Origin: Deltaproteobacteria bacterium
Lineage (GTDB): Bacteria > Myxococcota_A > Polyangia > Fen-1088
Assembly: GCA_033763315.1 (NCBI GenBank)
Contig: JANRKS010000032.1
Span: forward strand, 544,001 to 608,000
Direction: 5' to 3'
Length of the DNA stretch: 64,000 nt
Position numbers and translations under genes: made by a program. Under the pieces are notes generated by a model. It was not told the DNA's origin, did not search any database, and worked only from the letters and a program-made list of their open reading frames with translations. This document shows positions 1 to 64,000 of the stretch, piece by piece; the stretch's first letter is position 1, and every line of letters starts with the position of its first letter.

Positions 1-1356
1 GTCGCCACGCTGACGTTGAAACGGTTGGCCGAACGTGGGCGCGTGCTGGAGGGGGAGTTTCGCCCGACCGGCACGCAGCGCGAATGGTGTGAGCAAGACG
101 TCCTGCGTACGATTCGGCGGCGCTCGCTTGCCAAACTCCGCAAAGAAGCTGAGCCCGTTGATCCGCCGGCCCTCGCGCGGCTTTATGCAAGTTGGCAGGG
201 CGTTACGCGCAAGCGGCGCGGCCTAGACGCATTGCTCGAAGTCATCGAGTCCCTGCAAGGCACACCGATGGCTGCATCGATCTTCGAGCAAGACATCCTG
301 GCCGCGCGTCTTATAGATTATCGACCTTCCGATCTCGATACGCTCTCAGCGGCCGGCGAAATCGTGTGGGTGGGGGTGGAGCCGCTTGGCAACAACGACG
401 GCCGCATTGCTTTATACCTCACCGATCACCTGCCCGCGTTGTCGCAGCCACAAGCGGCGGAGGATGCGCCGCTGCTCACGCATCTACGTGCACGGGGCGC
501 GTCGTTCTTCAGCGACATGCAGTATGAGTTAGGGGGCTTTCCCGGTAAGTTGGTGGATGTTTTGTGGGATCTGGTGTGGAAGGGCCTGGTGACCAACGAT
601 ACCTTTCACTCGTTGCGCGCCTTCACGAAGCCCAAGCTGCCCCAACGAACCGCACCGCGCTTTCGGTCGCGTCGTGTGGCCGCTCCGTCCACCGAAGGGC
701 GTTGGTCACTCGTGCCACGCACGCAAGTCACTGACACCCAACGTTGCAAGGCCTTGGCTCAACAACTCTTGGCTCGCTATGGCCTTGTTACGCGTGAAGG
801 CGCCGCCGCAGAGAATCTTGTGGGTGGCTTCTCTGCGATTTATCCCGTGCTCAAAGCCATGGAGGAAGCGGGCAAAGTGCGGCGTGGTTATTTCGTGACC
901 GGTCTTGGCGCCCTGCAGTTTGCGACGGGCGGTGCCATTGATCTGCTGCGCGTGCTCAAGGATGAGCCCGAGAAGCCTGAGACACTGATCTTGGCCGCCA
1001 CGGATCCCGCAAACCCCTATGGCGCCGTTTTGCCGTGGCCGTCATCCATGTTCTCGCTTTCGCGCAGTGTGGGCGCGCATGTGATCTTGGTCAACGGCGT
1101 GATGACCTGTTATGTGCCACGCGGGGAAAAGCAGCTGTATGTGTTTTTGCCCGAGGACGACCCGCAACGCACCGTTGCCGCGCGCGAAGTGGCGAACACA
1201 CTTGCCGCATTGGTGAAGCAGGGGCACCGACGTGCGCTGCTGATCGCGCTTGTGAATGATGAATCGGTGGGCCGTTCACCACTAGCGCCGTTTTTGGCGC
1301 AAGCCGGTTTCGTCCCCACAGCGGTGGGATATCAGATTCGCGTGACCAATGCCTGA
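1..1356 (+). CDS. lhr: Lhr family ATP-dependent helicase, C-terminal part (5'-truncated by the window edge)
   Basis: Frame open from base 1. Lhr C-terminal motifs EGEFRP, EWC..LRTIRRRSLA.LR, GRWSL, RYG.VTRE, RRGYFV.GLG..QFA and ATDPANPYG. Stop overlaps the nei start. Confidence 0.9.
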   Translation, partial: VATLTLKRLAERGRVLEGEFRPTGTQREWCEQDVLRTIRRRSLAKLRKEAEPVDPPALARLYASWQGVTRKRRGLDALLEVIESLQGTPMAASIFEQDILAARLIDYRPSDLDTLSAAGEIVWVGVEPLGNNDGRIALYLTDHLPALSQPQAAEDAPLLTHLRARGASFFSDMQYELGGFPGKLVDVLWDLVWKGLVTNDTFHSLRAFTKPKLPQRTAPRFRSRRVAAPSTEGRWSLVPRTQVTDTQRCKALAQQLLARYGLVTREGAAAENLVGGFSAIYPVLKAMEEAGKVRRGYFVTGLGALQFATGGAIDLLRVLKDEPEKPETLILAATDPANPYGAVLPWPSSMFSLSRSVGAHVILVNGVMTCYVPRGEKQLYVFLPEDDPQRTVAAREVANTLAALVKQGHRRALLIALVNDESVGRSPLAPFLAQAGFVPTAVGYQIRVTNA

Positions 1357-2170
1357 AGGCGATACGATTCACCGTGCTGCACACACCCTGAATTTGGCGT
1401 TAGCAGGCCAAACCGTGACTTCGTTTGCCAGTGTGTTTCCCGCGCTCTTGCGCAGGGATGAGGACCATCCCTTGGTGGGCCGCGTGGTCGAACGTGTTTA
1501 CGCCCTTGGCAAGAACCTATTGATGCAGTTCTCTGGCGACCTGTTTTTGCGGACGCATATGCGCATGCATGGCAGCTGGCACATCTATAAGCCTGGCGAG
1601 CGTTGGCAGCGTCCCCGCGATGAGATGCGCATTGTTATCGAAACGCCGGCGTGGGTCGCGGTGGCGTTCGCTGTGCCGGTGGCTGAGTTTCATTCTGCGG
1701 CCTCGCTGCAGCAGCAAGAAGATGTGCGTCTGATTGGGCCTGATTTCGCTGCAGAGACGTTTGATTTCGATGAGGCCAAACGCCGCGTGCAGGCGCGCCC
1801 CACAGAAGAGATCGCCGATGTGCTTCTGAACCAGCGTGTGGTGGCGGGCCTTGGCAACGAATACAAAAGTGAGGTCCTATTCATTGCTAAGGTGCATCCG
1901 TTCGCCTTGGTGCAAGCGGTTCCTGATGCGGCGCTCATGAAGGTGCTCGAGACGGGGCGCAAACTGATGCTGGCCAACACGGCACCGGGCGCACGTGGGC
2001 GCGTGACAACGTTTAGCCTTGATCCAAGGCAAGCCCAATACGTTTACGAGCGCAGTGGTAAGCCCTGCCGGCGTTGCGGGGCTAGGATTCGCTTTGCTCG
2101 TCAGGGTCCCAACGCACGCGTGACGTTCTGGTGTGAGCCCTGCCAATCGACCGGGGCACCTGCGCGCTAA
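1349..2170 (+). CDS. nei: Fpg/Nei family DNA glycosylase/AP lyase (endonuclease VIII-like)
   Basis: N-terminal MPEG (catalytic Pro), HMRMHGSW, H2TH motif LLNQRVVAGLGNEYKSE, C-terminal zinc finger CRRC...CEPCQ. Confidence 0.93.
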   Translation: MPEGDTIHRAAHTLNLALAGQTVTSFASVFPALLRRDEDHPLVGRVVERVYALGKNLLMQFSGDLFLRTHMRMHGSWHIYKPGERWQRPRDEMRIVIETPAWVAVAFAVPVAEFHSAASLQQQEDVRLIGPDFAAETFDFDEAKRRVQARPTEEIADVLLNQRVVAGLGNEYKSEVLFIAKVHPFALVQAVPDAALMKVLETGRKLMLANTAPGARGRVTTFSLDPRQAQYVYERSGKPCRRCGARIRFARQGPNARVTFWCEPCQSTGAPAR

Positions 2171-3261
2171 CTGGATTCCGCCGTTTCGCTCTCCGCCGTT
2201 TCTTGCTTCCACAGTTGCAAGAGCGTGAAGAACAAACTCAAAGCCAAGGGCCCGGCCACCAACCCGATCGCACCGAACAACGCCACACCACCCAACAGGG
2301 AGAAAAACACCACCGCTCCGTGCAGCTGCTCTTTGCCCTTGGTCAGCAGTGGCCTCACCACGTTATCCACCACGCCAACCACCAAGGTGGCCCATGCGGC
2401 CAAAAACAAGGCCGAATACAGATGCCCCGTGGCATACAGCAGCAGCGCGAGTGGCAGCGCCACCAGCGCGGTGCCGATGGCAGGGAAGAACGAAGTAAAG
2501 AACGTGAGCAGGCCAAAGAAGAAAGCCTGGGGCACGTGCGCGATGAAATAGCCAATGGTGGCAACCGCGGCTTGCGCCAACGCGGTCAGCAGGTTGCCGC
2601 CAAGGACAACGCGAGCTGATTGACGAAAGCGCACCAGCACTTGCCTCGTTCGATCCGATCGCAGCGGAACGTTGTTGTTAGCCCATCGTCGCAAACCGGG
2701 CCCATCCGCAAACAGGAAGAACATGGCCACGGTCATCAATGCATATTGAGTGACGAAGGCACCGAGCACAGTCAAGCCGCCCATCGCCCGACGCGCCAGC
2801 GAGCCCGACGCCCCCAAAGTTTGCCCGATGTCTTTCGGCAAAGTGACGGTGTAATCAAGCAGCCGTGAAGCGAAGGGCTCAGGCAGCTTCATGAGCAGCT
2901 CTTTGTACTTGCCTTCGTCGATGAAACCGCGCACGACGTAAAGAGCGTCATCCGCTTGCGAAATGGCGATGGCCACCAGCAACGCAATCGGTGCCAGAAT
3001 CAAAACATTGGTGCCCACCGTCATTACCGTTGCCGCCAACCAACGCCGCCCCCGAAACGTGCGAACCAGCTTTTCCTGAATGCCGTTGAGCCCCGCGGTG
3101 ATCACGGCGGCCAGCAACAACGGTTGCCACAGCGGCAGGAGCAATGCGGCGATCAGCGCCCCGCTCGCCATCAGGGCCCAGAAGGTGAAGCGTCGTTCCG
3201 TTGTGGGTGGTGCAACGACCAAGTGTGGCTCCTCCGGATTCACTTTCGTTCGTAGTGGCAC
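2167..3261 (-). CDS. AI-2E family transporter
   Basis: 364-aa polytopic membrane protein with P.IGTALV, VDNVVRP and FFSLLGGVALFGAIGLVAGP motifs. Confidence 0.88.
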   Translation of the reverse strand: MPLRTKVNPEEPHLVVAPPTTERRFTFWALMASGALIAALLLPLWQPLLLAAVITAGLNGIQEKLVRTFRGRRWLAATVMTVGTNVLILAPIALLVAIAISQADDALYVVRGFIDEGKYKELLMKLPEPFASRLLDYTVTLPKDIGQTLGASGSLARRAMGGLTVLGAFVTQYALMTVAMFFLFADGPGLRRWANNNVPLRSDRTRQVLVRFRQSARVVLGGNLLTALAQAAVATIGYFIAHVPQAFFFGLLTFFTSFFPAIGTALVALPLALLLYATGHLYSALFLAAWATLVVGVVDNVVRPLLTKGKEQLHGAVVFFSLLGGVALFGAIGLVAGPLALSLFFTLLQLWKQETAESETAESS

Positions 3262-3275
3262 AGCCCCCCATTATA

Positions 3276-3312
3276 TGCACGGGATGTGCCCGAAGTTGGC
3301 GCAAACAGTGCA
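3276..3312. promoter_or_regulatory. Back-to-back divergent sigma54-type (-24/-12) promoters
   Basis: Minus strand GGGCACATCCCGTGCA (GG 3290-3289, GC 3278-3277). Plus strand TGGCGCAAACAGTGCA (GG 3298-3299, GC 3310-3311). Both have exact GG-N10-GC spacing. Confidence 0.5.
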
Positions 3313-3380
3313 AGGAAACCCAGCAAGGGCACCTGTCGTTTGCGAACCTGCGGCAAAAGGGCCGCGAAACCATACGAAAT

Positions 3381-4532
3381 ATGACCTGGAACCCCAAACT
3401 TTCTTCGGCAACGGCGCGGTTTGAGCACATGGCGCGTGAGGCGGCAAGCGATCCCGACGTCATCACTTTGGGGGCAGGCCTACCGGCAGAGGAAACGCTT
3501 CCGTCGGCCGAGCTTTCACAAGCCTTCGCGCGAGTGATGTCGTCGCCAAAGTTGGCTTCCGAAGCTTTGCAGTATGGGTGGCCCGAAGGCGCCGCGCCTT
3601 TGCGTGAATACATCGCGCACCGGCTCGCTGCACGCGGGGCCACGGTTGAACCCGACGAGGTGATCGTGACCAGCGGTGCCCAACAGGCGTTGGCCTTGAT
3701 CGTGTCCGCTTTGAAACCGCTGTTACCGTCCAGCAAGTTGCAGATCAACGTGGGTGAACGCTCCTATGCCGGTGCACTTGAACTGTTCAGGGCGCACGGT
3801 TTTGCGTGCGTGGTAGAACCCGCGCCCGTTGTCTATGCGATGCCCGCGCTCGCCAACCCAGGCGGCGAAAGAGGGTTGGGCCCTTCCCCTTCACCATCGT
3901 CGCAGCCTGGCACCTGGTTCCTTGAAGACGATGCCTATGCTGATCTCAGCTTTGATGGGCGCACGCCGCGTTCATGGTTGGCGATCAATCGCTGCAGCGT
4001 CTTTCACGTGGGCACGCTTTCGAAAACTGTGTGTCCTGGTCTTCGGGTGGGTTGGGTCGTCCCGCCTCCTGCGCTGGCACGATCGATGTTGCATCTAAAA
4101 CGTGAAGCCGACATTCAAACAGCGGGCTTAGGTCAAAGCACCGCCCTAGCGTTCTTGCAGGCAAACGACTTCGACGAACGCCTCGCGCGTCTGCGCACCT
4201 TTTACGCCACCCGTGCCGACGCTTTGATGTCGGCCCTGCGGACGCATCTGCCATCTTGGCGCTTCGTTGAACCAGAAGGAGGCTTTTCGCTGTGGGCCGA
4301 GCCGGATGTGCCCCTACAAGAAGCAGGCTTTGTGGCCGCGTGTTTGGAAGCCGGCGTGAGCCTCGACCCCGGTTCGGCTTGTCGTCCTGTTTCGCCCGGC
4401 CAGGAGCACACGATCGCGCCGGGGCTGCGCTTATGTTTTTCCAGCCAAAGTGAACGACGGTTACAAGCAGGCACGCGACGCTTGGCTCGCGCCTACGCAC
4501 GCTTGGCCGCCTCCGTCGTCAAGCCTGCTTAA
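3381..4532 (+). CDS. PLP-dependent aminotransferase (MocR/LysN-like, no HTH domain)
   Basis: LGAGLP, ALQYG..EG...LRE, VIVTSGAQQAL, EDDAY, PLP-lysine motif TLSKTVCPGLRVGW, PEGGF. Start moved to ATG 3381. Confidence 0.85.
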   Translation: MTWNPKLSSATARFEHMAREAASDPDVITLGAGLPAEETLPSAELSQAFARVMSSPKLASEALQYGWPEGAAPLREYIAHRLAARGATVEPDEVIVTSGAQQALALIVSALKPLLPSSKLQINVGERSYAGALELFRAHGFACVVEPAPVVYAMPALANPGGERGLGPSPSPSSQPGTWFLEDDAYADLSFDGRTPRSWLAINRCSVFHVGTLSKTVCPGLRVGWVVPPPALARSMLHLKREADIQTAGLGQSTALAFLQANDFDERLARLRTFYATRADALMSALRTHLPSWRFVEPEGGFSLWAEPDVPLQEAGFVAACLEAGVSLDPGSACRPVSPGQEHTIAPGLRLCFSSQSERRLQAGTRRLARAYARLAASVVKPA

Positions 4533-5053
4533 GGCGCGGCCACAATGGCCACGTTGCCCGCTTCGTTCCACCGGTGTGCGAACTCATCGAAGCGTTGCAC
4601 CACGTAGCCACGCTGCGGATCGATCAACATCAGTTTCGATGCCACGGGCGACGTGCCCACAACCACAACGAAGTGACCATAGCGCCGCTGGTTCTCGTCC
4701 ATCGCCACGCCAACGATCACAGGGCGTCCCTTGGCCGTTTCGTTCTGCAGATCGCCGATGGATCCGGCGATAACAAACGCGAGCAACCCTGACGCTTCCA
4801 ACGCTTGTTTGATTTGCCCCGCGCGCACGCCATTGTCGCCGGTTTTCATGGCGACGGGCACGGGTTTATCCCAATGGGCCACCACCATTTGCGCCGCCGC
4901 CAGGCCGCACGCGCGGCGGTCCGTTTGAATCACGGGCGTGATGTGTGGCACCACGTTCCACGCGTCTTGCGTGGCCAGTGTTGGTGGTTGGTTCACAACC
5001 GCGGGAGCGCAAGCGCCCAAACCCAACACCACGCCCAGCAGCCAGAACTTCAC
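4529..5053 (-). CDS. Stand-alone peptidase C39-like cysteine protease, lipoprotein
   Basis: Lipobox LGAC. Q...CG (IQTDRRACGLAA), G.PVIV, GHFVVVVG and IDP give the Gln/Cys/His/Asp set. No ABC domain. GTG start overlaps the upstream TGA. Confidence 0.85.
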   Translation of the reverse strand: MKFWLLGVVLGLGACAPAVVNQPPTLATQDAWNVVPHITPVIQTDRRACGLAAAQMVVAHWDKPVPVAMKTGDNGVRAGQIKQALEASGLLAFVIAGSIGDLQNETAKGRPVIVGVAMDENQRRYGHFVVVVGTSPVASKLMLIDPQRGYVVQRFDEFAHRWNEAGNVAIVAAP

Positions 5054-5364
5054 AGCACCACGATCAAGATCACCAACAACAACACGATGGCCGCGGTGGA
5101 GCCGCCAATGTAGAGCCCGGCGCCGCCGCCCTCAAAGTTCTTTTGGGTCGTCGCCATCTGTTCGCGCCCTTGATAAGTTTGCACGAACGCCGCACGGTCT
5201 TGGCTGCTGTTGGCTAACTCAGCATTCCCCGCTGGGCTGGGCGGCGTTGGTTGAACGGCCACGCCTGCTGTCTCCGTGGGCGAGCCCCACGCGGGCATGC
5301 CTTGCACACACAACCACAGTCCACCCAAACCGATCGCTGTTTTCATCCATGTACTGGCTGTCAT
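5050..5364 (-). CDS. Small exported protein with a double-glycine motif and hydrophobic C-terminal tail (putative C39 substrate)
   Basis: RBS GAGGA. Signal peptide ending AWG, P/A-rich linker, then ...QKNFEGG-GAGLYIGGSTAAIVLLLVILIVVL at the C-terminus. Confidence 0.75.
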   Translation of the reverse strand: MTASTWMKTAIGLGGLWLCVQGMPAWGSPTETAGVAVQPTPPSPAGNAELANSSQDRAAFVQTYQGREQMATTQKNFEGGGAGLYIGGSTAAIVLLLVILIVVL

Positions 5365-5402
5365 TTGTCCGTCCTCGTACTGGCTGTCATTTGTCCGTCC
5401 TC
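5351..5402. repeat. Exact 26-bp tandem duplication spanning an RBS and start codon
   Basis: GTACTGGCTGTCATTTGTCCGTCCTC occurs at 5351-5376 and 5377-5402. The minus strand reads GAGGACGGACAAATGACAGCCAGTAC. Confidence 0.97.
5361..5390 (-). CDS. 9-aa mini-ORF MTASTRTDK created by the duplication
   Basis: Has its own RBS (GAGGA) and ATG at 5390. Its TGA (5363-5361) overlaps the ATG at 5364 (ATGA). Translation is inferred. Confidence 0.45.
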   Translation of the reverse strand: MTASTRTDK

Positions 5403-5403
5403 G

Positions 5404-5688
5404 TTAGGCCGCCGCACTTAGCTCGGACCATTGCGGCCCTTGCAACACTGCAGGTTTTTCAGGGCGATGGCTGCCAATGCACTTCGCCAATGTCTTCGAG
5501 TCCCATGCTGCATCGATCGCCGTCACAGGCACGGTTGTGCGTGCGCCGTTGGCATCGAACACAGCCACACTTGCCACCCCTTTCGCCGAAGCGACGCGTT
5601 TTGCAGCCGCCACGGTGAACCACATAGGCACGGTCACCATGGCTGGTGCCGCGGCCTTCCCCTCAATCCTGTATGCCCCCGTCTTCAT
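5404..5688 (-). CDS. Small hypothetical protein with a degenerate single CBS-like segment
   Basis: TVPMWFTVAAAKRVASAKGVASVAVFD resembles the CBS pattern V.P..TV..A..+M....+..LPV+D. Stop lies directly before the duplicated RBS. Confidence 0.5.
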   Translation of the reverse strand: MKTGAYRIEGKAAAPAMVTVPMWFTVAAAKRVASAKGVASVAVFDANGARTTVPVTAIDAAWDSKTLAKCIGSHRPEKPAVLQGPQWSELSAAA

Positions 5689-5703
5689 CTTGCCGAACAG
5701 CAA

Positions 5704-5719
5704 TACAAAAAGCGTGCCG
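5704..5719 (-). promoter_or_regulatory. sigma54-type promoter candidate for the CBS-like/precursor/C39 operon
   Basis: CGGCACGCTTTTTGTA: consensus -24 GGCACG with a variant -12 (TTGT), 17 nt before ATG 5688. Confidence 0.5.
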
Positions 5720-5785
5720 CAACAAAAGGCGACCCAGCACTGGTATAAAGGGCGTGCGTTGCCAGGCTTTCCTCGCTCACGTTTC

Positions 5786-5977
5786 GTGCTTTGGATTATG
5801 GTTTCTGTGGCGGTTGCTGCCGCCGCGTGGGCTGTCTATCGCCTGCGTTGCGACGGCCGCCCGCCGCTAAACAATGGAAACTGCCCCGATCCCAGCGAAG
5901 AAGCGGACCCGTCAAGCCTCAAACAAGGCTCCATTCCCGGCAACCGTGACGGTACGCCGGGGCAACAGATCCGCTAA
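5786..5977 (+). CDS. Possible small membrane-anchored hypothetical protein
   Basis: N-terminal hydrophobic stretch VLWIMVSVAVAAAAWAVYR, then a polar tail. Fills the gap up to the mtnA stop. Start uncertain. Confidence 0.3.
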   Translation: MLWIMVSVAVAAAAWAVYRLRCDGRPPLNNGNCPDPSEEADPSSLKQGSIPGNRDGTPGQQIR

Positions 5978-7011
5978 GCCCTGTGCACCCACAGAGCGGC
6001 CATGGATTGCCGCGAAGGGCGTTCAACCGCGCACGTCTCTGTAACCAGCACATCGACGAGTTCCGCAGGTGTAACGTCGAACGAAGGATTGAAGGCTGCC
6101 GAACCCGCGGGAGCGATGGCCGTGCCTGCAAACATCGTTACCTCTTGCGGGGGACGCTGCTCGATGGGGATCTGTTCGCCGTCACTGAGCGCCCCATCGA
6201 TGGTGGAAGTCGGCGCCACCACCATGAACTTGACCCCATGATGGCGGGCCAAGATCGCCAAGGGATATGTGCCCACTTTGTTCGCCACATCGCCGTTGGC
6301 AGCCACGCGATCCGCGCCAACGATCACCCATTGCACTTGGCCCTGGCGAAACAACGTGGCCGCGGCGCTTTCGGTGCTCACGCAGAAGGGGATGCCTTCT
6401 TGCTGCAACTCCCAAGCGGTCAAACGCGTGCCTTGCATCCACGGACGTGTTTCACCCACGAAGGCTTGCTGCAGGTGACCTCGCCGAAACGCTTCACGTA
6501 CCACCGCCAAAGACGTGCCTTCACCGCCTGTGGCCAGGGCGCCGGCGTTGCAATGCGTGTAGACGTTTGAGCCGGCCGTGATGAAAGCGGCGCCCCGCTG
6601 GCCCATCGCCGCGCATGCCGCGCGATCTTCGGCTGCGATCGCGTGCGCTTCGGCCAAGAGCCTTGCCACCAAGCTTGTCTCAACGTCGCGGTGATCATGA
6701 GCTTGCCAAACACGCCGCATGCGCCGCAAAGCCCAAAACAGATTCACCGCCGTGGGTCGCGAGGCTGCCAAGATCTCCACATCAGCGTTGATGGCTGCGG
6801 CGTTGCTGCCGTGCTGTTGCGCCGCCAACACCACCGCATACGCCGCCGTGATTCCGATGGCAGGCGCGCCACGCACCACCATATCTTTGATGGCGGTGGC
6901 CACGCCCTTCGCATCGACAAAATCGAGGTAGCAAACGTTGTGGGGCAACAAACGTTGATCCAGCAGGCGCAAGCGCTCGCCGGACCACAACACAGGCGAG
7001 GGCGTCTTCAT
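5974..7011 (-). CDS. mtnA: S-methyl-5-thioribose-1-phosphate isomerase
   Basis: LLDQRLLP, MVVRGAPAIG, RPTAVNLFWAL, THCNAGALAT, ETRP..QG.RLTAWEL, GADRVAANGDVANKVGTY, NPSFDVTP. ATG 7011 overlaps the upstream TGA. Confidence 0.95.
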   Translation of the reverse strand: MKTPSPVLWSGERLRLLDQRLLPHNVCYLDFVDAKGVATAIKDMVVRGAPAIGITAAYAVVLAAQQHGSNAAAINADVEILAASRPTAVNLFWALRRMRRVWQAHDHRDVETSLVARLLAEAHAIAAEDRAACAAMGQRGAAFITAGSNVYTHCNAGALATGGEGTSLAVVREAFRRGHLQQAFVGETRPWMQGTRLTAWELQQEGIPFCVSTESAAATLFRQGQVQWVIVGADRVAANGDVANKVGTYPLAILARHHGVKFMVVAPTSTIDGALSDGEQIPIEQRPPQEVTMFAGTAIAPAGSAAFNPSFDVTPAELVDVLVTETCAVERPSRQSMAALWVHRA

Positions 7012-7454
7012 AACGGGTCGTAGGTGGTGAAGATAAAGTCTTGAGCTGCGGCTTTGGCGTGGCAATCCATGCATTTGCTCTGGGGGACGGGCACGCGCTC
7101 GTGGCCTTCGTTGTCGAAGTTGCGCGTGTACTCATCCCAGCGCCATCGGCCTTCTTGTTTGCGTGCCGTTGCCACCAACCACGTGTAAGCCACGCCAGGC
7201 CGGCGCGATTCCTTCACGATGATCGTACCGTCAGGAAAGGGCCTCGTGTTGGCCAACAGCACCGGCAAATCAACGTTGCAGGCGAAGACGTTCTTGATGC
7301 CCTTGTGGGGATCGCCCTCATACGGAGGGATCGGGTCTTTGTTCAAACGCACGCACGTGGGCGCCGTTTGATAACCTTCGATGTCAGCGGGCAGCGTTTC
7401 TCCGCAGGCCGCCACGAGGGCCAGCGCCAGGGCCAAACCGATTCGCCAGAACAT
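7008..7454 (-). CDS. Cytochrome P460/c'-beta-like monoheme lipoprotein
   Basis: Lipobox VAAC, FPDGTIIVKE motif, C-terminal heme motif CMDCH followed by DFIFT. Confidence 0.75.
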   Translation of the reverse strand: MFWRIGLALALALVAACGETLPADIEGYQTAPTCVRLNKDPIPPYEGDPHKGIKNVFACNVDLPVLLANTRPFPDGTIIVKESRRPGVAYTWLVATARKQEGRWRWDEYTRNFDNEGHERVPVPQSKCMDCHAKAAAQDFIFTTYDPL

Positions 7455-7504
7455 TGGGCGCAGTGTAGCCCGAAGGTGTGCGTATCAGGGTATTATCTGT
7501 GTCG

Positions 7505-8029
7505 ATGTTTGGCCTACGCCTGATGACATTTGTCCACGCTTCGTTGGCGTTTGCGGCCCCGGTGCAGGTCGCCGCCAGCGTTGAGGGGATGCCGCGGCCC
7601 ACGGTGGGGTTTGGGCTTGGCCCCGCGGTGTTGTTGAAGTCGCAGTCGCACGCGGTTTCGCATTTGATCAAACCTTTGGCCTCGCTGTACGTGCGCTGGC
7701 CTTGGCGTGAGCGTTTTGAATTTGGCGCGCAGGCGGTGGCACTTGCCGATGACAACCAGCACTACCGGGTGCTGGGGGCCTTGGGGCAAGCGCGTTGGCA
7801 GGCTTGGGCGCGCGGCGTGTTTTCCACTGGTTTTGCCGCAGGGCTCGGTGCTGGCCACGATGCCGACATTCTGCACGCCAACCTGCAGGGGGGCGGGATC
7901 TCCGTTTACGGCACCGCCGGCGTGGATGCCCGCTGGAATGTGGGCTCGCGCTGGGCGGTGGCGGCTGAGGTCGACACCCTCAACCTTGCCACCGTGCGCC
8001 TGGCGGCGTGCTTGTCCGTCCGGTTCTAA
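7505..8029 (+). CDS. Putative small outer-membrane beta-barrel protein
   Basis: Signal-like N-terminus (AFA), alternating amphipathic strands, C-terminal Phe (LSVRF). Confidence 0.6.
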   Translation: MFGLRLMTFVHASLAFAAPVQVAASVEGMPRPTVGFGLGPAVLLKSQSHAVSHLIKPLASLYVRWPWRERFEFGAQAVALADDNQHYRVLGALGQARWQAWARGVFSTGFAAGLGAGHDADILHANLQGGGISVYGTAGVDARWNVGSRWAVAAEVDTLNLATVRLAACLSVRF

Positions 8030-8048
8030 GCCCAGCGGTGAAATGGCC

Positions 8049-8116
8049 TTGACCGCTCAGCGACGATCTCGCACACTGAAGCTGCGAATAGGAATACATC
8101 AATGAATAAACATGCA
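8049..8116 (+). promoter_or_regulatory. sigma70-type promoter and possible operator of the apiose operon
   Basis: TTGACC (8049-8054), 17 nt, CACACT (8072-8077). RBS AGGA. Imperfect palindrome TGAATAAACATGCA at 8103-8116. Confidence 0.35.
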
Positions 8117-9145
8117 AAGTCCCCTTCGTCGCCCGGCGCTCACCCTTCCTGGTCTTTTGGTGCGGGCCTCTGGATGTTCGGCCAGTTCGTTGATCGTTAT
8201 GCCTCCGACGCCTATGGCCCACCGGTGAGCACCGTGGAAGCCATCGACCGCGCTGGCCGGGTGGGATCGTTGTCTGTGTTGGACATCAACTACCCATTCA
8301 GCGAAGCCTCGATTGATGTGCCTGAAGTTAAAGCCGCGCTTGAGCGCAACCACCTGCGCGCGTGGGCCGTGACGCCTCACATCTACACGCGCGAGTTTCA
8401 AAAAGGCGCTTTCACCAACCCCGATCCCAGCGTGCGCAAAGGCGCCATCGAGCTGTGCAAAGAAGCGATTGAAGTCGCGCGCGGTTTGGGCGCCAAGTAT
8501 GTGAAGTTTTGGCCCGGCCAAGACGGTTTCGATTACCCATTTCAGGCCGATTACGGCGAGCTGTGGGATCTCACAGTGGCGGGCATCAAAGAGGTGGCCA
8601 GCGCGGATCCGAATATGCAATTCGCGATCGAATACAAGTTCAAGGAGCCACGCACTCACATGACCTTGAGCACGGCTGCACGCACGCTGCTTGCCATTGA
8701 AGAGGCCGGCTTGCCGAACGTGGGCATCGTGATGGACTTGGGCCATTCGCTGTTCGCGCAGGAAACGCCTGCAGAAGTGGTGGAACTTGTGCACCGCCGC
8801 AAGCGCTTAACAAGCGTGGAGCTCAACGACAATTGGCGGCAATGGGATGACGATCTCACGGTGGGCGCGGTGCACTTGGTCGAAACGCTTGAGTACCTGT
8901 GGGCCCTGCGCAAGATCAACTGGCAAGGCCCGCTGCTGCTGGATCAGTTTCCCTTCCGTGAAGATAGCGTCGCGGCGGCTCAACAAAGCATTGCCACGAT
9001 CAAAGCCTTGGTGCGCACGCTCGACAAGATCGACGGGGAGACCCTGCGAGCCGCACAACGCAAACAAGACGCGCTGGCCGCGCAGCGCTTGGTGCAGAAG
9101 TTGTTTCTGCAGGAGTTTGATCTGGCGGACGGGGGCCGGAAGTGA
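8102..9145 (+). CDS. apsI: Xylose-isomerase-like TIM barrel, probable D-apiose isomerase
   Basis: FGAGLW.F..F.DRYA.D.YGP, GAFTNPDP, YVK.WPGQDG.DYPFQ, FAIEYK..EPR, D.GH, NDN.R.WDDDL.VG.VH and LDQFPFRE match the ApsI family as I recall it. Gene context agrees. Confidence 0.8.
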   Translation: MNKHAKSPSSPGAHPSWSFGAGLWMFGQFVDRYASDAYGPPVSTVEAIDRAGRVGSLSVLDINYPFSEASIDVPEVKAALERNHLRAWAVTPHIYTREFQKGAFTNPDPSVRKGAIELCKEAIEVARGLGAKYVKFWPGQDGFDYPFQADYGELWDLTVAGIKEVASADPNMQFAIEYKFKEPRTHMTLSTAARTLLAIEEAGLPNVGIVMDLGHSLFAQETPAEVVELVHRRKRLTSVELNDNWRQWDDDLTVGAVHLVETLEYLWALRKINWQGPLLLDQFPFREDSVAAAQQSIATIKALVRTLDKIDGETLRAAQRKQDALAAQRLVQKLFLQEFDLADGGRK

Positions 9146-9975
9146 ACTGGCAAGCGCCAGGCTCGCCCGCCGAGCTGCGTGCCGAAGCGCAGGCCGCTCG
9201 TCAAGACGCCCTCAACATGATCGTGGGCGCCGGCTTAGGGCACATTGGTGGTGACTTCTCGGCGCTCGACATCGTGACGGTGCTTTACGGCGCCATCTTG
9301 CGCGTCGATCCCGCGAACCCACGTGCAACCGATCGCGACCGTTTCATCATGAGCAAGGGCCACGCCACCGGTGCACTCTACGTCACCTTGGCCCGGCGCG
9401 GGTTCTTTGCCACGGAAGAGCTGCGTACCTTTGCCAAGCCGCTTTCGCGCTTGGGGGGCCACCCCGATCGCACGAAACTGCCAGGCGTGGAGGCCAACAC
9501 AGGCCCCTTAGGTCACGGTCTGCCGGTGGCGGTGGGGGCGGCCTTGGCGGCGAAGCTTTCGGGCCAAACCTATCGTTCGTTCGTGCTCACGGGCGATGGC
9601 GAGTTGCAAGAGGGCAGCAACTGGGAGGCGGCCATGACCGCAGCCCACAACAAGTTGGATAACCTTGTTGTCACGGTGGATCGCAATCACTTGCAACAAG
9701 GCGATCGCACCGAGAACACGATGGCGCTTGAATCGCTGGCAGCCAAATGGGCGGCGTTCGGTTTCGAGGTTGTGCACGTGGACGGGCACGATCATAAGGC
9801 GCTGCTCGAAGTTTACAGCCACGTTCCCGTGCGTGAAGGCAAACCCACCGTGGTGATCGCGCGCACCACCAAAGGCAAAGGCGTTAGCTTCATGGAAGAC
9901 GGCGCGGCCTGGCATCACAAAGTTCCTTCGGCCGCTGAGTGCGCGGCCGCGCTGCGCGAACTGCAAACGAGCTAA
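9142..9975 (+). CDS. aptA: Split transketolase N-terminal (TPP-binding) subunit, probable apulose-4-phosphate transketolase A
   Basis: GHIGGDFS, DRFIMSKGH, GHP, NTGPLGHGLP, GDGELQEGSNWEA, TKGKGVSFME. Confidence 0.8.
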   Translation: MNWQAPGSPAELRAEAQAARQDALNMIVGAGLGHIGGDFSALDIVTVLYGAILRVDPANPRATDRDRFIMSKGHATGALYVTLARRGFFATEELRTFAKPLSRLGGHPDRTKLPGVEANTGPLGHGLPVAVGAALAAKLSGQTYRSFVLTGDGELQEGSNWEAAMTAAHNKLDNLVVTVDRNHLQQGDRTENTMALESLAAKWAAFGFEVVHVDGHDHKALLEVYSHVPVREGKPTVVIARTTKGKGVSFMEDGAAWHHKVPSAAECAAALRELQTS

Positions 9976-9977
9976 AA

Positions 9978-10940
9978 ATGGAAAAACTGTTTGATTGTAG
10001 AGACGCGTTCGCCGCCACCTTGGAAGCGTTGGCCGAGCAGGATCCGCGCGTGGTGGTTGTGTGCAACGACTCGGTCGGTTCAAGCAAGCTTTCGGGTTTC
10101 AAGCAACGTTTCGCCGATCGCCTGGTGAATGTGGGCATCGCCGAACAGAACATGATCGGCGTGGCGGCGGGGCTTGCAAACGGTGGCAAAATACCGTTTG
10201 TGTGCGGCGCTTCGTGTTTCCTCACCGGTCGGGCGCTTGAACAGATCAAAGCTGATTTGGCCTACGCCAAAGCCAACGTTAAGCTGTGTGGCATGTCGAG
10301 CGGCATGGCCTACGGCGAGCTTGGGCCCACACATCATTCAATCGAAGATCTGGCGTGGACGAGGGCCATCGCTGATCTCGCAGTGGTGGTGCCTTCTGAT
10401 CCCATCGAAACGCGGGAGGCCGTTAAATTCGCGCACGCGTATACGGGGCCTGTGTTCTTGCGTCTTTCGCGCATGGGGGTGCCCGCCGTGCACACGGAAG
10501 ATTATCAGTTCGCGTTTGGCAAGGCTGATGAACTGCGCGCCGGTCACGACGTGACTTTGATCGCAAACGGCACGCTGGTCACACGCTGCTTGCAAGCGGC
10601 TCAACGGCTTGGCGACGGTGGCATCTCGGCGCGCGTGTTGAACATGCACAGCGTGCGGCCCCTGGATGATGCCGCTGTTGTTGCCGCCGCACGCGAGACG
10701 GGCGCCTTGGTCACAGTGGAAGAGCACACGACGCGTGGAGGTTTGGGCGGCGCCGTCGCTGAAGCGGTGGTGCAAGGGGCGCCTGTGCCGATGGCGATCC
10801 TGGGTGTGCCCGGCGTGTTCGCTCCCACAGGGTCGGCTGAATTTCTGTTGGACCATTTTGGCATGAGCGTGGACGGCATCGTGCAAGCCGCGCGCGGCGT
10901 GATCGCGCGCAAAGAGCCGCGGCAAAAGGCAGCTGTGTGA
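9978..10940 (+). CDS. aptB: Split transketolase C-terminal subunit, probable apulose-4-phosphate transketolase B
   Basis: DCRDAF, VNVGIAEQN, RALEQIKAD, YGELGPTHHSIED, TVEEH...GGLG. Start placed at ATG 9978. Confidence 0.8.
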   Translation: MEKLFDCRDAFAATLEALAEQDPRVVVVCNDSVGSSKLSGFKQRFADRLVNVGIAEQNMIGVAAGLANGGKIPFVCGASCFLTGRALEQIKADLAYAKANVKLCGMSSGMAYGELGPTHHSIEDLAWTRAIADLAVVVPSDPIETREAVKFAHAYTGPVFLRLSRMGVPAVHTEDYQFAFGKADELRAGHDVTLIANGTLVTRCLQAAQRLGDGGISARVLNMHSVRPLDDAAVVAAARETGALVTVEEHTTRGGLGGAVAEAVVQGAPVPMAILGVPGVFAPTGSAEFLLDHFGMSVDGIVQAARGVIARKEPRQKAAV

Positions 10941-12421
10941 CGCGGCCCTATGTGCTCGCGATCGATCAAGGCACCACCAATACGAAAGTCTTGGCGGTTG
11001 ATGCCGATGGCCGCGTCTTGGCGAAGGCGTCCGAGCCTTTGCCCATCGCATACCCGGAACCGGGCTGGGTGCAGTGTGAAGCCCAGGCGCTGTGGAACAC
11101 GGTGCAATTGGCATGCGCCAAGGTGCTCGCCGAACTGCATCCCCAGCTGCCGGCGGCAATCGGGATCAGCAACCAACGTGAATCGACCCTCGCGTGGGAC
11201 AAACGCACCGGCGAGGCGTTGGGCCCTGTGGTCGTGTGGCAATGCCGGCGCTCCACGGCGTTGTGCGATCGCGTCCGTGAACACGCCAGCACCATCCACA
11301 AGATCACCGGCCTTGGCGTGGATCCGCTGTTCTCAAGCACGAAGATGCAGTGGTTGCTGCAAAACATTCCGCAAGCCGCGCGCGCGGCTTCGCAAGGCCA
11401 CTTGGCGCTCGGCACCGTGGACGCGTGGTTGTTGTGGAATCTGACGGGCGGCGCCGCGTTCGCAACCGACGCCTCCAACGCCAGCCGAACGCAGTTGTAT
11501 GGCTTGCAAAGCGGAAGCTGGGACGCCGCTATGTGTGAGCTGTTCGATGTGCCTATGCACGCGTTGCCGGAGATCAAAGCCACGAACGCCTTGTTCGGTC
11601 ACACGGCCAGCGGCTCAGGACTGCCCGCGGGCGTACCCATCTTTGCGTTGTTCGCTGATTCACACGCGGCTTTCTTTGCTCATGGCGCCACACAGGGTGG
11701 GGTGAAGGCCACGTACGGCACAGGCTCGTCTTTGTTGGCCACCACACCCCAGCTTGTTTTGTCGCAACGGGGGTTGTCATCGACGGTGGCGTGGCGGCTC
11801 CAAGGCGACGCCGCCGCGACGTTTGCGTTAGAAGGCAACGTTGCGGTCGCCGGTGCGGCCTTGCAATGGTTGGCGCAGGTGCTGTTTGGCAACGATGATG
11901 TGGCGCGCGTGGCTGCGTTGGCGGCCAGCGTTCCAGACGCCGCGGGGGTGTATTTGGTGCCTGCGTTCGTGGGCTTGGGGGCGCCGCATTGGGAACCGAA
12001 CGCGCGCGGTTTGCTGACGGGCCTCACCCGGGGCACAACCGCGGCGCACATCTGCCGGGCGGGCTTAGAATCGCTGGCTTATCAGGTCAAGGATGTGATC
12101 ACGGCGCTTGAAGCCGAGCAGGGCGCGGCTTACGCGTCTGTGTTCGCCGACGGCGGCGCCAGCGGCAACGATTCGTTGATGCAATTTCAGGCGGACACCT
12201 TAGATCGGCAGGTGTTGCGTGCGTCGCAGCCTGATCTGTCTGCCTTAGGCACCGCGTATATGGCGGGCCTCGGCGCCGGCCTGTGGAATTCCGTGAAGGA
12301 CGTCGCTGCCTTACCGAAGGATCGCCACAGCTTTGTTCCGCGTATGCCCGCCCACGTGCGCGAAACGGCCTACGAGGGGTGGAAGCGCGCCATCGCGCAA
12401 GTGCTTGAGCGCGGCCACTAA
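10937..12421 (+). CDS. aplK: FGGY carbohydrate kinase (glycerol-kinase-like), probable apulose kinase
   Basis: AIDQGTTNTK, ISNQRES, WQC.R, TDASNASRTQL, KATYGTGSS, VPAF.GLGAP.W, DGG. Last gene of the isomerase-transketolase operon. Confidence 0.72.
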   Translation: MTRPYVLAIDQGTTNTKVLAVDADGRVLAKASEPLPIAYPEPGWVQCEAQALWNTVQLACAKVLAELHPQLPAAIGISNQRESTLAWDKRTGEALGPVVVWQCRRSTALCDRVREHASTIHKITGLGVDPLFSSTKMQWLLQNIPQAARAASQGHLALGTVDAWLLWNLTGGAAFATDASNASRTQLYGLQSGSWDAAMCELFDVPMHALPEIKATNALFGHTASGSGLPAGVPIFALFADSHAAFFAHGATQGGVKATYGTGSSLLATTPQLVLSQRGLSSTVAWRLQGDAAATFALEGNVAVAGAALQWLAQVLFGNDDVARVAALAASVPDAAGVYLVPAFVGLGAPHWEPNARGLLTGLTRGTTAAHICRAGLESLAYQVKDVITALEAEQGAAYASVFADGGASGNDSLMQFQADTLDRQVLRASQPDLSALGTAYMAGLGAGLWNSVKDVAALPKDRHSFVPRMPAHVRETAYEGWKRAIAQVLERGH

Positions 12422-12525
12422 GGGCCTACGATCACCCGCGACCGAACCACGACAGCCGCGTCGCGTTTATGCGGCGGCTGCAAACGCGGTCGAATGAAAT
12501 TCGATGCTTAGCGCACAAAAAGCCT

Positions 12526-12541
12526 TGGCCCTGCGGTTGCA
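12526..12541 (+). promoter_or_regulatory. sigma54-type promoter of the vWA gene
   Basis: TGGCCCTGCGGTTGCA, GG-N10-GC, 16 nt before ATG 12556. Confidence 0.6.
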
Positions 12542-12555
12542 GTCAAGGCTTGCTC

Positions 12556-14259
12556 ATGAGCCAGACTGCGCGATTTCATCAAGCCCTTGTGTTGTGCACC
12601 GCCTTGGCCTTCGTGTTGGCCAGCGGGGCGTGTACGAGTATGGACGCGGACGAAGGATCGTGGAACGATCAGGGCACCACCAACAGCCCTACGGTTCCCG
12701 CCAATTCGGGTGCGGCCGGATCTTCGGGCACCTCCAACGCGGGTCCCTTCGTGGGTGCAGATGCCGGTGCGCCGCTGGGCTCCGGTGGGTTTTCGGGCAC
12801 GGGTGGCATGCCCGGCACCGGCGGCGGGGCTGTGGCGGCGGTGTTGCCCACGAACCCGTTCGTCAACGTGGCTCACGATCCCTTCTCCACGTTTGCGACC
12901 GACGTGGACACCGCCAGCTACGACATCTTTCGTCGTGACGTGAACCTCGGGCGGTTGCCGCAAGCCAGCCAAGTTCGGCTCGAAGAGTTCGTCAACAGCT
13001 TTGCTTATGAATACGCGGCGCCTGCACCCACCTCAGAGGTGCCGTTCGCCATTGGCATCAAGGCCGCCGTCTCACCGTTTGCTTCTGGCACCACATTGGT
13101 GCGTGTGAATGTGCAAGGCAAATCTGCGGCGGCCGTTGAGAAAAAGCCGGCCAACATCGTTTACCTCATTGACGTGTCGGGCAGCATGGCAAGCGATGAT
13201 AAGTTGCCCTTGGTCAAACAGGTGGCGCGCGCAAGCTTGGATGTCTTGTCACCCACCGATAAGGTTTCCATCGTCACCTACTCAGGGTCGACCGAACTCA
13301 AACTATCGGCTGTGCCCGCCTCTGAGAAAACAAGAATTCGCGCCGTGATTGACGGGTTGCGCGCCGCTGGTTCCACGGCGGGAGGCAGCGGCATCACGCT
13401 CGCTTATGAAGCGGCTGCCGCGGGCTTCATCCCAGGCGGCATCAACCACGTGATCATGTGCACCGATGGTGATTTCAACGTTGGCATCAGCAGCACCGAC
13501 GCGCTCGTTCGACTGATTGAGGAGAAACGCAAGACGGGGATCACCTTAACGGCGCTCGGTTTTGGCTCAGACAATTTGAACGACCTGATGATGGAACGCG
13601 TGAGCAACGCGGGCAATGGCGTGTACGCCGTGATCAGCAACGAAGGCCAAGCGGCCACTTATGTGCGCGACTCGCTGTTGTCGACCATCGTTCACATTGC
13701 CAAAGACGTGAAGATCCAAGTTGAGTTCAACCCGGCGCGCGTGGTGGCTTATCGGTTGTTGGGCTATGAAAATCGGGCCATCGCCGACACCAACTTCCGC
13801 AACGACGCCATTGATGCAGGCGAAATTGGCGCCGGCCACCGCGTGACAGCGCTTTACGAAGTGGTGCTTGTGGGAGGCGTTGTGCCGATGCCGGTCGGCG
13901 CGCCGGCGGTGCAGACGGGGGCACCTGTGGCCGGTGCGCGGGAAACGCTGGCCACCGATTTGGCGATGGTCAAGGTGCGCTACAAGTTGCCTGGCGCCAC
14001 CGAATCCGACGCCGCCCGCGAAGTGAACGGGCACCTCAGTGGTGACGAGGTTGTGCAGACCTTGGCCGCCGCAGACGCCGACACGCAGTGGGCGGCCGCG
14101 GTGGCGGCGTTTGCCGAGGTGCTCAAGGGCAGCCCGTTTGCGAACCGCGGGAACCTCGGCACCATTGCCGCGGTGGTTGAAGCTCAAAAATCGCGCGACG
14201 AAGGGCGTGGTGAATTTGCGGTGCTGTTTGCCAAAGCCGTGAAGCTGCTTGGGCAGTGA
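12556..14259 (+). CDS. YfbK-like von Willebrand factor A domain lipoprotein (vWF_A + VWA + DUF3520-type)
   Basis: Lipobox SGAC, Gly-rich linker, STF..DVDTASY, MIDAS motif DVSGSM, TDGDFNVG, IAKDVKIQVEFNP, YRLLGYENR, DAGEIGAGH.VTALYE. Confidence 0.9.
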   Translation: MSQTARFHQALVLCTALAFVLASGACTSMDADEGSWNDQGTTNSPTVPANSGAAGSSGTSNAGPFVGADAGAPLGSGGFSGTGGMPGTGGGAVAAVLPTNPFVNVAHDPFSTFATDVDTASYDIFRRDVNLGRLPQASQVRLEEFVNSFAYEYAAPAPTSEVPFAIGIKAAVSPFASGTTLVRVNVQGKSAAAVEKKPANIVYLIDVSGSMASDDKLPLVKQVARASLDVLSPTDKVSIVTYSGSTELKLSAVPASEKTRIRAVIDGLRAAGSTAGGSGITLAYEAAAAGFIPGGINHVIMCTDGDFNVGISSTDALVRLIEEKRKTGITLTALGFGSDNLNDLMMERVSNAGNGVYAVISNEGQAATYVRDSLLSTIVHIAKDVKIQVEFNPARVVAYRLLGYENRAIADTNFRNDAIDAGEIGAGHRVTALYEVVLVGGVVPMPVGAPAVQTGAPVAGARETLATDLAMVKVRYKLPGATESDAAREVNGHLSGDEVVQTLAAADADTQWAAAVAAFAEVLKGSPFANRGNLGTIAAVVEAQKSRDEGRGEFAVLFAKAVKLLGQ

Positions 14260-14262
14260 AAA

Positions 14263-14302
14263 GCGAAGCCGCCCGGGTTTTCTTGGCTTCGCGAAGCCGC
14301 CC
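14263..14302. terminator. Hairpin/palindrome downstream of the vWA gene
   Basis: GCGAAGCC (14263-14270) pairs with GGCTTCGC (14285-14292). Perfect palindrome GGCTTCGCGAAGCC at 14285-14298. No clear U-tract. Confidence 0.35.
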
Positions 14303-14421
14303 CCGTGTCGGCCAGCGGTGGCCGTGGTAGTGTCCACGGCCCGCTGTGACTGCACGTTATTGCCGTTTGCCGTTGTATGTAAACCCCGTTTTGGCTGCGC
14401 CCGGCTACGCTGGAGCGGCGT

Positions 14422-15432
14422 ATGTCTGAACGACCCAAACTTGCGCCTGGCGCGGGCGACGATCGACGCAGCAGCGCCGATCCGCGTGAGCTGCGCTTGC
14501 TGGCCAAAGCGGCACGCCTTTACTACGAAAAGGGCCTAAGCCAGGCCGAAATTGGCGCGATCATGGATCTCTCGCAAGCCACAGTGTCGCGTCTTCTCAA
14601 ACGCGCTTTGGATGAGAAGATCGTGCGCATCACGGTCAGCATTCCGGGCGGCACGTGCCCCGAGATCGAAGATCAGCTCGAACGCCGTTACAACATGCGC
14701 GAGGTGATCGTGGTGGACGCCGTGGGCGACGAGGCCGACACGCTCAAAGATCTAGGCGCCGCTGCTGCTTTCTACGTGGAAACAACCCTAAAGCCGGGCA
14801 CGGTGGTTGGGATCTCTTCGTGGAGCTCCACGCTGCTGGCGATGGTGGACGCCATGCACCCGCCGTTGCGCGGCGGCGGCACGAAGGTTGTGCAAATCTT
14901 GGGTGGCGTGGGCAGCCCCACCGCCGAAGTGCACGCCACGCGGTTGACGCAAAGGCTGGCGCAACTGTTGGGGGGGCAAGCGGTGTTGTTGCCTGCGCCC
15001 GGCGTGGTGGCCAGCCCAGAGACGCGGCGGGTTCTGTTAAAGGATCCCTACATCGCTGATTCGCTGCAGGCGCTTGAGCAAGTGGAGGTGGCGCTGGTGG
15101 GCATCGGGGATCTCGAACCGTCCAAGCTGCTGGCCGCCAGTGGCAACGCTTTTTCCGCGAAGGAGTTGGAAAGCCTGCAAAAGCTCGGTGCCGTGGGTGA
15201 CATTTGCCTACGGTTCTTCGACAAGGAAGGCAAGGCCGTGCCATCCAAGCTGGATGAGCGGGTGATCGGCATGTCGCTGGCGCAGCTGGCGAAAGTGCAA
15301 CGCACGGTGGGTGTGGCGGCTGGCAAACGCAAAGTGCCCGCCATCGCAGCCGCTCTGCGCGCGCGGTTGGTCAGCGTCTTGGTCACCGACAAAACCACCG
15401 CCTTAGCCATCTTGGCCCACGACGAAGCCTGA
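14422..15432 (+). CDS. SorC/DeoR-type sugar-binding transcriptional regulator
   Basis: HTH ARLYYE.GLSQ.EI....LSQATVSRLL, then a sugar-binding domain (GISSWS.T, ALVGIG, GAVGDI.LRFFD, LVTD). Confidence 0.92.
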   Translation: MSERPKLAPGAGDDRRSSADPRELRLLAKAARLYYEKGLSQAEIGAIMDLSQATVSRLLKRALDEKIVRITVSIPGGTCPEIEDQLERRYNMREVIVVDAVGDEADTLKDLGAAAAFYVETTLKPGTVVGISSWSSTLLAMVDAMHPPLRGGGTKVVQILGGVGSPTAEVHATRLTQRLAQLLGGQAVLLPAPGVVASPETRRVLLKDPYIADSLQALEQVEVALVGIGDLEPSKLLAASGNAFSAKELESLQKLGAVGDICLRFFDKEGKAVPSKLDERVIGMSLAQLAKVQRTVGVAAGKRKVPAIAAALRARLVSVLVTDKTTALAILAHDEA

Positions 15433-15529
15433 GTCCGTTCAGCAAATTTGCGGCAAACGAAAACTCCCCGAAACAAACAGTCGCGTACACTGTCGACGCT
15501 CGTCACAGCCGCGCTTGCTAGGAACACAT

Positions 15530-16864
15530 ATGAAACGACGTACAAAGATCATTGCCACCTTGGGCCCCGCTCTTGATGAAGGCGACGCCTTGGAGCGGTT
15601 GCTGAAGGCCGGAGCCGACGTTTTGCGCGTGAACCTTTCGCACGCTTCACCCCGGCAGCAGCTCGATCGCGTGCGGCGCGCCCGCGCCATCAAGCCCGAC
15701 GTGGCCATCTTGGTTGATTTGTGTGGCCCGAAGTTGCGTTTGGGCGAGTTGCCGCAAGAAGTTCTAGTGCAGGCCGAAGAAATGGTGATTCTGGGCGCGG
15801 GGGGCATCCCGGTTGGCGATCCCACGCTTTACGCTCGTGTGCGACCGGGTGATCCTGTCTACATCGCGGACGGCACGATTGCCTTGGAGGCGATTTCATC
15901 GGGCAGCGATTACGTCAAGTGCCGCGTGATTGTGGGCGGGACCATACGTTCGCGCAAAGGCATCAATTTGCCGTTGGATGTCTCGTCGCTGCCGTGTTTG
16001 ACCGAAAAAGACAAGGCGGATTTGGCCGACATCGATATCTTGGAGCCTGACTTCGTTGCTTTGTCTTACGTGCGCCATGAGCAAGACCTGGCGGATTTGC
16101 GCAAGCTGACCAAGTACCCCATCGTTGCGAAGATCGAAAAGCAACAGGCACTGGATCGCTTAACGCAGATCGTGGCGTCCGCTGACGCGGTGATGGTGGC
16201 GCGCGGTGATCTGGGTGTTGAGATTCCGATCGAAAAAGTGCCTGCAAACCAAAAACGTTTGATTCGCGAGGCCAACCGCGTGGGGCACGGCGTGATCACG
16301 GCGACGCAGATGCTGATGTCGATGGTGACCAACCCACTGCCCACGCGCGCCGAAGTCACCGACGTGGCCAACGCCGTTCTCGATGGCACAGACGCCGTGA
16401 TGCTTTCTGAAGAAACCGCCGTGGGCCGCGATCCGGCTGGTGCGGTCAACATGATGGCGCGCGTGCTGGCCGAAACCGAACCGCTGTTGGTGGAGCACGA
16501 AGGGCCTTCGCGCTCGATTCCCGAAAATGCCTTGGCCTACGCCGCCGCCAAGCTCGCCGAAGATTTGGACGCGGCCGCCATCGTGGCGCCCACGCGCACA
16601 GGTCTCAGCGCGCTTCGTTTGGCGGCCTTTCGCCCGAAGCGGCCGATCTTGGCTTACAGCCGTGTGCCTGCCACCACGCGACGTCTGCACATGGCGTGGG
16701 GAGTGACTCCGATCGATCTGGTTGTTCCCGAAGGCGTGGATCCTTTGCAGGCCACCCTGGACGCCGCTCGACGTGATCTGCCACCTGGCTCGCGCGTGGT
16801 GCTGCTCGACATATCGCCGATGCATCCCGGCGTGCCTTCGTTGGTCAACGCCATCACGCTTTGA
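15530..16864 (+). CDS. pyk: Pyruvate kinase
   Basis: RRTKIIATLGPA, R.NLSH, DL.GPKLR, AKIE, MVARGDLGVE, TATQML.SM, PTRAEVTDVANAVLDGTDAVMLSEETA.G. Confidence 0.96.
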   Translation: MKRRTKIIATLGPALDEGDALERLLKAGADVLRVNLSHASPRQQLDRVRRARAIKPDVAILVDLCGPKLRLGELPQEVLVQAEEMVILGAGGIPVGDPTLYARVRPGDPVYIADGTIALEAISSGSDYVKCRVIVGGTIRSRKGINLPLDVSSLPCLTEKDKADLADIDILEPDFVALSYVRHEQDLADLRKLTKYPIVAKIEKQQALDRLTQIVASADAVMVARGDLGVEIPIEKVPANQKRLIREANRVGHGVITATQMLMSMVTNPLPTRAEVTDVANAVLDGTDAVMLSEETAVGRDPAGAVNMMARVLAETEPLLVEHEGPSRSIPENALAYAAAKLAEDLDAAAIVAPTRTGLSALRLAAFRPKRPILAYSRVPATTRRLHMAWGVTPIDLVVPEGVDPLQATLDAARRDLPPGSRVVLLDISPMHPGVPSLVNAITL

Positions 16865-16884
16865 AGGCTACGCGCGGTGCCTGG

Positions 16885-17706
16885 TCACAGGGGCTGCTTC
16901 GCTGTCGCGACCGTTTTTAACAGATTCAACGCTTGCTCGTGCACAAGGCCGTTGGTTGCCAACACGCGGCCTGTGCGCGCGTCAAACGTGCCGCCATCCA
17001 CATCGGATACGCGCCCCCCGGCCGCCACAACCAAGGCGGCCCCCGCGGCGATGTCCCACGATTGAATGTGGGCCTCCCAATAGCCTTCGATCCAACCCGC
17101 TGCCACAAAGGCAAGATCCAGCGCCGCCGAGCCCACCCGCCGCACGCCGTGCGTGGTGTGAATGAAGGCAGCAAATTCAGGCATGTTCGCGTTTGGTTGG
17201 CCCGCGACGTAAGGAAACCCAGTGGCAAACAATCCATGCGGCAGCGCGGCCGTATGTGAAACCGCTATCGGCATGCCATTGCGCGTGGCCCCGCCCCCCA
17301 CCATGCCCGCGAACGTCCACCCGAGCGCCGGCGCGTGCACCACGCCCACCACGGGCGCATCGTTTACGACCAAACCGATGGACACCGCAAAGAAGGGCAA
17401 GCCATGGGCGAAGTTCATCGTGCCATCCAAAGGATCCACATACCAAACGCACTTGGCGTGGCTTGGGCCAATGCGGCTGCCTTCCTCGCCCACGATGGCG
17501 TGTTCGGGAAAATCGGCGGCCAAGCGCTTCATCACCACCTCTTCGGCGCGCTTGTCATATTCAGTCACCAGGTCGGTGGGCGCGGATTTGGTTTGAGTGG
17601 CCGGTCGTTGCCCCCAGCCCTGCAACAGCACCTCGCCCGCCGCGTGTGCGGTTGCCACTGTCAACGGCAACACATTGGGGTTCAACAAAGGTGTCGTAAA
17701 GGCCAT
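16885..17706 (-). CDS. suhB: Inositol monophosphatase family protein
   Basis: DLVTEYD, GEEG, WYVDPLDGT.NFAHG, RR.GSAALDL, WDIAAG. Start placed at ATG 17706. Confidence 0.9.
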   Translation of the reverse strand: MAFTTPLLNPNVLPLTVATAHAAGEVLLQGWGQRPATQTKSAPTDLVTEYDKRAEEVVMKRLAADFPEHAIVGEEGSRIGPSHAKCVWYVDPLDGTMNFAHGLPFFAVSIGLVVNDAPVVGVVHAPALGWTFAGMVGGGATRNGMPIAVSHTAALPHGLFATGFPYVAGQPNANMPEFAAFIHTTHGVRRVGSAALDLAFVAAGWIEGYWEAHIQSWDIAAGAALVVAAGGRVSDVDGGTFDARTGRVLATNGLVHEQALNLLKTVATAKQPL

Positions 17707-17767
17707 GCCCTCATCGATACCACGGCCCGTCGCGTCTGCGAGGGCAAAGCGCTGTTCACGCGGGTAC

Positions 17768-18856
17768 CTAGCCCACGACCGTGGGCAGCGGCGGCTCGAA
17801 GGTCTTGCTTGAATCGGCGAACACCCGCGCCCGCGCCGCGTCCAGGTGCACAACATCGCCCGCCACCAAAGCCAGCCGATCCACTTCGTCTTGCGGCATG
17901 TGCACCGAAAGCGATTCACCGCTTTGGGTGGTGACATCCACCTTGGCGATGGAGCCAGCAAACACCAGCCGCGCCACGGTCACAGGGGTGCCATAGTTGG
18001 GATCGCGGCTGATGCGCAGGTCGTGCGGCCTCACGATCGTGCGCACGGGGGAGCCATCGGGCATGCGTTCGGTGACGGTGACGTCCACGCCAGGGGCGCT
18101 CGCGCGGCCGTTGCTCACGCGACCCATCAACACGTTGGCCATGCCCACGAACGACGCCACGAAAGGCGTGCGCGGCGCTTCGTAAATTTCGCGTGGCGTG
18201 CCCACCTGGTGGATGCGTCCTCGATCAAGGACAACGATGCGATCCGATAGCTCAAGCGCCTCTTCCTGATCGTGCGTCACCATCAACGTGGTGATGTGCG
18301 TGCGTTCGTGCAATTCGCGCAGAAACTGTCGCAACTCCAACCGCACTTGCGCGTCCAAGGCGCCAAAGGGTTCATCCAGCAGCAAGATCTTGGGGTGGGG
18401 GGCCAAGGCGCGTGCAAAACCCACGCGTTGACGTTGCCCGCCTGAAAGTTGTGACGGGTAGCGATGGCCGAGCCCCTGCAGCTTTACCAGATCAAGCAGC
18501 TCTTCCACACGGGCATCGATCTGCGCTTGCTTCATCTTGCGCACGCGCAAGCCAAACGCGATGTTCTCTTTGATGTTCATGTCGGGGAACAGCGCGAAGG
18601 TTTGAAACACGAAACCAAAGCTGCGATCGCGCACGGGCGTGAAGGTGATGTCTTCGTCGCCCAAGATCACGCGGCCCTCATCGGCGGTTTCAAGGCCTGA
18701 AATCACGCGCAGAAGCGTGGTCTTGCCCGAACCCGAGGGGCCCAGCAGCGTTGTTATGCCGCCGGGGGCCGCCTCGAAGCTGGTTTCAAAGATCGCAGGT
18801 GTGCCTTTGAGCGTGAATCGTTTGGTCAGTTTTTCAACGGTCAGCGTTCGAATCAT
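17768..18856 (-). CDS. cysA: Sulfate/thiosulfate ABC transporter ATP-binding subunit
   Basis: Walker A GPSGSGKT, signature LSGGQRQR, LLLDEPFGALD, VTHDQEEA, C-terminal TOBE-like region. Operon context. Confidence 0.92.
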   Translation of the reverse strand: MIRTLTVEKLTKRFTLKGTPAIFETSFEAAPGGITTLLGPSGSGKTTLLRVISGLETADEGRVILGDEDITFTPVRDRSFGFVFQTFALFPDMNIKENIAFGLRVRKMKQAQIDARVEELLDLVKLQGLGHRYPSQLSGGQRQRVGFARALAPHPKILLLDEPFGALDAQVRLELRQFLRELHERTHITTLMVTHDQEEALELSDRIVVLDRGRIHQVGTPREIYEAPRTPFVASFVGMANVLMGRVSNGRASAPGVDVTVTERMPDGSPVRTIVRPHDLRISRDPNYGTPVTVARLVFAGSIAKVDVTTQSGESLSVHMPQDEVDRLALVAGDVVHLDAARARVFADSSKTFEPPLPTVVG

Positions 18857-19733
18857 GACGCAGTCCTTCTTGATACCACTCAAAAAGCTTCTTCGTGCTC
18901 AAGGTGATCACTGCCACCAAGGTTAGCAACGACGCCACGGCAAAGGCGCTCGTAAAGTCATACTCGTTGTAAAGGATTTCGACCTGCAGCGGCATCGTGT
19001 TGGTTTCGCCGCGGATGTGGCCCGAAACCACCGAAACGGCACCGAATTCACCTAACGCGCGGGCTGTGCATAACACCACACCGTAAAGCACCGCCCACTT
19101 GATCTTGGGCAGTGTGACACGAAAGAACACGGTGAAGCCGCTCGCACCCAAGGTCAGCGCGGCCTCTTCTTCATCGTTGCCAGCGGCTTCGAGGGCTGGC
19201 AGCACTTCGCGCGCCACGAAGGGGAATGTGACGAACGCGGTGGCCAGCACGATGCCCGGCAACGCAAAGATGATTTTAATGTCGTGGCTTTGCAGCCAGG
19301 GGCCAAGCAGGCCCTGCGCACCAAACAGCAGCACGAAGATAAGGCCGCTGATCACGGGCGACACGCTAAATGGCAAGTCGATCACCGTGCTGAGCAGACG
19401 CCGGCCCCAAAAGCGATGCTTGGTGAGCAGCCACGCCGCCGATACGCCGAAGATCGTGTTGGCGGGCACCACAATCAAGGCGGCAAACAACGACAAGCGA
19501 ATGGCGGCCCACGTCTCAGGGTTGGCCAGCGCGGCGGCGTATCCCGCCCAGCCTTTGCGAAAGGCCTCCACGAACACCAGCGCCAAGGGCAGGGCCACCA
19601 AGCCGCCCAATCCCACCACGGTAAACGTGATCAAGATGGCGCGCACGCCAAGCGGTTCCGTGATCACAGCCTTGTTCGCACGTCGGCGGGCCTCGGTTGA
19701 AACGGGCACCAACCCAGGAACGGCGCTAGCCAT
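18834..19733 (-). CDS. cysW: Sulfate ABC transporter permease CysW
   Basis: IDLPFSVSPVISGL, FVTFPFVARE, EEEAALTLGA, GEFGAVSVVSGHIRG.TNTMPL. Confidence 0.95.
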   Translation of the reverse strand: MASAVPGLVPVSTEARRRANKAVITEPLGVRAILITFTVVGLGGLVALPLALVFVEAFRKGWAGYAAALANPETWAAIRLSLFAALIVVPANTIFGVSAAWLLTKHRFWGRRLLSTVIDLPFSVSPVISGLIFVLLFGAQGLLGPWLQSHDIKIIFALPGIVLATAFVTFPFVAREVLPALEAAGNDEEEAALTLGASGFTVFFRVTLPKIKWAVLYGVVLCTARALGEFGAVSVVSGHIRGETNTMPLQVEILYNEYDFTSAFAVASLLTLVAVITLSTKKLFEWYQEGLRHDSNADR

Positions 19734-20580
19734 TGAACGTTCGCCTCCGCAATTGCATTTGCAACAGATTCACCGCCAGCAACGTGAGGAACGATCCCGC
19801 CAACATCACCAGCGCGAGCGCTGTGGCTTCGGCGTATTGGTATTGTTCAAGCTGCGTGACGATGAGCAGCGGCACGATCTCTGTGGCGAAAGGCATGTTG
19901 CCCGAGATGAACACCACCGAACCGTATTCGCCCACGGCTCGCGCAAACGCCAAAGCAAACCCCGTGAGCAGCGCGGGCCACAAGGAAGGCAACAACACCT
20001 TGACGAAGGTTCGCCAGCGGCTGGCGCCCAACACCGCGGCGGCCTCTTCGGTTTGCGGATCCAGCGACAGCAACAGGGGCTCGACCGTGCGAATCACAAA
20101 AGGAATGCCCACGAAAATCATGGCGACGATCACGCCAATCGGCGCGAAGGCCACTTTGATCCCCCATGGTTCGAGCCAGCGGCCAATCAGCCCTTCGGGG
20201 GCGTAAAGCGTCGTCAGTGTGATGCCGGCAACCGCGGTGGGCAACGCCAAGGGCAAGTCCACCAAAGCGTCCACAAACGCACGACCTGGGAAACGGTAAC
20301 GCGCCAACGTCCATGCGAAGACCACGCCTAAAGCCAGGTTCACAAACGCCGCCACCGCCGCGCCGCCAAAGCTAAGCTTGTAAGCGGCGAGCGCGCGCGG
20401 CGAAGACACCGCCGCCCAGAAATCCGCCCACGACAAGCTGGTGGTGCGCCACACCAACGCCGCCAACGGAATCAGCACGAGCAGCGTGACGTATGAAAGC
20501 GTGATGCCAAGGGTCAGGCCGAAGCCTGGCAGCGCGGCTTTGGCGCGCGCGCGGCGGCGGCCTTTGATGAGCGCGGTCAC
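19726..20580 (-). CDS. cysT: Sulfate ABC transporter permease CysT (CysU)
   Basis: LPGFGLTLG, DLP.ALPTAVAGI.L, PFV.RTV.P, ARA.GEYGSV.FI.GNMP..TEI. Confidence 0.95.
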   Translation of the reverse strand: MTALIKGRRRARAKAALPGFGLTLGITLSYVTLLVLIPLAALVWRTTSLSWADFWAAVSSPRALAAYKLSFGGAAVAAFVNLALGVVFAWTLARYRFPGRAFVDALVDLPLALPTAVAGITLTTLYAPEGLIGRWLEPWGIKVAFAPIGVIVAMIFVGIPFVIRTVEPLLLSLDPQTEEAAAVLGASRWRTFVKVLLPSLWPALLTGFALAFARAVGEYGSVVFISGNMPFATEIVPLLIVTQLEQYQYAEATALALVMLAGSFLTLLAVNLLQMQLRRRTFNG

Positions 20581-20589
20581 GGCGATTCT

Positions 20590-21615
20590 CTAACGTCGCG
20601 CCGTGGCGTAGATCTGGTCGAAAGAAGCGCCATCGGCAAAGTGCGCTTTTTGCGCCGCCTGCCAACCGCCGAAGTCTTTGGCCACCGTGACCAGCTCAAT
20701 CTTAGGGAATTGCGCCGCCCACTTCGCCGCCACCGCCTTGTCGCGCGGCCGATAGAAATTCTTGGCGATGATCTCTTGCGCTTGCGGGGCGTAAAGATAC
20801 CTCAAGTATTCTTGCGCCAACGCCAAGGTGCCGCGCTTGCTGGCCACCTTCTCAACCACCGCCACCGAAGGTTCGGCCAAAATGCTCAATGACGGCACAA
20901 CGATCGCGAACTTGTCAGCGCCGAATTCGCGCAGGATGAGGTGCGCTTCGCTTTCCCACGAGATCAACACATCGCCAATGCCTCGCTGGGCAAACGTGGT
21001 GGTCGCACCGCGGGCGCCTGAGTCAAGCACAGGCACGTTCTTGAACAGATCGCGAATGTAGCCTTGCGTCTTGCTGTTGTCGCCTTTCCACTGCTTGGTC
21101 GCCCAAGCCCAGGCTGCCAGGTAGTTCCACCGCGCGCCGCCCGAAGTCTTCGGGTTTGGTGTGATGACTTTGGTGCCCGCTTTGGTCAAGTCGCCCCAGT
21201 CTTTGATCCCTTTGGGGTTGTTCTTCCGCACCACGAACACAATCGTGGACGTATAAGGGGTGCTGTTGTCTGGAAGCTTGCTTTGCCAGTTCTTGGGCAG
21301 CAGGTCACTCTTCTCCGCAATGGCATCCACATCCAACGCCAAGGCCAAGGTCACCACGTCGGCGGGCAAGCCATCAATGACGGCGCGGGCCTGCTTGCCC
21401 GAACCCCCGTGGGACTGTTTGATCTGCGGCGTGGCGCCCTTGGTCTTCTTCCAGTGTTCCGTGAACAGTTTGTTGTAGTCCACGAACAGCTCACGGGTGG
21501 GATCGTACGACGCATTCAAGATGGCGTCTTCGGCGGATGCCACGCGGGAGCACCCTAGCGCAACAACAGCAGCGGCAAAAACCAGGCGGCGGGTGAACGT
21601 GAACGACCGATTCAT
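20590..21615 (-). CDS. sbp: Sulfate-binding periplasmic protein
   Basis: Signal peptide, [53 protein letters not shown]. Confidence 0.95.
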
Positions 21616-21623
21616 AATTAGAG

Positions 21624-21698
21624 ACGGTAGTCTGGTATAGTGGACAAGTCAAGCAACTGTTCCGTTTGGCGGACGAAAGTCTTGTATTACAACAAGAC
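21624..21698. promoter_or_regulatory. Divergent sbp/XRE control region with a sigma70 promoter and palindromic operator candidates
   Basis: Minus strand TTGACT (21652-21647), 17 nt, TACCGT (21629-21624), 8 nt before the sbp ATG. GTC-N10-GAC box at 21630-21645. GT-N12-AC box at 21659-21674. Inverted repeat GTCTTGT-N6-ACAAGAC at 21679-21698. Confidence 0.6.
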
Positions 21699-21715
21699 CG
21701 CTTTAAACTGGAGCC

Positions 21716-22363
21716 GTGAGCACCGCAGCGAAATCCAAGACCGAAGCCAAGGCCAACCGGGGGTCCAAGCGCGAGGGGGCCATCCCTGCCGGCGACGACG
21801 TGGGGGCCGCTGACCTGACCCGCCGCATCGCGCAGCGCCTGAAATCGGAACGAGCGGCGCGCAATATGTCGTTGGATGAGTTGGCAAAGGCCTCCGGGGT
21901 CAGCCGGGCGGCGCTGTCTCAGATTGAAACGCTCAAGAGCAACCCCTCGATTGGGGTGCTTTGGAAGATCGCCGTGGGCTTGGGCTTGCCTTTCGCCGAG
22001 CTGCTGGACGAGCAACGCCACGAAGGCGCCGTCCTGCGCCGGGGTGAGACGCAGGTGCTCAAGTCGCCGGATGGCCGGTTTGAAAGCCGCCCTTTGTCGC
22101 CCGCGGGCGTCACGCCGTTCGTGGAGGTGTACGAGCTTCGGCTGGCGGCTCGCGCCCGCTATGCATCCGAAGCCCATGCGCCCGGCACGCGCGAGATCTT
22201 GGTGGTGCTCAGCGGCCTGCTGAAGGTCAGCGTTGGCGACAGCGTGTTTGAGTTGGAGCCTGGTGATTCGTTGGCGTTCGTGGCGGATCAGCCGCACGTC
22301 TACGAGAACCCCGCCAACAGCGAAGCCCGTTACCACAACGTCATCGTTTACGGACGAACATAG
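21716..22363 (+). CDS. XRE-family HTH + cupin transcriptional regulator (SutR/PuuR-like)
   Basis: SLDELAKASGVSRAALSQIE..KSNPSI.VLWKIA, then a cupin with HAPGTRE and F.ADQPH.YEN. Confidence 0.92.
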   Translation: MSTAAKSKTEAKANRGSKREGAIPAGDDVGAADLTRRIAQRLKSERAARNMSLDELAKASGVSRAALSQIETLKSNPSIGVLWKIAVGLGLPFAELLDEQRHEGAVLRRGETQVLKSPDGRFESRPLSPAGVTPFVEVYELRLAARARYASEAHAPGTREILVVLSGLLKVSVGDSVFELEPGDSLAFVADQPHVYENPANSEARYHNVIVYGRT

Positions 22364-22368
22364 GCGTT

Positions 22369-22977
22369 TCACCGGCTGGCGATGCGCGACTGCGCCGCGG
22401 CCTTACGCTCTTGCCACGCGGCGAGCACGCGACGCACGTAGGCTTGGGTTTCTCGAATGTCGGGCACGCGATCCTTTACGTTTCCTGGGCCTGCATTGTA
22501 GGCGGCGATGGCCAGCGGCCACTGGTGGTACCGCTTCATCAGACGCGAAAGATAGCGGCCGCCCGCATCCACGTTGGTTTGTGGATCGAACGGATCCAAC
22601 ACGTGCAAGTCGGCGGCGGTGCCGGGCATCAGTTGCGCGGGCCCCATCGCGCCCGTGGGCGAGATGCGATGAACTTGGTTGTTTGATTCGATCGTCACCA
22701 GCGCGGCCAGCAAGTGCCGGGGCAACTTGTGGCGCCGTTCTGTTTGTGCAATCCACGCGTCCAAATCCAGCACGTCGTGCCCTTGGCCAAGGCAGCCCGC
22801 ACGGTGGTGCGCGTAGGCAGCCAGCGCGTGTGCTTTTTGTTTCAAAAAAAACGGCGACAAAGGGAACACGGCGCTGCTGCCACAGATGGCCACCGTTAGG
22901 TTCAAAGCTGCCAATGGCGACAGCGCCACCAAGGCGACCCACAACCAGCGGTGACTTCTTGTTATTGCCTTGGCCAC
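22369..22977 (-). CDS. Lytic transglycosylase (SLT domain), membrane-anchored or exported
   Basis: ALVTIES (catalytic Glu), SPTGAMGPAQLMPGTA, AAYNAGPG, ETQAYV. N-terminal hydrophobic segment. Confidence 0.9.
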   Translation of the reverse strand: MAKAITRSHRWLWVALVALSPLAALNLTVAICGSSAVFPLSPFFLKQKAHALAAYAHHRAGCLGQGHDVLDLDAWIAQTERRHKLPRHLLAALVTIESNNQVHRISPTGAMGPAQLMPGTAADLHVLDPFDPQTNVDAGGRYLSRLMKRYHQWPLAIAAYNAGPGNVKDRVPDIRETQAYVRRVLAAWQERKAAAQSRIASR

Positions 22978-23057
22978 GGCCGGCCAGTTTCGTCCGTTGC
23001 ACGCCTGCGCGCAAGAAACCGTATGCGCTCCGCCCCGCTTGCTAGGCTACGCACGTT

Positions 23058-23735
23058 TTGTCGTCGCCCGCGCCCATAAGAGTTCTGCTGATCGGCAACA
23101 GCCACACTCACGTCAACAATGTGCCTGCGTTGTTGCAGAAGGTACTTGTGTGGGGCACAGGGCGGCCCGTCACCTGCTTGGGCTGCACCACAGACAGCGT
23201 GAGCCTGCAATGGCACTGGAATCACCACGCGTCTCGGCGCGCGCTGGATGCAGGGCCTTACGATTTTGTCGTGTTGCAAGATCGCAGCGGTGCGCCGCTT
23301 GAAGATCCGCATTCAACGCGCACCTACGCAGGCCTGTGGTGTGACGCCGTGAAACACCACAACGCCGAACCCGTGCTCTATATGACGTGGGCCTTGGCAG
23401 ACGCGCCGCAGACACAGCGCCAGATCAGCATGGTCTACGACGAAGTGGCGGCCGCGCATGGAGCCCACGTGGCCCCGGTGGGGTTGGCCTGGCAGCGCGC
23501 GGGCTATATGGCGCACAAGCCAGCGCTTTATGATCCTGACGGGCGTCATGCGGCGCCCGCCGGATCGTTTTTGGCGGCCGCCGTTGTGGCGCAAACCATC
23601 GCCCCCGACGTGTCGTGGCGTGCCTTGCGCGAGCCGCCACCGGTGTTTGCTTCACTGTCGCCCGAACAGGTGTTGACGCTGATGAGCGTCGCCGCACAAA
23701 CAATTCTTGCACGTCTACGCCCCGCGGGGGCGTAA
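23058..23735 (+). CDS. SGNH/GDSL-like hydrolase family protein
   Basis: VLLIGNSHT, D.VVLQ, LYMTWA, APVG.AW, LYDPDGRH...AGSFLAA. Confidence 0.8.
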   Translation: MSSPAPIRVLLIGNSHTHVNNVPALLQKVLVWGTGRPVTCLGCTTDSVSLQWHWNHHASRRALDAGPYDFVVLQDRSGAPLEDPHSTRTYAGLWCDAVKHHNAEPVLYMTWALADAPQTQRQISMVYDEVAAAHGAHVAPVGLAWQRAGYMAHKPALYDPDGRHAAPAGSFLAAAVVAQTIAPDVSWRALREPPPVFASLSPEQVLTLMSVAAQTILARLRPAGA

Positions 23736-23749
23736 CATCGTTGATTCGC

Positions 23750-24376
23750 ATGCAACGTCGTCCGCCCGCCACACACCCCGCCTCCAAGGCGAAACCATCT
23801 GACGAAGCCGATGAGTCACAGGCCGCTGCAAAAGAGGAAAAGAATTACATCACGCCCGCGGGTTACAGGCGGCTGACCGAAGAGCTCGATTACCTGCGGT
23901 TCAAGAAGCGCTCGGAGGTTGTGAGCGCGCTGTCGGACGCGGCCGCTGAAGGTGATCGTTCGGAGAACGCGGAATACATCTATCGCAAGAAGCAGTTGCG
24001 GGAGATCGACAAGCGCATTCGTTTCTTGGCGAAGCGGATCGACGTGGCGGTGGTGACCGACCCGCGCGAGCAAAAACAAACCGAGCGAGTGTTTTTCGGC
24101 GCCACCGTAACCGTGGAAGATGGCAACGGCGAACAGGCCACTTACCGCATCGTGGGGGTCGACGAGATCGACGGCGTCAACCACGCCATTTCGTGGCGAT
24201 CCCCGGTGGGCCGCGCGCTGCTGGGCAAACGGCTTGATGACACCGTGACCGTCGCCTTGAACGCAGGCGCGCGTGAGCTCACCATCGTGGAGATCTCGTA
24301 CGCCATCCCCGCCACGCAAGACAGCTCGCCCCCGGCATATCTTTCCCCCGAGCGGAAACTTTTGCCTAACCGCTAG
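23750..24376 (+). CDS. greB: Transcription elongation factor GreB
   Basis: NYITP.GY.RL..EL, AA.EGDRSENAEYIY.KK.LREID.RIRFL, VFFGATV, ISW.SP..RALL. Confidence 0.95.
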   Translation: MQRRPPATHPASKAKPSDEADESQAAAKEEKNYITPAGYRRLTEELDYLRFKKRSEVVSALSDAAAEGDRSENAEYIYRKKQLREIDKRIRFLAKRIDVAVVTDPREQKQTERVFFGATVTVEDGNGEQATYRIVGVDEIDGVNHAISWRSPVGRALLGKRLDDTVTVALNAGARELTIVEISYAIPATQDSSPPAYLSPERKLLPNR

Positions 24377-24409
24377 GCCGCGCGGCGCCACGCCTTTGAC
24401 ATGTTTGTT

Positions 24410-24425
24410 CGGCCCTGATCTTGCT
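24410..24425 (+). promoter_or_regulatory. sigma54-type promoter of the flgF-like gene
   Basis: CGGCCCTGATCTTGCT, GG-N10-GC. RBS GAGGA before ATG 24467. Confidence 0.55.
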
Positions 24426-24466
24426 GTTGTGAAGGCACGTCGGCTTTCCGACATAGCGAGGAAATC

Positions 24467-25168
24467 ATGTCGAATGGTCTTTATGTATCAATGGCAGGCG
24501 CGGCCGCTCGGTCGGAGCAATTGGACGCGATTTCCGACAACTTAGCCAACGTGCAGACACCAGGCTTTCGGTCGACGAAGGTGGCGTTTCAATCCTTTTT
24601 GGCCTCGCCGGGTGTGACGGACAAGGTGTTTCCTGCCGCCGTGTCTTCCGGTTTGGACATGAAGCCCGGTCAGCAAGTTGTCACGGACAGCCCGATGGAC
24701 GTGGTGCCCGATGGCATGACCTTCATGGCCGTGGGGCAACCCAATGGCGCCGTTGCCTACACGCGCAATGGCGCCTTGCAAGTCATCAATAACACGTTGG
24801 TGTCGGGAGGCATGCCCGTCATGGACGTCACCGGCAAGGCGATCATGATTCCGCCAGATGGTGAACCTCGCATGGATCCCGATGGCAGCGTTTTCGTGGG
24901 CAGCCAAGTGGTGGGGCGTGTCGCTACGTTTGAGCTCAGCGGCAACATCCAGCGCTTGGGCGCCACATTGTATGCGCCAGGGCCGGGCGGTGCGGCCACC
25001 CCGGCGGCAGAGCCTGCATTGGCGGTGGGCGAGCTCGAAATGGGGTATCCGTTGGAAGCCAGCATCGGCATGATTACGGCCCAACGCAGCTACGATATGT
25101 CGATCAAAGCGCTTGAGACCTACCGCAGCCTCGACACCCGCGCCGTAGAGATTGGCCGCGTTCGCTGA
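24467..25168 (+). CDS. flgF: Flagellar basal-body rod protein FlgF/FlgG family
   Basis: GLY.S..G......LD.IS.NLAN.QTPGF, T..PMDV, YTRNG, C-terminal MI.AQRSY. Confidence 0.8.
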   Translation: MSNGLYVSMAGAAARSEQLDAISDNLANVQTPGFRSTKVAFQSFLASPGVTDKVFPAAVSSGLDMKPGQQVVTDSPMDVVPDGMTFMAVGQPNGAVAYTRNGALQVINNTLVSGGMPVMDVTGKAIMIPPDGEPRMDPDGSVFVGSQVVGRVATFELSGNIQRLGATLYAPGPGGAATPAAEPALAVGELEMGYPLEASIGMITAQRSYDMSIKALETYRSLDTRAVEIGRVR

Positions 25169-25354
25169 CCCTGCCGCGCGAGTTACGTTGGTTTTCCGGT
25201 TACGAAACCCGGTCGAAATGCAAAGTCGCTAACTTCTATTGCGTCGAACCGACGAGCACTTCGGCCTCGGGACGTCACGGGCGCGGCGTGACCGCGTGTG
25301 TGAACGGATGACCCTGGCAGGCTGAAGAACCCATGGGGTCAAGGAGAAGGCTTC

Positions 25355-26338
25355 GTGAAGACAATGAATTTGATCAAGGTTGGGTTGGTCGGTTGTGGGT
25401 TGTTGGGCGGCGTTGCAACGAACACAGCACGGGCGGAAGAAGCCCCTGCGACGGTAAGCGCGGTGGGCACAGCGGTGGCGCCACCCGCAGCCCCCAAACC
25501 ACCATATTCGGTGCCATGGCAACTGCGGCCAGCCGCGGCTTTAACGGTGTTACGCTCTGACACGAGCGTCGCGTTTTATGACGCTCCTGACGCTGTCACG
25601 AAAGAAGATCGCTCTGGCTCAACCATCGCCAGCACGTTCTTGGCCAGCTACAAAGTCACCCCCGATTTTTCACCGCTGTTGCGATTGGCGGTTGTGCAGA
25701 ACTCAACCCCCGATGTCAGCCCGATGGCGGCGCCCAACGCCACGTCGTTCGTGAACCCCATTGTTGGTGCAACGTACGCTCGCAACATCGGCGTGTATAA
25801 ACTTGCCGGCTTCTTAGGTGCCACTGTGCCCATTGGTTCGGGCGGCGGCGACGCGCCAGACAAAGGTGAAGCGGAGGCGTCGGCGCGCGGCATTCAAGCG
25901 CGCTCGGCGATGGACAACGCGATGTTTGCGGTGAACTACTTCACAATGATTGCCGGCGCTGACGCGGCCTATGTGGCGAACAAACTCACCGTTCAGTTCG
26001 AGTTCACAGTGCTTGAGCTTCTGCGTGCCCGCGGCCCTGACACGCAAGACAAGCGCCGCACCAATTTCACCTCAGGCGTGCATGCAGGCTACTTCGTGCT
26101 GCCGATGTTATCATTGGGCGCCGAGGTTCGTTACCAACGCTGGCTGACCGATGCGGCGCCCGTCAAAGCCAATTCCAAAGCACGCGAATCTGTGACAGTG
26201 GCGTTTGGCCCGCGGTTTCACTTTAAGGTTGGCTCCCACTGGATCCGCCCAGGCATTTCATACTCGCGCTATTTGGACGAGCCCTTCTCTAAGAGCCACT
26301 ACCAAATGTTGCAGGTCGACGTGCCATTCATCTTTTGA
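25355..26338 (+). CDS. Exported hypothetical protein, probable outer-membrane beta-barrel
   Basis: Strong RBS AAGGAG, signal peptide ending ARA, YS.PWQLRP motif, amphipathic strands, ends VPFIF. Confidence 0.75.
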   Translation: MKTMNLIKVGLVGCGLLGGVATNTARAEEAPATVSAVGTAVAPPAAPKPPYSVPWQLRPAAALTVLRSDTSVAFYDAPDAVTKEDRSGSTIASTFLASYKVTPDFSPLLRLAVVQNSTPDVSPMAAPNATSFVNPIVGATYARNIGVYKLAGFLGATVPIGSGGGDAPDKGEAEASARGIQARSAMDNAMFAVNYFTMIAGADAAYVANKLTVQFEFTVLELLRARGPDTQDKRRTNFTSGVHAGYFVLPMLSLGAEVRYQRWLTDAAPVKANSKARESVTVAFGPRFHFKVGSHWIRPGISYSRYLDEPFSKSHYQMLQVDVPFIF

Positions 26339-26460
26339 TAGACCAAACGGCATCGCAACGTCGCTTGTCCGGTATCTGAGCCCCCGCCCTTGATGAGTCT
26401 GCGGTTTTAGGCGACTCTTGCTTGGCGCACCGCCATCTAGCGTGCGAAGGGGGGCCCAGG

Positions 26461-28302
26461 ATGTTTGAGGATATCGTTCACAAGGCGCGGTTGTCGCGGT
26501 TCGTCGAGTTGATTGAGTCCACCTTTGACGTGCGGCTGCAAGTTTGTGATGCGGCGGGCACGGCGGTTGTGGGCACGCTGCAGACGCCCGCGGCAACGTT
26601 GGCAGCGCAAGCTCCTGTGGTCGTGGGCCTCATCACCGCGGGTCGGGTGTTGGCTTATTCCGATAAGCCCGTTGACCCTCGCTTGCAGGGGTTCTTGGAG
26701 GCCCTGTCCGATCTAACCGCGGCCCTGGCGGCCTTTTCTGCCGAGGCCGGCGCCAAATCGATCGAGGTGGCGCGCACCGAAGAGCGCTTGCGGCTGGCGC
26801 TGGAGGCCACGACGGACGCGATCTGGGACTGGGACCTCACCACAAACAAAACCTACTACAGCCCGCGCTGGTACCAAATGTTGGGTTATGAGCCCGGCGC
26901 CTTTCCCTCATCCTTTGAGTCGTGGGCCGCCATGACAGACCCGCAGGACGTCGAACGCACTGTGGCCGTGGTCAATGCGGCCGTCGCCCGCGGCGAAGGG
27001 TATCATTCAGAATTTCGCATGCGGCACGCTGATGGAGGCTGGCGCGTGATCGTGGGTCGCGGCCGCGTGAGCGCGCGCGATGCCAGTGGCAAACCGATTC
27101 GCATGTCGGGCACGAACACCGATGTGACGTCGCAGCGCGAGGCGGAAAGAGAGCGCCTGCGGCTCGAAGGGGCCCTGCGACAGCGCGAGAAGCTCAGCGC
27201 CATCGGGCAGTTGGCGGGCGGCGTGGCGCACGATTTTAACAACCAGCTCACCACCGTTTTGGGCTCTGCAGAGCTATTGATGGAGTCGGTCAACAACCCG
27301 CAGGATCGGGAGCTTGTGCAGGACATCTTGGCGGCGGCTTCACGTTCTGCGGAGCTGACGCGCAAGTTGTTGTCGTTCTCGCGGCAGGGCCAAGTGCAAC
27401 GCAGTGAGATCGACGTTCATGCTTTGATCAACGAAGTGGTGGCGATGTTGCGGCGAAGCATTGATCGCCGCATTCGTTTGGAGACCGATCTGCGCGCGGC
27501 CTATCATGTGGTCAAAGGCGATTCAGCCGAGCTGCAAAACGCCATCTTGAACTTGGCGCTCAACGCGCGCGACGCCATGAGTGACGGCGGGCAGCTGACG
27601 TTTAAGACGCATAACATTTTCTTTGGCGCCAACGATCACGATCAGTTGCCCGATTTGGTGGAGGATCAGTATTTGGTGGTCGGTGTGGCGGACACAGGCC
27701 ACGGCATGTCGCCCGAAGTGCAGGCGCGCTTGTTCGAGCCGTTCTTCACCACAAAGCCCGCCGGCGTGGGCACCGGCATGGGGTTGGCATCGGTTTATGG
27801 GACCGTGAAGGCGCATCAAGGCGCCGTGCGCGTGACCACAGCGCTTGGCAAGGGAAGTGAATTTGCGGTGTATCTGCCTGTGATCGATACGAGCACGGCC
27901 GTACGTGTGCGCCGCACGTCAGATCTTCCCCAGATCCCGGCGTGCCGCGTGCTGGTGGTGGATGATGAGCCGCTCGTGCGGGAACAGTTTGCGCGATCGC
28001 TTCGCAGCCTTGGCCATCTTGCTGAAGTGGCCAGCGGGGGAGGGATTGGTGTGGCCCGCTTGCTGGCCTCCGAAAATGCATTCGACGTGGCGATCGTCGA
28101 CGTGAGCATGCCCGACATGAGCGGCCGCGAAACAATTGCGGCCATGCGCAAGGTGGCCCCACAACTGCGCTTCATCGTCACCTCTGGTTTTGCGGTGCAA
28201 GGCGAGGTGCAAGCGACGTTGGATGAAGGCGCGCGCGCGTTTATTCCGAAGCCGTTCTTCCGTTCGACCCTTGCACACGCTTTGGCCGAAGCTTTGCTGT
28301 GA
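26461..28302 (+). CDS. Hybrid sensor histidine kinase (PAS-HisKA-HATPase-receiver)
   Basis: PAS (IWDWD...YYSPRW..MLGY), H-box AHDFNNQL, N/G boxes NARDAM, DTG.GM, FFTTK..G.GTG.GL, receiver VVDDE...VD..MP...KP. Confidence 0.93.
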   Translation: MFEDIVHKARLSRFVELIESTFDVRLQVCDAAGTAVVGTLQTPAATLAAQAPVVVGLITAGRVLAYSDKPVDPRLQGFLEALSDLTAALAAFSAEAGAKSIEVARTEERLRLALEATTDAIWDWDLTTNKTYYSPRWYQMLGYEPGAFPSSFESWAAMTDPQDVERTVAVVNAAVARGEGYHSEFRMRHADGGWRVIVGRGRVSARDASGKPIRMSGTNTDVTSQREAERERLRLEGALRQREKLSAIGQLAGGVAHDFNNQLTTVLGSAELLMESVNNPQDRELVQDILAAASRSAELTRKLLSFSRQGQVQRSEIDVHALINEVVAMLRRSIDRRIRLETDLRAAYHVVKGDSAELQNAILNLALNARDAMSDGGQLTFKTHNIFFGANDHDQLPDLVEDQYLVVGVADTGHGMSPEVQARLFEPFFTTKPAGVGTGMGLASVYGTVKAHQGAVRVTTALGKGSEFAVYLPVIDTSTAVRVRRTSDLPQIPACRVLVVDDEPLVREQFARSLRSLGHLAEVASGGGIGVARLLASENAFDVAIVDVSMPDMSGRETIAAMRKVAPQLRFIVTSGFAVQGEVQATLDEGARAFIPKPFFRSTLAHALAEALL

Positions 28303-28307
28303 CGAAC

Positions 28308-28907
28308 TTAGTTCTTGTAGCCTGAGGAGCGGCTGCGCCCCAAGGACCAGGGCGCCGCGTCCGCCGTGGCGTCGTCATCGTCCAACAGATCGGCAGATGT
28401 GAACCCACGCGCACGCACGGCGCGGTTTTCAACTTGAATCGTTCTTGCCACGGGCCGATCGGCTTTCTCGGTCAGCTGACGAACGATTCGCGACAGATCG
28501 CCAAGCGCGGTTTCGCTCACCCTGCAATTGGCTTCGACGGTCGACGCAATGTACGGGCGCGTGCCGAGTGCGCCCCGCAACTCGCGCGCAACCGTGGCGG
28601 CTTGCTTCGCCATGTTGCCGAGCTCCTCCACGAACGACACGATCACGGCGCGGGCCGAGGTGCCTTTGGTTGCTTCGCCAGACGCTCGAAACGTGGCTGT
28701 CGTCAGTTGCGCCGCCATGGCTTCGATGTGGTCGCACACGCTTTTTAAAGCCACCAAGCGCTGCGCCACGTCGTCGGCTTCGTTGCGAGCCAGCGACAAG
28801 GCGGCGCGGCTGTCGTCTATGATGCGGTTCGCCTGCACCTCAAGGGCGCGCGGATCCGCCTCGGGAGGCAACAACGTTCCAGGTTTCGTCGACGTGGCGT
28901 TTGACAT
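28308..28907 (-). CDS. Soluble coiled-coil protein resembling a degenerate methyl-accepting chemotaxis signalling domain
   Basis: IEAMAAQLTTATFRASGEATKG...SFVEELGNMAKQAATVAREL aligns by eye with I..IA.QTNLLALNAAIEAARAG...VA.EVR.LA..T..AT.EI. Confidence 0.55.
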   Translation of the reverse strand: MSNATSTKPGTLLPPEADPRALEVQANRIIDDSRAALSLARNEADDVAQRLVALKSVCDHIEAMAAQLTTATFRASGEATKGTSARAVIVSFVEELGNMAKQAATVARELRGALGTRPYIASTVEANCRVSETALGDLSRIVRQLTEKADRPVARTIQVENRAVRARGFTSADLLDDDDATADAAPWSLGRSRSSGYKN

Positions 28908-29087
28908 GGTTGTAACCGGCACACAAATAATACCAATCCAAGTCCTACAAGCGAGCACAATCAATTGCATGTAGGTGGGGAAACGAGAACCTCAACGATT
29001 ACGTGCTAATAAGAAGGTTCCGCGCCATCGGAAAACGCCGCGGCCTTCGCCCCGCAGGGCGGCATTCGAACCAGGTCCGACAGCAAC

Positions 29088-29750
29088 ATGAGCCGAACAA
29101 TCTTGGTGGGCGACGTACACGGATGCATTGAAGAGCTTGAGGCCTTGCTCAAGGCCTGCGCCCACACGGCAGACGATCAAGTGGTGTTGGTGGGCGATCT
29201 GGTGGCCAAAGGCCCCGATTCCGCGGCGGTCGTCCAGTTGGCACGCGAATCAAGTTTCGAGGCCGTGTTGGGCAACCACGACGATCACGTGTTGTCCGTT
29301 ATTGCGGCAGGCGAGGCCTCGGCCAAACGCGCTCACCACGCGCAGGTGGCGGCAACTTTAACGAAGACAGATGTTGCCTGGCTGCAGGCGGTGCCGCTTT
29401 ACCTTGATGAATCTGTCCTTGGCCCGGGGCTTTTGGTGGTCCATGGAGGTTTGGTGCCCGGCATTCCCCTGCGCGAGCAATCTCGCAAACACTTGCTGAA
29501 CCTGCGCAGCTTTGCTGACGACGGCACGCCCTCGCGCAAGATAGAAGGCGTTCCTTGGGCGTCGCGGTGGCCCGGGCCCGCACGTGTTGTGTTTGGCCAT
29601 GATGCGCTTCGCGGCTTACAACAACACCCGCACGCCACGGGCTTAGATACTGGGTGCGTTTACGGGCACCGTCTCACCGCCTTGGTGCTGCCTGAAAACC
29701 GCTTGGTTTCCGTGGCGGCAAAGCGCGCCTATAGCGGTTTCGATACCTAA
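29088..29750 (+). CDS. Metallophosphoesterase (ApaH/PrpE-like)
   Basis: GDVHGC, GDLVAKGPDS, LGNHD, VHGG, FGHD, GLDTGCVYG..LTA. Confidence 0.9.
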   Translation: MSRTILVGDVHGCIEELEALLKACAHTADDQVVLVGDLVAKGPDSAAVVQLARESSFEAVLGNHDDHVLSVIAAGEASAKRAHHAQVAATLTKTDVAWLQAVPLYLDESVLGPGLLVVHGGLVPGIPLREQSRKHLLNLRSFADDGTPSRKIEGVPWASRWPGPARVVFGHDALRGLQQHPHATGLDTGCVYGHRLTALVLPENRLVSVAAKRAYSGFDT

Positions 29751-29779
29751 AGGATTGCCGGACTGCGCCGATACCCCTT

Positions 29780-30295
29780 GTGGGGTTGCATTTGCCGTTT
29801 ACACGTCGGCGCCTACTTACAGCGGGCTTAGTGCCAGTTGCCGGCTATTTCGGCAGCGCAGGGTTCGCGTGTGCGGCCGAAGCGGCGGGGCTGGTACTGG
29901 TTACAGCGGCCAAAACGCAGCTCGAGAACATCTCCGCAGGTGATTTGCGGCAGCTGTTCTTGGGAGAAACGATCCGCGACAAAGGCAACCAAAAGCTGGT
30001 GCCGTTGAACCATCAGCCCGGCAGTTTGGAACGCGGGCTTTTCGATCAGCGCGTGCTCGGCATGAGCCAAGACGAAATGGCTCGTTACTGGATCGACCAA
30101 AAAGTGCGTGGTTTGAAAGGGCCACCGCGCAACTTGGCACCCGCACAGATGGTGGCGCGTGTGGTGGAACGGTTTCCGGGCGCCGTTTCGTACCTGAGGC
30201 CGGAGCATGTGATCACGGGCCTTCGAATGGTGCGGATCGAAAACGTTGAGCCGGGCGCGGATAACTATCTGCTGGCAGACCGGGGGCGTAAATGA
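29780..30295 (+). CDS. Small periplasmic-binding-protein-like protein (PstS-like fragment family), probable Tat substrate
   Basis: Twin-arginine TRRRLL signal. IS..DLRQLFLG, R..F...VLGMS..E..RYW and V...PGAVSY pattern typical of porin-associated small proteins. Confidence 0.65.
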   Translation: MGLHLPFTRRRLLTAGLVPVAGYFGSAGFACAAEAAGLVLVTAAKTQLENISAGDLRQLFLGETIRDKGNQKLVPLNHQPGSLERGLFDQRVLGMSQDEMARYWIDQKVRGLKGPPRNLAPAQMVARVVERFPGAVSYLRPEHVITGLRMVRIENVEPGADNYLLADRGRK

Positions 30296-30951
30296 AGGCT
30301 TGGCTTTGCATTGCCGTCACGGTGTTGGCCTCGGCGGGCTGCTTGTTGGACACCGACAGGCACTGTGGACCAAATCAAGATCTCACGATCGAGAACGTGT
30401 GTGTTTGCAAACCCAATGCGGTGGTGTCTGAAACCGCGGCGGGTGCGTGTGTCTTGTGCGGCCTAAATCAAGCCGTCGTGGGCGGTAAATGCCAGTGCGT
30501 TGATGGGTTTGTGGCCGCTGCCGATGGCACCTGCGCGCCCAAGCCCTCCGGCTTAGGAGACGCGTGCAACCCGGCGGCCCCTGCGTGCGGCAACGCTGAT
30601 TTCAATACATGCGTGGCAACGAGCGGAACCACGGGTTATTGCAGCAAGGCCGGCTGTGCGGCGCCCGCGGATTGCCCCACAGGTTTTGCTTGTGACACAG
30701 CCGTCACGGGCGGCGTGTGCAAGCGCGCACCGCGAGGGCAGGGCCAAGCCTGCAGCCGTGATGCGGAGTGTGCGGGCACCGAGGCTGAATTTTGTGCACC
30801 AATCATCAACCAATGTCTCGTGCAGGGTTGCGCGTTGACGGCCCCGGGCGCGTGTTTTCCCGGATACATCTGCTGCGACCTCACGGCGTTGGGCGCCGCC
30901 AAAACGGCGTGTTTGCCAGCAGATAAGCTGCCGCAAGGAAAGTGCCCATGA
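30292..30951 (+). CDS. Cysteine-rich lipoprotein
   Basis: Lipobox SAGC. 26 further Cys arranged as two EGF-like CGxNQ..CxC..C units and two G.G.AC...C repeats. Confidence 0.8.
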   Translation: MKAWLCIAVTVLASAGCLLDTDRHCGPNQDLTIENVCVCKPNAVVSETAAGACVLCGLNQAVVGGKCQCVDGFVAAADGTCAPKPSGLGDACNPAAPACGNADFNTCVATSGTTGYCSKAGCAAPADCPTGFACDTAVTGGVCKRAPRGQGQACSRDAECAGTEAEFCAPIINQCLVQGCALTAPGACFPGYICCDLTALGAAKTACLPADKLPQGKCP

Positions 30952-32333
30952 GACGTGGTCGGCTTGCTTTTGCAGTCAGCCTCATCGTTGCGTTGGCGCA
31001 GCCGGCCGTTGCTTGGTCACAAGACACCGGCGCACGCGATGTTGTGCCGGCGGTTCCCCCGGCGTCTGCGGTGCCGGAGGCTTCTGTGGTGCCCGCGGCA
31101 GCGCCCGCGGCTGACGCTCAGACCCCCCTTGATCTCACAGCGCTTGATCCGAATTTATTGGCCGACCCAGGCGATCCCCGCGCGAATGAGGCGCGGCTCG
31201 ATATCTACGGGTTCTCTGATTTCACCTACGGCGGCTTTTACCTTCCCAAAGGCAACCGCTGGCGTGGCTATCTGAACCCGCACTCCGGGTTCGGCATCGG
31301 CAACTTGAACGTCTATTTCAAAGGCACGCTCAGCGAGCGTGCGCGCAGTTTGGTCGAGATTCGGTTCATGTATTTGCCCAGCGCATACCCGCAGGTCCAA
31401 TCGGACGGTAGCGTTAAATACACCGATACAAAAGTGCGTGATCCGCTGGAGTTAAACCGCGAGCTGCGCTGGGGCGGCATTGTGATTGAGCGAGCTTGGG
31501 TGGAGTACGAACTGCATGAGCTGCTCACGGTGAGGGCCGGGCAGTTCCTCACGCCGTATGGCATTTGGAACGTTGATCACGGCTCGCCCACAATCATCGG
31601 CATTCGCCGCCCGTTTGTGGTGACAGAGCCCTTCATTCCCGAACGTCAAACGGGCATTGAGACGTACGGCCGGCGCAGTTTTTCGAATTTGGTGGCGGGG
31701 TATCACCTCACGCTCTCCAACGGACGCGGCATTGGTGAAGAATATCTGGATCGCGATGACAACAAGGCCGTGGGCGGCCGCGCGTTTGTCACAACCATGG
31801 CCGTGGGCGAACTCACGCTGGGCGGCTCTTTTTACCGCGCCCGCCGAACCACAACCGCAGACAAGTTCACCTATGGGCCTTCGGGCGAAAAACTGTTCAC
31901 CGATCGAATCATCGAGCGCAGCCGCGAAATTGGTTTGGCGGCCGATGTGAAGTGGCGCTGGCGCAATCTGCATGTGCAAGGCGAATTGCTGGCGCGGCAA
32001 CGTAACTTCGACGACAACGCGCGCGAGCGGTTGTCGGACTATTCAGTGCCCTCCTTCACGCCCAACAACTTCCGCTGGGGCGCCTACGGCTTGGTGGGTT
32101 ACCGCACACCATTGGCAGGCATCATGCCCTTCGTGTTGGTGGAGCGGGTCACGTTCCCAACGGGCGATCTCCCAAACGCCATGAGCGTGCACTTGGGCCT
32201 GAATTACCGGCCGGAGGCGTCTTTGGTGCTCAAGGCCGAAGCGATGTATGCCTGGTTCCCTGGCGCCTTGCAGACCTCGTTCGGCGTGGACAATCTCATC
32301 TCTTACGCTCTGCAAGTGGCCTGGGTGTTCTAG
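30948..32333 (+). CDS. Outer-membrane porin-like beta-barrel protein
   Basis: Signal peptide, IYGFSDF, IERAWVEY, VRAGQFLTPYGIWNVDHGSP, D..KAVGGR, C-terminal AWVF. ATGA overlap with the upstream gene. Confidence 0.8.
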   Translation: MRRGRLAFAVSLIVALAQPAVAWSQDTGARDVVPAVPPASAVPEASVVPAAAPAADAQTPLDLTALDPNLLADPGDPRANEARLDIYGFSDFTYGGFYLPKGNRWRGYLNPHSGFGIGNLNVYFKGTLSERARSLVEIRFMYLPSAYPQVQSDGSVKYTDTKVRDPLELNRELRWGGIVIERAWVEYELHELLTVRAGQFLTPYGIWNVDHGSPTIIGIRRPFVVTEPFIPERQTGIETYGRRSFSNLVAGYHLTLSNGRGIGEEYLDRDDNKAVGGRAFVTTMAVGELTLGGSFYRARRTTTADKFTYGPSGEKLFTDRIIERSREIGLAADVKWRWRNLHVQGELLARQRNFDDNARERLSDYSVPSFTPNNFRWGAYGLVGYRTPLAGIMPFVLVERVTFPTGDLPNAMSVHLGLNYRPEASLVLKAEAMYAWFPGALQTSFGVDNLISYALQVAWVF

Positions 32334-34231
32334 TCTGCGTCACCCGCTTCGATGCCGAAGACAGTGCGGTAAAACGCGAGCTCTTCATCGAACACACGGC
32401 GAATGGTTTCGGCGCGCCTGAAGCCGTGACCCTCATCTGGGAAGGCCACGTACTTCGTGGTGATGCCTTTGGCCAGCAAGGCTTCATACATCCTCTGCGC
32501 CTGAGACGCAGGCACGACCTTATCTTCTAAGCCTTGAAAAAAGATGACGGGGGCCGTGATCGCATGCGCGGCGTGCAGCGGCGATCGCTCCCGATACACC
32601 GATGCGGCCGCCGGGTAGGGGCCGATGAGGCCATCAAGGTAACGGGATTCAAACTTGTGCGTGTCACGCGCCAACGCTTCTAGATCAGACACGCCATATA
32701 GAGTGGCGCCAGCGCCAAACACATTGTGAAACGCAAGCGCCGACAACACCGTGAATCCACCAGCGCTGCTGCCCCGAATCGCCATGCGCGCTCGATCCAC
32801 CCAACCCCGCGCGCTGGCTTGCTGTGCGGCGGCCACACAATCAGCCACGTCAACGACGCCCCACTGGCCTTGGAGTTGCTGCCGAAACGCGCGCCCATAC
32901 CCCGTGCTGCCGCGGTAATTGACATCAATCACCGCGAACCCGCGTGAGGTCCAGTAGGCGATGCTGGGATTGAACGCGGGATGGGTTTGCGCCGTGGGAC
33001 CACTGTGTGCCATCACCACCAGGGGCGGCTTCTCGCGCGCGGGGCCTTCGTGCGTGGCACTAAACGGCGGATAGAACAGCGCATGTGCCGCGCCCTTGTC
33101 GTTGGTTGTAAAGTCATACGCCAGGGGTTGCGCCACCGAGTCTTTGATCTCGGGTGTCACTTGCAGTGACGATTTGATCAACGTGTAGCCGCCCGTCAGC
33201 GGCACACGCACAACCGCGTTTGGCACATGGGGCGCAGAGCCGATGGCAACGATGACGTCATCTTGCGCATGCAGATGTGAAAGGGCGGGCAGATCGTTCA
33301 CAAGCACCCGCTGCGAACCATCGGTGCTGTTAAACGCGTAAATCTGCCAGCGACCTGCAGCGGTGCCAGCGGCAACAAGTGTGTGTTCGTTGCACCAACC
33401 CAGCGTTGACATGCCAAACTGCCACTGCGGCAGCGCGAACTCCGTTTGGCCCTGCGTGAGCGCTTGCCTTCCTTTGTGTGGGCTCCATGTGTAGATGTTC
33501 CAGTAACCCTCGGCTTCCCATGCGAAAGCCAACGTCCCCGTGGGTGACCAAGCCGGCCCGAAGACAGAGGCGCTCGCATCGCCCGCGATGTGCGTGGTGG
33601 ACGCGAGCGCCCCGTCGCTGGCCACGTCGCAAAGCCACAGCTCTGCAGCATCCCACGGCATGTGCGGGTGATCCCACGCGAGGTAAGCGAGCTGGTCACC
33701 ATGGGCGCAAAGGCGCGGGCTTGCGAAGAAGCTTCGGCCGCTCGCCAGCACGGCAATTTTACCGGAAGCCAAATCGATCGAAACCAGCGCATTTTCAGGC
33801 TCGCCTTCGCCAACGTGGTTTTCTCCCACCGCCAACAGGCGTTGACGTTTTTCGTCGTACTGGAGATCGGCCAACCGCCAATCGCTGGGCTGTGTGATCG
33901 CACGGCAATGGCCGTCACCGCGTGTGTGGAACACCTGTTCGGAGGCGTCATCGCAAAACCACAGATCATCGCCGTGCACGCAGTAGGCACCGCCGCCGTA
34001 CTCGTGCACGCGTGTGCGCGCTCCAAACGGCGCCGGGATCCAATCGCGTGTGCCGCTTTCGTCGTGTGCCACCACCACCATGCGCCCTTGCTCCCACGGC
34101 CGCCCCTCGACCCAAAACAACCTCTGCCCCTGCGCTTGCGCCGCTGACAAACGAAGCGCGGCGTTGGTGAGCCAGGTGGTGGTGACGGGTGAGGGCCACG
34201 CGCCAAATGGCGCCACGGTTTTGGTGGTCAT
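32330..34231 (-). CDS. S9 family peptidase (prolyl oligopeptidase/acylaminoacyl peptidase-like)
   Basis: APFG.W.SP, RVHEYGGG, HP.MPWD, VNYRGSTGYGR, nucleophile GSSAGG, FQG.EDKVVP, EGHGFR. Confidence 0.93.
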   Translation of the reverse strand: MTTKTVAPFGAWPSPVTTTWLTNAALRLSAAQAQGQRLFWVEGRPWEQGRMVVVAHDESGTRDWIPAPFGARTRVHEYGGGAYCVHGDDLWFCDDASEQVFHTRGDGHCRAITQPSDWRLADLQYDEKRQRLLAVGENHVGEGEPENALVSIDLASGKIAVLASGRSFFASPRLCAHGDQLAYLAWDHPHMPWDAAELWLCDVASDGALASTTHIAGDASASVFGPAWSPTGTLAFAWEAEGYWNIYTWSPHKGRQALTQGQTEFALPQWQFGMSTLGWCNEHTLVAAGTAAGRWQIYAFNSTDGSQRVLVNDLPALSHLHAQDDVIVAIGSAPHVPNAVVRVPLTGGYTLIKSSLQVTPEIKDSVAQPLAYDFTTNDKGAAHALFYPPFSATHEGPAREKPPLVVMAHSGPTAQTHPAFNPSIAYWTSRGFAVIDVNYRGSTGYGRAFRQQLQGQWGVVDVADCVAAAQQASARGWVDRARMAIRGSSAGGFTVLSALAFHNVFGAGATLYGVSDLEALARDTHKFESRYLDGLIGPYPAAASVYRERSPLHAAHAITAPVIFFQGLEDKVVPASQAQRMYEALLAKGITTKYVAFPDEGHGFRRAETIRRVFDEELAFYRTVFGIEAGDAD

Positions 34232-34296
34232 GCACGCAGGTTAACAGGCGCCAGGCGTGCCTTGACAGCGCCGATGGCACAACCCACCCTTTCTTC

Positions 34297-34809
34297 ATGC
34301 TGGCTTATTCGCGTTTGTCACGGTCGTGCGGTGTCTTGCTTGTTTGGGCGGCCGTGGCGGTGGCGTGTGACAACGCAGACGTGCCCGGTTCCGCCACCAC
34401 GCGTTTGGCGTGTGAGGCCTTCAAGCAAACCATGGCGACCCCTGTCACATTCGAGGCCTTCTCGGCAGGGCCAGGGCCCATCCTCACAACGCAAACCACG
34501 CCTTTTGCGGTGACCTTGGCGCCCACCGTGGCCCCGGGGCAGTATTCGGGCCACGCGCAATGGCAGATCAATGCGCCCGGGATCTACGGCATGTACGTGG
34601 ACCAAGCGGCCACTTTTTTACTTCGTGATTCCGCGAAAGCCTTGGTGACGTTCAAGCACCAGCTTGGCTCGCCTCGCTCATGTGAGGCCATTGGCCGCTA
34701 CGCGTTTATGAACCTGGCGGCCGGTGTGTATTCGATCGAGCTTGGCCCCACCGTCTTTCCTTCGGTGCGCTTGCAGTTGGTGCCCACGGCCGCCAACGAC
34801 GACATCTAA
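34297..34809 (+). CDS. Hypothetical lipoprotein
   Basis: Lipobox AVAC, beta-rich body with a Cys pair and L.AG.Y.IELGP. Start placed at ATG 34297. Confidence 0.6.
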   Translation: MLAYSRLSRSCGVLLVWAAVAVACDNADVPGSATTRLACEAFKQTMATPVTFEAFSAGPGPILTTQTTPFAVTLAPTVAPGQYSGHAQWQINAPGIYGMYVDQAATFLLRDSAKALVTFKHQLGSPRSCEAIGRYAFMNLAAGVYSIELGPTVFPSVRLQLVPTAANDDI

Positions 34810-34913
34810 AGGGGTTTCGGATCGGGATCAATTTGCGCTGGCTTGCCAACGCTTGCATCGAATTCGAAAACTTTGCGTGTTTGAGGCCCCAGGATCGCTG
34901 GTAGCCTCACCAC

Positions 34914-35792
34914 ATGACAACCACGCGACCTGTTCTTGTTGCCACCGACCTTAGCGATCACGCCAGCCTCGCCTTGCGCATGGCAGACAAGCTGGCGCGT
35001 GAGCAGAACGCGCCGCTTTTCGTGGTGCACGTGTTGCCCGAAATGTATTCGGTGCACGCGCTGTTTCCGCAGTTGAACCTCGATGCTGCATTTTCTTTCG
35101 CGGCGCTGGAAGTGCAGGCCGCCGAGGCGGTTACAAAGCACGTCAACGATCAAACGGGACGAACGATCGAGGAGTACAAGATCTTGCTTGCCCACGGCAC
35201 CCCCGACGCGGGCATTGACGAGCAGGCGCGGCAAGTGAACGCGGGTACGATCGTGGTGGGCGCCAGTGGCCGTGGTGTGGCTCACCTGCTGGGCCGCACT
35301 GTTCGTCGCGTGGTCAGGCATGCGCCTTGCGATGTCTTGGTCGTCCGCAAGGCCGGCCAAAACGGTGTGGTGGTGGGCACCGACTTCTCAGACGCTTCGC
35401 AGCCCGCGATTGTCCGCGCGGCCGAAGAGGCCCAACGGAGGCATGCGAAGGCAGATCTTGTGTACAGCCTTGATTTCATTCCTCCCGGCGTCGCCCTGCC
35501 GGGCGTGGATGTGCCCATGCCCAGCCTTTCGGCGTTGGATCAAGTGCGCGCGCAGATGCAGCAGTTGCTGCAAGAACAAGCCTCAAAGTTTGGCGCCACG
35601 CCTGTTTTGAAAGAAGGCCCGGCCGCGCACAGCCTGGCTGAGGTGGCGCGCGAAAAGGACGCGGGGCTGGTGGTGGTGGGCACGCACGGCCGCACAGGCT
35701 TTGGCCGGTTTGCTTTGGGCAGTGTGGCTGAGACGGTGGTTGAAACCGCCCCGTGTTCAGTCTTGGTTGTGAGAACCACGCCCACCAGCTAA
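34914..35792 (+). CDS. Universal stress protein, tandem USP domains
   Basis: VLVATDLS..A, VVRHAPCDVLVV. Second domain VGTDFS..S, VVGTHGRTG..RF.LGSVAE.V...APCSVLVV. Confidence 0.93.
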   Translation: MTTTRPVLVATDLSDHASLALRMADKLAREQNAPLFVVHVLPEMYSVHALFPQLNLDAAFSFAALEVQAAEAVTKHVNDQTGRTIEEYKILLAHGTPDAGIDEQARQVNAGTIVVGASGRGVAHLLGRTVRRVVRHAPCDVLVVRKAGQNGVVVGTDFSDASQPAIVRAAEEAQRRHAKADLVYSLDFIPPGVALPGVDVPMPSLSALDQVRAQMQQLLQEQASKFGATPVLKEGPAAHSLAEVAREKDAGLVVVGTHGRTGFGRFALGSVAETVVETAPCSVLVVRTTPTS

Positions 35793-35801
35793 ACAGGGCG
35801 C

Positions 35802-36716
35802 ATGCCGCGCTCTGCACGCACGCTCATGGTGGTGGATCGCTTCGCGTCGCAGGCCAAAGCGATGCGAAGCGTGTTCGACGAACGCTTTGCGGATCCGCGC
35901 CGCACCAACGGTGACCGGTTTGTATGGGATTACTGGCACGTGCCGGGCCAATACACGGCGCTGCGTACGCCGGCCTATCACTACTTCCCCGCGAAATTGT
36001 ATGAAGCGTTTCACAATCACTTGGTTTGGTGGGGGCGCCGCACGTTGGGGTGTCACGACGTTTCGCCACCCTGGTTGTCTTGTTACGTCGAGGGCTGCCG
36101 CCAAGAGCTGCACGGCGATGTGCCGCACGGACCCTGGGCGTTCGTGTTCTCGTTAACGCCCTGGTTAAAGCGCGTGTTTCGCGGCGGCGAAACCTTGATG
36201 TTGCGCGACGACGTTTTGGATTATTGGCATGGCTTTGCTTCCGACGGAATCGTCGAAGAGCCGCAGGTGCTGCAAGCGGTTGCGCCGCTGTTCAACCGCT
36301 TGGTGGTCTTTGACCCGCGCATCCCGCACGGCGTGCGACGGGTGGAGGGCACCCACGATCCACGGCTGGGGCGGCTTGTAGTGCATGGGTGGTTCGTGCA
36401 ACCACGGCCTTTCATTGAGGGACCGCTGCAGCCTGCCGTCTTAGAAAGACGCATCGATGATCTTTCTGCCGCTATTGAACGGTTGCTGGCAGGCGGCATC
36501 GCCGTGAGCGGCATGATGAGCCTCAAAGTCAATGTCACGGCGAAGGGTGCGGTGGCCAAAGTCGCGGTGCTTTCCGACAACACGCGCGTTCCGGCGGCCT
36601 ACGCTGCGGACCGCGCACGGCTGCTGCGGGCCATAACCGCCACGGTTCGCGCTTGGACCTTCCCCCGGCGTCCGGCGCCCTCGGCCATTACGTTGCCGTT
36701 GGTGTTTGCGAGCTAA
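35802..36716 (+). CDS. 2OG-Fe(II) oxygenase with a C-terminal TonB-C-like domain
   Basis: HxD (ELHGD), F.GGET, P.FNRLVVFD.RIPHGV, R.VVHGWF. C-terminal G...V.V...G.V..V.V...W.FP...ITLPLVF. Confidence 0.8.
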   Translation: MPRSARTLMVVDRFASQAKAMRSVFDERFADPRRTNGDRFVWDYWHVPGQYTALRTPAYHYFPAKLYEAFHNHLVWWGRRTLGCHDVSPPWLSCYVEGCRQELHGDVPHGPWAFVFSLTPWLKRVFRGGETLMLRDDVLDYWHGFASDGIVEEPQVLQAVAPLFNRLVVFDPRIPHGVRRVEGTHDPRLGRLVVHGWFVQPRPFIEGPLQPAVLERRIDDLSAAIERLLAGGIAVSGMMSLKVNVTAKGAVAKVAVLSDNTRVPAAYAADRARLLRAITATVRAWTFPRRPAPSAITLPLVFAS

Positions 36717-36811
36717 AACACCAGGAAAAGCGCTTTTGATTGGTTTGCACACCCTGGTGTGCCTTGCGCCGGGGCAGCGGCATCACATATTAAGCCCTCC
36801 AGGCACTCATT

Positions 36812-37345
36812 ATGTATCGCGTCACCAGCGGCATTCATATTCACTTCGGTCACCACGTGCGCGGCCACGCCGGCCCGTGCATCTCTCTTCATGGTCACAC
36901 CTGGCTGTTCCAAGTGACCCTGGAATCGAAAGACTTGGACAAGCAGGGCTTCGTTGCCGATTTCGACGTTTTATTCGAGAAAGTGCTGACGCCGTGCCAC
37001 CAGCTTTTGGATCACTCGCTTGCCCTTGGTGAACAAAGTTTCAAAGAAACCGAAGGTCCGTTGGCGCAGATGGGTGAATCGTTGGTCGCTTCACGCATGG
37101 AGATCTGCGGCAATTTAGGCACGCGGCAAGCAGGCCTCGAGGGCGTCCTGGCCGGCGCTCGCAACGTGTGGCCCGGAGGCATCAAGGTGAGCGTGTTTCC
37201 CTTTACGCCCACGTCAGAGCGGTTGGCCGAATGGCTTTACAATGCCACCTCGCAAAGCATGTCAGACGAACGCGTGCGCGTGGCCGTGGCCCGCGTGTAC
37301 GAAACGTTGAACCCCGTGGAAAGCTACGCCGAGTACATTCCGTAG
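36812..37345 (+). CDS. queD: 6-carboxytetrahydropterin synthase (QueD/PTPS family)
   Basis: GH, C..LHGHTW, G.V.DF, LDH, PTSERLA, VYET. Confidence 0.8.
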   Translation: MYRVTSGIHIHFGHHVRGHAGPCISLHGHTWLFQVTLESKDLDKQGFVADFDVLFEKVLTPCHQLLDHSLALGEQSFKETEGPLAQMGESLVASRMEICGNLGTRQAGLEGVLAGARNVWPGGIKVSVFPFTPTSERLAEWLYNATSQSMSDERVRVAVARVYETLNPVESYAEYIP

Positions 37346-37354
37346 CAGGATGAG

Positions 37355-37390
37355 TTGGCCGATTCGTCAGGTGTTTGGCCGATGCGCCAG
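37355..37390 (+). promoter_or_regulatory. Tandem direct repeat, probable AraC/GlxA-family operator
   Basis: TTGGCCGATTCGTCAG (37355-37370) and TTGGCCGATGCGCCAG (37375-37390), 20-bp period, upstream of the desaturase gene. Confidence 0.6.
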
Positions 37391-37448
37391 CTGAGACTGT
37401 TGCGCGGGAAAAGTACGCTGATCTTCAAGTCAAAACTTGGAGATCACC

Positions 37449-38243
37449 ATGCCCACACCGCTTCAAATCCTCGCTGATCCTGTCTCGCTCGCGTTCTTCG
37501 CACTTTACATAACGCTTTTGCTTTGGGAGGCCGTGCGACCGGCGAGGCGTCTTCCTGCCGTCCCAGGTTGGTACGTGCGCGGCGCGGTCGCCACCGTCGG
37601 CTACTTCTTTGTCTCGTCGTACTTGCCGTTGTGGCTGGCGCCCTATCTTGAGCCGCTGCAAATCGTGAATCTGAGTTCACTCGGAACATGGTGGGGCGGC
37701 CTGGTCGCCCTGCTCGCGTACGAATTTCTAGGGTACGCCTGGCACCGGGCGTTCTTGCACGGAACTGACTTCGGCTTTCGGGTCTTCCATCAGTGGCACC
37801 ACAGCGCAGAACGCTTAGACGTCTCGAGTGCCCTGTGGTTCAGCCCCCTTGATATGGTGGGCTGGACGCTGGTGTCAACCGTGGCGCTGGCCGTTCTTGG
37901 TGTCTCGCCGGGGGCCACTGTGGTGTTCATCTTGGCCTCAACGTTTCTGTCTATCTTTCAGCACGCGAACATTCGCACGCCCTTGTGGTTGGGGTATTTA
38001 ATCCAGCGGCCTGAGAACCACGCGCGACATCATGAACGCGGTGTGCATGCGGGCAATTATGCAGATCTTCCCGTGGTCGATTGGATGTTCGGCACCTTCG
38101 TCAACGCATCTGCGTTCCCCGCACACACGGGCTATGGGGAGGGTGCTTCGTCGCGCTTGGTAGACATGTTGCTTTGCAAGGATGTGGCAACCGCGAGCCC
38201 GCCGCGGTCAAGTGCGGCTTTGCTCCAGCGCTTTGCGAAGTGA
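37449..38243 (+). CDS. Sterol desaturase / fatty acid hydroxylase family protein
   Basis: His boxes WHRAFLH, HQWHHS, QHAN and HARHH, plus NYADLP..D..FGT. Hydrophobic segments. Confidence 0.9.
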   Translation: MPTPLQILADPVSLAFFALYITLLLWEAVRPARRLPAVPGWYVRGAVATVGYFFVSSYLPLWLAPYLEPLQIVNLSSLGTWWGGLVALLAYEFLGYAWHRAFLHGTDFGFRVFHQWHHSAERLDVSSALWFSPLDMVGWTLVSTVALAVLGVSPGATVVFILASTFLSIFQHANIRTPLWLGYLIQRPENHARHHERGVHAGNYADLPVVDWMFGTFVNASAFPAHTGYGEGASSRLVDMLLCKDVATASPPRSSAALLQRFAK

Positions 38244-39251
38244 TCCGAAACGCCGCCGGTACTCGACGGGTGTCATCCGCACCAGCCGTTTGAACAACCT
38301 TGAGAAGAACGTGACGTCGCCATAGCCAGCGCGTTCCGCGACGAGCGCAAGGGGATCGTCGGTGCTTTCAAGTTGCTTCTTCGCTTCCTCAAGCCGCACC
38401 ATGTGAACGTAAGCGAGCGGCGTCATCCCTGTGGCATCGAGGAAGCGACGCTTGAAGGTGCGTTCGGCGAGGCCACTTAGCCTCACCATGGAGGCGACGG
38501 GGGCCTCCACGCCGGGGCGTTGTCCAATCCACTCCTGACACTTGGCGATCACGAGATCCTTGTTCTGCCGAGCGGAGGCCAGTCGGGCGTATGGCTGTTG
38601 TCCGCGGGAGTGCCAGTCGATGAGGTTCAGCCGCGCCACTTGGTTGGCGGTTTCCAGGTCTGACGCGCGGGCGATGAGATATAGGGCCAGATCAAAATAC
38701 GAGGTGCCGCCACCCGCCATCACGAGGCGTTGCCCCTCGCCGGTGATCACCAGCGCGCGTTCTGGATGAACCTTCACCTTTGGATAACGTTGCGCAAGCG
38801 CATCGCAGAAAGCCCAATGAGTGGTGGCATCGTAGCCATCCAACAAGCCCGCCTCCGCAAGCAACAAGGCGCCTGAGCACGCGGATGCCACCACCGCGCC
38901 TGCTTGGTGTTGCCGTCGCAACCAATCGGCCTCTTGAGTGTATCGGCCAGCCACCGTCACGTTGGGGCTGACGGCCAACTCGGGCACGCAAACGATGTCG
39001 AATGGCTCGTCTGCCAAAGCACGTTGGGGACAGATCACCACGTCGTTGGCCGCCGCAAACGGCTCCTGGCTGGCGGCGAGGATTGTGGGTTGCAGCACCG
39101 CGCGACCTGGCCGGCCCGTGGTCACCAGCCCCCAGTCGCGCCCGGCCGAGGCGAACAGATCGAACATGCCGAACACCACGGAAGCCGATGCGTCCGGGTG
39201 TGCCAGAATCGCCACGCGGGGCGGCTTCACCTTTGCGGCTCTGTTAGACAT
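38208..39251 (-). CDS. GlxA-family transcriptional regulator (DJ-1/PfpI + AraC HTH)
   Basis: SACSGA.LLAEAGLLDG..ATTHW, AGGGTS..DL.LYLI, ERTFKRRF..ATG.TP..Y, GY.D..FFSRLFKR. Confidence 0.92.
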   Translation of the reverse strand: MSNRAAKVKPPRVAILAHPDASASVVFGMFDLFASAGRDWGLVTTGRPGRAVLQPTILAASQEPFAAANDVVICPQRALADEPFDIVCVPELAVSPNVTVAGRYTQEADWLRRQHQAGAVVASACSGALLLAEAGLLDGYDATTHWAFCDALAQRYPKVKVHPERALVITGEGQRLVMAGGGTSYFDLALYLIARASDLETANQVARLNLIDWHSRGQQPYARLASARQNKDLVIAKCQEWIGQRPGVEAPVASMVRLSGLAERTFKRRFLDATGMTPLAYVHMVRLEEAKKQLESTDDPLALVAERAGYGDVTFFSRLFKRLVRMTPVEYRRRFGSLRKALEQSRT

Positions 39252-39420
39252 CGACCCGAACCGAGAGCTCACCGTCGGCGCTCACCACCACCTTGATGGA
39301 GATGGGCCTACAACAAACGTCACAGTCTTGCACGAACTCTTGTGTGCCGGGCTCGGCTTCATCGACATCGGCCAATTCACACGGCTCGCCGCAATAAGGG
39401 CATTCAATGAGCTCAAGCAT
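39244..39420 (-). CDS. CPXCG-motif cysteine-rich small protein (58 aa, absent from the ORF track)
   Basis: Hand translation: MLELIECPYCGEPCELADVDEAEPGTQEFVQDCDVCCRPISIKVVVSADGELSVRVDV. Stop overlaps the GlxA regulator start. Confidence 0.88.
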   Translation of the reverse strand: MLELIECPYCGEPCELADVDEAEPGTQEFVQDCDVCCRPISIKVVVSADGELSVRVDV

Positions 39421-39447
39421 GGCGTCAGGTTATCAGAGCCGCGGGCG

Positions 39448-39840
39448 TTATCGTTGGTTTGTGGCCGAAGTGTCGTCCGAGCCGCGTAAACCTTCTGGCT
39501 CATAGACACCGAGTACGTTGTTGGCGGTGTGCCACAACTGCAGGGCCGTTTTGTCCTGCATGGGTGGCTCACCCGTCATCGTTAAGATCTTCATGAGCGC
39601 TTCGCGCGCGCGCCGCAACTCGAAGGCAAGCCATGTGACATCAATGCCCGCTTGTGTGGAATCGGCGCGGAACCGTGTTTCGATTTCGCGAATGCGGCGT
39701 TCAGTCAACAGATGACGGCGTGGCGGGCGCCCGGTGCCGTCACAGTCGGTGCAGCCGATCGGACCGTTGAGGCTGCCCACTTCACCGGTTCCTAAACACG
39801 TCAGGCACTTGCCCTGTAATGAGTTCTGTTGCGCTTGCAT
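39448..39840 (-). CDS. Hypothetical protein with a DnaJ-like zinc-finger pair
   Basis: CLTCLGTG and CTDCDGTG (two CxxCxGxG motifs), followed by a helical region WLAFELRRAREAL. Confidence 0.7.
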   Translation of the reverse strand: MQAQQNSLQGKCLTCLGTGEVGSLNGPIGCTDCDGTGRPPRRHLLTERRIREIETRFRADSTQAGIDVTWLAFELRRAREALMKILTMTGEPPMQDKTALQLWHTANNVLGVYEPEGLRGSDDTSATNQR

Positions 39841-39882
39841 GCGTGCATTCTTCCCTTTGCGCCTCGCGAACGCAAATGCGGT

Positions 39883-40695
39883 CTACGTAGGTTCCCAGCC
39901 GGGGCCCCGTGTTTCGAACAGGCCGGCCAACGGTACGGTCGTGATTCCAGCAATGAAAATACGAGAGTCGAACCACGTCACACCGTTTTCGTGATCCACG
40001 GCGTGCGCCAAACCTTGGTTGCGCAAGGTGATTTCAACTTCACCCAGGCGGCTGCGTATAACCAGCTTGCCATTGTCCTCACGCCGCCATCTGGGCCGCA
40101 GGCTCAATACAGTGCGCGGCGTTGCATCTGGTTTGGTGCATGACACATAGCTGCTGGTGATACGAAACCCGAGCGCCGTTTTTACGCGGGATATGGCGCC
40201 CACAAGCTGTGGGGTGGCCTCCTGAGGATACGTTGTGAAGTAAAGGTATTCGGGAAGTGTGCGCCCGTAATGTTGGCTGATGGTTCCTGCGGCGTTGCTG
40301 AGCGTATAGTGACGTGCCTCGCCGTTGCGCGCGGTGAATGAAATGCCGCCGTTGTACACCACGCGCGGGTGATCTTTGGCTGTGATGGCGAATACCCCGA
40401 AAGGATTCAAGGGCGCCACGGCGCACGCGCTTTGCTTTACCGAGAACCCAATGTCGAAATTCAGACCTGTGGCGCTGCGTGTGATGCGATCGCCTGTGGG
40501 CGACAATGACGAGCCTCCGCTGGCCGGCTCATCAATGACCTCGTGGTGTTGCAGCTGTTCGTTCTGCACCACGAAAAGCCGCAGCGTGTTGCCGCGCGGG
40601 CTGCGTATCACGTCCAACATCACGAAGGCCTGCGGGCCCACGGCGATGAAGTGGTAGGTGCACTCGAAAGGCAGACGGGGGTGAACGCGCAGCAT
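39883..40695 (-). CDS. Hypothetical beta-rich protein
   Basis: Long ORF filling the gap. Start chosen at ATG 40695, 7 nt after TACTGT; the ORF is open up to 40788. No family recognised. Confidence 0.55.
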   Translation of the reverse strand: MLRVHPRLPFECTYHFIAVGPQAFVMLDVIRSPRGNTLRLFVVQNEQLQHHEVIDEPASGGSSLSPTGDRITRSATGLNFDIGFSVKQSACAVAPLNPFGVFAITAKDHPRVVYNGGISFTARNGEARHYTLSNAAGTISQHYGRTLPEYLYFTTYPQEATPQLVGAISRVKTALGFRITSSYVSCTKPDATPRTVLSLRPRWRREDNGKLVIRSRLGEVEITLRNQGLAHAVDHENGVTWFDSRIFIAGITTVPLAGLFETRGPGWEPT

Positions 40696-40790
40696 GTTGT
40701 GCACAGTAACCGTTTGGCGGGCGCCCGTCGATGGGCGCGCCAAAGCGGTGGTGTCGCGGAACGGCCCGCTTGTGGCTAAGCTAGGCACAT

Positions 40791-41324
40791 ATGAATGCCT
40801 ATGCCGCGTTTCTTCGTGGGGTCAGCCCGCTGAATTTGAAAATGCCCGTGCTGAAGGCGGCATTGGAGGCGGTCAATTTCGTCAACGTTAAGACGCTGCT
40901 TTCAAGCGGCAACGTGGTGTTTCAAACACGGCTTTCCACAGAGACGACTGTGGAAACCAAAGTGGAGGCAGCGTTGATCGATCACGTGGGGCGGCCGTTT
41001 TATACGATCGCCCGCTCTGTGAACGCACTGCGGGAGATGGTTGCCAGCCAGCCGCACGCGGCCTTTAAGCCTCGGGCTGAAGCCAAGTTGGTGGTGACTT
41101 TCCTGCGAGACAAACCAAAGCAGCGGCCCGTCCTGCCGCTTGAGCGTGATGGCGTTCGCTTGTTGGCGATGACCGATCGCGAAGTGTTTTCAGACTACGT
41201 GGTGGGCCCGGCCGGTCCTGTGTTCATGACGTTGCTCGAAAAGACGTTTGGCAAAAACATCACGACGCGCACGTGGGACACAGTGGCCAAGGTTGTGGCG
41301 GCGGGCGATAAGTTTTGCTCCTGA
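40791..41324 (+). CDS. DUF1697 family protein
   Basis: YAAFLRGV, KM..LK, V.TLL.SGNVVF, TTRTW.TV.K. Confidence 0.88.
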   Translation: MNAYAAFLRGVSPLNLKMPVLKAALEAVNFVNVKTLLSSGNVVFQTRLSTETTVETKVEAALIDHVGRPFYTIARSVNALREMVASQPHAAFKPRAEAKLVVTFLRDKPKQRPVLPLERDGVRLLAMTDREVFSDYVVGPAGPVFMTLLEKTFGKNITTRTWDTVAKVVAAGDKFCS

Positions 41325-41356
41325 GTTCCGCGCCCCCTATCCTCGGGGCAGTTTTG

Positions 41357-44300
41357 TCAGGGCAAGGTCGGCAGCAAAACGTTCGCAAAGCGCAGGGGGC
41401 GTTTCACACCCGCCTGCTGCAGCCATTGGTTTGCCGCTGCCATTTCCGCCGAACGCTCGGCGGGCACAGGGGCCAAGGCAGCGGCACGCAGACGCGCCAC
41501 GGCCGCGTGGCCTTGCATGTTTGCCTGCGAGAACGCCTCGGTCGCCGCTAGGTATAAGGACCGTGCCGCTGCGTCCTGCGCCAAAGCTGCCACGCCAGCC
41601 CGCAGCCCGGCGGCCAATGCTTGGGCCCAAGGGCTGGCCTCTTTGCGGAGCGAGCGCAAAACGCTGTGCAGCTCGCCTAGAGCTTTTGTGCGTTGCAAAG
41701 GTTGTGCGATGGCCCTTGCCAACAAACAACGGCCGCGCAAATCAAGGTGTTCCACGCGGGCCGTTTGGACCCGCAACAACAGCGATCGTCGCAGCGCCTG
41801 CGCGTCGTTGTGCAACCGCTGCCACGCCTGCTCGCCTTGCCCTTGATAAAGCGCGAAGTGGCACTGCGCCACCATCTGCCAATACGACAACGCGTGGTAG
41901 GGCTCGCGCGGCCAGCGTTGCGTTCGCTCCTGCAGCACGCGCGCGCCCGTGACGACGTCATCGTTGAGCAACCACGGAAAACACAACACGGATGAGCTGA
42001 GGCTGGTGGCCGTATACAAATCGCCGCGGGCTTCCGCTTCGGCCACTTGCAGCGGCAGTTGCTGCGCAAGCTCTTTCCACGCGCCCAGATAATAACGCGA
42101 CCACGCGCCAAACAACCGTGCGGAGCCCATTTCCCACCACACGCCCAAACAACCTTCAAAAGTGTTGGCGGCGCTGTCACACAGGCGCACCGCCTCTGTG
42201 TGCTGGGCCTCAAGGTATTTGCCCATGCCTTGCGCCAAAGTGGCCCAGCCTTGCGCGAATGGCTCTTTCACGCGCGCGGCGGCGTGTGCCGCGACTTCCA
42301 CCAACGCCGCCGTTCGCTGTTTTGTTGCCGTGCCTCGCACGGCTGAATATCCCGCTTCGGCCGCCAAGGCGCGTGCGATGCGGTTGGGCTCTCCGAGTTT
42401 CAGCGCCAAACGCAGGTGCCGCGTTTGAAAATCCATCGCGCGCACGTTGTCGATGATGCCCAAAGCTGTGGACACGGACCAGAACACATCAAGCCGCAAC
42501 AACTGCTCCGCAGAGATGGTGGCCTCGGATCGCTCCTGATAGCGCAACCCGCGCCAACGAATGCGCGCGCGCCGCCACAGCAAGGGCAGAAGGGCCCGGC
42601 GAGACGATGAGGCCAAGCGTTCGCCGATGCTGCGCAAGACGACGTCAAGCACCTGCAACCCCGCTTGCAGGTGACCGGTGCGCAGCAACTGCTCTGCCGC
42701 GCGTCGACGCAGATCCAGCGCCTTGTTTGGCTCGCTGTCTTGCGCGGCTGCAAGATAGGCGTTCGCCGCGGCTTCGCCCCGCCCCAAGTTCACGAGCGCG
42801 TGGCCCATCCGCTCGTAAAGGGGGCAAAGGCCTTGTTCTGTCGGGCCGTATAGCGTGATGGCCTGCCCGAGCAGATGCACGGAATGCTCGAACGCCAAGG
42901 CCGCGTCGGCACGCGCGCTCGCCGCGGTGAAGGCCTGCGCTGCCTCTTTTGTGCGCCCCACAGCCAGATAATGCGAGCCCAAGATTTCAGGGTCAGCGTC
43001 TTCGCGGCCCAGCAGGGCATGCAAAAGCTTTGTGTGGCAGTCACGTTGCTGTGCCGGCGGCAACAGCCCCGTGATGGCCGCCCGGATGCGATCGTGATCA
43101 ATCTCAACCACGTTGTCGTGGCTGCGTAGCAGGTGGGCTTGCCGCAGCTCCGTCACACAATCAGCCTGCGTGCGATTCAACGCCGCCGCTTCCATCGCGA
43201 TCTCCAGAAGCGTGGGCCGTCCGGCTGTGGCCACAATGTGCAGCAAAGACCGTGCGGGTGCGCTGAGGGCTTCCATGCGGGCGCGAACCATGTCTTGCAA
43301 CGTTGCGCCCGTGCTGTGCACGTCGCGCTTGCAATGGTTCACAAGCGCACGCAAAAAGAAGGCGTTGCCCGCCGCCTCACGCGCCAAGCTGATCGCCTGC
43401 CGTGGATCCTGCGAAGGCAGCCAGGCTTTCGCAAGGGCCGTGGCGTCCGGCTCCGGAAGCGGCAGAACAGGCAGGGTCACATGCGTCACCGTCGTGGCCT
43501 CTGCCAGGCCTTCGGCGAATGTGCGTAAGCACTGGTTGTCGTCCTCGGTGCGGTGGCACAGCACCAACAACAAAGCGGGCGCGTCGGCGGCGCACAAGGT
43601 TTCAAGCATCAGACGGGCGCTGTCTTCGTCGCCCCATTGCCAGTCGTCGATGCAGATGAGCAACGGCTTTTCGTCAGATAGACGTCCGAGCAATTCGCGA
43701 AACGCATGCCACGCTTGGCGACGTTGGGCTTGTGGATCTGCCGCCAGCGGACGTCGCACCGATCGCGCAAAGGCCGGCACCCGCCGTAACACGGGGAACA
43801 AACGGGTGAGCGCTTCGGCATCTCGGGGCACCACGGCGCTCGTATCCTTGCTTGCCAACAAATGCCGCGTCAGTGCGTCGATCACGCTGTCAAGGCCGCG
43901 GTAGGGCACCAGCTCGCGCTCATAACATCGCCCCGCCAACACCACGGCGTCATGGCGCTGCGCGATCTGTTCAAGCGCGTGCCGCAGCAGGGCGCTTTTG
44001 CCCACGCCCGAACTGCCATGCACCGTCATCACCACGGTGTGCCCCTGTCGCGCCTGCGCAAACGCCCCGTTGATCACGTTGGTTTCCTCGCTGCGCCCCA
44101 CCCACAGGGGGGCTTCGGAAGGCGTCGTTTGCGGCAGCGCCATGGCGCCCAGCGCGGCCAGCACAGTTTGTGCGTTGGGACGCTTCGTTGGATCTTGCTG
44201 TAGGAGCGCTTGGCACAGCTCATCAAGATCCGCCGGCACGTCGGGGCACAGCGCGCGCGGCGAGGGTGCGGGTGTGGTTTGTTTGCTCTGCAACACCTGG

Positions 44301-44962
44301 AACAGATTGCCTTCGAATGGCGGCTGCCCGGTCAACGCTTCGAACAGCATCGCACCCGCGGCGTAAAAATCAGTGCTCGGCTGCAAGGTCTGCCCGGCGG
44401 CTTGTTCGGGCGAAAGATACGCGGGTGTTCCTACGAGCCTTGGTTCAAGCGTTGCGAACAATTGGGTGAGCGCGATGTCCGTGACCAGCCCGAAATCAAG
44501 CAGCACCACGCGGCCTTCGGGCGTTACCAGGGCGTTTGACGGCTTGATGTCACGGTGCAGTTTTCCGGCGCTGTGAAGTGCCTCCATTCCTTGCACCAAA
44601 GCAAAAAACGCTTGGCGCAGGCGCTGCCACGTTTTGTCTGCTCGCACATAGCTGACAAAGTCGATGCCGTTGATCAGCTCCATGCTCAAGAACCAGCGAT
44701 CTTGATCGGCGGCGCCAAACAGTTCGTAAAGGCGCGCCAGGTTCGGGTGCGCCACGTCGGCCAGCGAGCGGAACTCGCGCTTTAGGTGGTAAATGCCGTT
44801 GGCGTCCATGTGGCGCAGCGTTTTGAGTGCCACGTGGCTTTGCCGCTCTTCGTCCCACGCTGCAAAGACCACACCCGTGCTGCCTTCGCCCAGGCGCCGC
44901 TCGAGACGAAACCGTCCCTTCGGTCCTAAGGTCGTTCCTGGTTCAGCCTGTGCGTCCCACAT
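41357..44962 (-). CDS. Serine/threonine protein kinase fused to an AAA/STAND-type ATPase and a TPR-like helical region
   Basis: LGEG..G.V, VALK, HRDIKPSN, DFG, GTPAY.SPEQ. Walker A GSSGVGKS, Walker B ICIDD.QW.D. Long helical-repeat C-terminus. Confidence 0.92.
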   Translation of the reverse strand: MWDAQAEPGTTLGPKGRFRLERRLGEGSTGVVFAAWDEERQSHVALKTLRHMDANGIYHLKREFRSLADVAHPNLARLYELFGAADQDRWFLSMELINGIDFVSYVRADKTWQRLRQAFFALVQGMEALHSAGKLHRDIKPSNALVTPEGRVVLLDFGLVTDIALTQLFATLEPRLVGTPAYLSPEQAAGQTLQPSTDFYAAGAMLFEALTGQPPFEGNLFQVLQSKQTTPAPSPRALCPDVPADLDELCQALLQQDPTKRPNAQTVLAALGAMALPQTTPSEAPLWVGRSEETNVINGAFAQARQGHTVVMTVHGSSGVGKSALLRHALEQIAQRHDAVVLAGRCYERELVPYRGLDSVIDALTRHLLASKDTSAVVPRDAEALTRLFPVLRRVPAFARSVRRPLAADPQAQRRQAWHAFRELLGRLSDEKPLLICIDDWQWGDEDSARLMLETLCAADAPALLLVLCHRTEDDNQCLRTFAEGLAEATTVTHVTLPVLPLPEPDATALAKAWLPSQDPRQAISLAREAAGNAFFLRALVNHCKRDVHSTGATLQDMVRARMEALSAPARSLLHIVATAGRPTLLEIAMEAAALNRTQADCVTELRQAHLLRSHDNVVEIDHDRIRAAITGLLPPAQQRDCHTKLLHALLGREDADPEILGSHYLAVGRTKEAAQAFTAASARADAALAFEHSVHLLGQAITLYGPTEQGLCPLYERMGHALVNLGRGEAAANAYLAAAQDSEPNKALDLRRRAAEQLLRTGHLQAGLQVLDVVLRSIGERLASSSRRALLPLLWRRARIRWRGLRYQERSEATISAEQLLRLDVFWSVSTALGIIDNVRAMDFQTRHLRLALKLGEPNRIARALAAEAGYSAVRGTATKQRTAALVEVAAHAAARVKEPFAQGWATLAQGMGKYLEAQHTEAVRLCDSAANTFEGCLGVWWEMGSARLFGAWSRYYLGAWKELAQQLPLQVAEAEARGDLYTATSLSSSVLCFPWLLNDDVVTGARVLQERTQRWPREPYHALSYWQMVAQCHFALYQGQGEQAWQRLHNDAQALRRSLLLRVQTARVEHLDLRGRCLLARAIAQPLQRTKALGELHSVLRSLRKEASPWAQALAAGLRAGVAALAQDAAARSLYLAATEAFSQANMQGHAAVARLRAAALAPVPAERSAEMAAANQWLQQAGVKRPLRFANVLLPTLP

Positions 44963-45206
44963 GGTGTCTCTGCGTCTTCACCGCGGCCCTAGGACGCGCG
45001 ACCGCGAAAAATCGTGCACGCCAAATAGGAAAAACGCCGCGGCCTGTGTCTTGCGCCACAAGTGTTGTGCTGCAAGGGCAAGGACCAGTGCGGCCACGGC
45101 GAAGGCATGCCCCCACTATAAAACCAAGGCCTGTGTGTCCGGCAAGAGCGCCGATGCCCGCATCACAGGTCGTGCGGCAATTTTGCCCCTCGGCCCTGAA
45201 ACAGCA

Positions 45207-45238
45207 ACGGCGAGCCACCTGGTAGGGGGGCTCGCCGT
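45207..45238 (-). terminator. Probable intrinsic terminator of the reductase operon
   Basis: 10-bp perfect stem ACGGCGAGCC/GGCTCGCCGT, followed on the minus strand by TGCTGTTT. Confidence 0.6.
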
Positions 45239-45258
45239 CGGTGCACCAACCGCAAAGG

Positions 45259-45843
45259 TTAGTTGCTGGGTGGCCCGCCCAAGCGCGCCAAAATGTCGGT
45301 CAACGCCTGTGGCTTTGCGCCGGCCGCGAGCGTCACAGACACAGTGAACAACTCACGCGGCTCGGACACCAACTTCAGCTCCACCGGCCCGCCCAGCGCC
45401 TCCGTGAAAAACGCGCTCAGTTCCGATTTGAAGGCGTCGAGCGTGGCTTGTGTGCTGGGCGCGCCCAACCGATCGTTGACCCGGAACAATAGTTCATCGG
45501 TGGCGAACTTTACGCCCAACGATGCCTCGGCCTGCAACCCCGCCGCGACGTTCACAGCGCGGCGGAAGCTGTCACGCAAGCGTTCTGCCGGAGCCGGTGC
45601 CTCTCGCTTGCGGCTGTAGAGCAAGCCCAAGCGGCCCTTGCCTTCGTCAATGTAGTAGTCGCTGCCATGGCCCACAAACAGGATCCCGGGCCCCGCGGGC
45701 ACGTGATCGTAAGGCGCCACGTCGATCATCAACTCGGGCAACTTCTTCGTGCGAATCCACTCGTGAAACACAGGCACAAACGCCTCCAGGTGGGCGCTGT
45801 GGTTGGTGGTAAACAACTTAATCTGAATCTTTTGCACGTTCAT
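45259..45843 (-). CDS. Hypothetical protein co-transcribed with the sulfite/nitrite reductase
   Basis: RBS AAGGA immediately after the reductase stop. Motif-like FVPVFHEWI, LMIDVA.Y.HV..GPGIL.VGH and RVNDRL.AP. Confidence 0.8.
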   Translation of the reverse strand: MNVQKIQIKLFTTNHSAHLEAFVPVFHEWIRTKKLPELMIDVAPYDHVPAGPGILFVGHGSDYYIDEGKGRLGLLYSRKREAPAPAERLRDSFRRAVNVAAGLQAEASLGVKFATDELLFRVNDRLGAPSTQATLDAFKSELSAFFTEALGGPVELKLVSEPRELFTVSVTLAAGAKPQALTDILARLGGPPSN

Positions 45844-45853
45844 CTGGCGTTCC

Positions 45854-48136
45854 TTAAACCACAGGGGCCGCTGGGTTGGCGCTGGACCCAATGCGTACGT
45901 AGCACTGGTGAGACGCGTCCACGAACAGCTGGGCTTCCTCAATCATCTGGTGGGCCGCTTCGAAATTATCGGCCTTGCCTGCATCTTCATGCGTCTTGAA
46001 CAAGATGTTCGCAAAGCGTGGGCCTCCGAACGGATCGAAGAACAACTGTGTGTCGAAAAAGTGCTTCTTGAATTCAGCCACGATCTCATTGGGATCGTCG
46101 CTCAGATTCAGGTTGCGATCCTTGGTCAAAGCGCGCGCCGCTTGCAGCATCGAGCTGTAAGCGCGGCGGCCGGCGCCTGCAATGTCGCCCTTGTCCAGAA
46201 GCTCTTGTGCCTCATAGATCTCTCGCTCGGCGCCTGCCAAGCCCACCTCGATCAAAGGGACCACTTCGCCCGCGCACTCGCCCACACCCATGTCGCCGAT
46301 GGTGTAAACGCGGGGATCGCCCCAGTCGCTGTAGAAGTTTGGATCTTGCTCAAAGCTGGGGATCGCTTGCAATTCGTCCACCAGCGCGCGGATTTCCTTT
46401 TTGCCGACGCGGTTGATGTACGTGTGGAAGCTCTCGTCCACTTGGCGTTCAGCATCGTACTTGGCGACGATGCGTTTGACCGCCTCAGGCACGCGCTTGG
46501 AAGGAATGGCGCCAATCGCCATGCCGTAAGAGCCCGCGTTGTTCTCCCACTCGCCACCCACAACCAATTGGAAGTGGGGCACGCGGCGGCCGTTCACGTT
46601 GCGGCTCACGCCCAGAAAACCAAGGTCGGCCACGTGGTGTTGCCCGCATGAATTAAAGCATCCGCTCGACTTGATGTGCAAGCCACGCGCGGCAGGCGGC
46701 AGCGTGTCGCCCATCGCTTTGAGTTGCTTTGACAGTTCGGCCGAAAGCGATCGCGACGAAGAGATACCCAGCTTGCACGTGTCGGTGCCAGGGCACGACG
46801 TGATGTCGCTGATGGTGCCCGCGCCGCCGGCGCCCAAGCCAATCTTCTCCAGATCGGCGCGCAAAGCGGGCAAATCAGCGTTGCTCACCCAACGCATCAC
46901 CAGGTTTTGATCCGCGGTGGCGCGCAAAGTGTCGCCCGTGTACTTGGTCATCAGGTCTGCCAGCGATCGCGCTTGATCCGATGTGAAATCGCCGAGCGGC
47001 AACGTGATGGTGACAGCGGAATAACCCTCTTGTGCTTGCGGCCGCACGTTGGTCTTTTGCCACGCGGTGAACGCCGCGGGTTGCTCTGCCGGCACGGGAC
47101 CAGGCGCGCGCACGGGCTTCTCGTCGACCACGTGCAAATCGCCCAAGAACGCCGTCCACCGCTCATCGGGACGCAGCTTGGCGCGCTCTTCGACCACCAA
47201 ACGCTTGAACTCTTCGAGGCCCAACTTCTTCACCAAGAACTTCAAACGCGCTTTGGCACGGTTGGCTTTTTCACCCAAGCGGGCAAACACGCGGCAGATC
47301 GCCTGCGACGTGGGCAAAAGTTCGTCTTCGGGCAAAAATTCGTCGAACAACAAAGCGTTTTGCGGCACGGCACCCAGGCCGCCGCCCACGTAGAACTTAA
47401 AGCCACGTTCAAGCTTGCCGTTGTCCATGCGGGACGTGGCCACGGCACCGATGTCGTGGAAGTTCGCCAAGCCGCAGGATTCACCCTCGCAGCCTGAAAA
47501 AGCGATCTTGAACTTGCGCCCGAAGTCTTGTGCGTCGTCGTGGCCCAACAAGAAGTACGTCAACGCGTTGGCGTAGGGGGTCACGTCGAACGATTGGCCG
47601 TGGCACACGCCCGCAAACGGGCACGCTGTGACGTTGCGTACGCTGTTGCCGCACGCTTCACGGGTTGTGATGCCCACCGCAGCCAAGCGGCGCATCAGGT
47701 CAGGTGTGTCTTCGATGTGCACGAAGTGCAGCTGAATGTCTTGGCGGGTTGTGACGTGCAGGATTTGGTCTGAATATTCCTCGGCCAGTTCGGCCAGCAC
47801 TTCCAATTGACGCACGCTGATCTTCCCGAAGGGGATCTTGATGCGCATCATGCCAGGGGCGTCCCACACGGTCACAGGGCCCTTGGTCAACGTGCCGCAC
47901 GGGAAGTTCAGCTCTTGCGACTTTTCGCCGTCATGGCGTTGGCCGTTGTCGTACCGCTGCCCGTAAACCCCGCGCCGCAGACGCGTTTCGGCGAACAGCT
48001 TCTCTTCAATCTTGCCTTGCTTGCGCAAGTTGATCTGGGTTTCAAAAACATCAATCTCACGAGCCAGGGGCTCGGCGATTTGGCCAGCCAGCTTTTCTTT
48101 CCAGGTCGGGAGGGAGGGGGACGACGGTGATGACAT
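45854..48136 (-). CDS. Siroheme sulfite/nitrite reductase hemoprotein (CysI/Sir-like) with a C-terminal HEPN-like helical domain
   Basis: RL.RGVYGQR, M.RIKIP.G, H.TTRQDIQLH, REACGN.VRN.TAC, RKFKIAFSGC, CPGTDTC, SGCFNSCG.H, G.GECAG. Start placed at ATG 48136. Confidence 0.92.
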   Translation of the reverse strand: MSSPSSPSLPTWKEKLAGQIAEPLAREIDVFETQINLRKQGKIEEKLFAETRLRRGVYGQRYDNGQRHDGEKSQELNFPCGTLTKGPVTVWDAPGMMRIKIPFGKISVRQLEVLAELAEEYSDQILHVTTRQDIQLHFVHIEDTPDLMRRLAAVGITTREACGNSVRNVTACPFAGVCHGQSFDVTPYANALTYFLLGHDDAQDFGRKFKIAFSGCEGESCGLANFHDIGAVATSRMDNGKLERGFKFYVGGGLGAVPQNALLFDEFLPEDELLPTSQAICRVFARLGEKANRAKARLKFLVKKLGLEEFKRLVVEERAKLRPDERWTAFLGDLHVVDEKPVRAPGPVPAEQPAAFTAWQKTNVRPQAQEGYSAVTITLPLGDFTSDQARSLADLMTKYTGDTLRATADQNLVMRWVSNADLPALRADLEKIGLGAGGAGTISDITSCPGTDTCKLGISSSRSLSAELSKQLKAMGDTLPPAARGLHIKSSGCFNSCGQHHVADLGFLGVSRNVNGRRVPHFQLVVGGEWENNAGSYGMAIGAIPSKRVPEAVKRIVAKYDAERQVDESFHTYINRVGKKEIRALVDELQAIPSFEQDPNFYSDWGDPRVYTIGDMGVGECAGEVVPLIEVGLAGAEREIYEAQELLDKGDIAGAGRRAYSSMLQAARALTKDRNLNLSDDPNEIVAEFKKHFFDTQLFFDPFGGPRFANILFKTHEDAGKADNFEAAHQMIEEAQLFVDASHQCYVRIGSSANPAAPVV

Positions 48137-48290
48137 AGTGCGTTGCTTCCGAGAGGGGTCCAAGTGGACGGGAAGGCGGCATCCTACAAGGTTTGATTGC
48201 GAAATCCACGCGCCCCCCGTCACCGATAAGTCCAGGTTTCGCGCCAACAAAGGTGACGAGGGCCGGGGAATGCCAGTATCTTTACAGGCC

Positions 48291-48905
48291 ATGCGCCGGC
48301 CGCCCTTCCAGATGATCCGCTCCTTCCACTTGGCGGACCTATTTACCTTGGCCAACGCATTTTGTGGCATGGGCGCGGTCTTTGCGGCGATGTCGGCCAT
48401 GGAGGCCCAATCGGCGCGGGGCTTGGTGGCCTCGGCGGCGTTCATTCCCTTGGCCCTGTTCTTCGATGTGTTAGACGGCAACATCGCGCGCTGGCGGAGG
48501 GCGCACTCGGCCATGGGGCGTGAGTTGGATTCGCTGGCGGATGTGATTTCGTTCGGCGTGGCGCCCGCGGCTTTGGCTTATGCGGCCGGCATGCGCGGGT
48601 TGTGGGATTGCTTCATTCTCACGTACTTTGTGGCCTGCGGTGTGAGCCGTTTGGCGCGCTTCAACGTAACTGCCGAGGCGCTTTCCGAAGGCAGCGGCAA
48701 GGTGAAATTCTTCGAAGGCACCCCCATCCCCACCAGCATCGCGTTGGTGGGCGTGGTGGCGTGGGCCGCACATGCAGAGCGCGTGAATGAGGCGCTCTAC
48801 TTCGGCTCGATGAAGCTTGGCCCGGGCGTGTTTCATCCGTTGGTGGTGCTGTTTGCGATTTCGGGATCGCTGATGATCAGCACCATCCGCATTCCGAAGT
48901 TCTAA
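48291..48905 (+). CDS. pssA: CDP-diacylglycerol--serine O-phosphatidyltransferase
   Basis: AD.FTLAN..CG, CDP-alcohol motif DVLDGNIAR....S.MGRELDSLADVISFGVAPA, RLARFN, FEGTPIP. Confidence 0.9.
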   Translation: MRRPPFQMIRSFHLADLFTLANAFCGMGAVFAAMSAMEAQSARGLVASAAFIPLALFFDVLDGNIARWRRAHSAMGRELDSLADVISFGVAPAALAYAAGMRGLWDCFILTYFVACGVSRLARFNVTAEALSEGSGKVKFFEGTPIPTSIALVGVVAWAAHAERVNEALYFGSMKLGPGVFHPLVVLFAISGSLMISTIRIPKF

Positions 48906-49468
48906 AGCTGTGATTTTTCGGCTTCGCTGCGCGCCGGCACACATGTTAAGAAGGCTTGCACGTCCGCCAGTTGCAGCTCGTGCAGAGTGTCGGCTTCCTG
49001 CACGAGCAAGCTGGCTTGGTTTTCGCGGCGGGGGGCGATGCCGATCAAGTGCACACGCACGCCAAACGCCTGTGCTTGTTCCACACCTGGGCGCAGATCT
49101 TCATCGCCTGTCAACACCAGCGCATCCGCGATCGCTTTGTTTTGCGCCAGAGCGACAAGATCACTGATCAGCAATTCGTCCACACCGCGTTGGCCACCTT
49201 CGGGTGTCATGGCACCGATGCGCACTTTGACGTTGTGGCAATAAGCCATGGCCACCTGTTGAGGCGTGGGGGCGGCCGTGGCGCCGTCGTACCAATAGAT
49301 CCTCAAGAGTGGCAAGCCGGACAGCGCCGCCGTCAGCTCGTGCAATGTTGCAATGATGCGTTCGTGGTTAAGCTGCAACTGCCGGCGAGGCAGGCGCTCG
49401 TTGGCCACAAGCTTAGAGCCCGAGGCAAATAAATAGCCCGCATCTACGAAAACGGCCGCACGATCCAT
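48902..49468 (-). CDS. NYN domain protein (LabA/DUF88 PIN-like)
   Basis: VFVDAGYL, LRIYWYDG, Q.GVD, LTGDEDL.PGV..AQ..GVRV, L.QEAD. Confidence 0.9.
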   Translation of the reverse strand: MDRAAVFVDAGYLFASGSKLVANERLPRRQLQLNHERIIATLHELTAALSGLPLLRIYWYDGATAAPTPQQVAMAYCHNVKVRIGAMTPEGGQRGVDELLISDLVALAQNKAIADALVLTGDEDLRPGVEQAQAFGVRVHLIGIAPRRENQASLLVQEADTLHELQLADVQAFLTCVPARSEAEKSQL

Positions 49469-49589
49469 AAGGGACCCTACCAGGATTGTGAACGCAACCG
49501 CGCCGGCGCAGTAAGAAAAGCGCGCCGCCGGGCGGCCAACCGTTATTCTGCAAAGCGAACCACCACCTTTCGTTCACCAAAGGAAGCCT

Positions 49590-50006
49590 GTGCGACCAGA
49601 ACTTGTGTTCGTGCCAGCGGCTGCGCTGGCCCTATGGACCTGTTTGATCTTGTTCTTCTTGGGCGCCAAGCGGGTGGGGGCTGTGCGGGCGCGGCGCGTG
49701 CGCGCAGGCGACTTTCGCACGGGCGATAGCGCGGCGGTGCCGGCAGACTTGGTGCTCATCAACCGTAACTTGATGAATCTGCTCGAGATGCCGGTGCTGT
49801 TCTATGCGGTTTGCACGGCGTTCTATGTCACGCACCTTGTTGTGCCTGCCATCGTGTGGTTGGCGGCGTTGTTCACGTTGCTGCGGGTGGTGCATAGCTT
49901 CGTTCAAATCGGCACCGCGTGGATTGGGCGGCGGCTGATGGTTTTCGCCCTCAGCAACCTACTGTTGGTGGCGCTGTGGCTTTGGTTCCTGGCTCGGTTG
50001 CTTTAG
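49590..50006 (+). CDS. MAPEG family membrane protein
   Basis: RNLMNLLEMPVLFY, RVVHSFV, four hydrophobic segments. Confidence 0.85.
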   Translation: MRPELVFVPAAALALWTCLILFFLGAKRVGAVRARRVRAGDFRTGDSAAVPADLVLINRNLMNLLEMPVLFYAVCTAFYVTHLVVPAIVWLAALFTLLRVVHSFVQIGTAWIGRRLMVFALSNLLLVALWLWFLARLL

Positions 50007-50210
50007 CCACTTTGTTGCCGTTCATCTGCGCGTTCTGCAGCCGCCTCGGAATCGAACACGTATGGCTGCCCCTCTCTGCGCGGGCGGACGAAGATCACTG
50101 AAGGAGGCCCCTTTTTGTGCAACCCCTTGACGCCGTTTTTGCCGTGATTCCGAAAAAAGGCCGTCGGAAAACGACTGCAAAGGACAGCGAAAAGACAGGA
50201 GGACAACCCC

Positions 50211-50498
50211 ATGAAAGTTAGGCCCATTCATGATCGCATCCTGATCAAACGTACAGAGGAAGAACAGAAGACCCAAGGTGGCTTGTTTATCCCGGATACA
50301 GCCAAAGAGAAGCCCCAGCAGGGCGTGGTGGTGGCGGTAGGCAATGGCAAGGCGTTGGACGATGGGCAGGTGCGCGGGTTGCAAGTGAAAGCGGGCGATA
50401 AGGTTCTGTTCGCCAAGTACACGGGCACCGATGTGAAGGTGAACAACGAAGAGCATCTGATCTTGAAGGAAGACGAAGTCCTTGCCGTGATCGAATAA
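50211..50498 (+). CDS. groES: Co-chaperonin GroES
   Basis: [47 protein letters not shown]. Confidence 0.98.
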
Positions 50499-50533
50499 CG
50501 CACCTTTTAAGGAGACAACGAGGAGACAGACAC

Positions 50534-52168
<1,635 letters not shown>

Positions 52169-52193
52169 CCCAGGGACGCTAAGTCCACGCAAC

Positions 52194-52243
52194 GCGGCCG
52201 TGGGAATGCTGAAATGGCGTTTCTCCACGGCCGCTTTTTATTT
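52194..52243 (+). terminator. Rho-independent terminator after groEL
   Basis: Stem GCGGCCGTGG (52194-52203) / CCACGGCCGC (52225-52234), followed by TTTTTATTT. Confidence 0.85.
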
Positions 52244-52278
52244 GCCACGGGCTGCTCGTTAGTTCAGTATGTTTGCCC

Positions 52279-52515
52279 ATGGGGTCGGTGATTGGGGTGG
52301 CGATTTTTCCTTGTGCCCACTGCAGCAAAAACTGCGATGGAACAGTGGTTTTCACGCGCGCAGGCTTTGTTCACATCACGTGCTTGGGCGCCTTTAAACG
52401 GTCCGAGAAGTTCAAACGATTGTTGGCGGAAGATCCGCACGTGATGATGGCCGAAGATCGCTGCACCAACTGCGGCGGTGGCTGCCGATCTACTTGTTGG
52501 ATGCAAGACCGTTGA
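52279..52515 (+). CDS. Small cysteine-rich hypothetical protein
   Basis: 78 aa with CAHCSKNC, HITC and CTNCGGGCRSTC. Fits between the groEL terminator and the DUF1552 stop. Confidence 0.55.
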   Translation: MGSVIGVAIFPCAHCSKNCDGTVVFTRAGFVHITCLGAFKRSEKFKRLLAEDPHVMMAEDRCTNCGGGCRSTCWMQDR

Positions 52516-52517
52516 GG

Positions 52518-53897
52518 CTAATTGGGCTCTTGTATCTGCACACCTTGCAAGGGTCCGCACATGGCAAGGCCGCCAAAACCTGCGGCGCGCACGCCCATGA
52601 TGTTTAGGAGCGTGCAGCCCAAGCGGTGATGGGGTTGAGGTCCGGCGTCAATCAGCTGTCCGCGTGTTTTCATCCGTCCACGTGCGCCGCCCAACATCAC
52701 CACAGGGATGTCGCTCATCCCGTGGGGCCCGGTGGCAAGCTCATTGCCCCAGACGATCAGCGAATTGTCCAAGGCCGTGCGTCCGTCTGTGGAAGGAAAC
52801 GCCAATAGGCGTTCACCAAGGTCGGCAATCAAGCTGGTGTACCACTTCTTGATTTCGGTGTTGATGCGTTCGATCTCCGGATCGCCTTGGTCTTGGTGGG
52901 CCACGAAGTCATGCGCATCTGATGGCATGCCGGGGATCTTCAACCAATCGTAGTGAAAGTGCTCACCGCCGCGACCGAACTGAAACGACAACACGCCCAC
53001 CATATTGCAGGCAACCGTGTTGGCGATGAATTCGATGAACAGGCGGCACAGAATTTCGGCGTTGGCTTCGTTGCCTTGGCCAAAACTTGGCACGCCCCGT
53101 TGCGCAGGTTGCGCCTTGGCACACGCAGCTGCTCGTGGCGGCAAGGCGGACGTCAGCCGGCGCTCGAAGTCGCGCACGGCCGTGGCGTGGAGCTGCACCT
53201 TCGCGCGCTCTTGGGGGCCCAGCCGGTTTTCAAGCAGCCTCAGATCATCAGCCACGCTGTCGAGGATCGAACGCTTCTGTGCCAGGCGACGCTTGGCACT
53301 TTCAGGATCGGGCGGCGCGGCCTTAGACGCACCAAACACTGTTTCATACAGCCTGTAGATGTCGAGCTCACACGGTGCCTGTTGCATGCGTCCCGTGGCG
53401 GAAAACGAAATGCGCCCGGCGTTGATCGCTTTGTAATTCACAGCATGCACGCCGCAGTGAATGTGGCGAAGGCTGCCGGCACCGGAAGGCACTTCATTGG
53501 CGATGCGTTGATCCAACGAGATGCCGCCGCCGAACGAGCCGCCCGGGCCCAACACGCTGTCAAAGCCCGAGTAAAGGCCATGAAAGCCGCGGTCGTGTTC
53601 ATTGCCACTGGGCGATTTGATCGCTTGATAGTTGATGCCTTTGATCAACGTGGTCTGCGCCGCCAAGCGCGGGTCGTTGAGCAACGCGCGCAGGATCGGT
53701 GAATCAAACGTTCCTGGGGCGGGCCAGAAATTCTTTTGGTTGGTGCCATTGGTTTGCATCAACAACACCAAAGCCGGTGGTCCTTGCGCTTCCGCTTCGC
53801 TAGCGAACGCGCGGCGCAGAAACATGGGAGTGGTCAAAGTGAGACCTGCGGCCTTCAGCAGGTGGCGCCGAGTGAAAAGCCGCGAGGACGGAGTCAT
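52518..53897 (-). CDS. DUF1552 family Tat-exported protein
   Basis: TRRHLLK signal, ISLDQRIA, RSILD.V..DL..L..RLG..ER.K...H...VR..E.RL, LDNSLIVW.NE...G.H...DIP. Confidence 0.88.
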   Translation of the reverse strand: MTPSSRLFTRRHLLKAAGLTLTTPMFLRRAFASEAEAQGPPALVLLMQTNGTNQKNFWPAPGTFDSPILRALLNDPRLAAQTTLIKGINYQAIKSPSGNEHDRGFHGLYSGFDSVLGPGGSFGGGISLDQRIANEVPSGAGSLRHIHCGVHAVNYKAINAGRISFSATGRMQQAPCELDIYRLYETVFGASKAAPPDPESAKRRLAQKRSILDSVADDLRLLENRLGPQERAKVQLHATAVRDFERRLTSALPPRAAACAKAQPAQRGVPSFGQGNEANAEILCRLFIEFIANTVACNMVGVLSFQFGRGGEHFHYDWLKIPGMPSDAHDFVAHQDQGDPEIERINTEIKKWYTSLIADLGERLLAFPSTDGRTALDNSLIVWGNELATGPHGMSDIPVVMLGGARGRMKTRGQLIDAGPQPHHRLGCTLLNIMGVRAAGFGGLAMCGPLQGVQIQEPN

Positions 53898-55543
53898 GGT
53901 CTTACTCGCCTCTCGAAGCTGGCGTGGCCCACGAAGGCCAAGAACAGTGAATCTATGCGATTGCCATGTTGTTCGAACGCTTGCTGTAGATCAGCGATCA
54001 CGCATTGATCGGCATCTGTTGCCGGACGGCCAGCCGCAAAACGGAAGAACTGTTGCACGAAGCAGTCGCTCACGGCACGGCTGTGCGCCAGCTTCTCGGA
54101 CAGCTGCGCCACGCCCACAAACGCGCCATCCACGTCCGTATCCAGCAACATGCCTTGTGCATCCACCGGCAGCTCATTTTCGGTTGTTCGGTGGCGCCCA
54201 AGGCCATCCATGTCTTCGAGTCCAAAGCCGATCGCATCAAACGCCGTGTGGCAGCCGGCACACCGTGGCTCTGAACGATGTTGTTCGTATTTTTGCCGTG
54301 TCGTCCTTGCCTTGTCGGTGGCATCGATTGTTTGAGCGGCGATTTGCACGGCCAAGTCCGGCGGCGGGGAAGGCACCTGTTGGCACAGCAACTGGCGGCG
54401 CACCAGCAGGCCCCTTTCGATCGGTCCCGAGTGTTGATCCGCCGCGTGGTACGTGAGCCACGCGGGCAGTGACAAAACGCCGCGGCGAAACACGGGGGAA
54501 AGCACAGACCCATGTTCCGTCATTTGCAATTCATCGCCGTAGATGGAAAACAGAGCGGCGGGGATATGCTGGCTTGTGTCCGTGAACAGCGCCTGCAGTG
54601 TGGCGTCGGGTCCAAAACTGTGAGCTCGCACAAAAGCGTCTATCTCCGCTTGCATGGCTGTCGCCACTTCAGCTGAATACGCGGCGAACGCGTCGCCGTT
54701 CTTGGGCGCCGTTGCCACATCGTCCATGTCCAACCAACCCAGGATCAGCCGCTGCGCCTGCGCGCGGCCGCGCGGCGTTTGCAGCAATCGTTCAACTTGC
54801 ATTTGCCTATGCTCGGGCAGGGCCAAGAGTCCCAAGGAGGCAACCGTGGTGAGCGTCTCGTCGGGTCGCGCGGCCGTGGTGAGCAACGCAATCTGGTTTG
54901 CCAGCTCGTTGTCCGTGAGCAAGGATGGATCCAGCGTTGGCGTTACGTGGCCAAGTTCAGTGCTGTAGAGCGTGCCCGGCGCTTGCAGAACGTATTCGAT
55001 CACCAGCCGAAGCGCGGTGGGTGTGTCGTCGGCCTGGTCCGAGAGCGTGGTCAGCGCAGCGCGCTCTGCGGCCGTGGGCGCGCGCCCGAAGGCGCGGTGG
55101 GCGAAGGCCATAGCAAAGCGATCCACGCACGCTTGGCGTGCTTCACCCAGCTCGCACACGGCATTCGGCAAGGCTTCGCGGCTCAACGTTTCGGCCACCA
55201 CGGCAAATGCACCTTGCATCAGCGAGCCCACGCGCAACGCATCGTCTTGGTTATCAAAGCCGGCGATGTTGGGCTCCGCAGGCAGCAAGGTGGCCGCGCG
55301 TTGCCGCGCTTGGGTGCCCAACAAATCCTCAACCACGTTAAGATATTCGCGCTGCGACAACCGACGAACGCGCGGCGCCGGTGCTTGTGCGCATGTGAAG
55401 GATGGCGTCACCACAGCGTCAGCGGTCCCTGCGTCAACCACGGGCGGTGCAACCACTTTCGGCATGTGAGGGTGCTCGCAAGCGCCAAACGCGAGCGCCG
55501 CCACGAGGAGCAGCGCTTGGCGATGCGCCCTCACGCTACACAT
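53894..55543 (-). CDS. DUF1592/DUF1588-type (PSCyt) lipoprotein with a heme-binding motif
   Basis: Lipobox FGAC, RRLS.REY.N.V.DLLG, GFDN, AFGR, SGPIERGL.VR..LLCQ.VP.PP, CAGCH..FD.IGFGLE..D..G..RT. TGATG overlap with murI. Confidence 0.88.
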   Translation of the reverse strand: MCSVRAHRQALLLVAALAFGACEHPHMPKVVAPPVVDAGTADAVVTPSFTCAQAPAPRVRRLSQREYLNVVEDLLGTQARQRAATLLPAEPNIAGFDNQDDALRVGSLMQGAFAVVAETLSREALPNAVCELGEARQACVDRFAMAFAHRAFGRAPTAAERAALTTLSDQADDTPTALRLVIEYVLQAPGTLYSTELGHVTPTLDPSLLTDNELANQIALLTTAARPDETLTTVASLGLLALPEHRQMQVERLLQTPRGRAQAQRLILGWLDMDDVATAPKNGDAFAAYSAEVATAMQAEIDAFVRAHSFGPDATLQALFTDTSQHIPAALFSIYGDELQMTEHGSVLSPVFRRGVLSLPAWLTYHAADQHSGPIERGLLVRRQLLCQQVPSPPPDLAVQIAAQTIDATDKARTTRQKYEQHRSEPRCAGCHTAFDAIGFGLEDMDGLGRHRTTENELPVDAQGMLLDTDVDGAFVGVAQLSEKLAHSRAVSDCFVQQFFRFAAGRPATDADQCVIADLQQAFEQHGNRIDSLFLAFVGHASFERRVRP

Positions 55544-56394
55544 CAGCCAATCTCCACCTTTTGCACTTGAACCGGCTGATCCAAAATCCACGTGGCGTGT
55601 TCAGCGAACCATTCCGGATCGTCCGTTGTCACGAATTCACGGCGGCCCTGTCGGGTGAGGCGGCTTGTCATGTCCGGGTGACGCCGCAACCAATCCGCAA
55701 GCCGGTCTGCCACAAGCGGTCCCTGCGCCAGCACTTCAACCGCTGGAGGCACAATCTGCCGGATGCCCGCGTAAAGCAGCGGGTAATGCGTACAACCCAA
55801 CAGCACCCGGCTGGGCGCGGTGCTGGGATCAACGAACAGCGGGTCGAGGTATTGATGCAAGAAGTGTTGCGTGCCCGGGCTGTGCAGTTCACCTGCTTCC
55901 ACCAGTGGCACCCACATCGGGCACGCTTGTTGAATCAAGCGCAGCCGCGGCGCCAGCTTCGCCAATTCCAGGCGATAAGAATCCGAAGCGATTGTGCCCT
56001 TCGTTCCCAGCACAGCCACCGTGCCTTCGGCAAGGGCAGGCGGCGTCACGCCGGGCACCGCTCCAGGCGGCAACCCCGCCAACGCTTCCGCCGAAGGGCG
56101 CACCACACCCAGCAAACGTTTGTCGGGATGATGCGTTGGCAAATAGCGCTGCTGCAAAGTGCGAAGCGCACGGGCCGAGGCTGTGTTGCATGCCAACACC
56201 ACCAGGGGGCAGCCTGCAGCGAACATGTATTCCACCGCCTGCCGCGTGAACGCCGTCACCGTCTCGTGGCTGCGGATGCCATACGGCGAGCGCGCGCTAT
56301 CACCCAGGTAAAGGTAGTCGTATTCCGGCAGACGCTGCAGCAATGCTTGCAACACCGTCAGCCCACCGAAGCCAGAGTCGAAAACGCCGATCAA
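55543..56394 (-). CDS. murI: Glutamate racemase
   Basis: IGVFDSG.GGLTV, YLGD.AR.PYG, LACNTAS, LGCTHYP. Confidence 0.96.
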   Translation of the reverse strand: MIGVFDSGFGGLTVLQALLQRLPEYDYLYLGDSARSPYGIRSHETVTAFTRQAVEYMFAAGCPLVVLACNTASARALRTLQQRYLPTHHPDKRLLGVVRPSAEALAGLPPGAVPGVTPPALAEGTVAVLGTKGTIASDSYRLELAKLAPRLRLIQQACPMWVPLVEAGELHSPGTQHFLHQYLDPLFVDPSTAPSRVLLGCTHYPLLYAGIRQIVPPAVEVLAQGPLVADRLADWLRRHPDMTSRLTRQGRREFVTTDDPEWFAEHATWILDQPVQVQKVEIG

Positions 56395-56546
56395 AACACC
56401 CCACTTTACACAGAGGCTGAGAAAAAAGGCTGACTGGGCTGCCGCTTCTCAACGCCAAGCCGCGCAGATGGTGCATCGCGGCTTGCGGCAGCTGCCCGAG
56501 CTTGTGGAAGGCCCGCCTGCTACAGTCGGCCCCCTCACTCCCCAAG

Positions 56547-56870
56547 ATGAATATGCCCGCCGCCAACCCGAAGAAGCAGTCGTTAATGCCCGCTGGTCCT
56601 TTGCGCCGCAAACTGCGCGCCGCAGGTCACAACTTGCGCCCGATCGTTCACATCGGCAAAGACGGCACAAGCGCCGCCGTGCTCAAACAGTTGGATCAGG
56701 CGTTGCTGGATCATGAACTTGTGAAGATCAAAATTGCCGGCGAGTGCCCGCAAGATCGCGGCGAGGTTGCTGCCACGCTGGCGGCCGAGCCCAATCTCGC
56801 TGTGGCGCAAGTGTTGGGTCGGACCATTCTTGCCTACCGCAAGCATCCCGAAAAACCTTCGTTCGAGTAG
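56547..56870 (+). CDS. yhbY: YhbY (CRS1/YhbY) RNA-binding protein
   Basis: LRA.GH.L.P.VHIGK.G, AL.DHELVKIK, Q.LGRT...YR. Confidence 0.9.
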   Translation: MNMPAANPKKQSLMPAGPLRRKLRAAGHNLRPIVHIGKDGTSAAVLKQLDQALLDHELVKIKIAGECPQDRGEVAATLAAEPNLAVAQVLGRTILAYRKHPEKPSFE

Positions 56871-56878
56871 CCGCGGCC

Positions 56879-58093
56879 ATGACCAAATCGCCCGAAGAGA
56901 TGTTGCGCCGCAAGCGCAGCCTTCGCTCGTTGATGTTGATTCTGTTTCTGGGCGGCGTTGCGGTGCTCATCTTGTTGGTGCGCGCGCGCGTCCGTGGCCC
57001 CACCGACGCCGATGAATTTTTGGAAACCATCGCAGCATCGCGAGCCGACGTGGCGCTTGTGGCGTACACGGTAGGGGCCGACGGTTTGCCTGACGCATCC
57101 GATCCAATTGTGCAGCAAAACGCCGGCGAGAAATTTCCGTTGGCCGCTGTGGCGCGCATCCCTTTGTTGTTGGCTTACGCGGACGCCGTGGTGCAGGGGC
57201 GCGCGAAAGTGGATGAGCCTGTCTCTCTTGATGCGTGGGAACGCCATCACCTCAACGGTACGGACGGCGGCGCGCACGCCACGGCCTTGCGCGCGCTTGG
57301 TTTGCATGTAGATGCCGAAGGCTTCTCAGTGGCGCCCAAGCGTGACGTGTTGCTTGACGATGTTGTGGCGGCGATGATCCAGCACAACGATAACTCGGCG
57401 GCGGATTTTGTTTTGGCCCGCTTGGGTGCGGTGGCGGCGGCGCAAGCGCTCTTAGATGCAGGCTTGACGAATCATGATCCCATCTTGCCCACCGCCGGCT
57501 TTTATTTGGCCGCCGCTGATGCCGATACGGAAGCGGGTGCCAAACGCGTGCTGGCACAGGGGCCGCAAGCCTTGTGGCAAACCGTGCAAGCTGCCGCGGA
57601 TCGTTTTGCGAAAACCGAAGCGGGAACGCCCGCGCAACGGCAATGGTTAGACAAACACCCAACGCCTGGCACAGGCGTGCAAGCGCTGTGGGCCGATCAA
57701 GCGTTGACCCAAGGCGTGGCTTCACAATACGCCACGCTTATGGCGAAGATCGCCACGGGTCACTACGGCAGCGCCGCTGTCTTGCCGATCGTGCAACGTC
57801 ACTTGGCGTGGGCGATGAAGCTCGAAGGCAACGAGAAGTTGTTCAAAACATTCGGCAGCAAAGGTGGCACCTCCGTGAGCATCATGACCGAAGCGATGTT
57901 CGCGGTGCCCAACCAAGGTGATTACGCGGGCAAAACGCGCGTGGTTGTGTTCTTAAACCGCCGGATGCCATCACTGCGTTGGTTCGCGCTCGTGCGCAGC
58001 TATGTGCACCAGCAATTCATCATGAAGCTGGCGCTCGAACGTGCCTTTGCCACGAAGGTGGCCGCGACGTTTGCCGCTCCTGCCGCGCCCTAA
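56879..58093 (+). CDS. Membrane-anchored class A beta-lactamase-like (serine hydrolase fold) protein, catalytic residues substituted
   Basis: N-terminal TM helix. FPLAAVAR where FPLASxxK is expected, TDGGAH, MIQHNDNSAAD where SDN/SSN is expected, KGGT box. Confidence 0.75.
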   Translation: MTKSPEEMLRRKRSLRSLMLILFLGGVAVLILLVRARVRGPTDADEFLETIAASRADVALVAYTVGADGLPDASDPIVQQNAGEKFPLAAVARIPLLLAYADAVVQGRAKVDEPVSLDAWERHHLNGTDGGAHATALRALGLHVDAEGFSVAPKRDVLLDDVVAAMIQHNDNSAADFVLARLGAVAAAQALLDAGLTNHDPILPTAGFYLAAADADTEAGAKRVLAQGPQALWQTVQAAADRFAKTEAGTPAQRQWLDKHPTPGTGVQALWADQALTQGVASQYATLMAKIATGHYGSAAVLPIVQRHLAWAMKLEGNEKLFKTFGSKGGTSVSIMTEAMFAVPNQGDYAGKTRVVVFLNRRMPSLRWFALVRSYVHQQFIMKLALERAFATKVAATFAAPAAP

Positions 58094-58214
58094 AGGCCCT
58101 TTTCGTCTGTTACGCCGAGTTTGCGTTGCTGCCACAACCCCGAAACGAACTTTGAGGCACACTAAGCCCGGGTCAAGGTTGGGGTGTTCGTGGCGGCGGC
58201 GTTGTGTGATGGCA

Positions 58215-58325
58215 GGGGCGCGGGCGAGGGCAGGTGAGGGGCGGCAGTGGCGGCGGGCGGGGGTTCGTCAGCGGGTATGGGCAGGGGGGCCAAGGGCGGG
58301 TGGCTGGGCGGGCAGGGGCAGGGGG
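58215..58325 (+). other. Dense G-tract block (potential G-quadruplex) in an intergenic region
   Basis: Fifteen runs of 3 or more G within 111 bp, upstream of the ECF sigma gene. Confidence 0.6.
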
Positions 58326-58485
58326 CGGAACGACAAAGCGAATCGGGGGCGGCGGTCGTCGTCGAGGTTTCTTCGGAAACTGCGACGGCGGCTTCCGCGT
58401 TTGTGCCGTTTGCAAAGCAAATCGATGACTTGGCGGCAAAAACAGCAGCCGCCCGTGGTTTTGATACGCTTAGAGACAGCCGCGC

Positions 58486-59121
58486 ATGAGCCAGAACGTG
58501 GCACCTGCACGTCTTCTTTACTGGCACATGAAAACTGGCGGCACACTGCGTCTGGTCAAGCCCGAGCCTCTCGAGGGCGCGGTAGGCGTGCCTTCGGTGC
58601 CGGCTCTGTACCAGCTCTACAGTCGCTACGTGGCCAGCATCGCCGCCAAACTGCTGGGCCGCGAAGATGAAGTGAAGGACGTTGTCCAGGACGTGTTCGT
58701 GGCGGCCATGGAACACTTGGACGAACTTCACAAGGCGGAGTCCGTCAAAGGTTGGCTCGCAGCCATCGCCGTCAACAAGGCCACCAGCCGGCTCCGGCGG
58801 CGCAAAGTGCGGGCCATGTTTGGCCTCGACAGCGGTGTTCACACACCGCCCGCGCATCCTGCCAGCCCGGAGCAGGCCGCCTATCTTGCGCAGCTCTATA
58901 AAGAGCTGGATCAGCTGCCCGTCAGCCACCGTGTGGCTTGGACACTGAGGTATGTGCAAGAAGAGCCGCTTGAAGAGGTGGCAAAGCTTTGTGCGTGTTC
59001 GTTGGCCACAGCCAAGCGTTGGATCGCTTCGGCGCAAGAGGCAATCGTGGCGCTTGAAGCCAAAGCGGGCGCTTCAGGAGGCGGTCCGCAAGCAAGACGA
59101 CCAGGGGAGGGGAAGGCGTGA
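58486..59121 (+). CDS. ECF-type RNA polymerase sigma-70 factor
   Basis: Region 2 LY..Y...V......LG..DEV.DVVQDVF and WL..IAVN. Region 4 LDQLP...R.AW.LR.V....LEEVA.LC.CSLATAKR. Confidence 0.9.
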   Translation: MSQNVAPARLLYWHMKTGGTLRLVKPEPLEGAVGVPSVPALYQLYSRYVASIAAKLLGREDEVKDVVQDVFVAAMEHLDELHKAESVKGWLAAIAVNKATSRLRRRKVRAMFGLDSGVHTPPAHPASPEQAAYLAQLYKELDQLPVSHRVAWTLRYVQEEPLEEVAKLCACSLATAKRWIASAQEAIVALEAKAGASGGGPQARRPGEGKA

Positions 59122-60203
59122 TGAACGATATGATCAAGGCACTAAAAGATGTGGAACCAGCGTGGACGGGCGCTGAATATGATCGCTTGTTCGCGGACGC
59201 AAAGTCTCGCGTTTCGCAACGGCGGGCGCTTCGACGCCGCCTTCGCGTGGCCGGTGGTGCTTTGGGTGCTGTGGCGTTGGCGGTGAGTGTTTTGTCGCTG
59301 GTCAGGCGGCCCGCGCCAACCACCGTGGCCCAGATTGAGACGAACCAGATGGCAGCAAGCTCGCGCTTGTTGCGCTTCCCTGACGGGTCCACCGTTGAGT
59401 TGCTCAAGCCGCAAACCACACTCACGCCGCACGAAGTGAGCCTCACGCAAACGCATCTTGAATTGGCTTCGGGGTCGGCCCGCTTCGCCGTCACATCGCA
59501 ATCCGTTCCGCACTTTCGCGTGGATGTGGGCACCGTTTCGGTGGAGGTGCTGGGCACCAAATTCGATCTCGAGCGGCAAGACGCGCGCACACTTGTGACG
59601 GTTCAAGAAGGCCTCGTGTGGGTGACGTGGCCTGGCGGCGGGGCTGAAGTGCAGGCCGGCCAATCGGGGGTGTTCCCTCCCGTCACCGGGCGGCCTTCCG
59701 CGGCGGCAAGCGCGCCACCGGCCGCCCGCGTGAGCTCAAGTGATTGGCGGCGCCTGGCCCGCCGGCAAGACTTTCGTGCAGCCTTGAACGTGCTCGAGCG
59801 CGAACAGCCGGTGGTGCGCGATGAGCCGGGCGATCTCTTGCTGGCCGCGGACGCCGCGCGCTTGGGTGGCAAACCCGCCAAAGCCGTGCCGTACCTGCAG
59901 GCGGTTGTAAAGCGGCACCCCGCGGACGCGCGCGCCTCTGCAGCGGCGTTCACGTTAGGGCGGCTCTACCTCGACGCACTCGGTGAGCCCCGCAAAGCGG
60001 CTGACTGCTTCGCCGACGCCCGCCGGTTGTCGCCGCACGGTCCTTTGGCCGAAGACGCTTTGTTTAGGCACGCGGAGGCTTTGGCGCGCGCGCAAGCATG
60101 GCCACAAGCCAACGCCGCGCTTGCCGATTTCGAGCGTCTGTTCCCGAACCCGCGCCGGGCTGAGGCGTTGCGCGCGCTCCTACGAAACCAACACCGGCCT
60201 TAG
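59118..60203 (+). CDS. FecR-like anti-sigma factor with a C-terminal TPR region
   Basis: Single TM helix. FecR motifs DGS.V.L, L..G.ARF.V, V.VLGTKF, V.V.EG.V.V. TPR-like LL.AADAAR..G, AAFTLGRL, P.GPLAEDA. Confidence 0.88.
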   Translation: MMNDMIKALKDVEPAWTGAEYDRLFADAKSRVSQRRALRRRLRVAGGALGAVALAVSVLSLVRRPAPTTVAQIETNQMAASSRLLRFPDGSTVELLKPQTTLTPHEVSLTQTHLELASGSARFAVTSQSVPHFRVDVGTVSVEVLGTKFDLERQDARTLVTVQEGLVWVTWPGGGAEVQAGQSGVFPPVTGRPSAAASAPPAARVSSSDWRRLARRQDFRAALNVLEREQPVVRDEPGDLLLAADAARLGGKPAKAVPYLQAVVKRHPADARASAAAFTLGRLYLDALGEPRKAADCFADARRLSPHGPLAEDALFRHAEALARAQAWPQANAALADFERLFPNPRRAEALRALLRNQHRP

Positions 60204-60207
60204 CTGT

Positions 60208-61164
60208 ATGTGGCATGGGCGGTTGGCTTGGACGTGCGCGCTGCTGGCGGTGCTTGCTGCCCCCGTGCATGCGGCACCGCCGGCGACCAAACCCGTGATC
60301 CGCATCGAGGCGTGCGCGGACCTCAACGACGCGGCTACGCGCAAGTTGCTTGCGCTTGAGTTGGGCAGCCTGGCCGAACGCTCCACCGTCAGCATTCATT
60401 GTGATGGCACCACGGTTGTTTTGAATGTGACGGCGGGCGAGCGGCAAGGCAGCCGTTCGATGAACTTGGCGGGAACAGACGCGCGCGCTTGGCCCCGCAT
60501 TCTCGCGCTGTCCGCTGTGGAGCTGTTAACTGAGCCCATCATCACGCCAGAGGTGGCCGAGGTGGCGAAACCGAGCGCCTCGCAACCAGCCACAACCATT
60601 GCCGCGGTGGCACCCGCTCCTGTGCGCTCTTCGCCCGTGGGTGTGCAGATCGCGCTGTTTGCCGGCGCGTTGATTCGTGCGGTGCCTCGGCTGCAGACAA
60701 GCACGACGGGGCTACAACTTGGCGGCATTGGTGTGTGGCCTCAGCCGCTTGGGCCATGGCGCTTGGGTGCGCGCGTGGCGGGCGGTTTCGAGCATGGCCA
60801 GCGTTCACTGGATGCCGGCGATGGTGTGGCCAACGCGGTGTCGGCGCTTGTCGCGATGATGGCGTTGCGTCCTGGCCGATGGGCGCCTTGGGGCAGCGTT
60901 GGGCTGCGCGCCGGTCGCGCTTGGTTGCAAGGCGTGCCCACCGACATCGCCACGGGCTCTTCTTTTTCCGCGCCATGGCTTGGGCCTGAAGCGAGTCTCG
61001 GGCTGCAATGGCGCGGCGTGCATGGCCTTGGGGCCGGTGCGCATGTCGACGCGGGGTATGCCGCCGTCGCCGCCGTGGCGCGCGGCATAGCGCCCACTTC
61101 GTCACGCTTTGGCTACGACGGCGCTTGGTTCGCGCTGAACATTTCGCTAGCCTTGCAGCTGTGA
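60208..61164 (+). CDS. Exported protein with a probable C-terminal beta-barrel (ECF/FecR cassette partner)
   Basis: Signal peptide ending VHA, N-terminal domain R.LAL.AVEL, Pro/Ala linker, Gly/Trp-rich amphipathic strands. Confidence 0.7.
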   Translation: MWHGRLAWTCALLAVLAAPVHAAPPATKPVIRIEACADLNDAATRKLLALELGSLAERSTVSIHCDGTTVVLNVTAGERQGSRSMNLAGTDARAWPRILALSAVELLTEPIITPEVAEVAKPSASQPATTIAAVAPAPVRSSPVGVQIALFAGALIRAVPRLQTSTTGLQLGGIGVWPQPLGPWRLGARVAGGFEHGQRSLDAGDGVANAVSALVAMMALRPGRWAPWGSVGLRAGRAWLQGVPTDIATGSSFSAPWLGPEASLGLQWRGVHGLGAGAHVDAGYAAVAAVARGIAPTSSRFGYDGAWFALNISLALQL

Positions 61165-62807
61165 CTCGCCCGCCTCAGACGTTCGTTGCGGTGATTGTGG
61201 CGGGCTTGTGCCTTGGGAGCGCCACCGGGTTTATTGGCTGTCGCGATGAACGACCGGTGCTGTCACTGCGCGACAGTGACGCGGGCGTGTTGGATGGATC
61301 TGCGAGCGGCGAACTCAGCGTCACCGTCGATGTGACTAAAGTTGTGGGCGAGATCAGTCCGTTGATCTACGGCTTTCACTTCCCCGACAGCGCGCCATCA
61401 GACCTCGACTACGATGCCATTCGCCCCGCGTTGTTGCGCGTGCCGGGGTTTCGCCCCACCACCTACAACTGGGAAATCAACGCCAACAACGGCGGCATCT
61501 CGTGGTGCAATGAAAACGGCGGTGCGATGTCTTTGGACGACACCTCGGCGGGCTTGATCGATGTGGGGGCCGCTGTTGCGACCAAGCTCGGCGCCACCTT
61601 GGTGATCACGGTGCCGATTGGAGATCATGTGGCGGCTGACACGAAAGGTGGCAGTGGTCCGCCCGGCTGCACGGGGGATGTGCGCAAGTCGCCAAACTAC
61701 CTCACCACCCGTTTCATCGCGAATTTGCCCGCGGCCCCTTCACCCCTGGGGGCAGCGCCCAATTTGACTGACGCTCAGGTGTACCAAGATCAGATGGTGG
61801 CGTGGATTAAGCGCAAGCATCCGGGGTTGCCCGTGGTGTTTAGTTTGGACCGCTATCCGGATCGCTGGTCTAGCTTTCATCCAGCCGTTTTCGCGCAGCC
61901 GCCGAGCTACGACGAGATCTGCCAACGCGGGATCAAGTTTGCGGCCGCGATCAAAAGCATCGCGAGCGATGCTGTGGTGACGGGACCCGATGTCTCTGGC
62001 TGGAGCGGCCTCGTCGCGGGGGGGGCCCTCACAGAGCGTGGCACCAAGGGGGATTTCTTTGAGCACTACTTGCGTTGCATGTGGGCAGCGCAGCCTGCGG
62101 CGCCTTTGCTTGATGTGTTCGAGTTTGCGTGGGTCAGCGAGGCCGTGGCGGGCAACGAGGCCGTCAGTGGCACGGGCACTTCTGTCGATGTGATTGCCGC
62201 GCGCGTTCAGGCGCCCCGCTCGCTTTGGGATCCCACATACGTCGAAGACAGCGCGCCGGCGCAGAGTGAGGGTGCTTTGCGCCTGCTGCCTCGGTTGCAG
62301 GAGATCATCAAGAAGGTCGATCCGCAGGTTGGCATCTTTATTTCGGAGTGGAGTTTTGGCGGTACCGATCATGCCAGTGGCGCCGTGGCCGTGGCAGACG
62401 CGCTGGGCGTGATGGGCAAGTGGGGCGTGCGGATGGCTGCGTTGCGCTGGCATCAAGAGCCGCAGCGGTATTCGCTGGGGGCATTGCGCCTTTTCCGAAA
62501 CTTCGACGGCAAAGGCGCTGCGTTCGGGTCCACGGCCGTGCTGGCGGATGCCACGCAGATTGCCACCGTCGGTGCCTACGCCAGCAAAGATAACCGGGGC
62601 TCGTACATCCTGCTCATCAACAAAACTCTCGAAGAACAAAACCTGGCGCTGACTGTGAGAGGTCTTGCCCAAAGCACGGTTTGGCAGGTGTTCCGGGTGG
62701 GAGCCGATTCAGCGAACCCGCGACGCGAGGCTGACTTTGATGGCAGCGCGAGGCGAATCGTTCTGCCTGCGCTGTCCGTCAGCTTGCTGTACGCCCCCCG
62801 CCCCTAG
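61161..62807 (+). CDS. Glycoside hydrolase family 44-like lipoprotein, acid/base residue substituted
   Basis: Lipobox FIGC, ISPLIYG, YNWE.NA.N.G..W, VYQD, R.QAPRSLWDP.Y.E.S, ISEWSFGG..H.SGAVA.AD.LG..G, FRNFDGKG..FG. LDRYP replaces LDNEP. Confidence 0.85.
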   Translation: MTRPPQTFVAVIVAGLCLGSATGFIGCRDERPVLSLRDSDAGVLDGSASGELSVTVDVTKVVGEISPLIYGFHFPDSAPSDLDYDAIRPALLRVPGFRPTTYNWEINANNGGISWCNENGGAMSLDDTSAGLIDVGAAVATKLGATLVITVPIGDHVAADTKGGSGPPGCTGDVRKSPNYLTTRFIANLPAAPSPLGAAPNLTDAQVYQDQMVAWIKRKHPGLPVVFSLDRYPDRWSSFHPAVFAQPPSYDEICQRGIKFAAAIKSIASDAVVTGPDVSGWSGLVAGGALTERGTKGDFFEHYLRCMWAAQPAAPLLDVFEFAWVSEAVAGNEAVSGTGTSVDVIAARVQAPRSLWDPTYVEDSAPAQSEGALRLLPRLQEIIKKVDPQVGIFISEWSFGGTDHASGAVAVADALGVMGKWGVRMAALRWHQEPQRYSLGALRLFRNFDGKGAAFGSTAVLADATQIATVGAYASKDNRGSYILLINKTLEEQNLALTVRGLAQSTVWQVFRVGADSANPRREADFDGSARRIVLPALSVSLLYAPRP

Positions 62808-62851
62808 GTAAGCGGTTTTGGTTACCGTCACTACACCGTCCTGGCGCATTT

Positions 62852-62969
62852 TCACGGCGCCGTGACGACCCTCCGTCAATCTGACGTCTTCGGCGTGTCA
62901 CCCCGCTGGGCGCGATCGTCTGGTTACGTTCAGTTACGCACGTGCGCCTTGTCAGGCATGGCCCTTGCA
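62852..62969 (+). promoter_or_regulatory. sigma54-type promoter with upstream palindromes (candidate enhancer sites)
   Basis: AGGCATGGCCCTTGCA (GG 62955-62956, GC 62967-62968). Palindromes TCACGGCGCCGTGA (62852-62865) and CGTCA-ATC-TGACG (62874-62886). Confidence 0.6.
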
Positions 62970-62981
62970 GCTGCCAAGCTC

Positions 62982-63200
62982 ATGAAAAAGCGAAGCACCG
63001 TTAGCAAAGGAAAGCACACCCGGTCGCCTACAGAGCAACCCGCCTTGTCTTTGGGCGACGTTGTTTCGGCCGCCTTCGACCAAGCCTACGAAGTCACCAA
63101 AAACCAACAGCAAGCCGCGGCGTTAGCCTCCGTGGTGGTGCAGCGTTTGTTGGGTCGTCAGGCGCGCGGTCTTTACATGAAGCGGTTTGCCGTCGCCTGA
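62982..63200 (+). CDS. Small basic hypothetical protein
   Basis: 72 aa, basic N-terminus then an amphipathic helix pair LSLGDVVSAAFD.A.......AA.LA..VV.RLL. Preceded by a sigma54-type promoter. Confidence 0.65.
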   Translation: MKKRSTVSKGKHTRSPTEQPALSLGDVVSAAFDQAYEVTKNQQQAAALASVVVQRLLGRQARGLYMKRFAVA

Positions 63201-63241
63201 GCGCGTTCGACGCTTTTAGGACCAAAGAATCAACTCGCGAA

Positions 63242-64000
63242 CTATCGCTTTCGCTTTTTCGTTGGCCTCGGCTCTTTCGTTTTCGCTTTGCGGCGCTTCG
63301 CCGTTTTGCCCGTCTTGGCTTTTGTCTGTGCCGCGGCAAGACTTTGATTGTGTCGGCGCGCCTGGGCAATCGCGGCTTTGGCGTGAACGCCCATCTTTTG
63401 TAGCTCTTCCATCCAGACCTCTTTGTAAGGCCTGAGGATCGACACCAGCGTCTTCAGCACAGCGATGTCGCGGAACCACTTTTTGTTGGCGGGAACGATG
63501 TGCCAGGGCCGTTCGGGGCTGCTGCACTTGTTGAAGACGTCTTCGTAAGCTTCGGTGGTTTTGTCCCAAGCGTCCCGTTCAAGCCAATCCGACGGGTTCA
63601 GTTTCCAGAACTTACGAGGATCCTTTTCGCGTTCGAGCAGCCGCTGCTCTTGTTCGTCGGCGCTGATGTGCAAAAAGAATTTCACAACGATCGTTTTTGC
63701 GTCGCTCAGCACTTCTTCGAACGAATTAATCTGGGCGTAGCGCTTCTGCCAAATGCTTTTGGGCGCCAGCTCATGAACGCGCACCGCAACCACGTCTTCG
63801 TAGTGTGAGCGATTGAAGATCGCTAGATCGCCTTTTTGCGGTGCTTCTTTGTGAATGCGCCACAAATAGTCGTGCGCGAGCTCTGCGGCCGAAGGCACTT
63901 TGAAAGCTGTGACGCGGACCGTTTGAACGTTGGCCACTGATAAAATCTTGCGAACGCATCCATCTTTGCCGGCGGCGTCGCGGCCTTGGATGATCACCAG
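63242..64000 (-). CDS. ppk2: Polyphosphate kinase 2 family protein (class III-like), 5'-truncated by the window edge
   Basis: QGRDAAGKDG, FK.PS..EL.HDYLWR, FNRSHYEDV, KFFLHIS..EQ..RL, PW..VPA..KW.R. Confidence 0.93.
   Translation of the reverse strand: MVIIQGRDAAGKDGCVRKILSVANVQTVRVTAFKVPSAAELAHDYLWRIHKEAPQKGDLAIFNRSHYEDVVAVRVHELAPKSIWQKRYAQINSFEEVLSDAKTIVVKFFLHISADEQEQRLLEREKDPRKFWKLNPSDWLERDAWDKTTEAYEDVFNKCSSPERPWHIVPANKKWFRDIAVLKTLVSILRPYKEVWMEELQKMGVHAKAAIAQARRHNQSLAAAQTKAKTGKTAKRRKAKTKEPRPTKKRKR

Follow-up and report, generated by a model that had tools for sequence, protein, structure and literature searches.

In textbooks, double-glycine C39 peptidases are cytoplasmic and form part of bacteriocin and pheromone exporters. 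The peptidase domains of ComA, LahT and PCAT1 (PCAT/AMS) are built in this way, and their substrates bear leaders without Sec signals in which an amphipathic helix with hydrophobic residues at -4 and -7 precedes G-G. In the functionally uncharacterised PA2778/PA2779 pair (NF033920/NF033919), the gene directly upstream of a standalone lipoprotein-type C39 peptidase encodes a small exported protein, which has ...x-G-G/A-G and a TM helix at its end. FapD of the Pseudomonas Fap amyloid system, finally, is a periplasmic C39 peptidase with a Sec signal; a Cys mutant is reported to abolish function, and the substrate is described as still unclear (PMC5557850).

Here we analyse a locus of an uncultured bacterium in which a predicted lipoprotein C39 peptidase is encoded directly downstream of a small double-glycine precursor with a presumed Sec signal and a hydrophobic C-terminal tail. 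It lies in a stretch of 64,000 nucleotides, hereafter the window, whose carrier order consists of uncultured bacteria with relatives labelled Myxococcales or Polyangia. The original prediction, made from the letters of the DNA, had seen in this locus a candidate new peptide-processing system; what it observed is confirmed, and its interpretation is supported with qualifications, since those of its proposed checks that were run gave the expected outcome. No description of the two-gene module was found in the limited collection of literature searched.

The gene pair and its small upstream neighbour

ORF calling on the window verified three minus-strand ORFs (4529-5053, 5050-5364 and 5404-5703; Table 1), and the coordinates bear out the tight coupling that had been claimed for precursor and peptidase, in that the stop codon of the precursor overlaps the GTG start of the peptidase in the sequence GTGA. 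The C-terminal part of the precursor likewise reads, letter for letter as first noted, ...YQGREQMATTQKNFEGG followed by GAGLYIGGSTAAIVLLLVILIVVL-stop. PADLOC gave no match for any of the three locus proteins.

Table 1. Positions in the window of the genes and sequence features discussed
Feature	Position	Strand	Details
Small conserved ORF	5404..5688	-	94 aa if started at Met6, 99 aa with the TTG at 5703
Perfect 26-bp tandem duplication, 2.1 copies	5351..5404		Duplicates precursor ribosome-binding site and ATG
Precursor gene, 104 aa	5050..5364	-	ORF calling; 5 close homologues; 508 clusters
Presumed Sec signal peptide, aa 1-27	5284..5364	-	Ends ...PAWG before S; AF2 helix 3-21; PAW[GA] site in close homologues
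Variable low-complexity linker, aa 28-52	5209..5283	-	AF2 coil, pLDDT 62-69
Predicted recognition helix and double-glycine site, aa 53-80	5125..5208	-	Y64 Q G R67 E68 ... F77 E G79 G80
24-aa C-terminal tail GAGLYIGGSTAAIVLLLVILIVVL, presumed membrane-embedded product or anchor	5053..5124	-	AF2 helix 83-103
Lipoprotein (predicted) C39 double-glycine type cysteine peptidase, 174 aa	4529..5053	-	Pfam, conserved residues, fold
Lipobox Cys15	5009-5011	-	Read from sequence
Catalytic Cys49	4907-4909	-	Conserved with Gln43, His127, Asp145

The third ORF, upstream of the pair, had been called CBS-like and counted in one operon with it. The label CBS-like is not supported: no CBS match was obtained, the sole Pfam match at E<=1 being HSP70 at 0.099; there is no match in NCBIfam; and the best Atlas score, 0.79, is a lead only. 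The ORF is a real gene nevertheless and has four homologues at 69-80% identity, all of which begin at Met6 (position 5688) and not at the TTG, and two of the four lie on contigs of the same size (8701 and 33149) as those with precursor homologues. Beside the precursor-peptidase pair, which is itself conserved, it is missing at 20 of 20 wider loci; it is a lineage-specific gene outside the wider two-gene module.

The peptidase and its described relatives

By profile, catalytic set and fold the peptidase is a member of the C39 family. It passes the Pfam thresholds of PF03412 (41.6 bits, cut-off 22) and PF13529 (33.6 bits, cut-off 24), and its profile matches in the PDB are PCAT1 (6.7e-12), ComA and LahT. 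The AF2 model (pLDDT 90.3) retrieves in Foldseek the ComA peptidase domain 3k8u at the top (E 7e-8, TM 0.82 by target), followed by LahT150 (6mpz) and PCAT1; the other matches include the staphopain-staphostatin complex 9l5u and the phytochelatin synthase Alr0975, a papain-fold transpeptidase. As originally described, the N-terminus (MKFWLLGVVLGLGAC) contains a lipobox with Cys15, which points to a lipid-modified lipoprotein, and the catalytic residues are intact: all 18 family members compared have Gln43, Cys49, His127 and Asp145 as well as the lipobox Cys. The residue at +2 after the lipobox Cys is Ala in the window copy and Tyr, His or Gly in relatives. The absence of an ABC transporter part is equally clear, the chain ending right after the C39 domain, at 4529. 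Close homologues measure 119-176 aa, and TIGR03796 and TIGR01193 match the peptidase part only, with scores far under their cut-offs.

The window enzyme therefore shares with the PCAT/AMS domains the fold and the Gln/Cys/His/Asp set, but differs from these cytoplasmic, exporter-fused domains in being a standalone predicted lipoprotein. Similarly, its partner resembles PCAT/AMS substrates in helix, hydrophobic -4/-7 positions and G-G, yet is predicted to be Sec-exported and membrane-tailed. With FapD it would have in common the C39 peptidase, the Sec signal and an action in the periplasm; however, FapD is part of a six-gene fap operon with an outer-membrane channel, whereas the module of the window has no conserved neighbours and comes with a dedicated adjacent substrate candidate.

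A likeness to PA2778/PA2779 had been pointed out in the original prediction, and it holds for the peptidase and for the layout; no homology of the precursor to PA2779 could be detected. PA2778 is the best NCBIfam match of the window peptidase (4.8e-8), but the score of 32.7 bits is far from the cut-off of 150; residues 87-173 are aligned to positions 59-145 of the 255 in the profile, whereas true members score 289-330 bits. Different from PA2778, the window enzyme has no C-terminal TPR half; PA2778-type loci give TPR-family matches. When scored with the family HMM, Acidobacteriota-type peptidases reach 78-94 bits, PA2778-type ones 58-70 and ABC-fused C39 domains 32-47. In a quick tree, which does not settle the deep order, each peptidase group forms its own branch. 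Bona fide PA2778/PA2779 pairs were present at four Betaproteobacteria loci. On the precursor side, NF033919 (cut-off 40 bits) gave no match to the window precursor at E<=1, matched one of 58 family members (E 0.023), reached an hhalign probability of 11% with the family, and in the window's own genome found only sub-threshold matches elsewhere (18.6 bits). Moreover, PA2779 contains a helical N-domain of ~60 aa and a conserved cytoplasmic tail past the TM helix, both of which are absent from the window precursor, and it reads A-P-A-G-G where the latter has F at -4. Judged by these sequence comparisons, the module, minimal and divergent, is related to the PA2778/PA2779 pair, and intermediates occur in Acidobacteriota.

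A conserved precursor family next to the peptidase

A profile search at E<=1e-3 places the precursor in a family of 508 clusters (50% identity), for which neither Pfam nor NCBIfam holds a covering model. Searching the PDB sequences with the precursor profile yielded nothing (best E 0.77), and all rows of an Atlas structure search with the precursor stayed under the naming bar. The common layout is a signal peptide, an Ala/Pro/Thr/Ser linker, a Y-A-x-R-E...L..F-x-G-G helix and an uncharged tail of ~24 aa; the top 150 matches are 58-167 aa long. In the window copy the signal peptide is presumed from the letters and from an AF2 helix, and is weak inasmuch as it fails a strict hydrophobicity heuristic. 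Linkers, delimited heuristically, have a median length of 38 aa (range 25-76) and consist of 25.6% A, 12.4% P, 10.1% T and 9.9% S. The AF2 model of the precursor shows a helix at 53-75, a coil at 76-82 (N-F-E-G-G-G-A) and a second helix at 83-103, on which, together with its composition, we base the presumption that the tail is embedded in the membrane. The tail is identical in all six close sequences.

Motif conservation was counted in 153 family members with F/W/Y at -4 and G at -2 as the anchor. All 153 have a fitting site, -4 and -2 being fixed by the anchor itself, and beyond it Y-17 is found in 139, A-16 in 130, R-14 in 140, E-13 in 130, L-7 in 80 and G-1 in 143, so that the predicted conservation of Y..RE......F.GG ahead of a hydrophobic tail is borne out. 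The precursor thereby carries the double-glycine leader signature, that is, G-G at -2/-1 and hydrophobic residues at -4/-7 on a helix. The tail measures 24 aa in 101 of the 153 members and 24 +/- 1 aa in 149 (range 22-28), is free of charge in 144, ends in K, R or H in only five, and has a conserved G-x-G-I-Y-I-G-G-S segment. Run against the window's genome, the tail profile matched one of 90,752 frames, the precursor gene itself.

Of the 89 genomes of the window's order, 73 hold both genes, 15 hold neither, and a single one, 76% complete, has the peptidase only; in this genome lies also the one strong peptidase match that lacks a precursor directly upstream. The expectation that the precursor always adjoins a lipoprotein C39 peptidase held for 98 of the 124 precursor genes, each directly upstream of a same-strand peptidase, and these 98 pairs are spread over the 73 genomes. 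The other 26 are unlinked extra copies, all in genomes that also hold a pair, and therefore the pairing is not strict; the 10 of these 26 loci that were inspected showed no conserved neighbour and no peptidase match within +/-1.5 kb. A genome has 1-4 precursor copies, all of the same family. In the loci inspected the paired genes either overlap or are separated by a few bases, and among 20 selected loci of 15 kb no neighbour other than the pair is conserved and, in agreement with the original prediction, no exporter, modifying enzyme or immunity gene recurs nearby. Precursor and peptidase thus form a conserved two-gene module, and since motif and adjacency recur in 98 pairs of 73 genomes and in 508 clusters, the pattern is far beyond chance. 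A profile search of genome contigs with the close peptidase alignment found no relative; another alignment did.

The complex model that had been suggested as a check gave an ipSAE of 0.76, 0.75 and 0.76 in three runs, while the best control reached 0.00. The model's ipSAE mark is attained by 116 of 157 solved complexes and by 2 of 215 mismatched pairs. Contacts agreed to at least 97% between runs, with a partner pLDDT of at least 73. On the peptidase side the predicted interface includes residues 46-50 (with Cys49) and 122-128 (with His127), and on the precursor side it comprises residues 56-57, 60-61, 64-65, 67-68, 70-71 and 73-86. The model thus places the helix and the FEGG motif of the precursor on the active-site face of the peptidase; it is binding that is modelled here, not cleavage, and the pass may in part echo C39-leader complexes already solved, of which 6mpz and 6v9z are among the fold matches.

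Proposed maturation and alternative readings

Gene linkage and co-occurrence, motif conservation, the intact catalytic set, the fold and the controlled complex model lead us to favour, with moderate confidence, a dedicated substrate-peptidase module in which an exported precursor is cut after Gly-Gly outside the cytoplasm and the 24-aa membrane peptide is the mature product. The precursor would be exported by Sec and lose its signal peptide, whereupon the extreme C-terminal hydrophobic stretch would stop transfer and remain embedded in the inner membrane, leaving the N-terminus on the outside. The peptidase would be exported as well, lipid-modified at Cys15 and tethered through ~17 residues to the periplasmic face of the membrane. 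This presupposes its retention in the inner membrane; a lipoprotein sent on to the outer membrane could not reach, on a tether of 17 residues, a site on the surface of the inner one. The enzyme would then dock the amphipathic helix Y-A-x-R-E...L..F and cut after Gly-Gly, a bond that we infer to be the one behind Gly80 in the window copy, on the periplasmic side of the inner membrane. Cleavage would yield a soluble fragment of ~53 aa, in which linker and helix make up the leader, and an uncharged transmembrane peptide of 24 aa beginning G-A-G-L-Y-I-G-G-S-T. A second conserved GG (Y-I-G-G, +7/+8), again with a hydrophobic residue four positions ahead, is an alternative cut site and counts against the one after Gly80. 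If the membrane peptide is the mature product, signal peptide and leader would be the means by which a peptide without charges is inserted in one set orientation.

But which of the two fragments would matter? The same cut could set free a functional N-terminal fragment of linker and helix, for example as a periplasmic or secreted peptide, and leave the tail as a mere anchor. The topology would indeed let this fragment go into the periplasm, the conservation of the YAxRE helix equals that of the tail, and elsewhere proteins are commonly released from membrane anchors in a regulated way. We nevertheless hold this to be unlikely, as recognition by the enzyme would, going by the model, already account for the conservation of the helix, whereas the low-complexity linker varies freely in sequence and length and is wholly swapped in a ~90% relative, and the tail is kept at 24 +/- 1 aa with a G-x-G-I-Y-I-G-G-S segment conserved past the needs of an anchor. 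It is also conceivable, if quite unlikely, that the small protein is not cut at all: it would be a partner, an inhibitor or an immunity-like factor, anchored in the membrane and lodged in the active-site groove, and the peptidase would have its true targets elsewhere. That the complex model depicts binding and that a papain-like protease-inhibitor pair (staphopain-staphostatin, 9l5u) is among the fold matches would fit this, as would the naming of PA2778 as a possible toxin beside small genes under selection in a P. aeruginosa TraDIS screen (10.1101/733030). However, the partner bears the full double-glycine substrate signature and therefore would be cut, the 26 unlinked extra precursors suit substrates better than stoichiometric inhibitors, and the window's genome contains no other candidate substrate with the motif.

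The order of a short motif and an extreme C-terminal TM helix, with an enzyme at the membrane surface, is familiar from LPXTG/sortase, PEP-CTERM/exosortase and GlyGly-CTERM/rhombosortase. By this analogy FxGG and the tail would act together as a signal for C-terminal sorting, and an amine would resolve the thioester intermediate, so that the N-terminal part is joined via Gly80 to peptidoglycan or lipid; cysteine peptidases do form acyl-enzymes, and the fold matches include the transpeptidase Alr0975. We think this very unlikely, since the uncharged tails have no basic cluster after the TM helix, the passenger is of a single small low-complexity type with one match in the window's genome and 1-4 copies of one family per genome, the enzyme family is unrelated to that of the sorting systems, and C39 enzymes are not known to act as transpeptidases. 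We consider it most improbable of all that the precursor belongs with the classical class II bacteriocins or microcin-type peptides and has its exporter and immunity genes elsewhere, although the double-glycine motif, the Gly-rich hydrophobic core and the C39 enzyme would suit it. Classical leaders stand at the N-terminus, have no Sec signal and leave by ABC export, whereas here a signal-like segment lies ~50 aa ahead of the motif; the precursor's own signal peptide and the lipoprotein nature of the enzyme therefore predict extracytoplasmic processing. An ABC exporter is neither fused nor conserved nearby, and the core, a full-length uncharged TM helix, would stay in the producer's membrane.

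Returning to cleavage of a membrane-inserted precursor, we tentatively extend the proposal, at somewhat less than even confidence, to a Sec-dependent, transporter-independent form of double-glycine maturation: a lipoprotein C39 peptidase would trim the precursor where it emerges from the inner membrane on the outside, the released charge-free 24-aa transmembrane peptide would be the functional product, as a small membrane-integral effector or regulator, and the same logic would apply to PA2778/PA2779 and the Acidobacteriota intermediates. The C39 chemistry of the cytoplasmic exporters appears shifted to the periplasmic membrane surface, with a dedicated Sec-exported, membrane-tailed substrate, in a large family that is present in most genomes of one order. 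None of its relatives shows a substrate signature as clear as that of the precursor family, which makes the family a practicable starting point for work on what PA2778/PA2779 do and on the targets of periplasmic C39 enzymes such as FapD. If the tail is truly the product, the module would represent a new way of making and orienting very small membrane peptides.

Four DNA sequencing runs, and no RNA run, gave matches to the locus; they cover small shares of the sequence, and no full-length identical contig resulted from them. One copy of the 26-bp repeat is absent from an otherwise identical contig of 174 nt (run X1) and also from the ~90% relative (run X4), whose contig carries 81 other letters in place of 5209-5285.

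Conservation of the precursor-peptidase module

The precursor and the peptidase genes constitute a conserved module, and the finding that they belong together is real. In the window they are part of a run of three consecutive ORFs on the minus strand, the precursor stop codon and the peptidase GTG start overlapping in the sequence GTGA.

Features of the precursor-peptidase locus (window positions)
Feature	Position	Strand	Basis or remark
Small upstream ORF	5404-5703; homologues start at Met6, position 5688 (94 aa, 5404-5688)	-	ORF reading
Precursor gene, 104 aa	5050-5364	-	ORF reading, no Pfam/NCBIfam family
C39 peptidase gene, 174 aa, GTG start	4529-5053	-	Pfam Peptidase_C39
Perfect 26-bp tandem duplication, 2.1 copies	5351-5404		Repeats the precursor's GAGGA ribosome-binding site and ATG

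The peptidase profile matched in 74 of the 89 genomes of the window's order (17 of 19 genera) and the precursor profile in 73 of the same 89; both genes are present in 73 genomes, neither in 15, and the peptidase alone in one that is 76% complete (G063). For 98 of the 124 precursor matches the peptidase lies directly downstream on the same strand, and among the 104 peptidase matches 98 have a precursor partner, while of the other six four are weak (E above 1e-9). The original prediction, which had the precursor always next to a C39 peptidase, thus holds for these 98 precursors but not for 26 unlinked ones, though each of the latter resides in a genome that also carries a pair. Ten of these orphan loci were inspected (L129, L130, L134, L136, L137, L143, L148, L150, L152, L153): their motif is intact, and neither a peptidase nor a conserved neighbour was found within 1.5 kb. 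Such extra copies resemble the surplus precursor genes of peptide-maturation systems. In 20 contexts of 15 kb, chosen mostly from long contigs and therefore a subset of the 98 pairs, the precursor is immediately upstream of the peptidase in 20/20, often with an overlap of 1-4 bases, and these contexts have no other gene in common.

Searching 1.84 billion representative proteins with the precursor profile returned 508 clusters at E<=1e-3, of which 61 reach E<=1e-10; the best 150 of the 508 matches are 58-167 aa long. None of the 58 precursor-family sequences hand-picked from them for our alignment has a family in Pfam or NCBIfam, and the Atlas neighbours of the precursor are all labelled "hypothetical protein, Myxococcota". 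Carriers of the module in a species-representative scan are Myxococcales, Polyangia, Kofleriaceae and delta-proteobacterium or proteobacterium MAGs, together with two records labelled Planctomycetota. The module type makes up 22 of the 80 loci returned, with the precursor adjoining the peptidase in 20 of the 22. A locus with the Planctomycetota label (L055) has the order reversed, with the peptidase match at 3001-3510 and the precursor downstream in a frame ending at 3869. Within the window's phylum, sampled evenly, the precursor occurs in at least 5 of 300 other genomes, which is a lower bound because 16 candidates were scored per genome. Our literature search found no description of the module.

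Precursor, peptidase and their predicted complex

The precursor runs from a hydrophobic N-terminus ending in PAWG|S through a Pro/Ala/Thr-rich stretch to FVQTYQGREQMATTQKNFEGG, followed by GAGLYIGGSTAAIVLLLVILIVVL and the stop. Close homologues are few (five for each protein). Among the six close precursors the C-terminal 28 residues hardly vary, while the front halves are 39-68% identical to the window copy. A census covers 153 sequences aligned on an aromatic-x-G-[G/A...] site that lies 20-34 residues before the C-terminus and is present in 153/153. The positions outside this anchor, counted back from the predicted cut site (after Gly80 in the window copy), are strongly conserved, with Y(-17) in 139, A(-16) in 130, R(-14) in 140, E(-13) in 130, L(-7) in 80 and G(-1) in 143. 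The tail is 24 aa long in 101 of the 153 (range 22-28), is uncharged in 144 and ends with K, R or H in five, so that the conserved motif and hydrophobic tail foreseen from the single sequence are indeed family traits. The consensus after the double glycine consists of three G/A/S-rich positions and [IV]-Y-I-G-G-S-[TA], then Leu/Ile/Val to the end. In one member (L029, end of the frame 5650-7821) F-E-A-G replaces F-x-G-G and the head of the tail is shorter, and the second Gly is therefore not absolute. The precursor thus shows the pattern of classical double-glycine leaders, in which a helix with hydrophobic residues at -4 and -7 leads up to G-G. A passage of PMC5557850 paraphrases this consensus.

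Ala makes up 25.6% of the linker that joins signal peptide and helix, Pro 12.4%, Thr 10.1% and Ser 9.9%, and the linker's median length is 38 aa (25-76) between heuristic boundaries. The same heuristic called a signal-like N-terminus in 121/153; the window copy and several truncated entries did not pass it. A relative of about 90% identity in sequencing run X4 has all three genes, with exactly the linker (5209-5285) swapped for 81 unrelated letters. AF2 predicts for the precursor, from the 58-row alignment, a helix at 3-21, coil at 22-52, a helix at 53-75 (pLDDT up to 91), coil at 76-82 over N-F-E-G-G-G-A and a helix at 83-103.

The peptidase scores above the Pfam cut-offs for Peptidase_C39 (41.6 bits against 22) and Peptidase_C39_2 and begins with the lipoprotein-type signal MKFWLLGVVLGLGAC. 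Lipobox Cys15, Trp32, Gln43, Cys49, His127, Asp145-Pro146 and Trp162 are invariant in 18 family members. Its AF2 model (pLDDT 90.3) best matches the peptidase domains of ComA (3k8u, TM 0.82 by target), LahT150 (with leader, 6mpz) and PCAT1, and a PDB search with the sequence profile found the same proteins (PCAT1 at 6.7e-12).

When peptidase 16-174 was modelled together with precursor 56-104, an alignment being supplied for each, the ipSAE values were 0.76, 0.75 and 0.76, and the highest of three controls was 0.00. Of 157 solved complexes, 116 reach the score mark applied, and so do 2 of 215 mismatched pairs. Between runs at least 97% of the contacts agree, with a partner pLDDT of at least 73. 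The modelled interface comprises residues 46-50 (with Cys49), 73-79, 91-97, 122-128 (with His127) and 165-174 of the peptidase, and 56-57, 60-61, 64-65, 67-68, 70-71 and an unbroken 73-86 of the precursor, that is, one predicted helix face and an extended F-E-G-G-G-A-G-L-Y-I. The model thus supports binding in a substrate-like mode, although part of the score may reflect likeness, because C39-leader complexes have already been solved. The model agrees with the expectation that a double glycine would be placed at the catalytic Cys in that the FEGG segment and Cys49 both lie in the predicted interface, as judged by contact lists; either of the two GG sites may be the one at Cys49.

Relation to PA2778/PA2779 and other C39 systems

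Among NCBIfam models the peptidase matches the PA2778 family best, with 32.7 bits where the cut-off is 150 and a match confined to the C39 half. True PA2778/PA2779 pairs were found by genome scan in Betaproteobacteria (L067, L069, L079, L095), where peptidases with TPR repeats score 289-330 bits and partners 115-134. An intermediate type occurs in Acidobacteriota (L062, L063, L074, L093, L120), with C39-only peptidases at 46-62 bits and partners at 26-40, not exceeding the 40 bits set as cut-off for PA2779. Its partner of about 135 aa ends in ELAxLAxRAxKAxxxFxAG followed by N-x-x-L and a TM helix, and its peptidase is of the lipoprotein type. The loose likeness to PA2778/PA2779 suggested at first is confirmed at the level of layout: in all three types a small exported protein ending in A/G-G and a TM helix is encoded directly upstream of a lipoprotein-type standalone C39 peptidase. 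With our family HMM, the module's own peptidases score 148-273 bits, the Acidobacteriota type 78-94, the PA2778 type 58-70 and ABC-fused C39 domains 32-47. In a quick tree a branch separates each of these four groups from the rest (support 89, 99, 99, 100), their order having a support of 47. The precursor, however, has no detectable homology with PA2779-type partners (hhalign probability 11%) and lacks both the helical N-domain and the conserved post-TM tail of PA2779; the module therefore falls outside the PA2778/PA2779 families and is a minimal and divergent relative of that kind.

Our search found no functional study of the PA2778/PA2779 pair. A TraDIS screen mentions PA2778 once, as a candidate for a possible toxin (10.1101/733030), PA2779 is termed hypothetical (PMC3985676), and a gene for a "PA2779 family protein" is listed among the genes of a screen for strong constitutive promoters in P. 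stutzeri (PMC10155442). A precedent for an extracytoplasmic C39 peptidase is FapD, described in PMC5557850 as an active periplasmic enzyme with unknown substrate. This kind of module is so far known from annotation alone, and we consider its interest solid, not extreme, until cleavage and a phenotype are at hand.

Proposed processing and neighbouring features

The most likely mechanism, judging from the predicted features, is Sec export followed by cleavage after Gly80 by the lipoprotein peptidase. The precursor would be exported by Sec and lose its signal peptide after PAWG, and the terminal hydrophobic stretch would stop transfer and remain in the inner membrane, its N-terminal end facing outwards. 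There the peptidase, on a tether of about 17 residues, would dock the helix and cut, so that a leader of about 53 aa is set free and an uncharged transmembrane peptide of 24 aa stays behind. The scheme is weakest on the question of which membrane holds the enzyme, as an outer-membrane lipoprotein could not reach the cleavage site. We favour the tail as the product because its length and its G-x-G-I-Y-I-G-G-S head are constant, the linker varies freely, and conservation of the helix is already explained by recognition. That the tail might be a general sorting signal is ruled out by a search with its profile, whose sole match among 90,752 frames of this genome is the precursor gene itself. As far as computation goes, linkage, motif and modelled complex support the interpretation first put forward.

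Precursor subtypes follow peptidase clades in the inspected loci and the quick tree, L-A-T-R-E-Q-Q...D-F-R-G-G-G occurring with the clade of L025/L031/L038 and D-Y-A-A-R-E-A-A-A-P-E-L-G-K-F-Q-G-G-S with that of L024/L027/L032. This is expected from gene linkage and would also be consistent with matched specificity.

The small upstream ORF is a real gene, with four homologues of 69-80% identity, two of which sit on contigs whose lengths equal those of contigs with precursor homologues. Its protein, cytoplasmic-looking and devoid of a signal peptide, has an invariant VTVPMWFTVAAAKRVA core; it belongs to no family that we could find, and the description "CBS-like" is withdrawn, there being no CBS match. 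The ORF was found beside the pair in the closest relatives only, within a narrow lineage. It lies 13 nt 5' of the precursor when the 26-bp duplication is discounted. The first copy of this repeat creates a 9-codon mini-ORF whose TGA overlaps the real precursor ATG. The duplication is a strain-level variant or an assembly artefact, because the unit occurs once in a 174-nt contig of run X1 that is identical in all other respects, and likewise once in the X4 relative. At the other end of the locus, TTAA at 4529-4532 combines the overlapping stops of the peptidase gene and a convergent aminotransferase gene (3201-4532, +).
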